Below are positions 1 through 64,000 of a DNA stretch of 64,000 bases, in pieces (position 1 is the first letter of the stretch; each line of letters opens with the position of its first letter). The stretch is from positions 49,311-113,310 of the forward strand of contig NMRA01000321.1 of NCBI GenBank assembly GCA_002633005.1, given 5' to 3'. Both the position numbers and the translations under genes were made by a program. The notes below the pieces were generated by a model. It ran no database searches and was not told where the DNA came from. It worked only from the letters and a program-made list of their open reading frames with translations. This DNA comes from Phoronis australis. Taxonomy: Eukaryota; Animalia; Phoronida.

Positions 1-94
1 CGCTGCTGTACTAGTGGTGATTGAATTGCGCATGCGTCGCTGTCTGCATGTAAACAGATGGTAAAAAGACGGAATTGCTGTCAAAATACGTCGT

Positions 95-1010
95 CGCGCT
101 AAGCCTTATTATTGTTATTTTCCCTCGTGCAAGTCTTCGACAAGTGGTCACAAATTCCCAAAAGACCTAAGGGTACTACATTCGTGGAGAATAGCGATCG
201 AAAGGGTCAACCAACTGACAGAAAATGTGTGGATAAGGAAGCCCCGTCAGTGTGTGCTCCATGCATCTCCATTGGGAGACTACATATAACATTACTTGGT
301 AAGTTTTAACAACCAGTTTCTATCGACATCATTCGGTGATGTTATCCCCACCAGTTACCTCACTGAATAACGGGTGGTTTATTGAGTAGAACTAAAAGTT
401 TCTTTTCGGAAACTCACCCGGGACTCGGATGCCGGGTGGGATAGCCGCACATATTCACATATTCAATTGCCCTGGGTGGGAGTGCGCCCAACATAAGAGG
501 TGTATGGTAGGTGACGCTCAAAAGTAAAGGGTGACTTTTTCACAGCAGCTTGTCTTAAAAAACTATGCTATGTCCAATAAAATTCTGTAGATTATAGCCT
601 ACCCCACCCCCAGGGCTACCAGATTTACGTACCCAATTAACAAGAATGAACATGAATAAGCTATTCAGTAAATATCGTAACATTACATTGGAATAAAAAT
701 TGACACCTAGAATGAGTTTTACTTTTCGAGATCAGAAGCACATTTTAGGTGTCATGAAAAATACACATTGTTAAATAACTTTTAGCCTGTTTCACATATT
801 TTAATTCAGATCTTAAATAAGACTTGGGTACAAAGAATATTAGTTTCTACATAAAAACATGAAGATGAAACATCAAGTATATTCTGCCTTACCAAAGTAG
901 GTTTGTCTTGCATTTTCTTTTATAATTTGCTAATATTTCTATGACTATTTTGTTACAGGTAAGAGAAAACGACTGAAACCAGCCGCCTGACCATCTGTTT
1001 TACCGTTTGA
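95..1010 (+). pseudogene. THAP zinc-finger N-terminus of a transposase (2 exons, decayed)
   Basis: Reads YC-YFPSC...HKFPKD...W.IAI.R...W...SVC...DY..TLLG with frameshifts, then GT..AG intron 299-958, then GKRKRLKPAA*PSVLPF (the THAP AVPT-like motif, with a stop). Confidence 0.7.
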
Positions 1011-1734
1011 CCAAGTGAAAAGCAATCCTTCAGAATTAACTTGACAGAATTGAACCTAATTCAAAAATTCTGCTATTGATATGCCTGATTATGGACAATG
1101 TTGTTTCTTTGTTTGTATTTGGTTGTTCAGTTTTCCATTTTGTTTTTAAATACACCGATAATTTTTATTCTCGAATCTTGTGCATAGCAGATTCTCATCC
1201 AGCTAGCTACAAATGAAAACATACTTTTCTTGCATGTGGAACTTTTGTTCATAGGCAAGTTAACACAAAACTTACAATTGGTCAAAGGCCTTCTTAAGAA
1301 AGCTCTAAATATAATTACACACACACACACAAACAAATAAAATGAAGGGAATACTTCCTTTTGATTCCTGCACATTTCTATAGGTCAACAGGAAAATATT
1401 TCGTAAACATATTCGGTAATCATTTCAGCTTCATAAAGAATAAGCACAACTGCACTATGGGGCTTTAAAACTGAAGAAATATTGTGGTTTCAATAATTAG
1501 TGACAAACTTGCCTGTTGATGAAAAAATTATTCCATCGTCAAAGTGTAACATTAACAGGCTTTCTACTGACAATAAGACAATCGATGCAATCACTGAATG
1601 TCATTTCCCCATAATGTGTGCCAAATTGAAAAGTTTTTACCATTTGTAAAAAGCCTTTCTTCTGAAAGGAAAAGTTAATGCCACTCAGTGAGAAAGAATA
1701 GGTATTTATCCCAGATGCTTGTGGTTTTCATTTC

Positions 1735-3772
1735 ACTGGGATCTAGTTTCAATGGCCTATAGAAGCGCTTGTAAAAAAGGCCCAGTTTCGGCACGTGGTT
1801 TTCGTTCGTGTAACCCCATTCAGCCTCAATAACATCCACAATTAGATCCTTGAAGGTACACAGAGCAACATATCACTTGACTTGTTTTGTGCCCAAAATC
1901 TGACCCTGAACTAGACCAGAGTGTCACTAGGTCTTTTTTAGCTTCAGTTCCTCACGTTTCTTCCAGGAAAGGAAATAAGCTATTGTCCACACATGACTCA
2001 TTGCCTATGAAAGGGCATCCTCACCAATGAGACTGACTTGTGTAGCTGTCGGATATAGTTTCTCTTCATACACAAACAATCCACTGGCACATTATTTTAT
2101 GGTAACTTAGTACTGCGATTCACATTTCTCCAGGGCCAATGACTTGTACATTGTGCCATGCAGCACTGCTGGTGTGTGGAAATGCTGAGGGAAGAGAAAG
2201 GATTAACAAAGCTTGTCTGTGTTGCGGCTTGAAGTGGTCTTAAAATGTCAATGAACCTGGAAAAAATATTGAAATATGAATAATCAAGTACTCCAGGTTG
2301 GGTCAAAAATGCTACACCTGTTTTCCAAAAATATGATATGGTGACTGCTCTACGATTTCACAAAAAATAAATAATTACTGTTTTCGAAAAAGCAAGGGTG
2401 TACATAATAAGTATTGTATAAAACTGCGTCTTTATCTTTCATACGTAGACATAAGAATTCTTTAAACGCATGCCATGTCTTCAAAATAGGCAAGTTTTTT
2501 GAGACAACTTCAAACCTTTGTTACCCATTTTCAATGTTTATATTTTTGATACTTTCAGCAATTTTAAACTCCGATTACAGATTCATCGGTCTGTCAAGCA
2601 TATTTCTAGTCTAAGGCTGAGGGAACGGTTTCTCAGACTTTTTATTTTTCTCCTAATAGAAGATATGAATAGTTGGGTCATTTAAAAAATGATGGATAAT
2701 CTTTCTGTTGTTTAAGAGTAATTACAAATCGTAAGGCACCATCAAAAATGCAATTTTCACAAAAAATGGAAGTCATTTGAATTTATAAATGACTTGCACC
2801 ATTTCGAGGCATGAGTTAAGACTCAGTCACTGAAAATTCAGAAAATGTAATATATTTTTATGAGTTTACAATTGATAGCAAAACTGTTTCATGAAATAAA
2901 CTCGAAGGAGCTTCACGAAGGTTAAGCATTACCTCGCCATGCTCTTTCCCTCAAACGTGTATTACCTGTTATTTCCACAGAGTCAGTTGCACCAAATTTT
3001 ACAACCTTAACCCCCTATGCCAATCCCCCCTGAGGACCAGAATAAGTAAATTAACAAAATGACTTACATACCTTTCTTTAAAAAATAGCTGTTCCTTTTC
3101 AAAGGCTTTGTTCGTTGTCTCCAATATAGAAAGTAGGCTTTGACAACAAATCTGCACTGGACGGGAGATCTTGCTGGTTAACTACACTCAAATGCTTAAA
3201 ACCAATTTTTGTCCATTCAGGATGGCGCAGAAGCGATGCATATCTCCTCTTTACGGTACAACTTGAGATCTCAAACCTAAAAATCAAAGGTCACGTGAAA
3301 ACAGACATGATATATTTCCATTTTAACTTGTAATAGATTTCCGGAAGACATAGGATAGGGAGTAAACTAATTATAATAGTCTATGGATATTTGTCACTTA
3401 CCCTTCGCCACTTAACTCACTAACCAGAGTTGACAGCATAAACATTCAGCATTGATTGATGTAACTGTCACTGATAAACCTGTTGTTAGAAATCATTCCA
3501 AACAATAATACTGTTTTGATGCACGAAAAGATCCCGAGTGCTACGTCAAGTATCGTAACACAAATCACAACAAACAAAGATTAACCTGACTGGCGACTGC
3601 CGCGAAGTCGACATCGGCGAGTGCCTCAGTAAACAGGCATCAGTAGAATAAACATAGAATAATCGTTAAAATAACCACAAACCTTACCTTTGTATTAGGG
3701 TGTGCTTACTTCCTCTCATAGAAGCTTCCTTTTCACGCAATCTCTGATTTAGTTGACACAGCTGCAAGCCAT
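1735..3772 (-). pseudogene. SAP-domain + YqaJ (lambda exonuclease-like) accessory gene of ISL2EU, spliced and decayed
   Basis: Exon 3688-~3772 reads LQLCQLNQRLREKEASMRGSKHTLIQR (SAP-like) with a GTAAGG donor. Exon 3072-3276 has AG/GT ends. The segment ~1735-2276 reads FHTPAVLHG...SGLFV...LIGED...LKLKKT...VQGQILGT...TFKD...PKL..FYKRFYRP (YqaJ motifs), with several stops. Confidence 0.72.
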
Positions 3773-5938
3773 TTCACCATGTATTTCAAGGACTCGCGAA
3801 ATCGAGGCTCTTCATCTATCACCACTAGTACACGCGCGCCCTCTGGTTAATGTGAATTTTCCGAATAGCCCCATTCGCGTTCAACATCATTTAAAATATC
3901 GAGAATAAAAAGGTGAAAGCTGACAGCCTTGTCTTACTCTCCACAAACAATCAAAATAGTCCGTGATTTCACCATTTTGGTCTACCTGGACACACGACTT
4001 CACGTTGTGTACGATAATACATTTCAATTCACACAATATTTTATACAAGTGCATGTTTAGCTGCTAAATAAACGGGAAATGAATTCGGCCACTTAAGCTC
4101 ATAAAATCGGTCTCTGTTTCAATTTAGTACTGAAAAGAACAATGAAAATATCGTTGGCTCCCGCAAACAACTTCAAATGTCAATGGGGTTCGCCAATTTA
4201 CAAAACGTCACTCACAGCAACGTTTGGAACTGTTCATTGGGTGAAAGGGTGTTACCCTTGTTAGCTATCAGAACAAAAATTGATAACTTTGTACTATCTA
4301 AAAGTGTTCTTTTGAATTCGAAACTCTGGCTTAATTTTTTCGAATTTCTGGAAGTGTATACAGTACATGCTTCGAAAGTTTTTTCGAATTGAGAGCTCCC
4401 TGGTAAAACGTCCCTGTAAAATGTCACCTGCGTAGAATTCAGTAACGCTAGGACCTCAGTAAAAAAGCAAGACTTCGCGAGATTACGCAAGATATTACCG
4501 TGTATTTTGAGTGAGAACACGTGATTTTGGTTAGACCTATCAACCCACGAGACAGCAATTGATCTCTACCTTGCATTTTTTATGAAGTGGCTGCACTGAA
4601 ACACCGTGTGACAAGCTCAATGTATATCACTAACAAGCAGTTACACATACGTGACTTGTTGTCAAAAGTAATAAAGAAAAGAATACAATTAACTCCCCAA
4701 GTGTGCAAAGGTTTTAACAGTCAGATTAGTCCCTGAATTGTCCAAGTGTTGGCAGATCTAAACTAAATAAACGGGATAACCATTCAGGTCATTGAATAAT
4801 GTATAAGACGCCAAGGCTGTTACGGTATTGCAGAATCCCAAATGAACTTAAAAACGCTATTTCTGACAGAATAGTGTTAGTATTCCAGTTTTGAATACCG
4901 CCAAGTAGCGACACTTCGTGGAAACGTTCAGCTATCAACAATTTAACTTTGTGATTGATATCCATGGAGTTATAAATTCTTGCCGTCATCACGCCGTCCT
5001 ATTACCTCTACATTGGTGCAGTGTGATATTTAAAGTCGAACTTCTCGTGATATTTTCTCAAACTTGAGACATTGTATTTTTGTAAACTCTTGTGGTTCAA
5101 CAGAATTAAATATTAGGTCAAGAGAACGTCGCTCTTTATCCCACAATGCTAAAGAATAGTATTCGAATGTTCCTTAAGGTTATCTAGAACCTTATTTAGT
5201 GGCCTCCATTCTAACTCGTATATCAAAAAAACTAAGCTTTGTCAACTAGTAAAGGTATACATTTTCTGAAAGAACAAAGAGCAGGAAATATCAATATACT
5301 TTTTGTATTCATGTGCCATTATTATTTTTACGTAAAGACCTTTTTAAGTCAAAATTTCATTTTAAGAAAGGTATATTCATAGCAAAATAACCCCTCAGTC
5401 GATTTTGATGAAACCTTTTTAAATGAAAACTTCACCAGTTACCTCAAGAACGCTGATAGGAATTTTCGATTAGTCTGTTCGTTTGGTTTCTATGGCAAAT
5501 CAACTCGCAAAATGTAAGTTTTTTTTGTAAAAAATTGAAGTCGTATTCGTCTTTGTTACATTACTCAAAAACTAGGCCTTTATATCAAAAATCCTAACAG
5601 CGTTTTTGAGATTGATGACTAAATATTAAGCTTGGAAAGTTTCAGCAAAATCCATATAGCTGTTTTTGAGAACTAGTGTTGCTAAGTTCAAATAAAGTCG
5701 ATTTGCCGAAGCCGAGAAAAAGTCGATTAAACTGGGACAATTGAAAATCTCAAAGTCTTCGGTTAATTATTCGGTGAAAACTTGTTTTCGGTACACATAA
5801 CCTATACAGACCTTAACTATGTTAGCTATTTCAACGTTCACTCGTAATGTCAACTTATTTTGCAGCGCGTATCTAACTTAATTATCATTAAAACCTCAAA
5901 TAGACGTATTGTTCTCAGCCAACTTTTACTGTTGTTTA

Positions 5939-6271
5939 AGCCTTGGTCACAACCCGCCGTACGTGCAAGTGCGTGCTGTCTACGTGTAAAAACGTGGGGG
6001 AAATTTGGCGATCCGTACGTGGCAAGTACGGCCTCCGTGCGTTTTGGTGAATACGCAGGAGAACGCAGACACGACGTAGCACTTTTAGTGCATGCAGAAC
6101 TTTCTCTGCGTGCAAGCTGCGTTCGCATTACAGATTCACGGCAGTACGTGTGACGTACGTCCTCCCTGCGCTTGCCACTCCCTACTCACGTTTTCAGAAA
6201 AACGTGGTGCCCGTGGCGTCCGCAGAAAACGTACGAACAATAAACACGCACGGCGGGTTGTGACCATAGCT
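5939..6271. mobile_element. PIF/Harbinger-type MITE
   Basis: TIRs of ~27 bp, AGCCTTGGTCACAACCCGCCGTACGTG / CACGCACGGCGGGTTGTGACCATAGCT; TTA TSD at 5936-5938 and 6272-6274. Confidence 0.85.
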
Positions 6272-9231
6272 TTACGCCCTACTTTCTAAGTAGGTCACAG
6301 TTCATAGCCTGCACACGTCACGTGCTGGGAGACTGATACGAAACCAAGTAAGAAATGGGATTACAAAAATCGAATCGGTGGTTAAAGTATGTCGTATAGC
6401 ATGAGGTCGAAACATCGAAATGTCAACTTATTAATTGAATTAAGGAATTAGGGTGAGGATTTATTTCTTTTCACAACTTTCTGTGTTCGTAACCACAGAG
6501 GCCTGAGACGACTCGTAGCATTTGTTTTCATCGCCGACGGTCGTATGCACGTAGACGCACAACTCCCTTAGGATCAAAACTACGTTTTGTCTTCGTTTTC
6601 CCCGGCACCATTCTATCACAAGTTCACCTCGTTGGCTCAATGTTATGGCGACTTTGTGAATGAAAGGACAGAGGGTATACGAAGCTGTTCTGTACCTGGC
6701 GGGAGATTCGATTTAATTGAAAGCCCTTTAACCTTTGACCTTGGATTAGTAGTAAACAAATATCCACGCGGTTGTGGTGGTTTTGCCAAATCTTTTTTCT
6801 CGCTACGCGGTATATATTTTGTATTTGAAGTTCCCCGAGAATGAAGATAAGGTATTTTGTTAGACACAAGTGAAATATTGTAAAAATGGCCAATTTTTGT
6901 GAATAAGGTTGTCGTCCACGAAATGTGGACTCAACCGATTTGTCAACTCTTTGAAGTACGTCAAGCAGTTGATCACGGGACAGTACCCACAGATATCCGT
7001 TAAACATTTGAAAAAGGAATTCCGTGATCATATATTTCTGGCGGAGCTGAAGTCAGAGATTCCTTTCTATAATTCAACATTGGTTAAAAAGGCGAGATTA
7101 AATCTCGTTTCTTTTCTTCTGATTAGAATGGGAAAAAACTCTTTTTAATTTGATCTAGCTGATGCTGATTAATTTGTTATAGAAACACCAACTTCCAACA
7201 AAACCAGTGGAAATAAGCTTTTAACGAACGCCCTGCTTGATTACTATTTGTGTTAACTCATTTATTTGCAGCGGTGATTCACAATATTGTCACTGGGTGC
7301 AAATTCATTCTTTTCACCAGAGGAAAAGGAAAATTCAAAACCGAAATACAATTAATTTACGAATTTGATCTCTGTAGTTCGCAAACCAATCGTCTTGATC
7401 CTCTATAAGATAAAAATTCGGGATTAATTTCCAAAGAAGAAACTGAAATCTTATAATCAGTATTGGTAATCCTGAAAAAGATAAACATCGGATAGGTCGT
7501 TGGTGATCGAGTTCTGTGAATCGACTTTTAAAGAGAGCATATAGTTCGTAGAAATTATATTGAGAGTCCTGAGTGTGCCTTGCAAGAGTTCATGATAACT
7601 TATCATCATGTTTGAGTGTACAGTTTATTTCTACAAGAGAGGTTAGGGGGCACAAAATGACAGTCAAAGTTTGTCAATCTTTTCACTACTTTAAGTGGCT
7701 ATAAACCCGCCGTGTTTGATTCAAGAAGCAAACTTTTGATTGGGACCACTCACAGCTTGACAAAACTGATCTCAGCTTCTTCCTTATCCAAGTGGGAAGT
7801 CATTCCTGGGTTTACAAAGAACTAACAGTTCGTAACTGGCCTTAAATCCAAGCTCGGCGCATAAATGTCGCACATTGAGAACCCAATGTGCATTACCTAG
7901 TCTCAAGCACTAGCGAACTGTCACTTCTTTGGAAGCTGAAATTCTCTCAAATTAAACACGCGAACAATTTCATAAAAGTAAGAGGTCTAAACCAATATTT
8001 TGTTGAGTGATGGAAGGAGCATTTGTAACTGCTTTAACGACATGAAAAACAATGACCAAGGTTTTGAAAAATCTCTATTGGGAGACGTTTGTTTAAAATG
8101 TCAGGAATGGTCACGTTGGGGTTTGATTTTCCACGGTGTGTATCCAAGGGGCATGCAGTCAATGAATCAGTTCGATGGACAACGTGAAGACGGAGACGTT
8201 ATAGTTACGCTATAATACATGTGGTCTTATTCGGAGCACCTCAGATATCTTCATTGCCTCAAATTTTCCCCGGAAATAACCTTCCTCTTCACGTGTGAGG
8301 GCTTAAGGAAAGTCATGTGACTTTCACACTCGAGCATGAACGTATGACTGAAGTACGAACATGCGCAGATACCGCTAACATTCGACTGAAATTTGAAGCT
8401 ACGAAACGACCCGAGGTGTTCCGGACGATGTAGTCTATCGTCTGATGACATCTGCTACCACCAGTTCGCCGTTGTATAAGGTACCTAGACAAAAAGAAAT
8501 TATGCGTCACAACAGAAGAGCATGGACGGATACCTGTGACTTCATGAAATACATGTACATGGTAGCTGGTTTCCAATCAGTAAATTTATCCTTTGTCGGC
8601 TAGAGGGCGCAAAACAATTTAAGTGGAATTCCTTATCTCTGTGATTGCTTGGACAAATTAGTTAGAAACACAACATATAGTGACGATGTGAATATGAAGA
8701 AGGTTGAAAATTGCCATGTTTTTAAGAACGAGTTTTGTATCGAAAATGATCCGCCGTAAATCACTCAACCTTGTCCAGCAAGTATCGTGTTATGGTGTTG
8801 GGGAATAACACTGCATGATGCAGACTGTGTGAGACCTCACGTCAAAGGTTACCTATTTGGAGAATTTTTGGTTTCAAATTTACAAAGTTTTAGTGAATAC
8901 AACTGCACTTTGTTAAGCATAGATGATGTTCAAATTGCACTGTCTTTTACTTCCTGCTATACTTGAGCATCGTTAGGAGCATGATTCATTCCCGTTCGTT
9001 GTCAGGCGACAGTGCTTTGTAGGATTTTCCGACTATTATGCTCACGGAATACGAAAAAATTAAGTCAAAGTACTACGCATTTCATACCAAAGTTCTCGTT
9101 CAGTCTTGCATAGAGCTGCCAACGAAGTGAACACATTCAATAAATTGTTTTGCAACTGTACAGGTCTTTCAAGATTAATTACTCTGCGCGTGTAAGCGCA
9201 GAGTACTGTTGTTCCTGGGTTTTCTTCAATT

Positions 9232-9270
9232 TTATTCTTATTCTTATTCTTATTCTTCTTATTCTTCTTC
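9232..9270. repeat. (TTATTC)n microsatellite
   Basis: Directly visible hexamer repeat. Confidence 0.85.
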
Positions 9271-9385
9271 CGACCAACTTTGAGGCTTAATAACTCCAAA
9301 TTGGGTGCAGGTACGGTCTTTAAATTCAGCATATGAATTTTGACAGTATATAAATTTTGATTGGTTATATAGTCATATTCCATAT

Positions 9386-10330
9386 TGCACCGGAAGAGGT
9401 CGTTTAGTGCAAAGGTCATATAATTTTCAAAATGCTACTCCTCCTTCAGTTTTTAAGCTATCTTTTTCAAATTCGGTGCACAGGTATAAGTCATCATGAC
9501 AATTTAAAAAATTACTTTTCTAAGTAATCGGGTCATCCAATCAGGTGAAATACGTCAAAGGTCATTAGGTGCAAATTAAAATTTTGAACTAGACACTTCA
9601 AATTGACAGGTCTGATTGCCAAAGGTAAATCAAATAGGAATCCAAAGTTTCAGGTTATTTAGTGCAAACATGGGATCACTAGGTGCATTTTTCTTCTGAA
9701 AATTTGACCTTTTCAATCAGCAAGTATTCTGATGTGTCAACCGTTATACAACTGTGATTCTCAGCGTTAAACACACTTTCCATGGGCTTTGCAATAATTC
9801 TCCTAAGGATGCTTAAAATGCACCGGATAGGGTCAATTAGTGCTAAGGTCTTGTAACGTTCAAAATGTTATATCTTTTAAGTTTTTCAAGAAATTCTTTT
9901 CAATTTCAGCACATTGGTGTAAGTCAACTTGCCAATTGAACAACTACGCAATAGGACTAACCAATCAGAAAAAATAGGTCAAAGGTCATTGAGTGCAAAA
10001 TTAAAATTTTGAGCTAGAGACTTCAAAATTACATATCTGTTTACTAAATGCGATTGTGTTTGAATTCTAAATTTTTGGGTCATTTGGTGCACCCATGGGG
10101 TCATTAGGTGCATTTTTCTACTGAAAGTTTAACCAATTCATTCATGTTGTATTCTTAAGTGCTTAAAGTAAAACATCTGTAATTCTTAGCATTAACCACA
10201 CTTTAAATTGGTTTTACAATTATTCCCTCATCGGGGTTCATAATGCACCGGAAGAGGTCAGTTAGTGGAAAGGTCATCAAAATATTAACATGTAATTTCT
10301 CCTCCAGTTTTAAAGAATTCCTTTTCATAT
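9386..10330. repeat. Diverged ~430-bp tandem repeat (2 units plus a partial third)
   Basis: TGCACCGGAAGAGGTC...TAGTGCAAAGGTC recurs at ~9386, ~9819 and ~10243, with internal GGTCATTAGGTGCA subrepeats. Confidence 0.7.
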
Positions 10331-12215
10331 TTGTAAACGGGTTGCTGTCAGTAACTTCCACTAATACGCACGCGCAGAGTCCGTTATTGTCACGCCGTGA
10401 CAATAATCTTTCTAGTTGTAACTTACTACTACTTTTCTTTCTTTTTGCAACCCAAGAAAACAAAAATGTACTCGAACCTCAGTAAGAAGCTGGCCGTTCA
10501 TAAATAGTTCCCGCGGACGTGGGTCAAGCACTAATTATGGGTTTAAACTTAGCTAAAGGTAGTCATGTGGACATCAGTGCGCATGCCTGAGTTTGGACGT
10601 TTCTGTGTTGCAAACATATGGTCCGGGAATGAGCCGGGGAAATATTCGAACTTACGGTGCCTAAGAAAATAAAAAGTTGTTGGATAAAAGCACATTGAAG
10701 TTTGAGTGATTTCATTTTATCTTGTAGTTCGCATTGAACGTATTATAATTAACGTATTTAAACTGTAACTTATGTGGAGGATTGTGAGTATCATTAATTT
10801 TGTTGTAATGATGTATTCGGGGTCCACTGTCTTGAAACTTCACCATTCACGCCGCAAGATTCGAACGTATTGTTAATTTAGTTACTCAAAGCGTGTCACG
10901 CAGTTGGCCAATAAAATCTGCTTGAATTTCGAGTACAGAAATTAGGTCCGGGCCCACAGCTGGGTTCAGAACAGCAAGTCGTCTTGCGAAACAGTTGAGA
11001 TGTCCCAATCCATATCAAGCGAAGCACTTGATCACACTAGCTTTGCTTGCCAGTGTCTAGCTTCCACCGACGCGCCCTGGGGATTAGGTAAATACAATAG
11101 TCACGATAATTTTGAGGACTTTACTTTCTTTCACGTGTAAAGCACTTTGTAATTTATTGCAAAACATTGTTAAAAAGACCTATAGACCTCGGGAACAAGC
11201 GTCACAGCCGGTCTTACTGTCATGATTGATTGGCGAAGTGACGGCCGCGAGATCATGCACGGAAATTGTCTCACTGCAATCTGTTTATTCAACAAATAAT
11301 ACGATTTCTATTGCCGTTACTTGAGTGTTTTTTGTTTTTCTCACCTAGCCAGCCAGCGTAATGAAAATATTATGTTTGCATTTCTTGCTATTGTTCTGGT
11401 GTTTGACAATGTAGGCACAGCTTTGTTCAACTGACACTGCAACTTGTTGCTGAGTCCGTCAGTGAATTCACAAAATTTCAACAATCAGCTACCTGTTGTA
11501 AATTGTTTGACATCCCACGTAGCTTCACACTTCTGCAGTGTGCAGTGTATTAGCGAATCTTTTTCAAGACTTAGGTTTGGTTAAACGGGTATTTTCCTTA
11601 AATTCGTTGCTTAATTCACAAATTGTGAACAAGGTTATTTCGGTCATGCAATCTTTTTCACAAATATTTTATGCGGTTTGACATTGAATGAACTTCTACC
11701 CGGAAAGGCCATCCAGGTTATCAGCGAGTACAACAAGGAAGTCCACAACTGCAGGTGATCAATGCAATGGGTCCGCAACAACAGCTTTCCCAAGTCTGCT
11801 ACAACGTGCGCCAGACTGTCTGCAATTATTTTTATAAATTCCACTACTTTTGAAAGAGCTAACCAAAACATTTGGTTAGGTTGTTTGTACATTTTGAGTT
11901 GTTCTATATCATCTGGATTTTTTGTGTATTTACTAGGCTCCCTACAATATTTTCGTGACCATCAGTGACAAAGGTCTAAAACCGAACAAGTGCTTCTTTA
12001 CAGGGACATATAAGCTCTTGGGGCTGAAACGTGCTACTTAGGGATTATTGGTGATTGAAATACATTTCTTGAAATTGTTAGGTTTGACCAGAGCTATAAA
12101 ACATCAAAAGCCTTAATTGTGTTTTTTTGCGATTTTATTACAAATCGTCAATTCTCGCAGTTGTCTTCCAGATGTTCGCTGAAACCAAGGCCTGTGTGTT
12201 TGTCACTTAAATATA

Positions 12216-12577
12216 AGGTGGCTGTGAAAGGACGGCACGGCAACTTTTTTTCTCCGTTGTTAACTCCATCGATAGACTTACTATCTTTTTCGATAGAGTT
12301 ACTAACTCACTCCATCGATAGACTTACTATATCTCTATCGATAGACTTACTAACTCAATCGATAGACTTACTATCTCTATCGATAGTAAGTCTATCGATA
12401 GAGATAGTAAGTCTATCGATAGAGATAGTAAGTCTATAGATAGAGATAGTAAGTCTATCGATTGAGTTAGTAAGTCTATCGATAGAGATAGTAAGTCTAT
12501 AGATAGAGATAGTAAGTCTATCGATTGAGTTAGCATCGGAGAAAAATAGTTGCCGTGCCGTCCTTTCACAGCCACCG
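12216..12577. mobile_element. Foldback-like MITE: TIRs plus an inverted internal 21-bp minisatellite, TA target
   Basis: 29-bp perfect TIR GGTGGCTGTGAAAGGACGGCACGGCAACT (12217-12245) / reverse complement (12548-12576). ATCGATAGACTTACTATCTCT units flip orientation at ~12381. TA flanks at 12214-15 and 12578-79. Confidence 0.85.
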
Positions 12578-13474
12578 TATAAATACGCCTAAGACATTCT
12601 GGTAATCATCGCGTGGGATTTGGTTTTGTGGTTAAGCGTTCGGCAACTGCTGATGAGCTGGTGTGTTCGATTCCCGTTACTGCTAATTTCTGTAAAATTT
12701 GTTTTCTCGCCGAGAATGCCCCTTTACGGTACCGAACGTCAACTTAATGCATCATGTAAAAGTAATGATTTCAAATAAACTGATTCATTTCCGGCAAGTC
12801 TGCAAATTTATCACTGAGACTTATTGCGCTTTCCAAAGGAACAGATGGAACAAAAATAAGAAAGAATGGCAAACAATCGCGTGAATTCATAAGCGACGAG
12901 AACAACGGCAGTCAACTCACTCCAAAGAATACAGTGAGGTTAAAGCAGTGTAGGCCATGCCAAGTCAAATCTGCTGTTTGGAGAATGATTAGAGCGGTGG
13001 CGTCTTTCCCCTTAATAAACTCATCGGAGAAAGATTGAAGGATTGTGCGTTCTGATGTCAATCACTGTACTCAGAAGAATACAAACAGTTAAATCCTAGC
13101 CATATGGTTGTTGTGGACGCACTAGAAAGGCCACATCGTTAATGTCAAGACCCTGGGGAACGGGCTGTGATGTCCGTTTCGTTGACTTCCAGAACAAATT
13201 CTGCAAAATCGATGCAAGGTTAAGTGAAAGCGAGCTTCAATTAAAAGAAATTGATTTTTTAATTTACTTGAAAACATGGCATCACGCGATAAGTTAAATG
13301 GTTAAATATGGCAACCATTTCTACGAGCAACATCCCTTACAGTTCGTTTCAGAATTCAATCTCACTTTTACGTAAGCTGCGCTTATTTCCAGAATTTGGC
13401 AAGTGCGTCGATGTATGAAAAACCTGAGATAACCAAGGAGCAAATTTTCAAAATATTTTATCAGAGTGAAAAAT

Positions 13475-13596
13475 AATTATATTAATAAAAACAACAATTA
13501 CAACAACAATACTAGTTATAATAATAACGATGACGATGATATAGTCATAATATTATTCACAGTAAACTACATAATAATAACAATAATGATGATGAT

Positions 13597-13643
<47 letters not shown>

Positions 13644-13885
13644 TGATGATGATGATGATGATGATATGAATAATAATATCAATAATAACAATAACAAAGA
13701 CAGTGTTGATGGTGCTGATGACGGTGATGTAGATAGTAACAGTAGTAATTTCGATAGCTATGTCAATGACGATGACAATGACAATGATAATGATGATAAT
13801 GATGAGGATGATGCCAATGGTGATGATGACGATGGTGACGGCGATGGGGAGGGCGATGGTGATGATGATAACACACAACAATACA
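13475..13885. repeat. Compound trinucleotide low-complexity tract (AAT/GAT/GAC/GGT)
   Basis: Directly visible. It explains the poly-D/N, poly-M/T and poly-I/V ORFs in the ORF track. Confidence 0.9.
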
Positions 13886-14507
13886 ACAATTTACAATGGT
13901 GTTATTACTTATTATTATTTTATAGTGTTCCCATAATGGTGCCGTGAGTGCACTTACTGAGTCCTACATTCAAATTAGGGCCTGTTTTTAAAATAATAAT
14001 TGTGTAGCAAATAGCATTAAAATTTCAAACAGTCCCTTGGTATGTTTCCACAGAGTATTCATCCTTAACAAAATTTAAAAAATCATTTTTGTTACGTTAA
14101 GTCTACATTTAGGACATTTTTAATCCAGTACGGAACGTTTGAACGTGAAAAGGTTATGCAAGCCTTCCTTTTTGGAGTAGAAATTATATTGGTCAGGTTC
14201 AACGTTTCACATGATTTTCCACTGCAATTGCATTTACATCGATATATCATCTTTAGCCCCAGACAAATGCTAATCAACAAGGAATTATGTGACTTAAACA
14301 GTAATGAATTCTGTATGAACGAAAATACACTGAAAGAATGAAACAGAAAGTTATCGTGAGCTTCGGAGGCTGCAACATTGATTTTAACTAACCAGCGGCA
14401 AAAATCTTAATCAGTTCAGTTCATTTTCAAGCCGAGAAGACGCATGGATAGGCTTTGACGTAAACCGATTTTGTTGGCCTGGTGACATTTGGAAGTTGAC
14501 CAAAAGC

Positions 14508-14825
14508 TTAAAGGGGCATTACCAGTTTTACGGCCAAAAATGCATTTTGGGAATAATGTTGGTTGGGATAGACTTCATGATGCCATTAGCTTTGACCAAA
14601 GCCACGAAACTACAAAATCCTTTGAATTTTTGAGATTTTACTGCAAATCGCAGTTTTCGTCGTTTAGCTGCCAGACACTCGCTCAAGATCGGTGACATAA
14701 CCAGTTAAATACATTTAAAATACTCTGTCACTTCGAGTGCGATCTAACTACATCAACAGAGCTTTAGACTGCCACCAGGTCGATTCCGCACTAAGGCTGA
14801 TCGCAGAAAATCACTTTTCACGGCG
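14508..14825 (+). mobile_element. Best-preserved copy of a dispersed TTAAAGGGG-starting (Kolobok-like) repeat with an internal tRNA-like core
   Basis: Shared blocks TTTACGGC..AAATGCATTTTGG, TTTGACCA.AGC, GATTTTA.T.CAAATCG, and AGAGC..T.G.CTGC...GGTCGATTCC...GGCTGATC.CAGAAAATCACTTTTC. Related copies at ~12084-12700(+), ~16700-17085(-), ~17598-17790(+), ~18225-18460(+), ~20995-21170(-). Confidence 0.55.
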
Positions 14826-16083
14826 ATCTTACCCATTGCAAAATCAATGTCGTGCGACACGCAGTATCTGTTGACATCAGCGCCCGTGGTCTAATCTTTC
14901 AAGCTTGAGATTGTTTTTGACATTTTTGTAATCTATTTTTGTGCAGACTCAATATAAGTGACTATTATGTTGTGCACGAGTACACCTTCGTTTTGCGCAG
15001 ATAACTGTAATTCTGGCTTGCACTTGATGACCCCAGCCTTAACGCTATGATCTGAACACAAAATTTCGAGTTTTCACTTGAGTTTGTATCTCGAATTTAA
15101 TAGTATTCAAATGAGAGCTTGGACCAGACGTTCATCACCACAAATCATAGTATACCCACAGAAACACTTTTACTTAAAAATACGTGAAATGTCGAAAATA
15201 AGTTCGAGTTCAATTTCGAGTACAAAGAATACATTGGGCCCAGATTTTATCCGTACAATTCATTGGTATGAAACAGGCTACTGAAATAACTGATCGGATA
15301 TTTTATTTCGTCACATCGCACCCAGATGGTGTGAGACATGTACGCATGTACTCAACAAAATTGTAGGATGCGCAACAATTTTTGAACAGGCGATTCGGAA
15401 ATAAAATTTGGCGTCTAAACAGTACCATGCGGTTACAATGTTTTGTACGTTCAGTTTTTAATCAATCAAAACGAATAGATTTTAGTGGGTGCATTTTAAT
15501 TATGTATAAGCTTTCAGAGTTCACAACAGAATGAGGTTTGTGATAATGGCGCAATTGTGACAGGTGAAAAGTCTACAGCCACAGCGTCCGCGGTTTGTAG
15601 GGTCGAATAATCCACTGTCCTGTAGAACTGTATCCTGAAAACAAAGTTTTCTTCCCTAGCTACAGCGTGTGAATAGGTGACTTAGACTTAATGGTAGATT
15701 ATAAGCAATGAAACAGCTTCGTTTTCTGCTGATGCCGGTCGTCATTTTATTGGGTGAATCTTTTCATCGTTCATTTCACTAGAAATTACTTTAGGAAAAT
15801 GGCCTCTGAGTTCAGAGATTGACCGCAGCAAGCTCTTCGCTTGTCGTAAGTCGGACCACCAGTGCAAAACAGTGTTGTTTTGCAATTTAAAGGAGACAGT
15901 ACAAACACTGGTGTTGGCCACCTTCTTTCTTAACAGGCGCAGTTGCTCATCAAAAAAAAAACACCGCCGGTTTCTTATCGTTTGCTAGTATTAAAACAAG
16001 ATAAAGTAAATCGTCTACAATTCCCCTGACGGCAATACTGCCTTGAAACTAGAAACTAACCCGCCTTCACGAGCAACTTAATG

Positions 16084-16222
16084 GCATGGGCAGCGCAGCA
16101 CTGAAATAAATGGGGCTATAGCCAAGCACCCTATGGTGCGGTGCCCTGTCACCATAGGCAGCGCAGCACTGAAATAAGTGGGGCTATAGCCCCCCCAAAC
16201 CCTCTATGATGCGCCGTCTATG
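16084..16222. repeat. Two tandem short GC-rich hairpin elements (CATGGGCAGCGCAGCACTG...), MITE-like; related pair at 45760-45900
   Basis: Shared GGCRGCGCAGCACTG..AARTGGGG..AGCCCC..TGGTGC.CC core at both loci. Confidence 0.55.
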
Positions 16223-18844
16223 AATGGTCCTGCCAGTTTGTCTCAAGCCTAGTAATCATTTCTTGAGAGCAAGATGAGACCGACATTGTAACCGTAAATA
16301 GTCTAAATAAATAGTTGTTTTTGAAAGGAGGAACAGATTCATTGTGCCTTTAATATTGCGATTAAAAGCACTTCATAATTTCACATAGCCGTCTGAAGAG
16401 AGAGTTTAGAAAAGATTTTCTTTGCAAAACAATTATTCCCACAAAGGGATCTCATAAAGACAATTTTAGAGTTCAGGCATGATCACAGTACTATGGTAAT
16501 AGTCCCTCCCCCTCCCCGAAAATTACAGGTTAGCAGTTTTAAATATCAGGTTGTCGCATTTTTAAGAACGGACTAAGGTTTTCGCAAGAAATCAATCAAA
16601 AGTAAGCATGAATGTCAAGCTAGTTCTGGAAGACGAGAGAGCAAACACACTTGGCTGTCTACATGAGAATATCAGCATTTCTGGAAGTGTTTGTTTTATT
16701 TCGCACGGGAGTCCAGAGCAGGATTTCGGTTCCTAAATGCTTACTCTATAGAGGTAACTCCTTCAATAGACTTCAGCTCTCCGCCTGTCTGTTTTTCCAT
16801 CGTATATTTAGAAGATTATTCCGAATTTGATCATCACCACACATTGCCACTGTCGGCCATTTTCACGGCACGTAACACAAAACAGCTACAGCGCCTAATA
16901 ATAGTTTTCAGTTACCTTTGACTGGAAGCCTTTGTTAGGAAGCGGCGATTTATAATAAAATCACAAAACACAACAACATTTTTTGTTTCATAGCTCCGGT
17001 CAAACAGAAACTTCAAGTTGCCAGTCCTCACTAAGGCAATTCCAAAATGCGTTTTTTCTGCCGTAAATCCTATTGCGTCCTGTCAAAAGACCACATAATT
17101 ATAATTTGTGAGTACGTTTTAAATAGATTTGAATAGCAATATGTTTTAGGGAGTTTTTATGTAAAATGGAACGTTATCATCATCGCCATCATTAACTTTA
17201 TTGATATTCAGGTAAAAGGTATTACTTTCAAAGAATCATACGCCTCAAGTTAACGGCTAATTCTTCATTGAATCAAACGCATTTGAAACGAACTGTCTCC
17301 ATCAACAACCCGTGGATCGTGACGTATTTTGTATCGCAGTTAGGCCTCATTTCCGTCAGAGTATAGCACATCTATATATAGCAATCAGCGTTTGTTTCAC
17401 TTGAAAATGTTACATTTCTTGCCTCTTTTAGGCAATTACGTTGGTTAAATTCCCTTACTGAAAATCGTAGTCAAAGATCATCGTGTCTTCTTACAAGCCA
17501 GAGGACATTTCGCGAAAATAACTTCAGAAACTTGCGGTGTAGGTCACGTTGGCCTCATTAACACAAATTGCTGCTTATGAAAACCTAAAATAACTCTGTT
17601 AAAAGGACATTGTTGGTTTTATGGGGTTATTGTTGGATGGAATAGACATTTTGAAGTTAATTTAGCTTTGGCTAGGACTCTGAAACAATAAAATACTTGG
17701 CTACGCAAGTAGAGCGTTTGACGGTGACAGCGAAGGTTCCGGGTTAGAATCTGCTCTGTGGCTGATCTCAAAAATACTTCTTTTTTCGCCAATAATGTTA
17801 CTTTAAGCTAGAATGGTGCGTTTCAAATCCTGAAAGAATTCTTTTAAATTTCAATTCGAATGTACCTTCGTGTGGGAAGCGAAACAAGGACCTGGAAATG
17901 GGAAGGACGGTGCTATCACAACTGAGCCGTTCTGAAAGACGGTGGCGGGTTTGCTTGATTGAAAAGCATTTATTTATTTTTCTCTGTGGATTAACTCAAG
18001 GCATATTCCCAACACAATTCCCCAAAAGTCATGCACCCCGGTAAATGGCGCCAAACAGTATTTTGGGTCCAAAAAGGTTTCTGTTGGCCCTTGCACATGT
18101 AAAACCAAGAAAGCGTTTAGGGGCTGGACACGCTGCAGGTTTACAAGGATCTGCATGATACGTTTATTGTGATAGTTAAAACATCTCATGCAAATAGAGC
18201 TAATAACATTGATCACATGGTTCGATTTCACGGCCGTTTATTGTTTGATAGGATAGACTTTTTGAAGCTTTGACCAGAGCTAGAAAACAATCGTTGTGTT
18301 ATTGTGATTTTCTAACAAATCGCCAATTATCGCTGTTTAAAAGACATGTGGTGATTACTAGTTCAGTAAGTCAGCCAGTAAGAGAATATGGCTGCGACCG
18401 CAAAGGTTCCCTGTTCGAACATGACATGTGGTGGGGATCTTCCCAGAAAATCACTTTTCTTGCCTATAATATCACTGGATTATCATTAGTTTCTACATAA
18501 ACAAGATTTTCAATACAATTAATAATGCCTAATAAATCCTTATCGCCGTATATCGTCGCGTCTTATACACATGCTTTGGTATTTTATATATCCAGGCCGT
18601 ATGCCTACTTTACACATTACCAGTCGTTTATTCAGCAATTTGTTTACTACAACAAAATCTGCAACTAACGTATAGTAACTTTATAGATCGTACATAAGTT
18701 CACTAACTAGTAATTTTGTGGTTTTCGAGTCGAATGCAAAACAGATAATATCAAAAACATTAAACTATTCGTCGGACAAGCTTTAAAAATGAGATTGACT
18801 CGGTGTACATGAAAATAATATAGCAGAAGCATGATTATGGTCAG

Positions 18845-19052
18845 TGTATAATTTATACTGTATAATTTATACTGTATAATTTATACTGTAAAATTTATAC
18901 TGAATAATTTATACTGTATAATTTATACTGTACAATTTATACTGTATAATTTATACTGTATAATTCATACTGTACAATTTATACTGTATAATTTATACTG
19001 TACAATTTATACTGTATAATTTATACTGTATAACTCATACTGTATAATTTAT
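18845..19052. repeat. 14-bp minisatellite (TGTATAATTTATAC)n, ~15 copies
   Basis: Directly visible. Confidence 0.92.
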
Positions 19053-19359
19053 GCTGATAAAAAGAAGTTAAAACTGCAAAGCATTTTCAAATTCTTGGCT
19101 TCGTGAAGAATATGAAAGTGGTGATTTTAGTCTTCGCTTTTTATTGAGCGCTTTTAAGGTGTCATGACTATTACCCTGCATCGTTCTGTTTCACACAATG
19201 CTTAATGTCATTTGTTTTGATCCTCACAAAAATCGAGTCATGAAATAACTTAAAATTGAAATGAACACCTCTCATTTTTCTATGGTTGTAGGTGTTACAT
19301 TTGACTTAACAACTCTTTCATTCTTATTTTTTTTTACTTTGAGGGTGATCGTCTTTATA

Positions 19360-22300
19360 TGCCGATAGATCGGGATCCCAGAGGTTTTTTGAATGAAAAG
19401 TTGACTGATTTTTTGATACCACAGTGATCTTTGTGTATACCAATGCTAGGAAATGGCCATCTAGCAGATTCGGCCTAGTGGCTGTGGTCAGGGGGTCATG
19501 AGAATGACGCTACACTCAAAATTGATCTAGATCAACTTTTCTGGTAACCACTTAAAAATACCTGCGACACCTACTACTCAATTCACTGCTTCAAAATTAT
19601 CCACTGCCAGAAAATTTCAGTGGTGGGGTACCCTTGCCAGATAAAGAATAATGGGTTCCCAAAATCGAGCTAGATCAACCCAAGAGAAAGCCGCATGAAA
19701 CTGGCTACAAATTAATCGTCATAGACCATTGTATCATGAATGAACACTGCCAGACAAATTCAGTGGTGGATTACCCTCGCCAGACACGCCCAAACATCCA
19801 AGCTGAGCTAGCCCAATCCACCAGGTAGCTGGTTGAAACCAATTGTATAACATCCGGCATCCCGCCACGCGCCGCAGCACTTACATGTATGTTCCAGACA
19901 GTTTCGGTAGTGGGGTGCCCATGCCACATAAAAATAATGAGGTCTCGAAATTGAGCTAAATCAACCCAAGAAGTAACCGAATAAAATCGGTTGCAAAATA
20001 TTCAGCATAACCCTATGAATCATGAAGTAACACTGCCAGACAAATCCAGTGGTGGATTAACCCCACCAGACATGCCCAAACCTCAGAGTTGAACGAGACC
20101 AGTCCACCAGGTAACCAGTTGAAGCCAACTACATAACGTTCAGCATCACTCCACATGACACAACCGTTTTATGCCAGACAATTTCAGTGGTGGGGTGCCT
20201 CTATCTGCCAGACAAAAAATAACAGGGTCACCAACTGAGCTAGATCAATCCAAGCGGTAACCACGTGAAACTTGTTGCAAAATATTCAACATGAAATCAT
20301 ATATCTTTGCCAGATAAATCCTGTGGTAGGTTACCCCCGCAAGAAACGCCCAAACCTGTGAGTTGCGTTAGATCAAATCATCAGGTAACCGCTTGAAACC
20401 AATTTCAGCATGTTCACAATCACTCCACATGGCACAACTGTTACATGGCAGACAATTTCGGAGGTGGGATACCACAGGAAGACAAAATAAAATATCCAAA
20501 ACTTCGAGAAATCTTATTTACGATGAATGAAAATTGCTCGATACCTTTGATAGTGATTCAAATAATCTGATGGAATCAATCAGTTCCATTTCAAATTTCC
20601 TGAGGGGAAGCCAGGCAACTTCAACTGGTTGTAGAAAAACTACCTAACCTGATCCTACTTCCTTGTTCCCACGCATTGCAAAAAGCGCCCAAGTCAAGTG
20701 TGCCGCCTCAGTTTACTTTAACTATTGATATTTTACGTGCAATCAGAACCATGACTACATATCCCCACTATAAGATGACACAGTCGTGTTTAACTTTCTT
20801 TGCATAACACCTTACGTTGTTGCTGTTGCTGTTGTTGTTGCTGTTGTTGTTTTTGATGTTATTGTAACAAGTATTAATTTCTCTGTCGATGGTCTTGTGC
20901 GATAAATAACTGAAGTAGGGAATAAAATTGGACAGAGAAATGGACTGTGCTCACTTGAAGCAATTTTACGTTGTGGTTAAATGGACATTATCGTCGAGAA
21001 AGTAGTTTTCTGCTGGAGATCAGCCTCAGCGTGGAATCGAACGTGCAACCTCCGCAGTCGCAGCCTAACGCTCTGCTGGCGGATTTATATCCCACTTGAT
21101 AAACGGCATAGTATTTTAAGCGTATTTAATAACAAAAAACGGATTTGGTAATAATTGTAACATGAGGAGTGTTGTGGAACACATCGTACTTGGTTTCAAC
21201 TAGTTACATGGTATGTTGATCAAGCTCAACTTAGAGATTTGGGCGTGTCTGGCGAGGGTAATTCACCACTGAATTTGACTGGCAGTGCTCGTTCATGATG
21301 ACTAATTTGTAGCCAGTTTTATGCGGTTACCTCTTGGGTTGATCTAGCTCAATTTTAGGAACCCCATTATTCTATATCTGGCAGGGGTACCCCACCATTG
21401 AAATTGTCTGACAATGGATAATTTTGATACAGTGAATTGAGTAGTAAGTGTCGCAGGTATTTTTAAGTGGTTACCAGAAAAGTTGATCTTGCTCAATTTT
21501 GAGTGTAGCGTCATTCTCATGGCCCCCTGACCACACCCACGAGAGCGAACCTGCCAGATGGGTATTTCCTAGCGTTGGGATAACCATGGATCACTGTNCC
21601 TTTGCATAACACCTTACGTTGTTGCTGTTGCTGTTGTTGTTGCTGTTGTTGTTTTTGATGTTGTTGTAACAAGTATTAATTTATCTGTCGATGGTCTTGT
21701 GCGATAAATAACTGAAGTAGGGAATAAAATTGGACAGAGAAATGGACTGTGCTCACTTGAAGCAATTTTACGTTGTGGTTAAATGGACATTATCGTCGAG
21801 AACGTAGTTTTCTGCTGGAGATCAGCCTCAGCGTGGAATCGAACGTGCAACCTCCGCAGTCGCAGCCTAACGCTCTGCTGGAGGATTTATATCCCACTTG
21901 ATAAACGGTATAGTATTTTAAGCGTATTTAATCACAAAAAAACGGATTTGGTAATAATTGTAACATGAGGAGTGATGTGGAACACATCGTACTTGGTTTC
22001 AACTAGTTACATGGTATGTTGATCAAGCTCAACTTAGAGATTTGGGCGTGTCTGGCGAGGGTAATCCACCACTGAATTTGACTGGCAGTGCTCGTTCATG
22101 ATAACTAATTTGTAGCCAGTTTTATGCGGTTACCTCTTGGGTTGATCTAGCTCAATTTTAGGAACCCCATTATTCTATATCTGGCAGGGGTACCCCACCA
22201 TTGAAATTGTCTGACAATGGATAATTTTGATACAGAGAATTGAGTAGTAAGTGTCGCAGGTATTTTTAAGTGGTTACCAGAAAAGTTGATCTTGCTCAAT

Positions 22301-22462
22301 TTTGAGTGTAGCGTCATTCTCATGGCCCCCTGACCACACCCACGAGAGCGAACCTGCCAGATGGGTATTTCCTAGCGTTGGGATAACCATGGATCACTGT
22401 GGTAGCAAATCATATTGGTTACCTTTTTATACGCAAAAAGGTCTGGAATCTCGGTCTACGAC
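19360..22462. mobile_element. Putative DNA element bounded by ~450-bp inverted repeats with TGCCAGACAAATTCAGTGGTGG subrepeats
   Basis: 19360-19810 is the diverged reverse complement of ~22020-22462 (and of 21220-21597). Tandem subrepeats extend to ~20480. No clear TSD. Confidence 0.6.
20798..22400. other. Near-identical 800-bp direct duplication around a single N (21598): probable haplotype-overlap assembly artefact
   Basis: 20798-21597 vs 21600-22400 differ only by scattered substitutions and a small indel; the junction is the N. Confidence 0.8.
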
Positions 22463-23424
22463 AATTTAATTTTGATTGTTCTTTTAATAATCTGGAAATC
22501 GGAATAGCAAAAAGATGAAAAACGATGTTCAGTTTCTAATATTGTGAGGAAAATAAAATACAGTTGACTTTCGTTTTCTCAGCAAGAACCAACCGCAAGC
22601 TTTTTACTTTCAATTTTAAGTTTCCAATCGATAATGGAATTGACTTTTCATGCGCGGAACCTGTCTAAGTTAGGTAGTCAGTACAAGACTGACTATAGGC
22701 CAAGTTAGGTCGCATGCGCGAAATTATATACTAATAGCATTTTCCACATCACAGTTTTGTTTTTCTGTCATTTCTTATTTGCCAAGATATCATCTTTCCA
22801 ATAATTTCTGATAATGGAAGCACGCCTCGTGCGTGACACTTTTCTTTGGTCATTACGACCATACAAAATCTTAAATGTGACTGTGGCGTGTGTTGTTCAT
22901 TTATTTCTATAAATAGGTTGCGTTTTATGCTATCCGGTATCATATCATATGAGTTTCTGGTGGAACTGATACAATGCAACCCATTGAACCCCTGTGGCTG
23001 GGCCTCTAGGCTTTGAAATGTTCTCGTGAGCCGCCGTTGTTGAGGTAACCCATATTTCCAGAGATATTCCATGTTTGTATTGTATTACATACATTTTTTG
23101 TTATATTGCCTGTTGTATTTTTGTCCGGGTAATAAATCGAGTATTTTATGCAATGCTCAGTGCATTTTTAGTGTCTTATATGACTTATGTGGAACATAAA
23201 TAATTTTTATTTAAAAACGGCGACTGTTTAACAGCCCGGAGCGTTTTATTGTGTTGGACTGGTTTAGTCATCCATCCATTGTCACTGAAACAATGTAAAA
23301 GCTCTGCGTGTCTTAAAAAGCGGCAGAAGTTTTGTTACACAAAATTGCAATTTATCAAAAATCAATACGTTACTTATTTTTTATCGTTAATTGTAACCTA
23401 GTTATAAGGCAGTCGTCAACTCAC

Positions 23425-23592
23425 CTCGGCTGCAGCGCGCGCCAGTCGCGGAATGATAGTCTCGCTGTATACCTTGGTCGGGACGAAGGATTGTTGCGGT
23501 ACGTTAGCCTTGCTGCGAACCTGTCGTAGAACGTCTTCGCCATGTTCCTTCAATAAATAGTCGTAGATCGTCTGTAACAGTAAGCCGTACAT
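23425..23592 (-). CDS. First coding exon of a soluble guanylate cyclase, H-NOX (HNOB) domain, Gyc88E-like/atypical type
   Basis: MYGLLLQTIYDYLLKEHGEDVLRQVRSKANVPQQSFVPTKVYSETIIPRLARAAAE shows the MYG start, G18 and the F...Y.E pattern of H-NOX domains; GTGAGT donor at 23424 (phase 0). Confidence 0.88.
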
Positions 23593-26392
23593 CTCGGACC
23601 TGTTCTCTGTCTTTGCTTCTACCGCAGAAGTAGCTGCATGCGATCTCGGCAAATACACGCACTGCAACCGTGGAAGTCGTTCCGGACTAGTGGAGATAAT
23701 GATTTTCCAAAGTACCAATGCTATTACTGTGATTAGAACTCGCAGACCCGTTTACTTTCTTCTCACCCGAAGATGATTAATTGTGGGACTAAATAGTTTG
23801 CCTAGGTATGAAATTTCATCGGAGAATAACGACGAGAAGCGACGAGCGCACACCAGCAAATTAGACATCACCTACTCTGAATTGTAAATCAATGAATGTG
23901 AATGCTTTAATTATGCCACTTAAAACATCACAATACCAGAGAGCGCAGACCTTGCTATAACCGGCGCTTGCAACCTTCTGTCGGATTCACACTTACGCAT
24001 TTTGTGTTAGACCAATCATTTCATTTCTCCAGTATTCACGAAGAAATTAGTCCAGCATAGCGCACTTGCTTTGTTATTATCGAGAAATTTAGATCGATAA
24101 CACATAGATATGTACAACCAGTTGTAATATAACAAATGCACTAAATGATGAAAGGAATAATCCTTTTTAAACAGATTTATTCTGCTCTTTTTCGTTGAAA
24201 AAATCCGGAAACGACTTCCAACATAGACTAAATGATCGTCTTTCTAAATAATGTTCTTTTAACATGATATTTTATCACGATTTTTTCTTAAAGAATCATT
24301 TTCCGGATTGTACCGGCTGTAGCCGCCGACACGTGCTGACAAATCGAGGTGGCCGTCTGTTTATGATGTCAGAAGGTCCGAATCTACAAGGTTCTCTAGT
24401 TATAGAACGCGCTGCTAGTGGGCTGTCGCATTGGTCTAAGGAATTTTGCCTATCATATGTGACTCTTCAAATCATAACCTTTTGATGTGAAACCTTGGGC
24501 CTAGCCCTTTAAGGGCTTGTGGTTAATTTTGGTTCAGACTAGACAACGGTTCGTTGACATTTTCTATGTGTTCACGGCAAAAGCACAGTGTTGAAACTAA
24601 ATAGATCAATGTCATCTAATGTAAAGTTCGTGTGCCCAATATCAGACATGAGAAAGCGCGACAGATCATCACGATTTTCTCAAATTTTGTTGACTGCCGG
24701 TGTCTTTTACATGGCACGTGCGCACTTGGGCATGTGACAGCTACACCATCGCATCAAACGTATCAACGAGGGCAATTTCTGGTGGGAGAAATGTATCCAC
24801 GAAAGTAGACTGTTGTAGATTTACGGTAAATATTGAGTGTATTTCTACTACCCCTGCGTCTGCCAAAATGACAGTCGATCTTGCTCGCCGCAGTATTGTT
24901 GCACATGTGCAAATTGGCGCATACCTACATTTTTGGAAATAATGCCAATCAGAAGCAGTTAGGGCATGCACGTCAGTTCTGCAAACTGGTGCATGGATAG
25001 GGTGTCTCAAACGTTCGCTACCAGTTCTTAAAGTTTTGTGTTTAGCAATGAAACTACCAAAAGTGGATCATTTCGTGTCACTATTTGATAGATATAATTC
25101 TCCATCATTTGACGAATCTCTGGAATGTCATTAGCAATGTTGGACAAAGTTTCAACAGGAACATTTTCTGAGATCTCTTAGTTCTTCACACGTTTTTGGT
25201 GTTTTAAGACTAAAAGTATCCATAAACGTGCGTGCATTTTTTGGATGCCTAAAAGATTTTCGATAGGGAAATGAAATTGACACCAGCAAGTTTACATTTT
25301 ATGTAGGCAAGACCTTTCTTCGTTCTTCGCTTGAGTGCAGCATTTAACTTAAAAGATATCAAACCTTGTTTTGGTAATTTCAACCAATCCTCCATCCGTC
25401 ACTTGCTAATGCACTGTTGGCGTCCCACTTGAGTGACCGAAGCAGGATTCAACTAAAAACTCGTTCTCCCTCCCTCCCTCCCTCTTTCCCCTTGAAAAAG
25501 ATTCTAACAGCATTTTGGAGAACACCGTTTAAGGTATGGTATCTGAAAGCACCACCTGAATCCAATAGTTATGTGATTTCTGAAATTTGAGGTTCCAAAG
25601 GTAGACAAATTTCACTGAGCATTTTCTTTGGTCCCGCAAAACCTTAACAGACTATCCAATCTTACGCTTGTGAATTACGCTCGCAATTCCCGCTCATAAA
25701 AAGTGCCTTTTTAGCGTAGTTTACATGCGACACTTTTCAGCCAGCGGTCAACGATACGAGCACAGTTTAATCATCTGTAAGCATTTTGCCCCTTACGTGC
25801 TGGTAACAATGACGTGCGATAAGGTTCACCATTGATGTAGATTACTGATCTCTCAGCTATCAATCAGCGGTGACCCTTAGCTATCATCGCTAAAGTTTGT
25901 TTTTAAAATTGGTGTAGGGAATGTCAGAATTGGTAATTCGTCACTGATTTCAAAATGTTACCACTTTCCAGGTTTTCCACTTCTAATTCGTTTAGGAAAT
26001 TATTATCTCGTCTCTTGTTTTTTTTTTTGGAAAGACGGAGCATTCCCGTCCTCCCTATCCGTAGCAACCTGTGGACTGTGTAAAGACAATTTATGACATT
26101 CTGAGTTTTCCCGTCTCTCTGTCAGTGCCTTTAGAGTCCTTAGATGGACGCTCCAACCTTAGTATTAGCGTTTAGCGAACCCATTCTTTCAAGTCTTCCT
26201 GCCATTTTTACGAATCTCACACAAACTACAATTGTTCTTGAAATTACCTATACTGCATATCAAAGATTTTCGTTAGGACAACTTCTACTTTTAACGAAAT
26301 GTCCTGGAAGATGAACGTTTTTTTAATTTTATTGGAAACATTTTAGCCGCCCCTTTGAAAATTTACATTGCTTCCATGCGAGATTGCACTGC

Positions 26393-26394
<2 letters not shown>

Positions 26395-26449
<55 letters not shown>

Positions 26450-26450
26450 C
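26395..26450. repeat. (GCAC)n microsatellite
   Basis: Directly visible. Confidence 0.95.
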
Positions 26451-29349
26451 TATAAGTATTGTTGCCGCTACTGCGAACGATCAGCCAAACAAGGTCGTCC
26501 ATTACTCATACAACAAATGTTTTTTGATCATTGGTTCGTCTATACTAAAGTAATACTTTTGCCTACAACTAAATTTAAACACTGGTCGTAAACTTTTCAG
26601 ACATCCCGTAACTTCGCAACCATTCTGAATCCTGAGGACATGTCCTGTAAATTTACAATTTTGTGACTGCCTGTTTACTAGGGCACACTTCTTCTTCCTG
26701 AAATTATGCTCTTTGTTACAAGATTAAATAGGCTTCCTAACTAATGAGTCTAAATGCCTGAGGAAACTGTCTTTAAACAGACCTGATGACTTCAATAGCG
26801 ATCTGCTGACACACTGGTTGTTCGTATCTGCTATTCATATCTGCCGCCTGCTCTCGAAAATCATGAAATGAGACCGTCCCCTCGCGCATTAAAAAACGAG
26901 TGAAGCTTAGAATTAAAATGCTGCCAGGACGTTACAGTAATTTTATGTATTCACATATTACTTCTAAAATATGGGCAGTAAAGAAACATTAATAATCTAA
27001 CTGCCAACAACAAGGGCATCTAAGTAGGCGTCAACTGTGACACGGGCCTGTAGCAAGGTAAACTGGGTACACAGACATAATCAGTCTCGTCAATGCTAAC
27101 TTCCAATTTGAAACTTCATTCGAGAGGATAACAATTGTCCAACAAAATCTGCCTCCTAAGCGTTTTTGGTTTCACATACTTCTAGACTACATTTCTCTTA
27201 CCCTTGAATCCCCTATTTGTCCTACGAACTGAGCATTTGCCATGCAAATAATTATTCAAAATTACAACCTCATTGCCCAACGTAAAATTCACCTCTGGCA
27301 ATGAAATATTGCCCGAGGCTTTTTAAAATTGCTTTTTCCGCTTTATTTCAGCTACAAACTTCACAAAACAGACTTTAACGCAAGTTAGTTCAATCGAAAC
27401 ATGTAGCCCAAATAATTCTCATTCAATACAATTCTAAATACATTGTATTTTGTCATTTATCTGAATTTAATATGAAACTTTCACCTTAATTTTTATATTT
27501 GTGGTGCACCACCACCTAAAATGGCCGGCGTAGTGAGTGACAGCTGACTCATGCATTGCGGGTATTCACGTAACTGCAGCCATATGTAATGAGGTATCCA
27601 CGGAAACCCCGCCCACTTTTTGAAAAAAAAAATTAAAAATGTAGTAAACTAAGGCAAACAGAAAAAGGCTGAAAGTGACGAAATGCTTATAAGTTTGAGT
27701 GATATCTTTCGACTGTCGAAACTCATTCTGTGTTCTAAATTGGTGACTGCAAAGGAAAGTGTATCTTTAAGCAAAGCTTTTAAAATTACACTGCACTCGT
27801 TGAGCGCGCACTCAGCACGAACGAAAAAATCATTCAAAATTCGTTGTCGTGACGTGTGATGCCTGTAGTAAGTTTCATTGGCCAAAACTTTCTGTGGGTA
27901 TCTGCACTGGAAGCAAACATTTTTTTTTTATTTCACTCGGTACATTGCGCCCTTAATCGAGAGGATGTCTATGTATTATGAGCCGACGATGAAGTGCAAT
28001 TTCCCACGAGATGTGAGTTATCTTAACACAATGCCAACTCTGTATTGTGGTAGCGAATAATTAGTTCAAGAAGGCATAAATTGAAGGTCAAAGTGGCTGA
28101 AGATCATTAGACCATTGTTTTGAGGAAAAATACAGCTGTCCACAACATGCTCTTAGCGCAACGCCGGTTGTAGTAACGGTCAAGGTTGAGCTTGGGGCCT
28201 CGCATAAATTAGAAGTCCAGCCACAGGGCCTCCAAAAAGTTGTGGCGACCGACGGAAGAAGTGAAAAAATGTGGCAACCGAGACGCTAGTTCTTCCCTAA
28301 TCCCCTGAGCTAAAAAGCCCTCGATAAAACTTACTCAGTCACTGGGCAAGGTAGCTCGGTGACAGGTACGCGGGTACACACTCTCATTTGTAGTTTCAAC
28401 AGTTCTAAACCGCAAGCTCAAAATTTCCTGTTTACCTTCCATTCAACAAACAAAAAAGCAAGTCACTGAGATAAGAATTGCGTGGCCAAAAAGAATTTAT
28501 TCATGAGGATAATTAGACACAAACCCTTTAGTTGGCTGGGCTTCACACTCCTGACGCCATAGTGTGACCCATGCTACCCACGTTATCATTAAATATGCAT
28601 GCACACACTCATCTAGTATTAAACTTTCATTATGCACGCGCTGCAGTACCGCAGAAATCCTAGAACATCCACAATGATTGTCATTTATACGGAGTTCTGA
28701 CTCACAGTTCAGCGAATGAAAATAGCTTCGTCTTGGTTGTTGGATATATTCGTCGTAAAGCACAACGGATAGGCAGAGAATATTTTTATCCCTTTGAGAA
28801 GGTTGGTCAGCTTGCCGACTGGCGGTTGAATAAAAGTTTGGTTGAGTAACGTCTTCCCAGGGAAAGACGTCTGTGTTCTTGTCAGTCGTAAGAATGCTCT
28901 TCCCTCTTCACTTTAATTACTCTGAAACCTCGTCAAACAAATAGCCTACAAATTTTTGTTCAAGACATATTTCCAAATTAGGCTCCATCCACATTACGTC
29001 ACAGAATTTAATGTAGAATTAGCAAGTTCACTTTTTGATTTTCTGAAGGTGCACAATGGCCGCCGAGTAGAGTTGAATCACACTGAACTTCTCAAATGGG
29101 AGTTTAATTTGGAAAATATAAATTAACAGTTAGGTGATAATTTTCGATTGACGAGGATCACTCTATGTTTTAAACTCATTTGTCACAACTAAGGAAAATT
29201 GAGTGCCTTGTCACCTGCGTCCATGTATACGCCGCAGTAGTGGACAACCAATTCAGCCCTTTTCACAAGTATTCATAGCGTGGTTTATGTCGAAAAAAGT
29301 TTTGAAATAATAGATGTATAGTGAGTTATTTTCGTGACCCGTTTGAGAG

Positions 29350-29502
29350 GGACCTTGGTCAAGGAGCATACGTTGGTTGTAATAGGTCAGAGGTCAACGA
29401 TCGAGCCGATCGTCGTGACGTCATCCGCAAACCAGAATGAAGTGAAAATGAGGTCACGGGCCAAACTTGAATTGGTCAACTTAGACCCGGAAGTGACGTC
29501 AC
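29350..29502. promoter_or_regulatory. Dense cluster of TF motifs (DR1, two CRE, ETS-CRE composite)
   Basis: AGGTCAGAGGTCA 29384-29396; TGACGTCA 29416-29423; CCGGAAGTGACGTCA 29487-29501; GACCTTG 29351. Function not demonstrated. Confidence 0.35.
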
Positions 29503-31415
29503 CTCTTTGGGATCGTGACGGACTTATTCCCAACTGCTGCTCATTCAAAGCCTAATCAAACGTGTTTAAAACAAACAGAATTTATTATGGACTTTTCAAA
29601 ATACGTTTGGTATGGTGCATTGACCCACAAAATAGCCGCCGCAATTGAACGGCACTGAATTACAGGTAACAAACGCAAATACGTACGGGACTCTAATTTA
29701 CGAAATTTTAGTGTAGTCTCCCGATTAATGAAACTCTTCCTCTGTTCTAAAGGGGTGGGAATGTTGCATTTCACTGAGATATCTGGTATAATCTAGGTAT
29801 CAGAATAGATAAAAACTGTATTTTCCATAAACAATGAGATTTGTTTATGTACATTATTTATTTTTTGATGATGGTCGATTTATGTCTTAGCAACTTTTTT
29901 GTATTAAATATGGCTTTTCTCCAACATTTACCCATTTCCAGAGTCTAATAGGACCATATGTGAATATTTTAAAGTTAGGACAAATTCTGTTTTCACGATT
30001 TCCCTCCCACGCCGTGCTCCCCTGTTTTCTCGGACATTCTGTCTTATTCAAATCTATAATCGATTAGTAACCAAGTTCGACAAAAACCCTGAAAAATTTG
30101 AAAGTGGGAGCAGGCAATAAATATCACGACAACTAGAGATTGGTAAAAATGAGTTAAAGGATCTTCATTTGTACTGGTCTTATGGTATTGTACAATCTTT
30201 TTGGATGTCGTTTAGGGAACGGATTTGTCAAAAAACTGGTCAAGCTTTTGAACTAACGCCCATAGATATTTTTAGGATAATTTGATGGACCAAAAACATT
30301 TAATTTAATAATTTTTCTTGGGAAACTACATATATATATACGAAAGAAGACTGAAAAACCTTCAACGAAATGTAGAAGTTGCCAAAACGAAAATTATTAA
30401 TTACTATGATGTACAAAAATATATATTTAAAAAATTAAAATTACAAAAATTTTTGGACAGGTGGACCCTTATGGCTAATTTAGTTACCTGATTTTTTCTC
30501 TTTTTGTTATTATCCCCATAGGCGTGTGTTTGTGTGCGCGCGCGCGCGCGTGTGTGTACATGCGTGTGCGTGTGTGTGTAGTCATATTATTAGCAATACT
30601 GCTTATGCCAATAAAACATTTATAATAAAGAGAAGTTATCTAAAAGGCGCAACAACGATATGTAGATCATATTTCAACTTTGGTTGGCACAATCATTGCC
30701 TAAGGTGTGCACAACGCAGGATAATATTTGAATTTCCTGAGAATATGTACGTGTGGCATGGGCATCAGCATGAAACGGAATGCAGTATTTCAACGTTATC
30801 TTGCCTGTTCTGGATTTTCTCAGGCTATAACGACATTTAAATCAAAACCACATCGTAGCATCTAAATTTTAAAGCTCCCTAGGTACGCGTGGATTCTGAG
30901 AACGTTACGTCCGTCACTAAAAAAATGCCTTTGTCTCAAAAAATCTTTCAAATTTAAACTTTGATTTCATTAATGCGTATTGCGTGTGTGACGTCAACTT
31001 ATTGATGACGTCTAAACTCATACTTATAAATATGGCAATGAAAGTACCCATCAGGGTATTACCTGACTTGATGATCTTTCTAATGGCATATATCAGGGAT
31101 TGTGAACTTTACCAAGTGACGTATAGCGTCACTCACAGAAAACCTTTTGGACATCACAACGGCAATAGTTTCCATCATACTGGACGATTTTGAGGATGGT
31201 GGCTTGAGTGACGAATACTTAGATTCGAGTATCACTATGACTAAAGTGGATGGATTGGACAAATCAAAACGGTTCACTATGAATACATTGAAGACATTCT
31301 CGACGACATCACAGAAACACCACACGAGCATAAGGACAGTACAGCCGCTACAACCATAAGTTCAGAAAGAAAGCTCAAATCGTATCGTCCAACTACAGGA
31401 AATAGCAAAAGCAAA

Positions 31416-33617
31416 TTGAATCAGAATAATGACTTCATTGAAAACAGTGAAGTTATCAATGAGGTTGGTACTACGCAGCTGCAGGAGAAACGAAAAGAGA
31501 AGAAAGACGGTATATTTACAGGTGAAGGGCTTGGATACAATGATGATGCGATTGTTAAAGAAGACGGTTGTATAGTTGATGCAACCGAGGGTAAAAACGG
31601 ACGCGTTGCCGATGATACCGAAAGAAAGGATAGATACGTTCGCGGTGCAATAAATGGTAATGCTGGACGAGCCATAAACAGCGCGGGTGGCAACAACGGA
31701 CATGAACAGGATGTTTCCAAAGTAAATGACGGAAGCGAAAACGATGCTCATGACGTAAATGCCGAAGACGTGTCTGACGCTCCACATGATGGTGGTCCTA
31801 GACCAGGTGTTATATGTAAAAAACGCTACCATAGGCATACATGTAGGTCTGACACTACATGACAAATGTGATTCTATACATGGAACTCCGTGTGAAAATG
31901 GTGATGCTGAGCAAGATGCCACGTAAGGAAGTGATAATCCTGAGCATGATACTGTGTGTGAAAATGGTAATCCCGACCATAATATTCTGAATAGAAATGA
32001 GGGTCTTGGGTATGATACGTCATATGGAAATGGCGATCCTTACTATGATACTTATGGAAATGGTGACTCAGCGCATGATACTCCGAATGGAAATGGTGGT
32101 TCAGGGCATAATACTCCCTATGAAAATGGTGATCCAGGGGATGATACTCCGTATGGAAATGGTGATTTTGAGCATGATACTTCGTATAGAAATGTTGATT
32201 CTGAGCCTGATACTCCTTATGAAAATGGTGATCCGGGGCATCATGCTCTGTATGAAAATGGTAATCCTGAGCATGATACTATAAATGAAAATGATGGCCC
32301 AGGGAATGATACTACATATAGAAATAGCGATCCTGGCTCTGATACTTATGGGAATGGCGGTCCAGTATGGAAATGGTGATCCTGAGCCTAATGTTCCGGC
32401 CTATGAAAATAGTGAAATACGGGATGATACTCCGTATGGAAATGGTGATCCTGAGCCCAATATTCCGTATGAAAATGGTGATTCAGGACATGATACCTCG
32501 TATGGATATGGTGATCTTGAACATGGTACTCGACATGAAAATAGTGACCCAGGGCATGATACTCGGTATGGAGGTGATGATCCAGGGAATGATACTCAGT
32601 ATAAAAATGGTGATCCTGAACATAATGCTCCGTATGGAAATGGTGATCCAGATCATGATACTCCGTAGGAAAACGGTGATTTTGAGCCTAATACTTCGTA
32701 TGGAAATGGTGATTCTGAGCCAGATACTTTGTATGGAAATGGTGATCCAGGACATGATGCGCCGTATAGAAATGGTGATCCAGGGCAGGATGCTTCGTAT
32801 AGAAATAGGGATCCAGGGCACGATACTGCGTACAGAAACAGTGATACAGGGAATGGTACTGAGCATGGGAATGGTGAGCCCCTACCATGATGTTTCCTGT
32901 GGAAATGGTAATCCAGGGCATGATGCTCCGCAAGAAAATGATGACCGTGGCCCTGAGCATTGTCCACCGTATGAAAATGGTTACTCTGAGCAAGATGTTT
33001 TGTATGAAAACAATGAATCCGAGTATGGTTCTAATTATGAGAATGGTGATTTTGGTCATGCTTTGTATGGTACACTGTGTGGAAGTGCTGCTCTTGACCA
33101 AGATACTCCGTACGAAAATGACGATCTTAGGCATGATAACCCCTGTGAAAATAATGATCAAGCTGGCCATGAAACTCCGTATAAAAATAGTGATTCTGAG
33201 CATGAATCTACGAATGAAAAGTGGAATCCTGAGCATGATACTCTATATGAAGAAGGTGATTATGAGCATGATAATCCCTATAAAAATGTTGAATCTGGTT
33301 ATAATACTCCCCATGCAATTGTTGATCCTATGCATGGAAACGGTTCGTCAGGGCATGATACAAGTGTTGAAATCGGACCCGAAGAATCTCTTGCGAATAA
33401 AGAGCGAGAATCTCGTGGCACAGGCGACAACCATGGACTTGTAACTAACCGTACCAATGGAATCCTTGGAGAAATCATCGATGTATCTTGTGCCAACGAG
33501 GGACGTGTCGCTCATCTTACGGGTGACAGAGGTGGCCGAGTGGGACACTACACTTCTGTCAATAATGAAAGTGCTAAGGCGAGAAAAGAGTGTGCTGGGA
33601 CGATCATGGCCTTCTGA
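31416..33617 (+). pseudogene. Disrupted ORF for an acidic D/N/G/E/H/Y/P-rich protein with ~45 11-aa repeats (YENGDPGHDTP)
   Basis: 33-bp unit TATGAAAATGGTGATCCAGGGCATGATACTCCG over ~31870-33360. In-frame stops at 31924 (TAA) and 32666 (TAG); frameshifts near 31862, 32366 and 32880. A non-repetitive tail ends at TGA 33617. Confidence 0.55.
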
Positions 33618-34176
33618 AACAAAATAAAAGTCGTAAGGTTCTAAAGAATAAGACTCAAATGATGAGAAGAGACTATCCTGGTGGTGACGCCTGAAGAGTG
33701 AAATTTCACAGGAGACTGTACAGCACCAGTTTTATTTACAGTGTTTGGAATCATTATGTTAAATAATCTGTCGTGTAGCATTAATTTGCAGAATTTTCAC
33801 ACATTTTAAAGTGTAGATCTGCGTATTTTGAGCTTCAATACATGAAAGTATTTTGGCGGCCATTTAAGTTTTACGTTATTTGAAGTCGTTTTTCGACTGG
33901 TGTTGACTTCTGCTCGTACAAATACTTTGCGTGGAGGTCATACGGTTGGTCGCATGACTTGTTCTCTCAATCAAATTTTGTGTTTCAAAATTAGACCGAA
34001 TAACTGCAGGAATAGGGGTTCTTAAAAAATTGCTGTGAACCCAGCATGATATTTCGCCGCTCTCTCAGGCCGCCCTCCGGAGAGTAATTTACCCTTTTAT
34101 GGTATCTTCTCGGGGCAGCCGCCGGCTCCGATGCATACAAGGATTCACCACGATTCTTTACGGCCTAAATTAAAAC

Positions 34177-36660
34177 TTTTTTCATGATATTTTAAGTTTA
34201 TTAGATAACCAAGTAAGTGATTACATAACAAAAACAAGTCCTTACAGACAAGTATCGCCGGTCGTAACTAGCTGACTGAGTCACATTTATACACGTTTCA
34301 CACACACGCACAAACGAAACCTGATTATATTGTATACTAAATATTTTGCTGGAATATGGTTATAAAAATTTACCATTTGTTTTCAAAATATTCTAAGCAT
34401 CCATTTTTTGTGAAAATATACTTAAGCTTTTTCAGATAATAAGCCAATTCAATTTTGAAGACTGCGATGGAAGATACCTGGCTCCGCAATCGGCGGGATA
34501 AGATGCGTATTTTTGCTAGACATAAAATAACATTAAGTGACTTGCTCCTCTTCCTACTAAATCCAAATATAACAGTGAAAGCGTCTAGATTTTTGTTACA
34601 GAGTTTCTACAGATGATAGAAACTCGTATATTTTTTGCCAGAAAGTTTTCACGAAAGAACAGTCAAAGAACAAATGAACAATTTCCACTGACCTCGCATG
34701 ACAGAAGCTTCATAGATCAGAATCACTAGCTCCTATTTGTAACAACAGTTTGGTTGTTCCTATTATTCTATGGACAATTCTCATCTGTAGCCATTTTAAA
34801 CGTCATTGACTGGGCTAAAGTCAAAAGCGTTACGTAAGATATCTTGCAACTCAGATTCAGACTTTTCAATAATAAAATCAGCTTCCCAAGTTTGATAAAA
34901 ATTTTGGCCTTTTATATAAATTTTCCAAAGAAGTCTCGTAAAAATCCCGAGTTCTCTTCTTATCACGTGTCATATTTTGTAGCATGATCGCTCTCTTCAT
35001 AGAGATGTTCGTAATGTCCTTTTGATATATTCCTCACGAATATTTTCTAATTCGCGGGTTAGTTAACTCTTCCTCGGCTCCTCAAAAAAATTCTGATGTA
35101 AAATAAAGCTTAAAGTTTCAATACGCCTTTCCATGTCATTTTCTTTAGTACGATTTTGCTTCTTTTTATTGACTGGGAAGGGAATTGTCATTGTTCTTAT
35201 ATTATTCAGCACAACTTTAAATAGAAGTTTATCATTAATTGAAAACTGACAACAATCATTAAATTCAGAACGTTCGGGAAGAGTTACCTTATACTCATTA
35301 ACAGTATTTGCAATGACTTCTTTTACTTTATATATACGTCTTGTCAGACAACAAAGAGTTGTTAAATCGCCAAAATCCAGGTCCTTTTTATAATTGTAAT
35401 ATTTCAATGTTACTCTAATAGCTCAGTGATCAATTCTATATTCAAGTTGGTTTTTGCAGAAACCCCATGGGTTCCTCACAAACTACAAAATAGTGCCACC
35501 TAGCACACTTACGTGTATTTCTCTTAAACCATGTGTAACTTTTTCTTTCAGGATGCCCAACTCTCCAAGGGTCAAACAAATTTAGCCTAGCTTTCAACTC
35601 CTTAACTTTTTTATTGGACGAAGGATTGTTGTTGCACTTATAGTTACAAAAGTCTAAATCATAATCCTGGATGACGTTCCAATCCCCACAAAGAACCGCA
35701 AACTCTGATGCGTATTCATCGACTTGACTTCTGAGGTTTGAAAAAGATAGGTCACCTTTATTAGGATCATAGATGTTAAAAATAGGTATAGTGAATTTTG
35801 ACTCAACTATCAAATCTATAGCTAATAAATTCCCGGACGAGTCATGTTTGATATTTTGATATTAGAAACACTGTACTGAAAGTTGTTACCAAATAATATA
35901 GTAACTCCTCTAGAATTCCTCGACCCGGGGGAGCAGTAACACTCAGACCCCATTAAAATTTATTTAACCATGTCTATCATTTGTGCTAAAAAGTGGGTAT
36001 CCTGCAAACAATAGATTCTATGATTTTTATTTCTTAAGTAATCAAAAACATCCTTTCGTTTTACTAGGGAGCCCAATCCCCTACAATTTATTGTAAAGTA
36101 ACCATTAACACTTTGGCCGGTGAGAGCGTTCTAAATAACATCAGGGTTGGCGATCGCTTCACAGTATAGGGTCACTGTCTCTGCACTGTTGAATTCATGT
36201 ACCTAATCTCACTCACCATACCAAGACACACACAGCAATAAAACTGATTGCGTGATGCAGGCCTAGGATTGCTCTGAATACCTTGGTATCACAGCATGCC
36301 CCAGTTGAGCTGCTAAACAGAACATAGTTAGACCACACAAAAACAAATATCAGCTGAACAAGTTGCATCTTCCTTGAGCAACGAACTCAGCCGAGAAAAG
36401 CTCCCTGGAGAAAAACAATAATCGAAAAACGAGTTGGACTTCTAATTGACCAAATAAATCTGACGAACGTATGGTACAGAAAGCTAATTAGAATGAGAAA
36501 AAGAACAACAGCCTTACAGGCGACATAAAGTTCTACAGGATAGACTGAAATATACTTTAGTCGCTCAACACTTATGCTCCTTCCATTGTTCATCCCTAGC
36601 CTTTCGGACCTCCAACCCGACCTTGTCCGTTGTTCACGTATTCTTGTCAGCATATTTTGA
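34177..36660 (-). mobile_element. Degenerate L1/Tx1-clade LINE with the RT domain deleted
   Basis: APE endonuclease motifs TINCRGLG..KRKDVFDYLR...IYCLQDTHF, LCGDWNV, DPWR...KSYTW (~35400-36100). C-terminal Cys/His knuckle RIVHRIIGT...FC.....IVHLFFDC.FVKTFW (~34380-34800). AATAAA and A-rich tail at ~34177-34202 on -. Possible ORF1 remnant ~36550-36660. Confidence 0.85.
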
Positions 36661-37530
36661 GGTCTTAGATGCGATGTGTGCTATCTCTCCACGACGTCGG
36701 GGTTTTAAGAAATAAGTACCCACGTGCGGGCACAGCGCGGTCGGGCACTCCTAAAATGTCACGGTAATGTGGCATTTTGATGAATCGGGGTAAAAATTAA
36801 GCTACGTGGCGGGGCTATAGGAGCATAGTTCGAAAAGAAGTATGAGGGTAAACGATTCTTCGGATACGTAAAGGCCATGGTTCCCAGGATTTCCAGGTTT
36901 TCAGTTAGGGGAGGCCAGCTAGGCAGAATATTAGGCTACTGAACCAGGATTGAATATTAGGCTACTGAGCCAGGATTTTGTCCGTAAGACATTCTCACTC
37001 CGGAATTGCCTAATGGCGGAATCTGACACGGGGGAGGGCATGGCCCCCTGAGTCTAAATTCGCCACTGGCGGATTCCCTTTCGGCAGCCAAATGAGTATC
37101 CCACTGTCCAAAGTTATGGTTGACTAATTGACGCCGCCGGGGGACTAGGAATTGCCAAAGCAGGTCCCGATCGGCGAAACTCGATGTCAGTGGGTTTAGA
37201 GGAATGGCATGCCAACTTTTTGTAATGCATCGTGAAGTGCATCTTGCCTGGGCCTAAAACTGAGTTTGGTCCTCCAATGAAGTTTTTCAGTGGTTGACAC
37301 ATGTGTAGGCCTACCGTCTTGATTTCAATTTCTTAGTCGGGTATAGCACTGTACTTCATGATCATATATACCCATATACTCTCCTTATTAATATTTTGCA
37401 TATGGTATTAGTGAAATGATAAATTAGTATGATCAAAAACAAGCAAAACGGTAACTTACTGTGAATTTCAATTCTGAGTAGCCTGGCTCAGTGCCGACTA
37501 GCTGGCCGGCCTTACATTGGGAAACTAGGT

Positions 37531-37619
<89 letters not shown>

Positions 37620-37630
37620 CAGTAGTAGTA
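37531..37630. repeat. (AGC)~29 followed by (AGT)n, ~550 bp upstream of the POLR2J ATG
   Basis: Directly visible. Confidence 0.95.
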
Positions 37631-37929
37631 ATCTCTTATTTAAAAGTCGGCCGGTGAAACGTAATTAGCACAAGTACTAAAAAAGACAGGCCGGTCCGAT
37701 CCACTCTAAAACAAACCAGGGGATAGAGTTCAATGACACTAGTACCACCCTAAAAAGCCAAATTTCGCGAGATTCCGCGTGCTATTACATTTTCAATGAA
37801 AGCATGTGATTTTGGCTGAACTCAGTAGACTCAGCGCCTCTGAGCTCGGACTCGGAGCCGGNTTTTTTCCAAAATAAACAACATAAGAAGCACAAATGAT
37901 GCTTTTATAATAAGTCGAATAACCAGCGG

Positions 37930-38160
37930 ACTGCTTGGATGCATTATTGCGCAAAAACCGGAAACCGAAAAAGTAGCGCATGCGCAGACCACACAAACCA
38001 GCTCTGGATGCATTATTGGACAGGATGCATTATTGGACACGACACCGGCCCCAGACTAGGCCCAGGCTCACCGCGCATCGATTGGTGCCGACCAATCAAT
38101 TGCTTGTATTTCCAGAAGTGCGTAACTGTGAATATTGTTACATCCGGCGCAAAGGCACGA
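37930..38160 (+). promoter_or_regulatory. POLR2J housekeeping-type promoter
   Basis: NRF1-like GCGCATGCGCA 37976-37986, ETS-like ACCGGAAA ~37957, several ATTGG/CCAAT boxes (38015-38097), three GGATGCATTATTG repeats; CpG-rich. Confidence 0.55.
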
Positions 38161-38162
38161 CA

Positions 38163-38215
38163 ATGAACGCACCTCCGACTTTTGAATCATTTCTGCTATT
38201 TGAGGGCGAGAAAAA
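38163..38215 (+). CDS. POLR2J: RNA polymerase II subunit RPB11, exon 1
   Basis: MNAPPTFESFLLFEGEK(K); GTGAG donor; 53 nt. Confidence 0.96.
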
Positions 38216-41200
38216 GTGAGTTATTTTCGGAGTGTAGTTTATTCAGTTTCAGAGACTTTATGAGCGTAATCAGCCAATACAATTCGCCCGACGTCTTCGA
38301 CAAAGATGCTCGAATTCGTGTAATGTCACTATCTGGCCCGGCCGTAGCCGTACTCCCGTAGCCGTAGCCGTAGGCGTAGGAACGTTTTTTGGCACAAACC
38401 AATTCGACTTCGCCAAAGTTTTGACCAGCACCTTCCTATCACCACATCCCTGCCATTATCCGGATGTCACCTATTTCGCCCCCACACCTGATATAAGAGA
38501 GGGGGTGAGCAAACCCCCGGGAGGCAGTCATCAGGAGTTGAGAAACCGTGTTTCTACAAAATAATGAGGCCGGCCAGCGAGAGTTGGGCTGTCTTTCTCA
38601 AGTAAAGTGTAGCTCACGCCAACTGAAGGTGTAAAAATATGTATTGGAGTAGGGACGTGACAAAATTTTTTTTTTCTAAAGTTACCATTAATTTTGATGT
38701 CATTAGAAAGCTCTCAAGAGCTTTCCAAAAATATCTTTTTTTGCATTTGTACCTAAAATACTTCCAGAGATATTGCATTGTAATGATCGCTTTTGAAGCT
38801 ACCAATTCTCCTATTGTTTTAGCCCAAAACATGACGCATTTAATTAGTATTTTGTACAACATATAATCATAACTTCACCAGTTGTCAACCAATTTAAATG
38901 AAACTTTTTTGTTTGAAAGATAATAATGTATTTTAAACGGGCGGTAGGCCAAATCCGGCCACTGATTTTGAGTTTTCAGCTTATCAAAAATACATTCCAC
39001 ACTTAAAACTATCATTTAAAAAAGCACTTACTTTCATCATTGGTCCTTTCTACTTCTATACAATCTTTGATGAAGTTTAGTTGTGAGAATTAAGGTGACT
39101 TGCGAAGAATTCCAACTCCACTTTTTGGTTGACGTTAACTTTTTCACCACGTGCGCGATAACCACAAAGTATGTCAACTGAGTCACGTGAGTTAGGCAAA
39201 GGCTAGCGTGAGACTGAGCGAAGTGCGTGACGCTAGCGTGTGACACTTGCAAAATAGCATGAGAAGGTATCAGGTGAAATTTCCCAAGTCAATAAACAAT
39301 GCATTTGTTCTCATTTGAATTGTGAGTACCTTTTTGAACACTCTAGAAATCTCCGAAGTTCATCAATAACTTTGAGAGTTATTTCAGGTAGCAAACATCA
39401 TGTAGTGTACTTTATTATTTGGGGAACGGATCATAGGGACTTTCCCAGCTCTAGCCTGCAACTAAGTTAACTGAAACATCATCACTTCTCACAAGATTTG
39501 CTTCTAATAGTCAAAAACTCCGGACGGGCATTCGGCGGGAACTTTGGAGGCAAAGCATCCCATGGAGTGTGGGGGGGGGGCAGCCAAGAATTTTCCGGAT
39601 TTATTTACGTTCTAAGCGTGAATTTTGGTTCATTCTAGAGGTAGCTATTATGGTTTATGAGTAAAACTTGAACCCCAAAATTGCTGAGCTGCCAGTGCTT
39701 TGAGTTCCTTAATCTCTTTGAAATGTACTTTGTACACAGTTCGCAAAAAATCGTACCCTTGACAGTCTGTACGACTTACGAACAACTCCTAGTAATGATC
39801 TCCAGAAGATATATATTTTTATTATACTATGTGAAAAGCATGGACATTGTGTCGTCTTCCACTCATGAATTTGGCAGTGTCGTATTTATAGAGGGGCAAA
39901 GGGGCAATTACCCCAGGCGCCGCTCCGAATGAAGATCCTGTCTGAAAAAGGAGCCCTTAATATAAAAGGCTAAAATATCATTAAAAATAGAAAAGAGTGA
40001 CAGTTAATTCCGTCGTCGTGTGACCCTCAAACAAATGACTTTCTTTAACACAAAAGACTTCACAGGAACAGGAAAACAGAGGCAGTTGATTCCATCATTA
40101 GGCCCTTTCTCCATGAGCATACTCTTAAGTAATTAGTGATAAAAATTACTAAAAGGTTGGCTGCAGGGATGCCATCAACAGACCCCTTCAAGGGCTGCGC
40201 CCTTAATCATAAAAGATGTGTAATTTCAAAAAAAAACAGGAAATGAACAGCAATTAGTGCCATCTGATAGGTTCTCAATTTTCATCAAGTGATTCACTTT
40301 TTCGAGAAAAAACGAAAAACAGAGAGCAACAGATGACTCTATTATCCCCTGCCAGAAATGAGCCCCTGGATAAACATAGTTTTGCACTCTCCAAACTTCT
40401 TTTGAATTTAAAATCCAGTGAACTGATATGCTCTGCAAAAGCTCCTTTAAAAATTTCCTGAAATTTTTTGAAATTTATGTATGAATGCTTAAGTGTACAA
40501 TTTCAAATGCGTTTAGCTGCAAAAATGGGGCTCCCCAACCACAATGTTTTGGCCAGGGACCTCAAAGGATAAATCAAGCACAAAACATTCTCTTGAATTT
40601 CTCGTCTTGTTTCAATGTATTTCTTTTCTCAACAGCCCCCGGCACCATGCATATGGGGATTGTCAGACTGACGCTTCCTACAGCTCTCAATGGTGTAATG
40701 CTGAGGCTGCCAGCTGCAACTTAGTTGTGCAATCAGACAGGCCTACTTAGCAGTAGAGACGGTGATGCTGCCATAGGGCCTTCATACGCTGGAAGCATTT
40801 CGGCGTATGATGCCTCACACTGATTAAAACCCATCAAAGTCACGTTGCTATTAGTTGTGCATAGACGGACACCTTAGGAGGCCGTTGATGTCAATTACTT
40901 CCAGTTCCAACTAAGCTAAGCGCCGAGCGCTGAACTTCCTGAACATGTTATTTTTTATTATTAGATAACTGTTTATTTCATCTTATGAAACTGAACAAAT
41001 GTGAAATAATTACGGCCCGCAAATTGATAATATTACATGTCCACTGCAAAACGATTGATTTGTGTTGCAATCGGGTTTCTGGTAACAAATATGATGGATT
41101 CTATTCAAAATTTTTGGTAACCAAAAGCCACAAATACCAGGATTGTTTTTATGTTATATACATATGTGATTTCAGTTCAAAGTCTCTAATTCTATGAAAG

Positions 41201-41322
41201 GAGTTTGATTCCGTGAATTTCATCCCTTTTCCATTGTCTCCAAAAATCTCTACCCTTGTTTGAAAGTGAAACATTGCTTTGTATTGGCGATGCTATGAGT
41301 AAGATGGTACCTTGTCTTACAG

Positions 41323-41412
41323 AATCACCATACAGAAGGACACCAAGGTTCCAAACGCTGCTGTATTCACCGTCAACAAGGAGGATCACACACTCGGCAA
41401 CTCTCTAACGAC
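41323..41412 (+). CDS. POLR2J: RPB11 exon 2
   Basis: [29 protein letters not shown]; TTACAG acceptor, GTGAG donor; 90 nt. Confidence 0.96.
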
Positions 41413-42139
41413 GTGAGCAACCAGCGTGTGTTAATGTTTGTATGCATGCGTGCGTATGTGTATGGCATGCGAGGCAGTGAAGCCTTTAAGCTCATTGTTC
41501 ACTTGAAAGAATCAAGATGACCACTAAAGGGTGCACGTAGACGACTCCCGAAATGCATTGAAAACAGCAACTGCTCATGAGATTGCCTGTTGGGTAGTCA
41601 CTGTACAGCTGCATGGTACAGAAAAAATGTTTTTGTTGGTCTCTCTTTACCGTATATCTGGAGCACAGGCACACTTGAGATATCGTTAGTGTTTTTGGAT
41701 GAGTAATGATGCTTGTAAAATATTCAAATATAGCATTAAAGCTTAATGTCACGTCATTAGTCATTCGAGGATACAATAATTGTTTTTTGCGTGACTGGTG
41801 TGTGACATGGTAATTATAACTGTAAATGTCGAACATCCAATAAAGGGGCGGTGCAAGTGCTGTGACACAGCTGATCAATCACATGTTTTTTGACAATTTA
41901 AACTACAGTGTCAAGATTGAATTTATAAACTAGTAAGTACAGCTAGCGTCCATGTTTGACAATGACGTAAAGAGATCATACAATAATGCTCCTGGTTCCA
42001 GGTTTCAAGAGAATGAAATTATGGAATAAACATTCGAATGCATGGCTCCAGATAATTGCACATCATTACCTTGCTCCCTTCTAAAAGTCTTAGGTATGCC
42101 CTTGAACATTATTATCTGACCTATCTAGCTGTGGAATAG

Positions 42140-42349
<210 letters not shown>

Positions 42350-43814
42350 TAAACACTGTAGCTGGGAGCTGCTTGTTCACGCTGTCTACTCATTTGTTTC
42401 ACTTTATACTGTTGAGGTTAAAAACTTCATTTTTTTCACAGACGTATTTGTTCTTCTGTCTCAATGCTGTCGTGTTCTTGTCCTTCCTTTCAATTGAACC
42501 TGGTTACAACAAATCCTAATGGCTATACTGCCTTGGCCACTGAAGTTAACCCGCTGTGACAAGCAACTTAATGGGCCTGGTGTGTTTCAATGACAGTTCT
42601 TCTCAAGTCCAGAAATCATTTCTAACCTAAGTAAAGAACAAGATGAGACCGATGTGTTAACAGTGAGTGGCCTAAATCAAAAAAAGTTTTTTAACAGAAG
42701 GCGTAGGTTTACTGCTCCTGTATTAAGGTATGGTTTCACTACGCACCAGTTTTATTTCTACTCCAGAGGATACTCGTATACAAAGGGCAGTTGTTGGCTT
42801 CACGGTGATGTTTTGCTGTTTGTAGCCATCTAGCTCTCTGAATATGTGTATTCAGTTGTGGTGCTGCACCATGTATGGAAAATTGTGAGCCATATTTGGA
42901 AATCTTGAGCCATGCTTCAAAGCTCTGCGTTTGTCTAAAATCTCGAGCCCTGTTTGAAATGTCCAAGTTTTGTCAGCTTTTCAAGAAAGCGATTGAAATA
43001 GTGTTTTGTGTTGGTACTTATTTTTGTTCTTATGCAGTAAAAATGATAGTGACATGTGTAGCAAGTGAAAATATTGTACAACTGTTGTTTTTGTCATTCA
43101 ATGTTTCAAGATACACAAAGCCAAGCCTTCATCAGTGTTTCTGATGAATCATTCAAATTGGAAAAGTTATTAGGAAAACTAAAACCACATCCTGTTAAAT
43201 CTCATAATCGTGTGATTAGCACTGAGCATTGCGCTTAAAGTTAGATAATGGCTGCTGAGAACAGCTTTCAAAGGGTCAAGTAAACATCATAAAAATTCCT
43301 CAATTCAATAACAGCACAAACCTTATACTGTCTCATATTCATCAAGTAACACAGACTGTTGCAGTATTTAGATAGTTAGATAAGTCCATTGGGTTGGTTA
43401 ACCAGGTAACATACACACACCACATCTCTGTTCCCTAGTCTCATATAAAGACAGTTGAATCCCTGACCACCAAACACTCTTATGGAATCTTATTGAAACA
43501 TTCACTTGTCATCATGTGTATGTTGAAAGTTTGTATCTGTTGAACTGAAATTGGTTTCAAAAATTCGCCTGGAATTCTCACAAACATACTACTTTGGTGA
43601 CTGAAACTGACCCGCCATGACAAGCAAGTTAATAGGCCTGCTCTGACCCAATAATCATGTGATGTCAATTCTTCTAAGTTATATCTATTTTGATTAAGGA
43701 ACTAACTGAGACCAATTTTATAATAGTAAGTGGCCTAACTTAAAGGATGGTTTTGATAGGTGTGTTTATTAATTCCTTTTAGTTTATGTGATTCACATTT
43801 TTGCTTTATTTCAG

Positions 43815-43847
43815 GATGCTGTCCGGGAGAAGCAGGAAGGTGAATAA
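43815..43847 (+). CDS. POLR2J: RPB11 exon 4 (terminal)
   Basis: TTTCAG acceptor, then DAVREKQEGE*. Total CDS 351 nt = 116 aa. Confidence 0.92.
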   Translation, partial: DAVREKQEGE

Positions 43848-45965
43848 TTCAGAAGTGTTGATCTGTGAAGATTATCATGACATTGTCATACTGTCGATGG
43901 TCATTCATCAAAACTCATCATAACTTACCAGAGGCTTGATGCTTTGTGTGTACTACCTGGTCAGACACAGATCCAGGATTTTGAACAGGGGAGCTCGACA
44001 AGTGAAAAAACATAGGTGCTTGAGTTTCGTCCTTTATACAACACTGTAGAAGTGAACGAACAGGGGTCTGGACCCGCGCTCTGTATCTTCTCTCGCTATT
44101 GTCGGTGGTGTGGCTGTGACAAGTGATTCATTTGGATGACAGGCATTGGAATAACATGGAGAATTTCTATGTGAACCGTCTTGTCAACTGCAATGTTGTC
44201 AGGAGTATTTTGTTAAACGAAGCAAAAGTTGAAATATCTGACATGCTTGACAGTTTCATATTTCATAAAACTCATCCGAAACTTAATCTCATTTTCTCCT
44301 GCATTATTGTACATTTGGTATTTTGTAATTAAATTACAAACTAAATTTTAAACCGCTATTTTCATGTTAAATTCTTAATATGGTAAATTGATGTGTGTTG
44401 GTCATCCTGTTGATGACTCCTGTAGGAGGAGTCAAGGGTCATATATCATAGCCACTTCCCAGAATTCCATAGTGCCCTCTGACTGTCAGTGATATTTTCC
44501 CAAAATCTGTCGCATCTGTAGGGGTGTTGAGTCTCAGTGGGTATTTTTTTCATTCCGAAGATTTCTCGCCCAAGTGTATCATGTCTTCTGTTTACCAACA
44601 CAGCCCTGGTGAACTGATCTCCACAGGAGAACAAAAAATGATTCTCAACACTGGGTTATGGTTCTCACAAAAAAGACATTTACAGCTAGAGGGGATGTTA
44701 GGCCTGTTTGATGGTCAGATTATTTGGGACATAGTACGTGGGAGTACAAGAGTTCTAGGCAACATTGTGGTCAGTCACGACTTGTCAGTGCTGACTAAGC
44801 TGTAGAGAAGATTATAATTGCATATAATTAAAAACCTGTCAAAAGCAATTAGAACATTCGCCTCAATGTAATTAACCTTTTTAACTAAAATCATAACAAA
44901 TTCCAATTTTCAAGTGATGCTGTCTAGTCATGATTTACTTTGCCATTGTTACCGTGGGATATAGATTGTAATTGTTAGATGTGGAGTGAAGTATTGATTT
45001 TGTTAAAGTATCCGCTGGACTCTGGACATTTGTTGTGGCGTCATAAATTTCAAAAATTAAATTTGCGTTTTAGATGCAGACTGTGAGAGGTGAAATTTCA
45101 CTAGCAATAACAATTTGCCTCTAGACACTGCAACGCAAATACGAAGTAGCTACTTCAAATATGGGTGGGCCAAAAGTATTCAGACAAAATGACCGGGGAA
45201 TTGCGCGGTCATGACGGCTGGGTGGAAGCCGAATGCGTTGTCAGAGTAGTCTTCCCTCATGAGCCAGAATGAAAAGGTCCCTATTCCAGACTAACGTTTT
45301 TTACTTTTGTTGAACGCCAGACTCGTTCTTTTGTCGTATATCACGAGACAAACGCCAATTATCAAGCGCCCACCCAGTGGGGGGGGGGGGGNAGTCCGAG
45401 AAAACGAGACATAAGTCCACTAAAAAGGTGCAGACGCACAGTTCACAGACATGAAGGTGGTACCCCGTTTTTCTAGTCCTTTTTTGTTAGCAAAAGGTAC
45501 ACTTGTGTCAGAGATTCGAGCCGGCTCCCATATTAAAGGTTGGGTGCGCGCATGATTATCTACCACGCAGAATGAATACATTAATGTAAGCACGCATCGA
45601 CTCAAAATTTGTCAAAAAGTAAAAACCCATCCAGCGTTTTAGTTAGTTTTTATCCGTATTTTTTTTCGCGAAAGAGGGATTCTACCCTAATTTTTCACAA
45701 CCGAGGAATTCAAGTTCAAAGGCCAAACACGTTATAAAATACTACTTTCTATCCTTTACCATGGGCGGCGCAGCACTGCCGGAAGAAAGTGGGGGGTTAA
45801 AGCCCCCTCAACCCCCACTGTGGTGCACCGCCTATAGACCATGTGCGACCTAGCACTGAACAAAGTGGGGGGCCCATCCCCCTATGGTTCGTCGCCCATG
45901 TTTACATTTCAATTTATTTTAGCCACTATTTTATTGTCCTACATACATCGCTAACGCGATAATGC

Positions 45966-46146
45966 ATTGACCTATCGCCAGAATTTTGAGTGACGGCTTA
46001 ACTGACCATTTAGAACGCAGCATTATTGACACACCTTCAATTCCAATAAGCCGGCGTTTTTACCCGACAAACAACACCTTGCGGGTAAAAACTTATTGTT
46101 TATTAGTCGACATTACGCAGGGGGGCGGAGCTTGCGATAGGTCAAT
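45966..46146. mobile_element. ~180-bp MITE with ATTGACCTATCGC / GCGATAGGTCAAT termini (copy 1)
   Basis: TIRs visible; a second diverged copy lies at 51000-51176. Confidence 0.8.
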
Positions 46147-46779
46147 TGCTCTGTACGACACGTAGAAACTTAGGTCAGCTTTCGAGATATCAAGGGTGGA
46201 CAACGACACCTGTTGATGTTGAGAAGTATTCATTGTCCAACTACAACAACCACTGAACGGCTCGGTTTCGTAACTTGAAAGTTAGGTGGCTCAGCCATTC
46301 GGTATTTAGAATTATTAATAATTACTATCAGTATTTTTTGCTGTCAACAGGAAAACGGTATTTTGCCTACTTTTGTCGCGTCACTGTACGTCAAACGGGA
46401 AACTGTTGGGCGCTAAAGGTAATTCGAGGATAGGGCCACAGAAGATTTCCAGAGGAGGTTTTAATATATGTCGTGCGTGAAGCCGTTGGTAGAATGGCGT
46501 GGAATACAGTAGCTTTAATTTCTTTTATATAGTAACTAGTAGTCATTTAAAAATCAGCGCAACTAAGTAGATTTTCATGTTCATCGTTTCGCTTTCATCG
46601 CTAAAGCAAAAGACACTGAATAAACCGATGTACGCTAGCTCCAGTGTGCTTCCCGCGTATGACCGAAAGTCACACGTGCACCGGGTTCGGACAAGATTTG
46701 TGACTTTTACAACCTAAAACTTTTGAATAATGTTACCAGCATTCCGCTGCTTATTAATTCTTCTGTTTGAGCTAGTTTG

Positions 46780-46939
46780 CAGTGGTGGATTTAGAGGGGG
46801 GCCATATGCCACCCCCCTTAAAATTCTCCCATTCCATTTCTAGCAGGATCAGACTGGTGCGCCGAATGCCCTGACGGGCAAAATCCTGGCTAATCCTCTG
46901 CACTAGCCCCCCAAACTCAAAATCCTGGATCCGCCCCTG
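46780..46939. mobile_element. hAT-like MITE (CAGTGGTGGATTTAG ... CTGGATCCGCCCCTG)
   Basis: Imperfect TIRs starting CAG with G/C-run subtermini. Confidence 0.55.
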
Positions 46940-48464
46940 CGTTACCACACCCGACAGCAGGCAACGCTGAGTTGGACTGCATGTGGAGAATTTCTCGCTT
47001 ACACTAGTCACCGCTCAGATTCCCTTAGCCCCGCCAACTTTTACAATGCCTATTCAGCACGCCATTTGTGTTGATGTAGATCTGAGCTAATCAGTGGAAA
47101 GGTAATAGCTGGCATTACTGTCTCAACAATGGTTGTTGGTATTACCCACAATTTTCTTTTCTCTGACATTTGCAGAAATACAGCCTGTAGCTCTGGAGAG
47201 TGGTTTTAACTTGGTATATTATAAATATTACAAAATGACTAAAAAAGTTAACTTGTGTTTACCTTCACAAAGGGCCACTTCCCAAAAGGAACGATATGTT
47301 TCATTTTGCTTTTTGTTATTTAATTTTTAGTGCTTCTGCCCACTTGTTTTTTTTTCTTGCCGGAAACGGATTGATAACTTTTTATCTAAGTTTTAAACTT
47401 GAAGTACCAAAACAGTGGTAGATTTTGATCGCCAACGGAACTTATTTAGTTAAGTTCATTGTGAGTCCATCCCAGAACTTTCCATACTACAAGTACACTA
47501 AACATTTCACGTGTCATTAAAGTTTAATCTTTATTAGAACTCAAATTATAAAACATACACAAAAGTGCAAATATATGGTGATAACCAAACTGAATATTTG
47601 GAATCTCTGGACAATTTCGGTGGCACTGACTAGGCTATATAACAATTCTAGCTCTGTCAGTAATAAAAAATGAAAAGTGGGCACAAGTTAAGTACAACTC
47701 TTTAAAGATCAAAAATCTGGTTAAACGAGATTGAAAGAATATTAAAAATGAATCCATGTGATATTGTTAACTCTGATCAGCGTTTGTATATCCACTGAAT
47801 ATATCAATACGCGCGGTAGTTTATCTGCAATCGTAACCACGGGTTGTAGTTTTTAGATGATTAGTTCGTCGATTTTTAAAAATGGAAAACCTAGCTTAGG
47901 CCTACTTGGTTGTTTTTTCCAGCTATACCGCCGTGGTGTTTGTTTTTAACGAAAATTAGTGATTAATGCATTTTGAAAATTCGCCATTATGTACTTTCAG
48001 AGATGTTTAATGCAGTTTATAGTCTGGTAATTACACTTAATTGGGTCTTGCTCCATCGGGCAATGCGGTCATCACAACTGTACCTGACTCAGGCGCCGCG
48101 CTCTCCGATCCTGTTAAAAGCCTCTCAGAAGGACGAGCTGTGAAAATTCCCGCATATCTTTAGAAATGCGTGGTTTCCTTGTAAGTGTATTATTCACGGT
48201 ATGTGAATTTTGAGATACTATAGTAGATGAGCCAAGTCGGCGGTTGATCAGTGGCATCGTCATGCATGAGGACAAGTTTTACAATACACACGTTCGTCAC
48301 AGTATCGTCTTGAACAAATTCGATGCACCGTCATGACTTAAAAAAGGCCAGAAAAATCGTTTGCTGATGTTTGCCACAAAAGGAACGCAAGTCGTCACCG
48401 CGCGGTCTGGCTGGCTGCTGCTCAGTCGAGTCTCACCGCTAGCCGCTAGGGCAGGATGATTTCA

Positions 48465-48555
48465 GCATAATGACGTCATCAGAGGATTTCCCAAGCAGTC
48501 ACCTTGACCTTGGTCTTGGGTACGCCATTTTTAGTGAGACCGGTGAGAACTCTTG
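48465..48555 (+). promoter_or_regulatory. MGST3: Probable MGST3 promoter and non-coding exon 1
   Basis: CRE ATGACGTCAT 48470-48479, TGACCTTG 48505-48512, YY1-like CGCCATTTT 48523, donor TTG|GTAAG at 48555. The first coding exon has an acceptor (CCCAG, 49874) 6 nt before the ATG, so an upstream exon is expected. Confidence 0.6.
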
Positions 48556-49880
48556 GTAAGAAATTAATTTAGAGTGGTTGCGTCAGAATTTTTTCCTTTT
48601 AAATCTAAAATGGAATCCACCTGAAAACAGTTTATTGGAATTTACGATAAATGATCGTTTTTTTCTTAAGAAATTTCCGGGTGTGTTGTTTTCAAGAAAC
48701 ATTCAGCTGACTATTGTCGATCACTGGCTCACGCCAATCCCATTGGCATTGGCGCGGCATTGGCCATAGGCATAGGTTAGCCAGGCGGAACCGCGGAGGT
48801 CACGAAAAAATTTCATACCCTCAACTCGGCGTGGAGTTTGCTAGGGGCTGGGTTGAACCAGCTTTGGAGGCCTACTTCAGACGGTGGCACTGTTTAGCTA
48901 GGTTAGGCCACGTCAGGGTCACAGTTTTTTGTGCTCAAAGCCACCTGTGCTCGAACCGTCGAGTTGTCTGGGGAGACGAAAACCGTCGCCAGTACTCAAC
49001 AGCAACGCAAACAAAAGGCATGCAACTCAGGGCACTTCACAATGAGCACGGGAGTAGCAAAATGCTTGGTCACTGACTGTAGCAAATTATTTGCTGCAAT
49101 CGCGTAAATATTCAAGCCACTCAGATTCAACCTATTTTTGTTGTTAAATGAGATGGAACCCTTTATTTGTAATTTTCTTTATGAGCTATCTGACTTAATT
49201 GTTCAGGACACCACGGGACATTGGTGTTTAAACTCAGGTGGTGCAGACCAGTGAAAAATTCATCGACAAATCATCTTCCACAATCATGTGAAATGACCGT
49301 ATCTTGATTACACAATTGTAAGATTTGGATGGTGTAGGAATTTTGAGCTGATGAAATGACAAAACACAAAAAGCGTGTTTTTACCAGCTTTAGAAAATTT
49401 ACCCAATTTCTACATCACCCTCCAAAATAGGAGTTCCTAGTTTGTTCTTCACAATGCACGCCTAGTCTTACATCAGCAAGATTCCCAAACTTCGGTACTA
49501 AACAAGTGAGTGTATGAAGAACTAGACTGATTCATGGTGGCAGATCCTGTAAATTGCTTATTGACTCTTCAATGTAAGAATCATATTACAACTATAGGAA
49601 TTAACTGAGAGTGGCAGTAATTGGATCACTTCTTTTAAAATTCTTAAGATGAAATAAACGGTTATCTAGTTAGGATGGCATCCTGACAGTTACACTGTCC
49701 ACGGATAAGTGGGCTGTTGCCGCTGTTGATCACTCAAAACCCCCAGCACAAGAAGACTTCTCCATTTTCATCATTTTTGAGCAGTGGAGAACCCTGTAAC
49801 CATTTCATTTTCTTGTACAGTTGCAGTACTTGTTGAATGAGAACAACTCACTCCAATGCTTTGTTTTGTCCCAGGGAACA

Positions 49881-50018
49881 ATGGGAGCTGTGTCCAAATT
49901 TGCTGAAGTTTTGCCAGAAGGCTATGGCGGAGTGATCCTTACTGGAGTTGGCAGCGTGTTTGTCAATATGTGGCTTGCCATCAATGTGGGCAAAGCCAGG
50001 AGGCAGCATGAGGTCAAG
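49881..50018 (+). CDS. MGST3: Microsomal glutathione S-transferase 3 (MAPEG), coding exon 1
   Basis: MGAVSKFAEVLPEGYGGVILTGVGSVFVNMWLAINVGKARRQHEVK; GTAAGT donor. Confidence 0.95.
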
Positions 50019-50704
50019 GTAAGTCTGTCCTTTGCAGTACCTACCTGGTCAGCAAGGTAATGCTTTCCTAATAGTTGGATGTGTTCCCAGTCTTGTAACA
50101 ACTTCTCAGCAACAAACCTGATTAAACTTTTGAGAGAATGTTATAGTAATGTATTGTAGTAATGCTTAGGTCATAAAGACAAAATTTATCAACTGTATCG
50201 CTGTACATGTACAAATATGCTTTTCATTCATACACAACCAGAGCAGTTTCTAGTGAGAACACTGTTTCAAAGATTTTTTGGCCTCGCGTGTCTGCAGAAC
50301 ACACGCAGGTGAAATGTTGAGCTGTGTAGCTGCTTGAAAGTTGGATGTGCCGAGATCAGTGCAAGTGGGTAATGTAAGTTTCCTGCATCGATTTTTGAAA
50401 GGTCGTGAACTTTGCTTTCAAAATATTGATCTATGTCTTAAAAGTCCTGAGCCATGTTAACATTTTTAAGCCATGTTTTGTATAAAGGCCCAGTCTACGC
50501 CACTTTTGTTAGGATTGTTACGTGACGGGGCGGGCAGGGCTGTTGTAAAGCGACTCCAAGATCATGAAAATAGTCAGTCGTGTTTGTACTCTGTGTTACA
50601 TTTGGAAAATGTTCTTAAGTTTCTCTGCTTTGCATGTTGTGCAAAAACAAAAGATGAAATCATCTGTTATTGATTTCATCAGTTGGATGTCTGTTTACTT
50701 CCAG

Positions 50705-50769
50705 CTGCCCATTATGTATCACCCTACCAACATGGAGTTCAACTGTATCCAGAGGGCTCATCAGAACTA
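50705..50769 (+). CDS. MGST3: MGST3 coding exon 2
   Basis: LPIMYHPTNMEFNCIQRAHQN carries the MAPEG FNC.QRAHQN signature; TTCCAG/GTACGT ends. Confidence 0.96.
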
Positions 50770-50999
50770 GTACGTGTCTCTGTTTTAACCAATCTTTTTA
50801 CAATTGCTCCAAGGGTTGTCATCCACCTTGAAATTTGGNTGCTCCATAAACTATTGTCTGCGCGTATTTAGGTCCACGTGCATACATGCAGAGCTGCGCC
50901 TATATCAGGAATTAAGTGCATGCGTCTTTGTGCAAAACACTTGAATAAAATCAAGGAGCAAAATTTTGAAGTACCATGTGTGTAAATCTTGGCTTGTCT

Positions 51000-51176
51000 A
51001 TTGACCTATCACCAGGATTTTGAGTGACAGCTTAACTGACCAGTCAGGATGCAGCATTCTTGACATACCTTCATTTCCAAGGTTCCATTTTACCTGACAA
51101 GCAACACATTATTAGGTAAAACTTCTTGTTTGTTTGTCGACTTTAGGCAAGGGGGCGGAGCTTGCGATAGGTCAAT
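51000..51176. mobile_element. MITE copy 2 (family of 45966-46146), in an MGST3 intron
   Basis: Same termini and internal sequence. Confidence 0.8.
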
Positions 51177-53849
51177 TGCAAAACGGTTGACGTTGACGTG
51201 TATTCATTACGTAGTAATTGCGTAAATAAGATGTTTTGCAATTGTACAAGAGATGCATGATTGATAATACCCAGTTGAGCAGATGTCCACTGATAAAGGA
51301 ATACCGTCTTTGTCTTTAAGTGACATGAAACACTAAGGCATTACTTTGTTAAGGGTGCATGGACCTATGAACGCAAATGTACAGTACATGCAAAATACCG
51401 AATGTGTTATTTGTGCACCCTCTGTAGGTGGGATGGAACCTTGTGATCTACAAACATGCTGTGACTTTTCATCTGTCTTTATGTGTGTCAATTTCTTGAG
51501 AGTTTTGAACATTTTCCCTGGTTCTTACACAGTATTTGAGAAAACTCTTGGTTGTATGATTGTATATTAAGCTGTACAAGTCATGATGTTCAAAGGCACG
51601 GTTTCACGTTTGAAGCTTAACTGGTTGGTTATTGTGTCTTTAAGTCCACCCCCACATATAAATGCACTCCTATGTTTGTGGATATTCTTATACAGGTTGA
51701 AGGTCACCCTCCCTTTCTGCCATGTCTATTGCGCCCTATCACTACTAGTAGGTGGGTTTGTTCAAAGCTGCCTAGAAAAGTAGATCACACTGTTGCATGT
51801 TCATCAAATGTGCAATACCAGCCATTGGGCTCATGCACGAGTTTGCGTTACAACCTTATGCACAAATGGCCCCTACATGTCCACTTGGGTATATGTTTTT
51901 TTTTGATCTTTCAGTTTACAAAACAAGCCAAAAGAAATCAGACAAAGTACTGGTTCCACTCCATGACTATCAATTTGATTTTGTTACTTGTGATGCTGTT
52001 GTTGGGTTTTGGTGAACTCCTTAGGAATGGTGAATTGAACTTGGTCGAAACGTTGGGACTCCTGTATATCTGTAAATACTGAGTGTTAACAACAACTGTG
52101 CTGGGGTTCCTACTGCTTATTTGGCCCAAAACCAACATGGTCAATAGACTATCAATTCTGCCTGGCAATATTTCTGGTCAATTCCCACTGAACATGACAG
52201 GTAATGACCCATTGTGAGTCCTCATACCACCTGCCTCTTCTCCAAATCTTCTGATGCTGCCACAATGGTCCATTATGTGCAGAGTAACTGAAGCATGTTG
52301 ACCTAATTCCGCTGCACATATGTACAGTGCACTAAGTGGCATAATGTCAACTACTTGATTGTCATTGCTCTAGTTCTAAGTTTTGATACCACAGTGAAAG
52401 CTGTGAGAGATTTAGTATGCCTTTCTACTTGTCTGATTGTTTGTTTGATAACACTTAACGGACATTGTTTAACCTGTATATGGGACGCGCGTCTGCTCTG
52501 CGTGCAACTCAGTCATCGCAAAATTATTACAAAGTACTAAACCGATAATCAGTTTGCAAATACATCCATACTAGTAGGATCAATGCTTGTCTGAAGAGGG
52601 TAAGATTGTCCTCGTGAATGTGGTTGTGGGTTTTGCAAGCACGACCACACCAAACGATTAATTTATGCTGCTAAGTAAATGTGCTGTCCATGAGGGGGGG
52701 GGGGCTCTTTAAGATGTTTGATTCATTGGATAACGCATTTCATAAAGGTTTAATGATACCACACCGTAACAATTCAAGAAACAAAACATCTCAATATACA
52801 GTACATTGTACACATATCAAGTTTTGATTCTGTGCAACTTTTGATAGAAACGGGGACTCTCAAGTGTTGTGATGTGGCAATGTGTGGCCTAATTTCAATG
52901 GTGTCGGTTGTCTGCGTTTATAGCGCGCTGCATCATTTAAAGATATCGTAAGGTTTATTTACGATTTATTAGCTTTACGGTAAATTGCCTTTTGTTCCCT
53001 GTCATGACAAATGATTACTGCCAGTCAGTTGCGCTTACAATTGACTGTCATAGTGGGGGATTCCACTTGCGTTGAACCGTTATGACATGGATTCAGAAAT
53101 TACTGATCATTTTCTTTTGGCTTGTACTGTGCAAGCCTATGCGTTTCTACCAGAGCAGACACGGTACCATGTGTATTTGTGGAATATGGATTGCATTTTG
53201 GAAAATTGTATTATCACAGTTTACACACGTACATTCAGGCGACGTTATGTATTCGTACTTAAACTGTGACCTGCAGATGTCAAGAAATTACTAGTTAAAC
53301 TGCACGTGATGATGGCATGGGAGGTCCTGTTATGCAAAAAAAGAGTTTGAAGTCATGCATTTGTTAGGAAAAGCCTGAAAATTTATTCCAAGAAAAAGAA
53401 TTGAATTTGAAATTGTCTTAAATTGCACCATTTTATGGAATGTGATGGTGAGGTGATACACATTTTTAGAAATTCGATCAATTCTTTTCATGATGAATTT
53501 GATTATTTTGATTCAAGTCTTGTTTGTCAAATTGATTCATTTTCTCAAATTTTGTTAACTTACCACTCGTAGCAATTTTAACAACAAAATGAAATATGCT
53601 CAGATAATGTACGATCCTTAGCTGTTTATTTAATGTTTATTAATATCTCGATACAGTAATAGCCTTCAAAGGATGCAAATATGTTGTAACTTTGTACGAC
53701 ATCTAATGGTGAAAATTGGAACTAAGGATCAAATTCATATGAGCCTTGGCGTATTGATATAGAGATCGGTCACTCCCGCATCAAAATTCGATTATAATTT
53801 GATAAATCGTCTCGCCCATTGTAATACGACATTCTGTGTTTGCTTTTAG

Positions 53850-53907
53850 CCTGGAGACCTACCCACAATTCCTTATGCTGTTGTTCATTGGTGGCCTTCA
53901 GTATCCT
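53850..53907 (+). CDS. MGST3: MGST3 coding exon 3
   Basis: (Y)LETYPQFLMLLFIGGLQYP; TTTTAG/GTGAGT ends; phases match. Confidence 0.95.
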
Positions 53908-54643
53908 GTGAGTAATATTAATAACTTGGAACATGTAATATGTCTTTGTTAACTGTCCTACAGAGCCAAAACTATGCCATTTGAGTGTCTTGTGATGTAC
54001 GGGTTAATGATAAAAGCCATCAATTTTGGACAAAAACAATTGCCAAAGTTGTCTTCATTTCCAAGGTTTTTTAACACCGTAGTGAATGCCACACCTTTTC
54101 ACAATATTGTCTGTTAGCAGCTATGGTACTGAACTTGAATTTGGCTGAGCATTATTTTCGTGTTGCATATCTTTATAATAAAACACAAACATGAAAAATT
54201 TATTTGTCTGCCATATTGTGTCCTAAATTGGTGAGATTTTACTGTGCTGTTCAAAATTTGTTACAATTTGCTGATCTCTTTTACTTTGCCCAAATTCACA
54301 ATATACCCGTTCAGTATGTGACTGTCCAGTGAAAAGGTGACATCTGCAAGCATGTATTTGACTGTTTAGTCTTGTGGCCCTCGAAATATAATCTGTAGCC
54401 TATTAGTTATCTTCTGTCTTTCTTAATCTTGTATGTTGTCCGAGTTCTTTGGACTTTGTATAAGGTTTACCCACTGCCCCAAACCATTATAACCTTAATA
54501 TGTGAACTTAGGTGAGTTGAGGTTTTTATCTTGTTTCACAATTTCAGTATCTGTTAAGCTGTGGTTTCATTTTAAATATTTGCTAATCCTTCAGTCTGCA
54601 ATCACTGTCGATGGTGTGTTTGCATAAGTAAGGATGGGTGTCG

Positions 54644-54758
54644 GTATTCAAAAACCAGTGCTGTAGTTTAGTATCACTGCTCTATAGCATTACTGATACC
54701 TGTATTCTAAAACCAGTGCTGTAGTTTAGTATCACTGCTCTATAGCATTACTGATACC
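54644..54758. repeat. 58-bp tandem duplication (2 copies)
   Basis: GTATTC.AAAACCAGTGCTGTAGTTTAGTATCACTGCTCTATAGCATTACTGATACC occurs twice. Confidence 0.9.
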
Positions 54759-55885
54759 AGTAAGTATTTAAATATGAGTGAAATTTTGCAATGTAGTTGT
54801 AATTTTTTGTTACGAAAGCATGGTTCACAGTACAAGCGCATCTCTGGGCTCCACAAATTTGTTCAAGATCTTCCCCCATAACTAAAACAAGCTGTTGTCC
54901 CAGGCTGCTAAGTTAATTAACAATCATTATAACAATCTTAATTTAAATCATGCAATTTTTCATTTTTTAAACATCTCATTTGAAATTCACTCATTTTCCA
55001 GTCCTGATGTGACCTTGGGCACAAACTTTGAACTCTTCTCATACTAATTACAAACATTAGACATGCCGATGTATTTGATGTTTAAAGTTAGCATCAGATA
55101 TCCACTTTAAAAACATATCCACTGATAATCAGAAGTTACACAGATATAGGATTACGACAGTTCAACATATGTGTACTATGTTAACAACAAATTTTCATTC
55201 AAGCAGTAGGAGATAAATATAAAGCAACTGACACGAAAACACACAGAGGTTTTGAAAACATACAGAGAGGTGTGAAAAACTATTACTAGTAGAGGCAATG
55301 ATGGATGTTCCGAGTCCTTCTAGGAGTAAACAAATGTTATTCATATGTTTTTGTTTTTTGTGTTTTCGAAAGAATATGAGGCAGCTGTTACGTAATGTGC
55401 ATATACTAGAGCATCATTGTATCTTTCCGAGTGTATGAGTCGACTCTTAGAAAGCTTGACTCCACAGACGGTAGTGTAATGTTCAATACCAGTTGCTCAG
55501 TTACGATGATAGTTATAAACGACTTCTGGTTGATTTATTTTGCAGAACTTAGTCATTTGTGAAGCAATCGTGGCACTGACCAATTTTTCTTTTGATCTTG
55601 TATTTTGCTCTATAGCTTTCGGTACAATACTGGGCTGTATTTCGAAGATCCTACACACTCCCGAAGCACTAGAAACTAGTGAATTCTGTCCCATAATGCA
55701 ACATCCCAACGTCACCAAGCAATCGCGTCATTCGCTGCTATTAAGGCCACGAGCATACTTGCCATTCACTTGTGTGATTTTGGGTGATCTTGCTTTTTTG
55801 CCAGCCTCTGGCAACTATGGAATGCATCCGTGTGTTCCAGTAATCAAATGCTTATCACTAGTTCTAACTGGTTACTTTCTTACAG

Positions 55886-55958
55886 CGTACTGCCACTGCA
55901 GCTGGACTGGTTTACCTCATTGGTCGAATCATGTACGCCAGGGGTTACTACACTGGTG
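55886..55958 (+). CDS. MGST3: MGST3 coding exon 4 (copy 1)
   Basis: RTATAAGLVYLIGRIMYARGYYTG + G (phase 1); TTACAG/GTAAGT ends; 73 nt. Confidence 0.93.
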
Positions 55959-57127
55959 GTAAGTCCATGCTTCTATTGTGGACCAAAAATACTTCAAACT
56001 GGTATTTTAAATGCAATTTCCTTTATTGCGAGATACCGTCATTTTTGTGAGTATTTTCTTACTAGTAATGTGATTGGTACTGAAATGTCTGTCTCTAATG
56101 AACTGTTAATTTGCAAGTGTTAGTAAATACAACTGAATATATTTTGCGTCATACAATAGAGNNNNNNNNNNNNNNNNNNNNNNNNNNNNNNNNNNNNNNN
56201 NNNNNNNNNNNNNNNNNNNNNNNNNNNNNNNNNNNNNNNNNNNNNNNNNNNNNNNNNNNNNNNNNNNNNNNNNNNNNNNNNNNNNNNNNNNNNNNNNNAG
56301 ACATGCCGATGTATTTGATGTTTAAAGTTAGCATCAGATATCCACTTTAAAAACATATCCACTGATAATCAGAAGTTACACAGTTATAGGATTACGACAG
56401 TTCAACATATGTGTACTATGTTAACAACAAATTTTCATTCAAGCAGTAGGAGATAAATATAAAGCAACTGACACGAAAACACACAGAGAGGTTTTGAAAA
56501 CATACAGAGAGGTGTGAAAAACTATTACTAGTAGAGGCAATGATGGATGTTCCGAGTCCTTCCAGGAATAAACAAATGTTATTCATATGTTTTTGTTTTT
56601 TGTGTTTTCGAAAGAATATGAGGCAGCTGTTACGTAATGTGCGTATACTAGAGCATCATTGTATCTTTCCGAGTGTATGAGTCGACTCTTAGAAAGCTTG
56701 ACTCCACAGACGGTAGTGTAATGTTCAATACCAGTTGCTTAGTTACGATGATAGTTATAAACGACTTCTGGTTGATTTATTTTGCAGAACTTAGTCATTT
56801 GTGAAGCAATCGTTGCACTGACCAATTTTTCTTTTGATCTTGTATTTTGCTCTATAGCTTTCGGTACAATACTGGGCTGTATTTCGAAGATCCTACACAC
56901 TCCCGAAGCACTAGAAACTAGTGAATTCTGTCCCATAATGCAACATCCCAACCTCACCAAGCAATCGCGTCATTCGCTGCTATTAAGGCCACGAGCATAC
57001 TTGCCATTCACTTGTGTGATTTTGGGTGATCTTGCTTTTTTGCCAGCCTCTGGCAACTATGGAATGCATCCGTGTGTTCCAGTAATCAAATGCTTATCAC
57101 TAGTTCTAACTGGTTACTTTCTTACAG

Positions 57128-57200
57128 CGTACTGCCACTGCAGCTGGACTGGTTTACCTCATTGGTCGAATCATGTACGCCAGGGGTTACTACACTGGTG
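57128..57200 (+). CDS. MGST3: MGST3 coding exon 4 (identical copy 2, likely the other haplotype)
   Basis: Identical to 55886-55958 and inside the gap-flanking duplication. Confidence 0.75.
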
Positions 57201-57842
57201 GTAAGTCCATGCTTCTATTGTGGACCAAAAATACTTCAAACTGGTATTTTAAATGCAATTTCCTTTATTGCGAGATACCGTCATTTTTGTGAGTATTTTC
57301 TTACTAGTAATGTGATTGGTACTGAAATGTCTGTCTCTAATGAACTGTTAATTTGCAAGTGTTAGTAAATACAACTGAATATATTTTGCGTCATACAATA
57401 GAGAACGGTCAAGGACTTTACATGAACTGCTCATGGAACCAAAATAGGAGGGTTCAGTGATATTCTCTTCACTTAGCCAAACCTACAGATCCAGGTTTAT
57501 TATCTAATTCGCAGTAACCTGCCCTTGCAGCCAGCTTGGACATCTCACTAATCCAAGCTTGCAGCCTAAGGTTCAGCAATATCTTCCTCGCAGAATTTTT
57601 TCACCTTATTCAGTTTGCATCTTATACTCCTTTCGACCTGATGCCTGCTTATGTTGAACGCTTAATTGAGCCCTGCCGTGTGTTCACTTTCAACACTTCC
57701 TCGACGTTAGCATAGTATGAAGCTATGGCCACCAACTGCACTGTAGTTATGTGTTACTGCTCTGTTACCGAAGAAGGTTTGAATGAAATGACCACATGGG
57801 AATGCTGACGTTCTGGTTAAAACAGTTTGTCATTTTCCGTAG

Positions 57843-57967
57843 TTCCCGAGAGGAGTGAGAAAGGCGCTCTTCCTGCTATAGGCGCCGAGTTAATTCTGTT
57901 GGCGTGCTCCCTAGCCTTCGTCTACAGGTCATTCTATCAGCAAACCATTCGGGGACTTTTCTTATAA
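57843..57967 (+). CDS. MGST3: MGST3 alternative terminal exon A
   Basis: TTTGTCATTTTCCGTAG acceptor, phase 1: (V)PERSEKGALPAIGAELILLACSLAFVYRSFYQQTIRGLFL*; AATAAA at 58024. Gives 152 aa. Confidence 0.75.
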
Positions 57968-58412
57968 TTTCTTAGTAAGTATTAGACATACACCCTCTGG
58001 TGGTAGATGTTAACTAATTGATCAATAAACGAGAACAAAGCGGTCAGCGTTCCACTTGATTTCTGCTTTTAGTTACCCAAATGGCTTTGCTCGCCCGAGC
58101 AGTTGTGTCTCTCTTTTGTGTCTTTTCTCTTGCACGCACCACTTCCTTGCCCGTTTGGATGCCTGGTTACATGATCATAGTTGGAACTAGTTGACTGTTC
58201 CAACTGTATTCTTTCAAAATTGGTCGTTTTAGAATTGAGCTAGCATCCCTCCATCCTTCGTCCACCTCGTTTGTGACATTTATTGATGGTTCTGTTCCAC
58301 CTGCATGCACCGCTTCCTCCACCATTGTCCAACTTGTATCCTCCCCATCACGTGATCTCCATTGGGACTATTTGATGGATCGTGCATTTTCATTCAAGCC
58401 TGGTCATTTCAG

Positions 58413-58558
58413 ATCCGAGTAAGCGTCGCCGTGGCTCACTGTTTCACATTCCTGAAATTATTCTCTTGGGATGTACTCTCAGCTTCATGTGGAGAAACCA
58501 CTCCCACCTGAGACCTCGTCGTTTTGGCCGCTGGCACTGTAAGTACCACACGGCATGA
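58413..58558 (+). CDS. MGST3: MGST3 alternative terminal exon B (closest to canonical)
   Basis: GGTCATTTCAG acceptor, phase 1: (D)PSKRRRGSLFHIPEIILLGCTLSFMWRNHSHLRPRRFGRWHCKYHTA*; matches the EPSKRSRGAL of MGST3. Gives 159 aa. Confidence 0.85.
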
Positions 58559-60496
58559 CTTCAAAGTCTCGTTGACGGTTATCTAGCATTTGGTGGAGCT
58601 TGTGCTAGAGGGATGAGTTTCAGGTTCATTTCTTTTCATTCACAGTTAGGATGTCACAGTGTATGGCAGTCTGAAAGTGACACTCAGTGAGAAGTGTTTT
58701 TTAGAGATCAGCCCCAAAACAGGTTTGAATTCATGACCGCTGCCGTCTTAGTCCGTTGGTTGGATTTCAGCAAATGACTGGCTGCCAACAATGAGCATTT
58801 GTAATTTGTAATAGTCACAGAAACAACGAAATTTGTGTTGTTTCACAGCTGTGGTCAAAGCCAATAACTTCAAGAGTCTATACCATCCATTATCATAAAA
58901 TTTGTTTGTTATCCCTAAATCCTGTGTTTGTCCCTTTAATGCATGTGCTTGGATTCGTGTCTACTGGTTGGTTGTTCTGAGGAGTGACTTGATGGTGCCT
59001 TTTGATGTTGAATATGTATTATGTGTTGTGCTAAGTGGACCGTTGTTGTTCAAGGTTGCTTTCAGGAATATTTTTCTACCTTCTCATGATTTTTAAATCC
59101 TATTTATTTATACTTTTAACGTGGGTAGCCTCATCAGTTCGGAGCACTGCTTTCCACTAGGGTCCTCAACTCATTGACACCTCATTCACTCACTTCTCAT
59201 ACTCTCATGTTAAGACTGACCGCAATGGTGCAAGAGACCAATAGTCTTCCAGTGCTTGAACTCTGACCTTACAGATGAGAATCCGCAGTCCAAAAAAATT
59301 ATTCATGGCTTGGTTTTCCAGTGGGTTTTTATTGAGTTAATTCATGTCATTAAAAGACCTTTTGTTTGTCATATTTGAGAGATGTATACAAGACTTCAAC
59401 TGTCCTTGCAAAAAAGACTGAAGCATGGATAGTGTACTATCCAAAATGATTACCAGTACCAGATTTCTCCCAGTCTCTGAAAACCAAATATATGCACAAC
59501 GACTGGACCGTGTACACAGTGTCCCAAAGTGTCTGAATAAATTCTAAGGGTTTAATGACTACGAATAGTGTTTTTTTCTTATTCTTGAAGTTTTAGGTTT
59601 GCAGTCCACGGAAGTGGAAAAAGACCTCCACAGTTGACTCATACGTCAGAGAACAGAAATTTTCCAGTTTTATCACCTAATGCAAAACCTTGTGCATCTC
59701 CTGTAGAGATATTTAGGATTTTTCAACAAACCTGATGCACCCAGATGGAAAATAATTTATGAACCATATTATGTGTTTTCTGCTGTAGAAATTGTGTTTA
59801 TTTTGAACAAATAATTGGGTGAGAAGTACTCGTGCGGAGATTCAGTTGTACAGAATCTGAAAAAATCCATTGGTTATTTCTCAGCAGTGACATTTCACCA
59901 ACTTCTGTGCATTACAAAAATCTCAATTAGTTCTCAATAAAACCAATTCATCGCATTCATATTTCAGACTGTTTTTGTTGGGACATCCTATATACCATTG
60001 ACGTTAACTCTGGTAATTCCGTGGGATACATGAAAAAAGTTGTCCATTTTTTCAAAGTTAGTCTGGCTTCTTTGCAAATAAAAACCTCAGACAATCAAAC
60101 AAAAAATAACAAAATGACATCGATTTGGCAGGTTTTTTATTGTTTTACAAATACTCAGTTTTTGCCTTAAGCCCTGCCATAAGGTTAATATTCCTAGTGA
60201 ACGCATACAAGAGGGTAGTCATAACCTGGGGAGAGGGGTGACATTGCTGAAAAAACACAGCATGCAGATTTTCAAGGAGTTACTTCTAAGGCCACACTTC
60301 ATTTCCCAGATGGAGTACCTCTTAGTTCACCAAGTCTTGTACTTGGCTCTCCTTAAAAAAGCATAACTAAAGAGCGCTACCTTCACCCTTCTACACTTTG
60401 CAACGAGTGGTCATCATCACCAATTTCTGGACAAGACTAGACATATTGCAGACGAGTGCAGCATTTCATCGACACCCAACTAATTGTCTCTTGCAG

Positions 60497-60624
60497 AGCC
60501 GTCAAACAGAGCGAATCCATTCTATGTGAGCATGTGGGCCATGAATACCCTTGCAGCCTGTGCCGTTGGTCTGGTCTATAGAAACTTCTGTCCATACCAC
60601 CTCTTTGGCTGGGGACACCATTGA
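60497..60624 (+). CDS. MGST3: MGST3 alternative terminal exon C
   Basis: CTAAT branch point and TGTCTCTTGCAG acceptor, phase 1: (E)PSNRANPFYVSMWAMNTLAACAVGLVYRNFCPYHLFGWGHH*. Gives 153 aa. Confidence 0.72.
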
Positions 60625-62996
60625 ATACTGCCATCACGAGAAATCAACTGTATCATAATCTTTGGAATAATGTACACTGTATTCAGTAGCTGGATGAATG
60701 ATTGAATGGTTAATTGTTGCCAAGTCTACTAGTAAGGTGGGCAACCTTCCTTCCCGAGACAGTGCACAGACGTTCTCACTAACAGCGATCTTTTGTCGTA
60801 GTCTTGTCTCTCAAGAGCTGTATTCTGTTGTCATGCACTGCAATTCTGTTCGTACAAACACATTTTTTTCGCAAACTGCATCTGTGCCGTTATAGTCTAG
60901 ACAGATAGGTAATGGTTGGATATAATGCGCCCGAATTTTGAGAACCAGTTTTCTCCACTGAATAACGGGCATCAAACTGGTTCTCTAAATATGGGCACAT
61001 AATATTCGACTATTGCCGACAGATCTGAGGTGACATAGGAAGCAGGTGAGACACGGTATGAAGATTACGCAAATCATATCCCATGTCAGAGTTCAAAAAA
61101 TCGGAAACTAAGCGATGGTTATTAAGAGATGGTCGTCTTAATATTTGAATTCGCCATTTGGGCATGAGAAAAAGAAACCCAGCGAGGCAAGAATTGCGTT
61201 CATGAGAAAAGAATGTTGTTGATGAGACTACGTGTGCTGTCTGGGAGTAAGATTGTGCTCCAGACATTCTAGAAAATTATGCAATTTAAGAGCCCAGTAA
61301 GGTGCTGTAAATCATGTGTATTCAGTTTAACCTGGACTTAACCGGATGTATTCAGTGCAACTTAATGTCAACGTAACTGATCTACAGAGAGCCTGGAACA
61401 GAAGGAGTGTTTTAATTCCATGAAGATTTTTGTAAACTTTGGTTTTGTAAACTTTTTTTCTATCATGTCATACTGGTTCTGAGCAGTAAATGAAAATGTG
61501 TCAAAATTTTAAAATGGATTTATTGTCTGATAGCAATGTTCTGTGTGGAAATAAATCTTGCACTGCACAAATTATTGTTTTGTCACTGGCTCTATCAAGT
61601 TCTGCTCGTTAACATTCCTAGTGTCAGCACTGAAATCATGAATGAAAAGTTTTGAAATAGTGATTTGATGCCTTTTACGTACTAAGTTACTATTAAAAAC
61701 ACTTCACTCCCTCTATTGGTAACCGTATTCTGCAAAATAAGACAATTTCAACTTACGAAATGTCATGACATTCAGATCCATCGGAAAACATAATGCACTG
61801 GCAAGCAACAAAGAGTGATGACAATTCAAACATTTAGTGGTTCTTTGTTAGCAGAATTTGTGCAAGATTAATTCAGATTTCACGACAACACAGGACTGCA
61901 TACAACTGACTAGTGAAGTCTTGAATGGAAAGCGATCATCTTCCACGTTGCTCTTAATAAAAATGCACATCCCTAATTTCCCTGTAGACATTGTTCTGTG
62001 TTAATTACTATTGCCTTGGCGAGTATGTACTGTCCGTGAAACAATACGAAGTGATGTCAATAGCCCAACAAAGAGCCAGCATCTTGGTTATTGTATTCAC
62101 CATCATTGAGCAATTGGTGAAAGACAAGAATGCTGGTAACCAGGGATGTGCAATTTAGGTAACATCAAAAACAGTGGCTTTCCCCTTTTAAGAGTATGGT
62201 GGTTTTGTTTTTGGCGCGAAACGCGACCTCCCTGGAACTATTTTTCAATAGCCTAAAACCATACTGAAGGCTTATGCAGTGAAGATTAAATTTCTTCCTT
62301 CCACCGTGACCATTCACCACCAACTGCATTGCATGCCGTATTCAAACGATTAATTGGCGAATTTTAACGTTTTTTACACATTTCAAACCTCCTTGCCACT
62401 TCTTTAAAACTTGGAGGAAATTCGTTTCCAGGCAATACGCTTCTTAACCAATCCTATCAATTTTACATTGAAAGCCAGATTTACCTGACCTTGTCCACAT
62501 TTGACATTTGAGATGGATTGGAAAACCCAGAAGGGCCGAGTTGACGCATACCTAATCTTGAGACGTGCAATTTTAGTTCTAGCGTAACTGAGAAAATTAG
62601 CCAATGAGTGAGTGGACTTGAGGTCGGATTGTTAGTTTGAAGTGTGAAAACTCAACAATTTAAGATGTATTTTGATTAAATTGAATGGGAGACAAGATGG
62701 AGACGATATTAGTGCCTATCCACATAGCCTTGGGAGTTTGATGGGATAGCCCACGATTCAGTTTATTCGAAAATGAGGAAAACCCACCAAAATCATTTCA
62801 AAAACTATGTATACAATATGCAGAAATGAACATGATAATGTCACACGGAAATAGATGACCTTCATATCGAATGAGCATGCTATTTACAGCCACATTATCA
62901 TAAAATTTAAAGGCATTAGTCCTGAAAATACAGGCTACATAGGTGATCATAATTTTTCATTAGATTTTTTACATGAACTCATATCTACCACTATTA

Positions 62997-63552
62997 GGGC
63001 TGTTCCAGTAAAATCTGTATGGGAGGGGGGAAGGCACCTTTTTTCGCACCCACCACCCACATTTTTCATTTATTTCTTCAGCCTACCACCCGTAATTTTT
63101 TATAAGTTTGAAATGCAACCACCCGTAATTTTTTTTGTTCTTGTGGTTGACTGCACAGGCGCTTGAGTTTATCTGTTCCTCCATCACCACTAACGTCATT
63201 CATTACTAAGAAAACATACGTTTCTTATATATGGTTATTAGCCATCAAGAAATTCGAGCACCTGTGGTTAACTGGTGTTATGGGCATGCCGATGAGGAGA
63301 TCGGAGGGAGTGAAAAAGTCGGAGCTTTTTGCAAGTTGTTTCAGTTTTTGATTCTGTGCGGATTGTTTTTAAATTTACTAAAATTACCCACCATCAAACA
63401 TTTATGGCCCAATGAAACAACGACCTGTAAATTTTTATTTTTTTGAAGTACGAGCACCAGCCATTTTGAATTTAAATCAAACGCAACCACCCATAAATTT
63501 TTATTTCAGTTGCCTTTCCCCCCCTCCCACACAGATTTTGCTGGAACAGCCC
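62997..63552. mobile_element. PIF/Harbinger-type MITE
   Basis: TIRs of ~33 bp, GGGCTGTTCCAGTAAAATCTGTATGGGAGGGGG / CCCCCTCCCACACAGATTTTGCTGGAACAGCCC; TTA TSD at 62994-96 and 63553-55. Confidence 0.88.
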
Positions 63553-63647
63553 TTATGGATTGTTGATAGATTTTTGCAATAATTTATATGATTTCACTGA
63601 GCAGTGATAAATGATCAGAAGTTTTCCATGAATGCACTATAAATTAT

Positions 63648-64000
63648 GATCATATCGATATATTCATATCAACCAAGATCATATCGATATATTCATATCA
63701 ACCATGATCATATCGATATATTCATATCAACCATGATCATATCGATATATTCATATCAGCCAAGATCATATCGATATATTCATATCAGCCAAGATCATAT
63801 CGATATATTCATATCAGCCAAGATCATATCGATATATTCATATCAGCCAAGATCATATCGATATATTCATATCAGCCAAGATCATATCGATATATTCATA
63901 TCAGCCAAGATCATATCGATATATTCATATCAGCCAAGATCATATCGATATATTCATATCAGCCAAGATCATATCGATATATTCATATCAGCCAAGATCA
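63648..64000. repeat. 29-bp minisatellite (GATCATATCGATATATTCATATCAGCCAA)n, at least 12 copies, running off the window
   Basis: Directly visible; each unit contains the palindrome ATATCGATAT. Confidence 0.95.

Follow-up and report, generated by a model that had tools for sequence, protein, structure and literature searches.

Three tandem homologous exons at the 3' end of the Phoronis australis MGST3 gene, predicted to swap the fourth transmembrane helix of a membrane glutathione transferase

Tandem duplicated exon substitution, in which homologous exons replace one another, has been recognised as a class of splicing events, and orthologues have often acquired it convergently. C-terminal cases make up 77 of the 236 human events, and three-way sets of 3' exons occur in LAMP2, TPM1 and TPM3 (PMC8373072, PMC9741552). 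The C-terminal swaps published in these two sources operate through alternative poly(A) use, whereas the three MGST3 exons described here (A, B and C) share one poly(A) region. In KRAS, whose exons 4A and 4B are entered as a C-terminal event in the supplement of PMC8373072, inclusion of the upstream paralogue as a cassette brings translation to an end, and the downstream paralogue to which it is joined is left untranslated (PMC5945503).

Exon choice also allows one glutathione transferase (GST) gene to produce several enzymes, as in Drosophila GstO2, GstZ2, GstD11 and GstT3 (PMC4195677), and spliced cytosolic GSTs have been treated repeatedly (PMC4195677, PMC4654499, PMC9540044). The insect cytosolic GSTs have a soluble fold unrelated to that of MGST3. 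Alternatively spliced Anopheles GSTd1 is also a cytosolic GST. Within the MAPEG family there is Drosophila Mgstl, which we take to be an MGST1-like gene. It is listed (FBgn0025814) by gene name only in Table S4 of tandem duplicated exon substitutions in PMC9741552, and its likeness to the Phoronis gene extends as far as that listing; the statement in the preliminary description of this locus that no such case was known for a MAPEG gene was nevertheless too strong. The human event table in the supplement of PMC8373072 contains no MGST, PTGES, LTC4S or ALOX5AP gene, and a literature search of titles and abstract openings, covering few subscription papers, found no description of an exon swap for MGST3.

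Human MGST2 (PDB 6SSS) and LTC4S (PDB 2UUH) have the same four-helix fold; the human table gives no sign that either has more than one TM4 exon, and in both, glutathione is activated by Arg104, where helix 4 begins. Replacement of LTC4S Arg104 by Ala, Ser, Thr or Lys removes 94.3-99.9% of activity; the corresponding Arg is present in MGST3 and absent in FLAP (PMC3003377). MGST2 works at only one of its three sites at a time, and its Ala101-Arg104 stretch changes conformation (PMC7979937). TM4 residues line the cleft of mouse LTC4S (PMC4014545) and gate inhibitor access to the cleft of mPGES-1 (PMC2937957).

The Phoronis australis MGST3 gene lies on the + strand of the window, by which is meant the whole 64,000-nucleotide stretch of DNA that was analysed. 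RNA evidence comes from three stranded raw-read runs of one study (X2, X3 and X4; 18-19% of each) and one contig run, with a joint called from at least three reads from two starts. The constant part of the gene has four coding exons, with 334 coding bases ending in phase 1 as initially described, and one of these is doubled in the assembly:

49875 to 50018, + strand: first coding exon (coding from the ATG at 49881), TM1; GT donor and reading frame; fragment match to Pfam MAPEG, 16.3 bits.
50705 to 50769, + strand: second coding exon, with the QRAHQN motif; AG/GT borders, frame and alignment with homologues.
53850 to 53907, + strand: third coding exon; AG/GT borders and read ends.
57128 to 57200, + strand: exon 4, TM3, the last constant exon, with a phase 1 donor; fragment match to Pfam MAPEG, 19.8 bits; joints to B and C.
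55059 to 56161, + strand: first copy of a duplicated 1.1 kb stretch, with an identical exon 4 at 55886-55958 inside; 1096 of 1103 bases identical to 56299-57403.

Homology across the domain places this gene in MGST3 (MAPEG, PF01124). Exon 1 is up to 73% identical to homologues, and 80 of the 111 residues of the constant part are identical in Solemya MGST3, the nearest relatives being the MGST3 proteins of molluscs and other lophotrochozoans. In a tree of the constant region, the sequence falls among lophotrochozoans, the group within them being left without resolution. Exons 1 and 4 match PF01124 only as fragments, under the 23.4-bit cut-off. Exon 1 alone gave no match in a word search, and no protein of the species itself or a close relative was present among 109 matches or the best 120 of 1193. 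By eye, a possible non-coding first exon lies at about 48470-48557 (GT donor at 48556), and an AG acceptor precedes exon 1 at 49873-49874. Both 1.1 kb copies adjoin a 137-base N gap (56162-56298), and the doubled stretch is likely an unmerged assembly overlap. The loose read ends before 57128 match the end of exon 3 (129, 155 and 398 reads; agreement 0.97-1.0), and thus give no sign of two exon 4 copies in one transcript.

Downstream of exon 4, the following features are relevant:

57843 to 57974, + strand: cassette exon A, 132 nt, minor, with TAA at 57965-57967, 7 nt before the GT donor; A-C joint.
58413 to 58538, + strand: cassette exon B, 126 nt, nearest to the usual MGST3 tail; exon 4-B and B-C joints.
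60497 to 61570 (3' end approximate), + strand: terminal exon C, coding to 60624 if joined directly to exon 4; exon 4-C joint.
60908 to 61017, no strand assigned: dispersed repeat able to form a hairpin, within the 3' untranslated portion of C; inverted arms of 44 nt with 80% complementarity.
61550 to 61555, + strand: AATAAA; read starts accumulate at 61500 and 61545, beyond which depth drops to 1-3.

The AG acceptors at 57843, 58413 and 60497 are each followed, as had been noted, by sequence open in the phase of exon 4, for 41, 48 and 42 codons of genomic read-through. Since 73 of the 351 downstream AG sites have at least 30 open codons, an open frame is weak evidence by itself, and homology is the test. 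The homology first claimed for the peptides is borne out: in a peptide shuffle test, A-B outscored all 5000 shuffles and A-C 4999 of 5000, but the B-C pair by itself was not significant (688 of 5000 shuffles reached its score). Pro, Leu, Cys and Arg are common to all three.

A further comparison used an MGST3 profile of 182 full-length homologues, none from the window, taken from 197 unique tails starting with D/E/N/K and then P/A. Over the constant part, B gained 32.2 bits, A 17.6 and C 13.2, against 7.7 for the best of 100 decoy tails (which leave out three same-frame acceptors inside A and C) and 0 for intron read-through. The complete isoforms score 202-221 bits, and all three tails extend the profile through TM4, in line with the original proposal. 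Exon C is the most divergent: it reaches position 134 of 147 on the full-length profile, is inseparable from decoys on a tail-only profile (1.7 bits, rank 8 of 107), lacks a Gly present in 219 of 221 tails and forms the longest branch in the tail tree. As single exons, A, B and C have no Pfam match, and B as a query against solved structures gave no relevant match. No fourth copy was found among the 2164 six-frame segments of the window, a weak negative as the scan also missed C.

As DNA, the three pairs are identical at 36/89, 42/86 and 35/86 positions (40-49%), which indicates that the duplicates are old. Codon positions 1 and 2 are more alike than position 3 in A-C (30/59 vs 6/30; Fisher p 0.004), A-B (33/57 vs 9/29; 0.016) and B-C (28/57 vs 7/29; 0.022). 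A, B and C are old duplicates diverging as coding sequence. The scaffold gap and the doubled exon 4 just upstream might raise the suspicion that the array is an assembly artefact, or a set of remnants of neighbouring paralogous genes. However, the low DNA identity is joined by single reads that bridge exon 4-B, exon 4-C and B-C, which refute an artefact, and a motif scan of the window detected no second set of upstream exons; the probability of such an origin is negligible, and the early reading of the copies as old duplications holds. Variants called from reads occur in C at 60503, 60513, 60516 and 60519, all in the first eight codons, with two changing a residue; none was called in exon B or the helix of C.

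Four joints with GT..AG ends, all on one strand, were present in all three raw-read runs. Reads in X2, X3 and X4 numbered 39, 41 and 162 for exon 4-B; 56, 62 and 163 for exon 4-C; 66, 66 and 202 for B-C (donor after 58538); and 4, 2 and 3, nine in all, for A-C (donor after 57974). All except A-C were also seen in the contig run. Of the proposed junctions, reads confirm 57200 to 58413 and 57200 to 60497; that to 57843 was not found, neither exon 4-A nor A-B joints reaching the threshold of at least three reads from two starts in the four runs. Joints into C come from B (51-55%), exon 4 (44-48%) and A (0.8-3.2%). Because A is minor, the realistic set in these samples is B and C. These two exons replace each other in transcripts by junction reads, and A does so by its downstream joint only. 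Depth over A starts at the exon, and the upstream bin is empty in X3 and X4; this is compatible with use of the A acceptor, short of showing it.

The preliminary description took A, B and C for three alternative last exons, each with its own AATAAA (58024, 59536 and 61550). With 0.92 AATAAA per kb in the window, mere presence of the motif near an exon says little, and only the copy at 61550, likely the shared poly(A) signal, sits at the end of coverage (after about 61525). This end of coverage, together with the A-C and B-C joints, makes A and B internal exons, spliced onward to C, and leaves C as the only supported last exon. Separate poly(A) sites for the three exons could draw on the motifs at 58024 and 59536, and on depth in the X4 bin 57914-58035 that is slightly above what exon A explains. 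However, B-C joints equal or exceed exon 4-B joints in every run, A-C joints are present, and depth is near zero past the A and B donors (about 1 or less past B). This layout is largely refuted in these samples and is very improbable. What is observed is a cassette arrangement of the KRAS 4A/4B type, in which translation stops with an upstream paralogue that is itself joined to the terminal one. As in KRAS, skipping the cassette makes the downstream exon coding. MGST3 departs from KRAS in having two cassettes, in the stop of B, which the splice junction creates, and in what is exchanged: a transmembrane helix that bears a predicted catalytic residue, where KRAS exchanges a membrane-targeting tail. 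With tandem homologous exons in a common phase, the MGST3 gene is a further instance of the described class of duplicated-exon swaps.

Several other features of the window were recorded. The hairpin repeat in C draws in numerous reads that belong to other loci. Reads of all four runs contain, at 61162, a 36-base insertion that is absent from the window. Short complementary stretches occur at 57775-57788, 58388-58401 and 58719-58733, and 59229-59245 is complementary to 60479-60495. Pairings that would loop out A or B, or cover the C acceptor, did not exceed a position null, with 28, 43 and 45 of 116 intron windows as good; one pairing window, picked after the repeat had been seen, reached 5 of 116. 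Long low-complexity open frames with short Asp/Pro/Tyr/Gly-rich repeats occupy 31245-33617, with no Pfam match. On the minus strand, 35442-35861 holds an open frame that resembles a decayed retrotransposon endonuclease, with no Pfam match at E 0.01. Inspection by eye also shows a tandem repeat of roughly 29-base units at about 63650-64000.

The arrangement has consequences for translation. Joined to exon 4, C supplies with its first two bases the rest of a Glu codon; joined to B, it supplies the rest of a TAG stop. C is thus translated in one form only, and is untranslated sequence when A or B precedes it. Proteins with A, B and C have 152, 153 and 153 residues. Earlier estimates of 152 and 153 were correct for A and C, and the 159 residues given for B fall to 153 with the stop made by the B-C junction. 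The three ends, within one residue of each other, fit a constraint on length. Under the general 50-nt rule for nonsense-mediated decay, the A and B stops, 7 nt before the last junction and at it, would escape decay. A transcript containing both A and B, with its stop 133 nt upstream of the last junction, would be degraded, and A and B would in this way be kept exclusive.

The preferred reading, with a probability of about 75%, is that exon 4 is spliced to B or C about equally, that B and, rarely, A are spliced on to C, and that three predicted enzymes are the likely result. If exon 4 also joins A, one gene would give rise to three membrane glutathione transferases of 152-153 residues, predicted to differ in TM4, in the loop with the catalytic arginine and in the C-terminal tail. 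The idea that one gene yields several isoforms by swapping TM4 and the C-terminus thus survives for two abundant forms (B and C), which RNA supports, and the last-exon mechanism attached to it does not.

A protein model of abalone isoform X1 (79 sequences, pLDDT 91.8) has helices at 112-116 and 120-139 (TM4), all past the splice point, and matches the MGST2 and LTC4S folds with TM 0.75-0.80; no solved MGST3 chain was among the structure matches. On the basis of this homologue, and of alignment and hydropathy (2.12 for the helix of A, the highest, 1.44 for B and 1.52 for C), A, B and C are predicted to complete a four-helix form with TM4 from the variable exon. The invariant Arg of the profile aligns with residue 110 of the tagged LTC4S and MGST2 chains, which is Arg104 (a six-residue offset against chain 2pno). 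By sequence, then, the swapped exon appears to hold the Arg104 equivalent, a point that the first reading missed. It is tail position 5, which is Arg in 220 of 228 homologues.

B and C have Arg at position 5, as expected by sequence for a thiolate-activating residue. By comparison with LTC4S, MGST2 and mPGES-1, both would activate glutathione through this residue and present different walls toward the lipophilic substrate. A has Ser in this column and Arg at position 4. In LTC4S and MGST2 the Arg is one residue closer to the GY motif than in MGST3, and the same is true of A, so its Arg at position 4 might serve. On balance, the activity of isoform A is rather more probably lost or altered than kept. 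A functional difference between the isoform enzymes is likely.

It is a serious possibility, if not the favoured one, that only B and C matter, and that A is an old duplicate in decay or splicing noise. This would agree with its small share of joints into C, with the exon 4-A joint that stayed below threshold in all four runs and with Ser in the Arg104 column. However, A keeps both splice sites, a frame open for 152 residues and the most hydrophobic helix of the three. The codon signature of coding constraint is present in both pairs that include A, and could predate recent decay. A further alternative is that C is mainly a shared untranslated end, so that skipping of B produces an inactive or unstable subunit and tunes activity down. 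C is barely recognisable by itself, has lost the conserved Gly, and carries amino acid changes in two of its four coding variants. Nevertheless, Pro2 and Arg5 are retained in C, the match to the full-length profile runs on to position 134 of 147, and the protein is as long as that with B. The variants spare its helix, and it has a six-residue tail motif in common with a Ridgeia protein (best-match shuffle test 13/300). This alternative is unlikely.

Returning to the three predicted enzymes, trimers mixed from B and C would form if both forms share one cell. The ten trimer compositions suggested earlier are arithmetic with no evidence behind them; if TM4 alone varies, there are three pocket types. 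If the swapped part alone varies, trimer make-up would matter only through coupling between sites.

A survey of 228 homologues, with isoforms taken from automatic annotations, suggests that the swap is not confined to Phoronis. In Haliotis asinina, H. rufescens, H. cracherodii and H. rubra, isoforms X1 and X2 have an essentially identical constant part up to the GYY(T/S)G motif, followed by different homologous tails, and each of the two tail types is kept in all four species. Besides X1 and X3, Branchiostoma floridae and its hybrid have a third tail, with 5-6 differences in the first 30 residues; two amphioxus tails are certain and three are probable. In Lineus longissimus, isoforms X2 and X4 differ in the same way, and one further organism has three tails on a common constant part. 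The Haliotis, Branchiostoma and Lineus tails have diverged far less from one another than A, B and C have, and Arg is retained at position 5 in every one. Two candidates were rejected: a Pomacea model, whose read-through tail is non-homologous, and a catfish group, which consists of orthologues from three catfish. Isoforms of Mercenaria (P0184/P0109), Lineus (P0272/P0294) and Pomacea (P0090/P0182) vary at other places, namely around exon 4 (TM3), within the first exon or beyond TM4, and other MGST3 exons may be duplicated or alternatively spliced too. In P0213, from the further organism with three tails, the third tail is one residue shorter ahead of the Arg, and its TM4 is divergent.

A tail tree (49 tails, 38 columns), in which the groups for testing were named after the tree had been seen, groups the amphioxus tails (99/99), the Lineus pair (96/92) and each abalone type across species. 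A single second exon shared by amphioxus, Lineus, abalone and the Phoronis gene was rejected (p-AU 0.004), as was a second such grouping (0.011); by these tail sequences, one origin of the tail exons across phyla is rejected. A and B are sisters (100/86), and C is without a firm place. A monophyletic group of all three (97/85) did not hold, as C moved away once A was removed, and the age of C is therefore not fixed by the tree. Arrangements that were not rejected include a His-x-x-Glu clade (p-AU 0.34), abalone X2 with C (0.29), abalone X1 with X2 (0.11), abalone X1 with A and B (0.16) and C with tubeworms (0.41). Nor do these sequences reject an old mollusc-annelid split into His-x-x-Glu tails and plain tails.

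The natural substrates of MGST3 are poorly defined. The Phoronis isoforms, which combine a constant 111 residues with three different TM4 segments, amount to natural chimeras and would allow a direct test of the role of TM4 and the Arg104 loop in MAPEG specificity. The stop made by the junction is a compact means by which the same terminal exon can serve as coding sequence in one transcript and as untranslated sequence in another. Interest is added by the catalytic residue within the swapped exon, by the fast divergence of C, a major isoform, and by the recurrence across phyla. That the swap recurs in abalones, amphioxus and a nemertean points to selection for diverse pockets among aquatic invertebrates, whose membrane GST repertoire is understated by gene counts and by annotations with one isoform.

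It is tempting to speculate, although the odds are clearly against the full picture, that the Arg/TM4 exon of MGST3 is a repeated target of duplication across animals, with at least three independent origins, and acts as a plug-in module of the active site. One His-x-x-Glu/plain pair may then date to the mollusc-annelid ancestor and lie hidden in one-isoform annotations. Isoform A, carrying a natural Arg-to-Ser change, would be a subunit without catalysis, comparable to FLAP, and would modulate mixed trimers by way of MGST2-type coupling, with one site active at a time; the switch element of MGST2 sits in the same exon.
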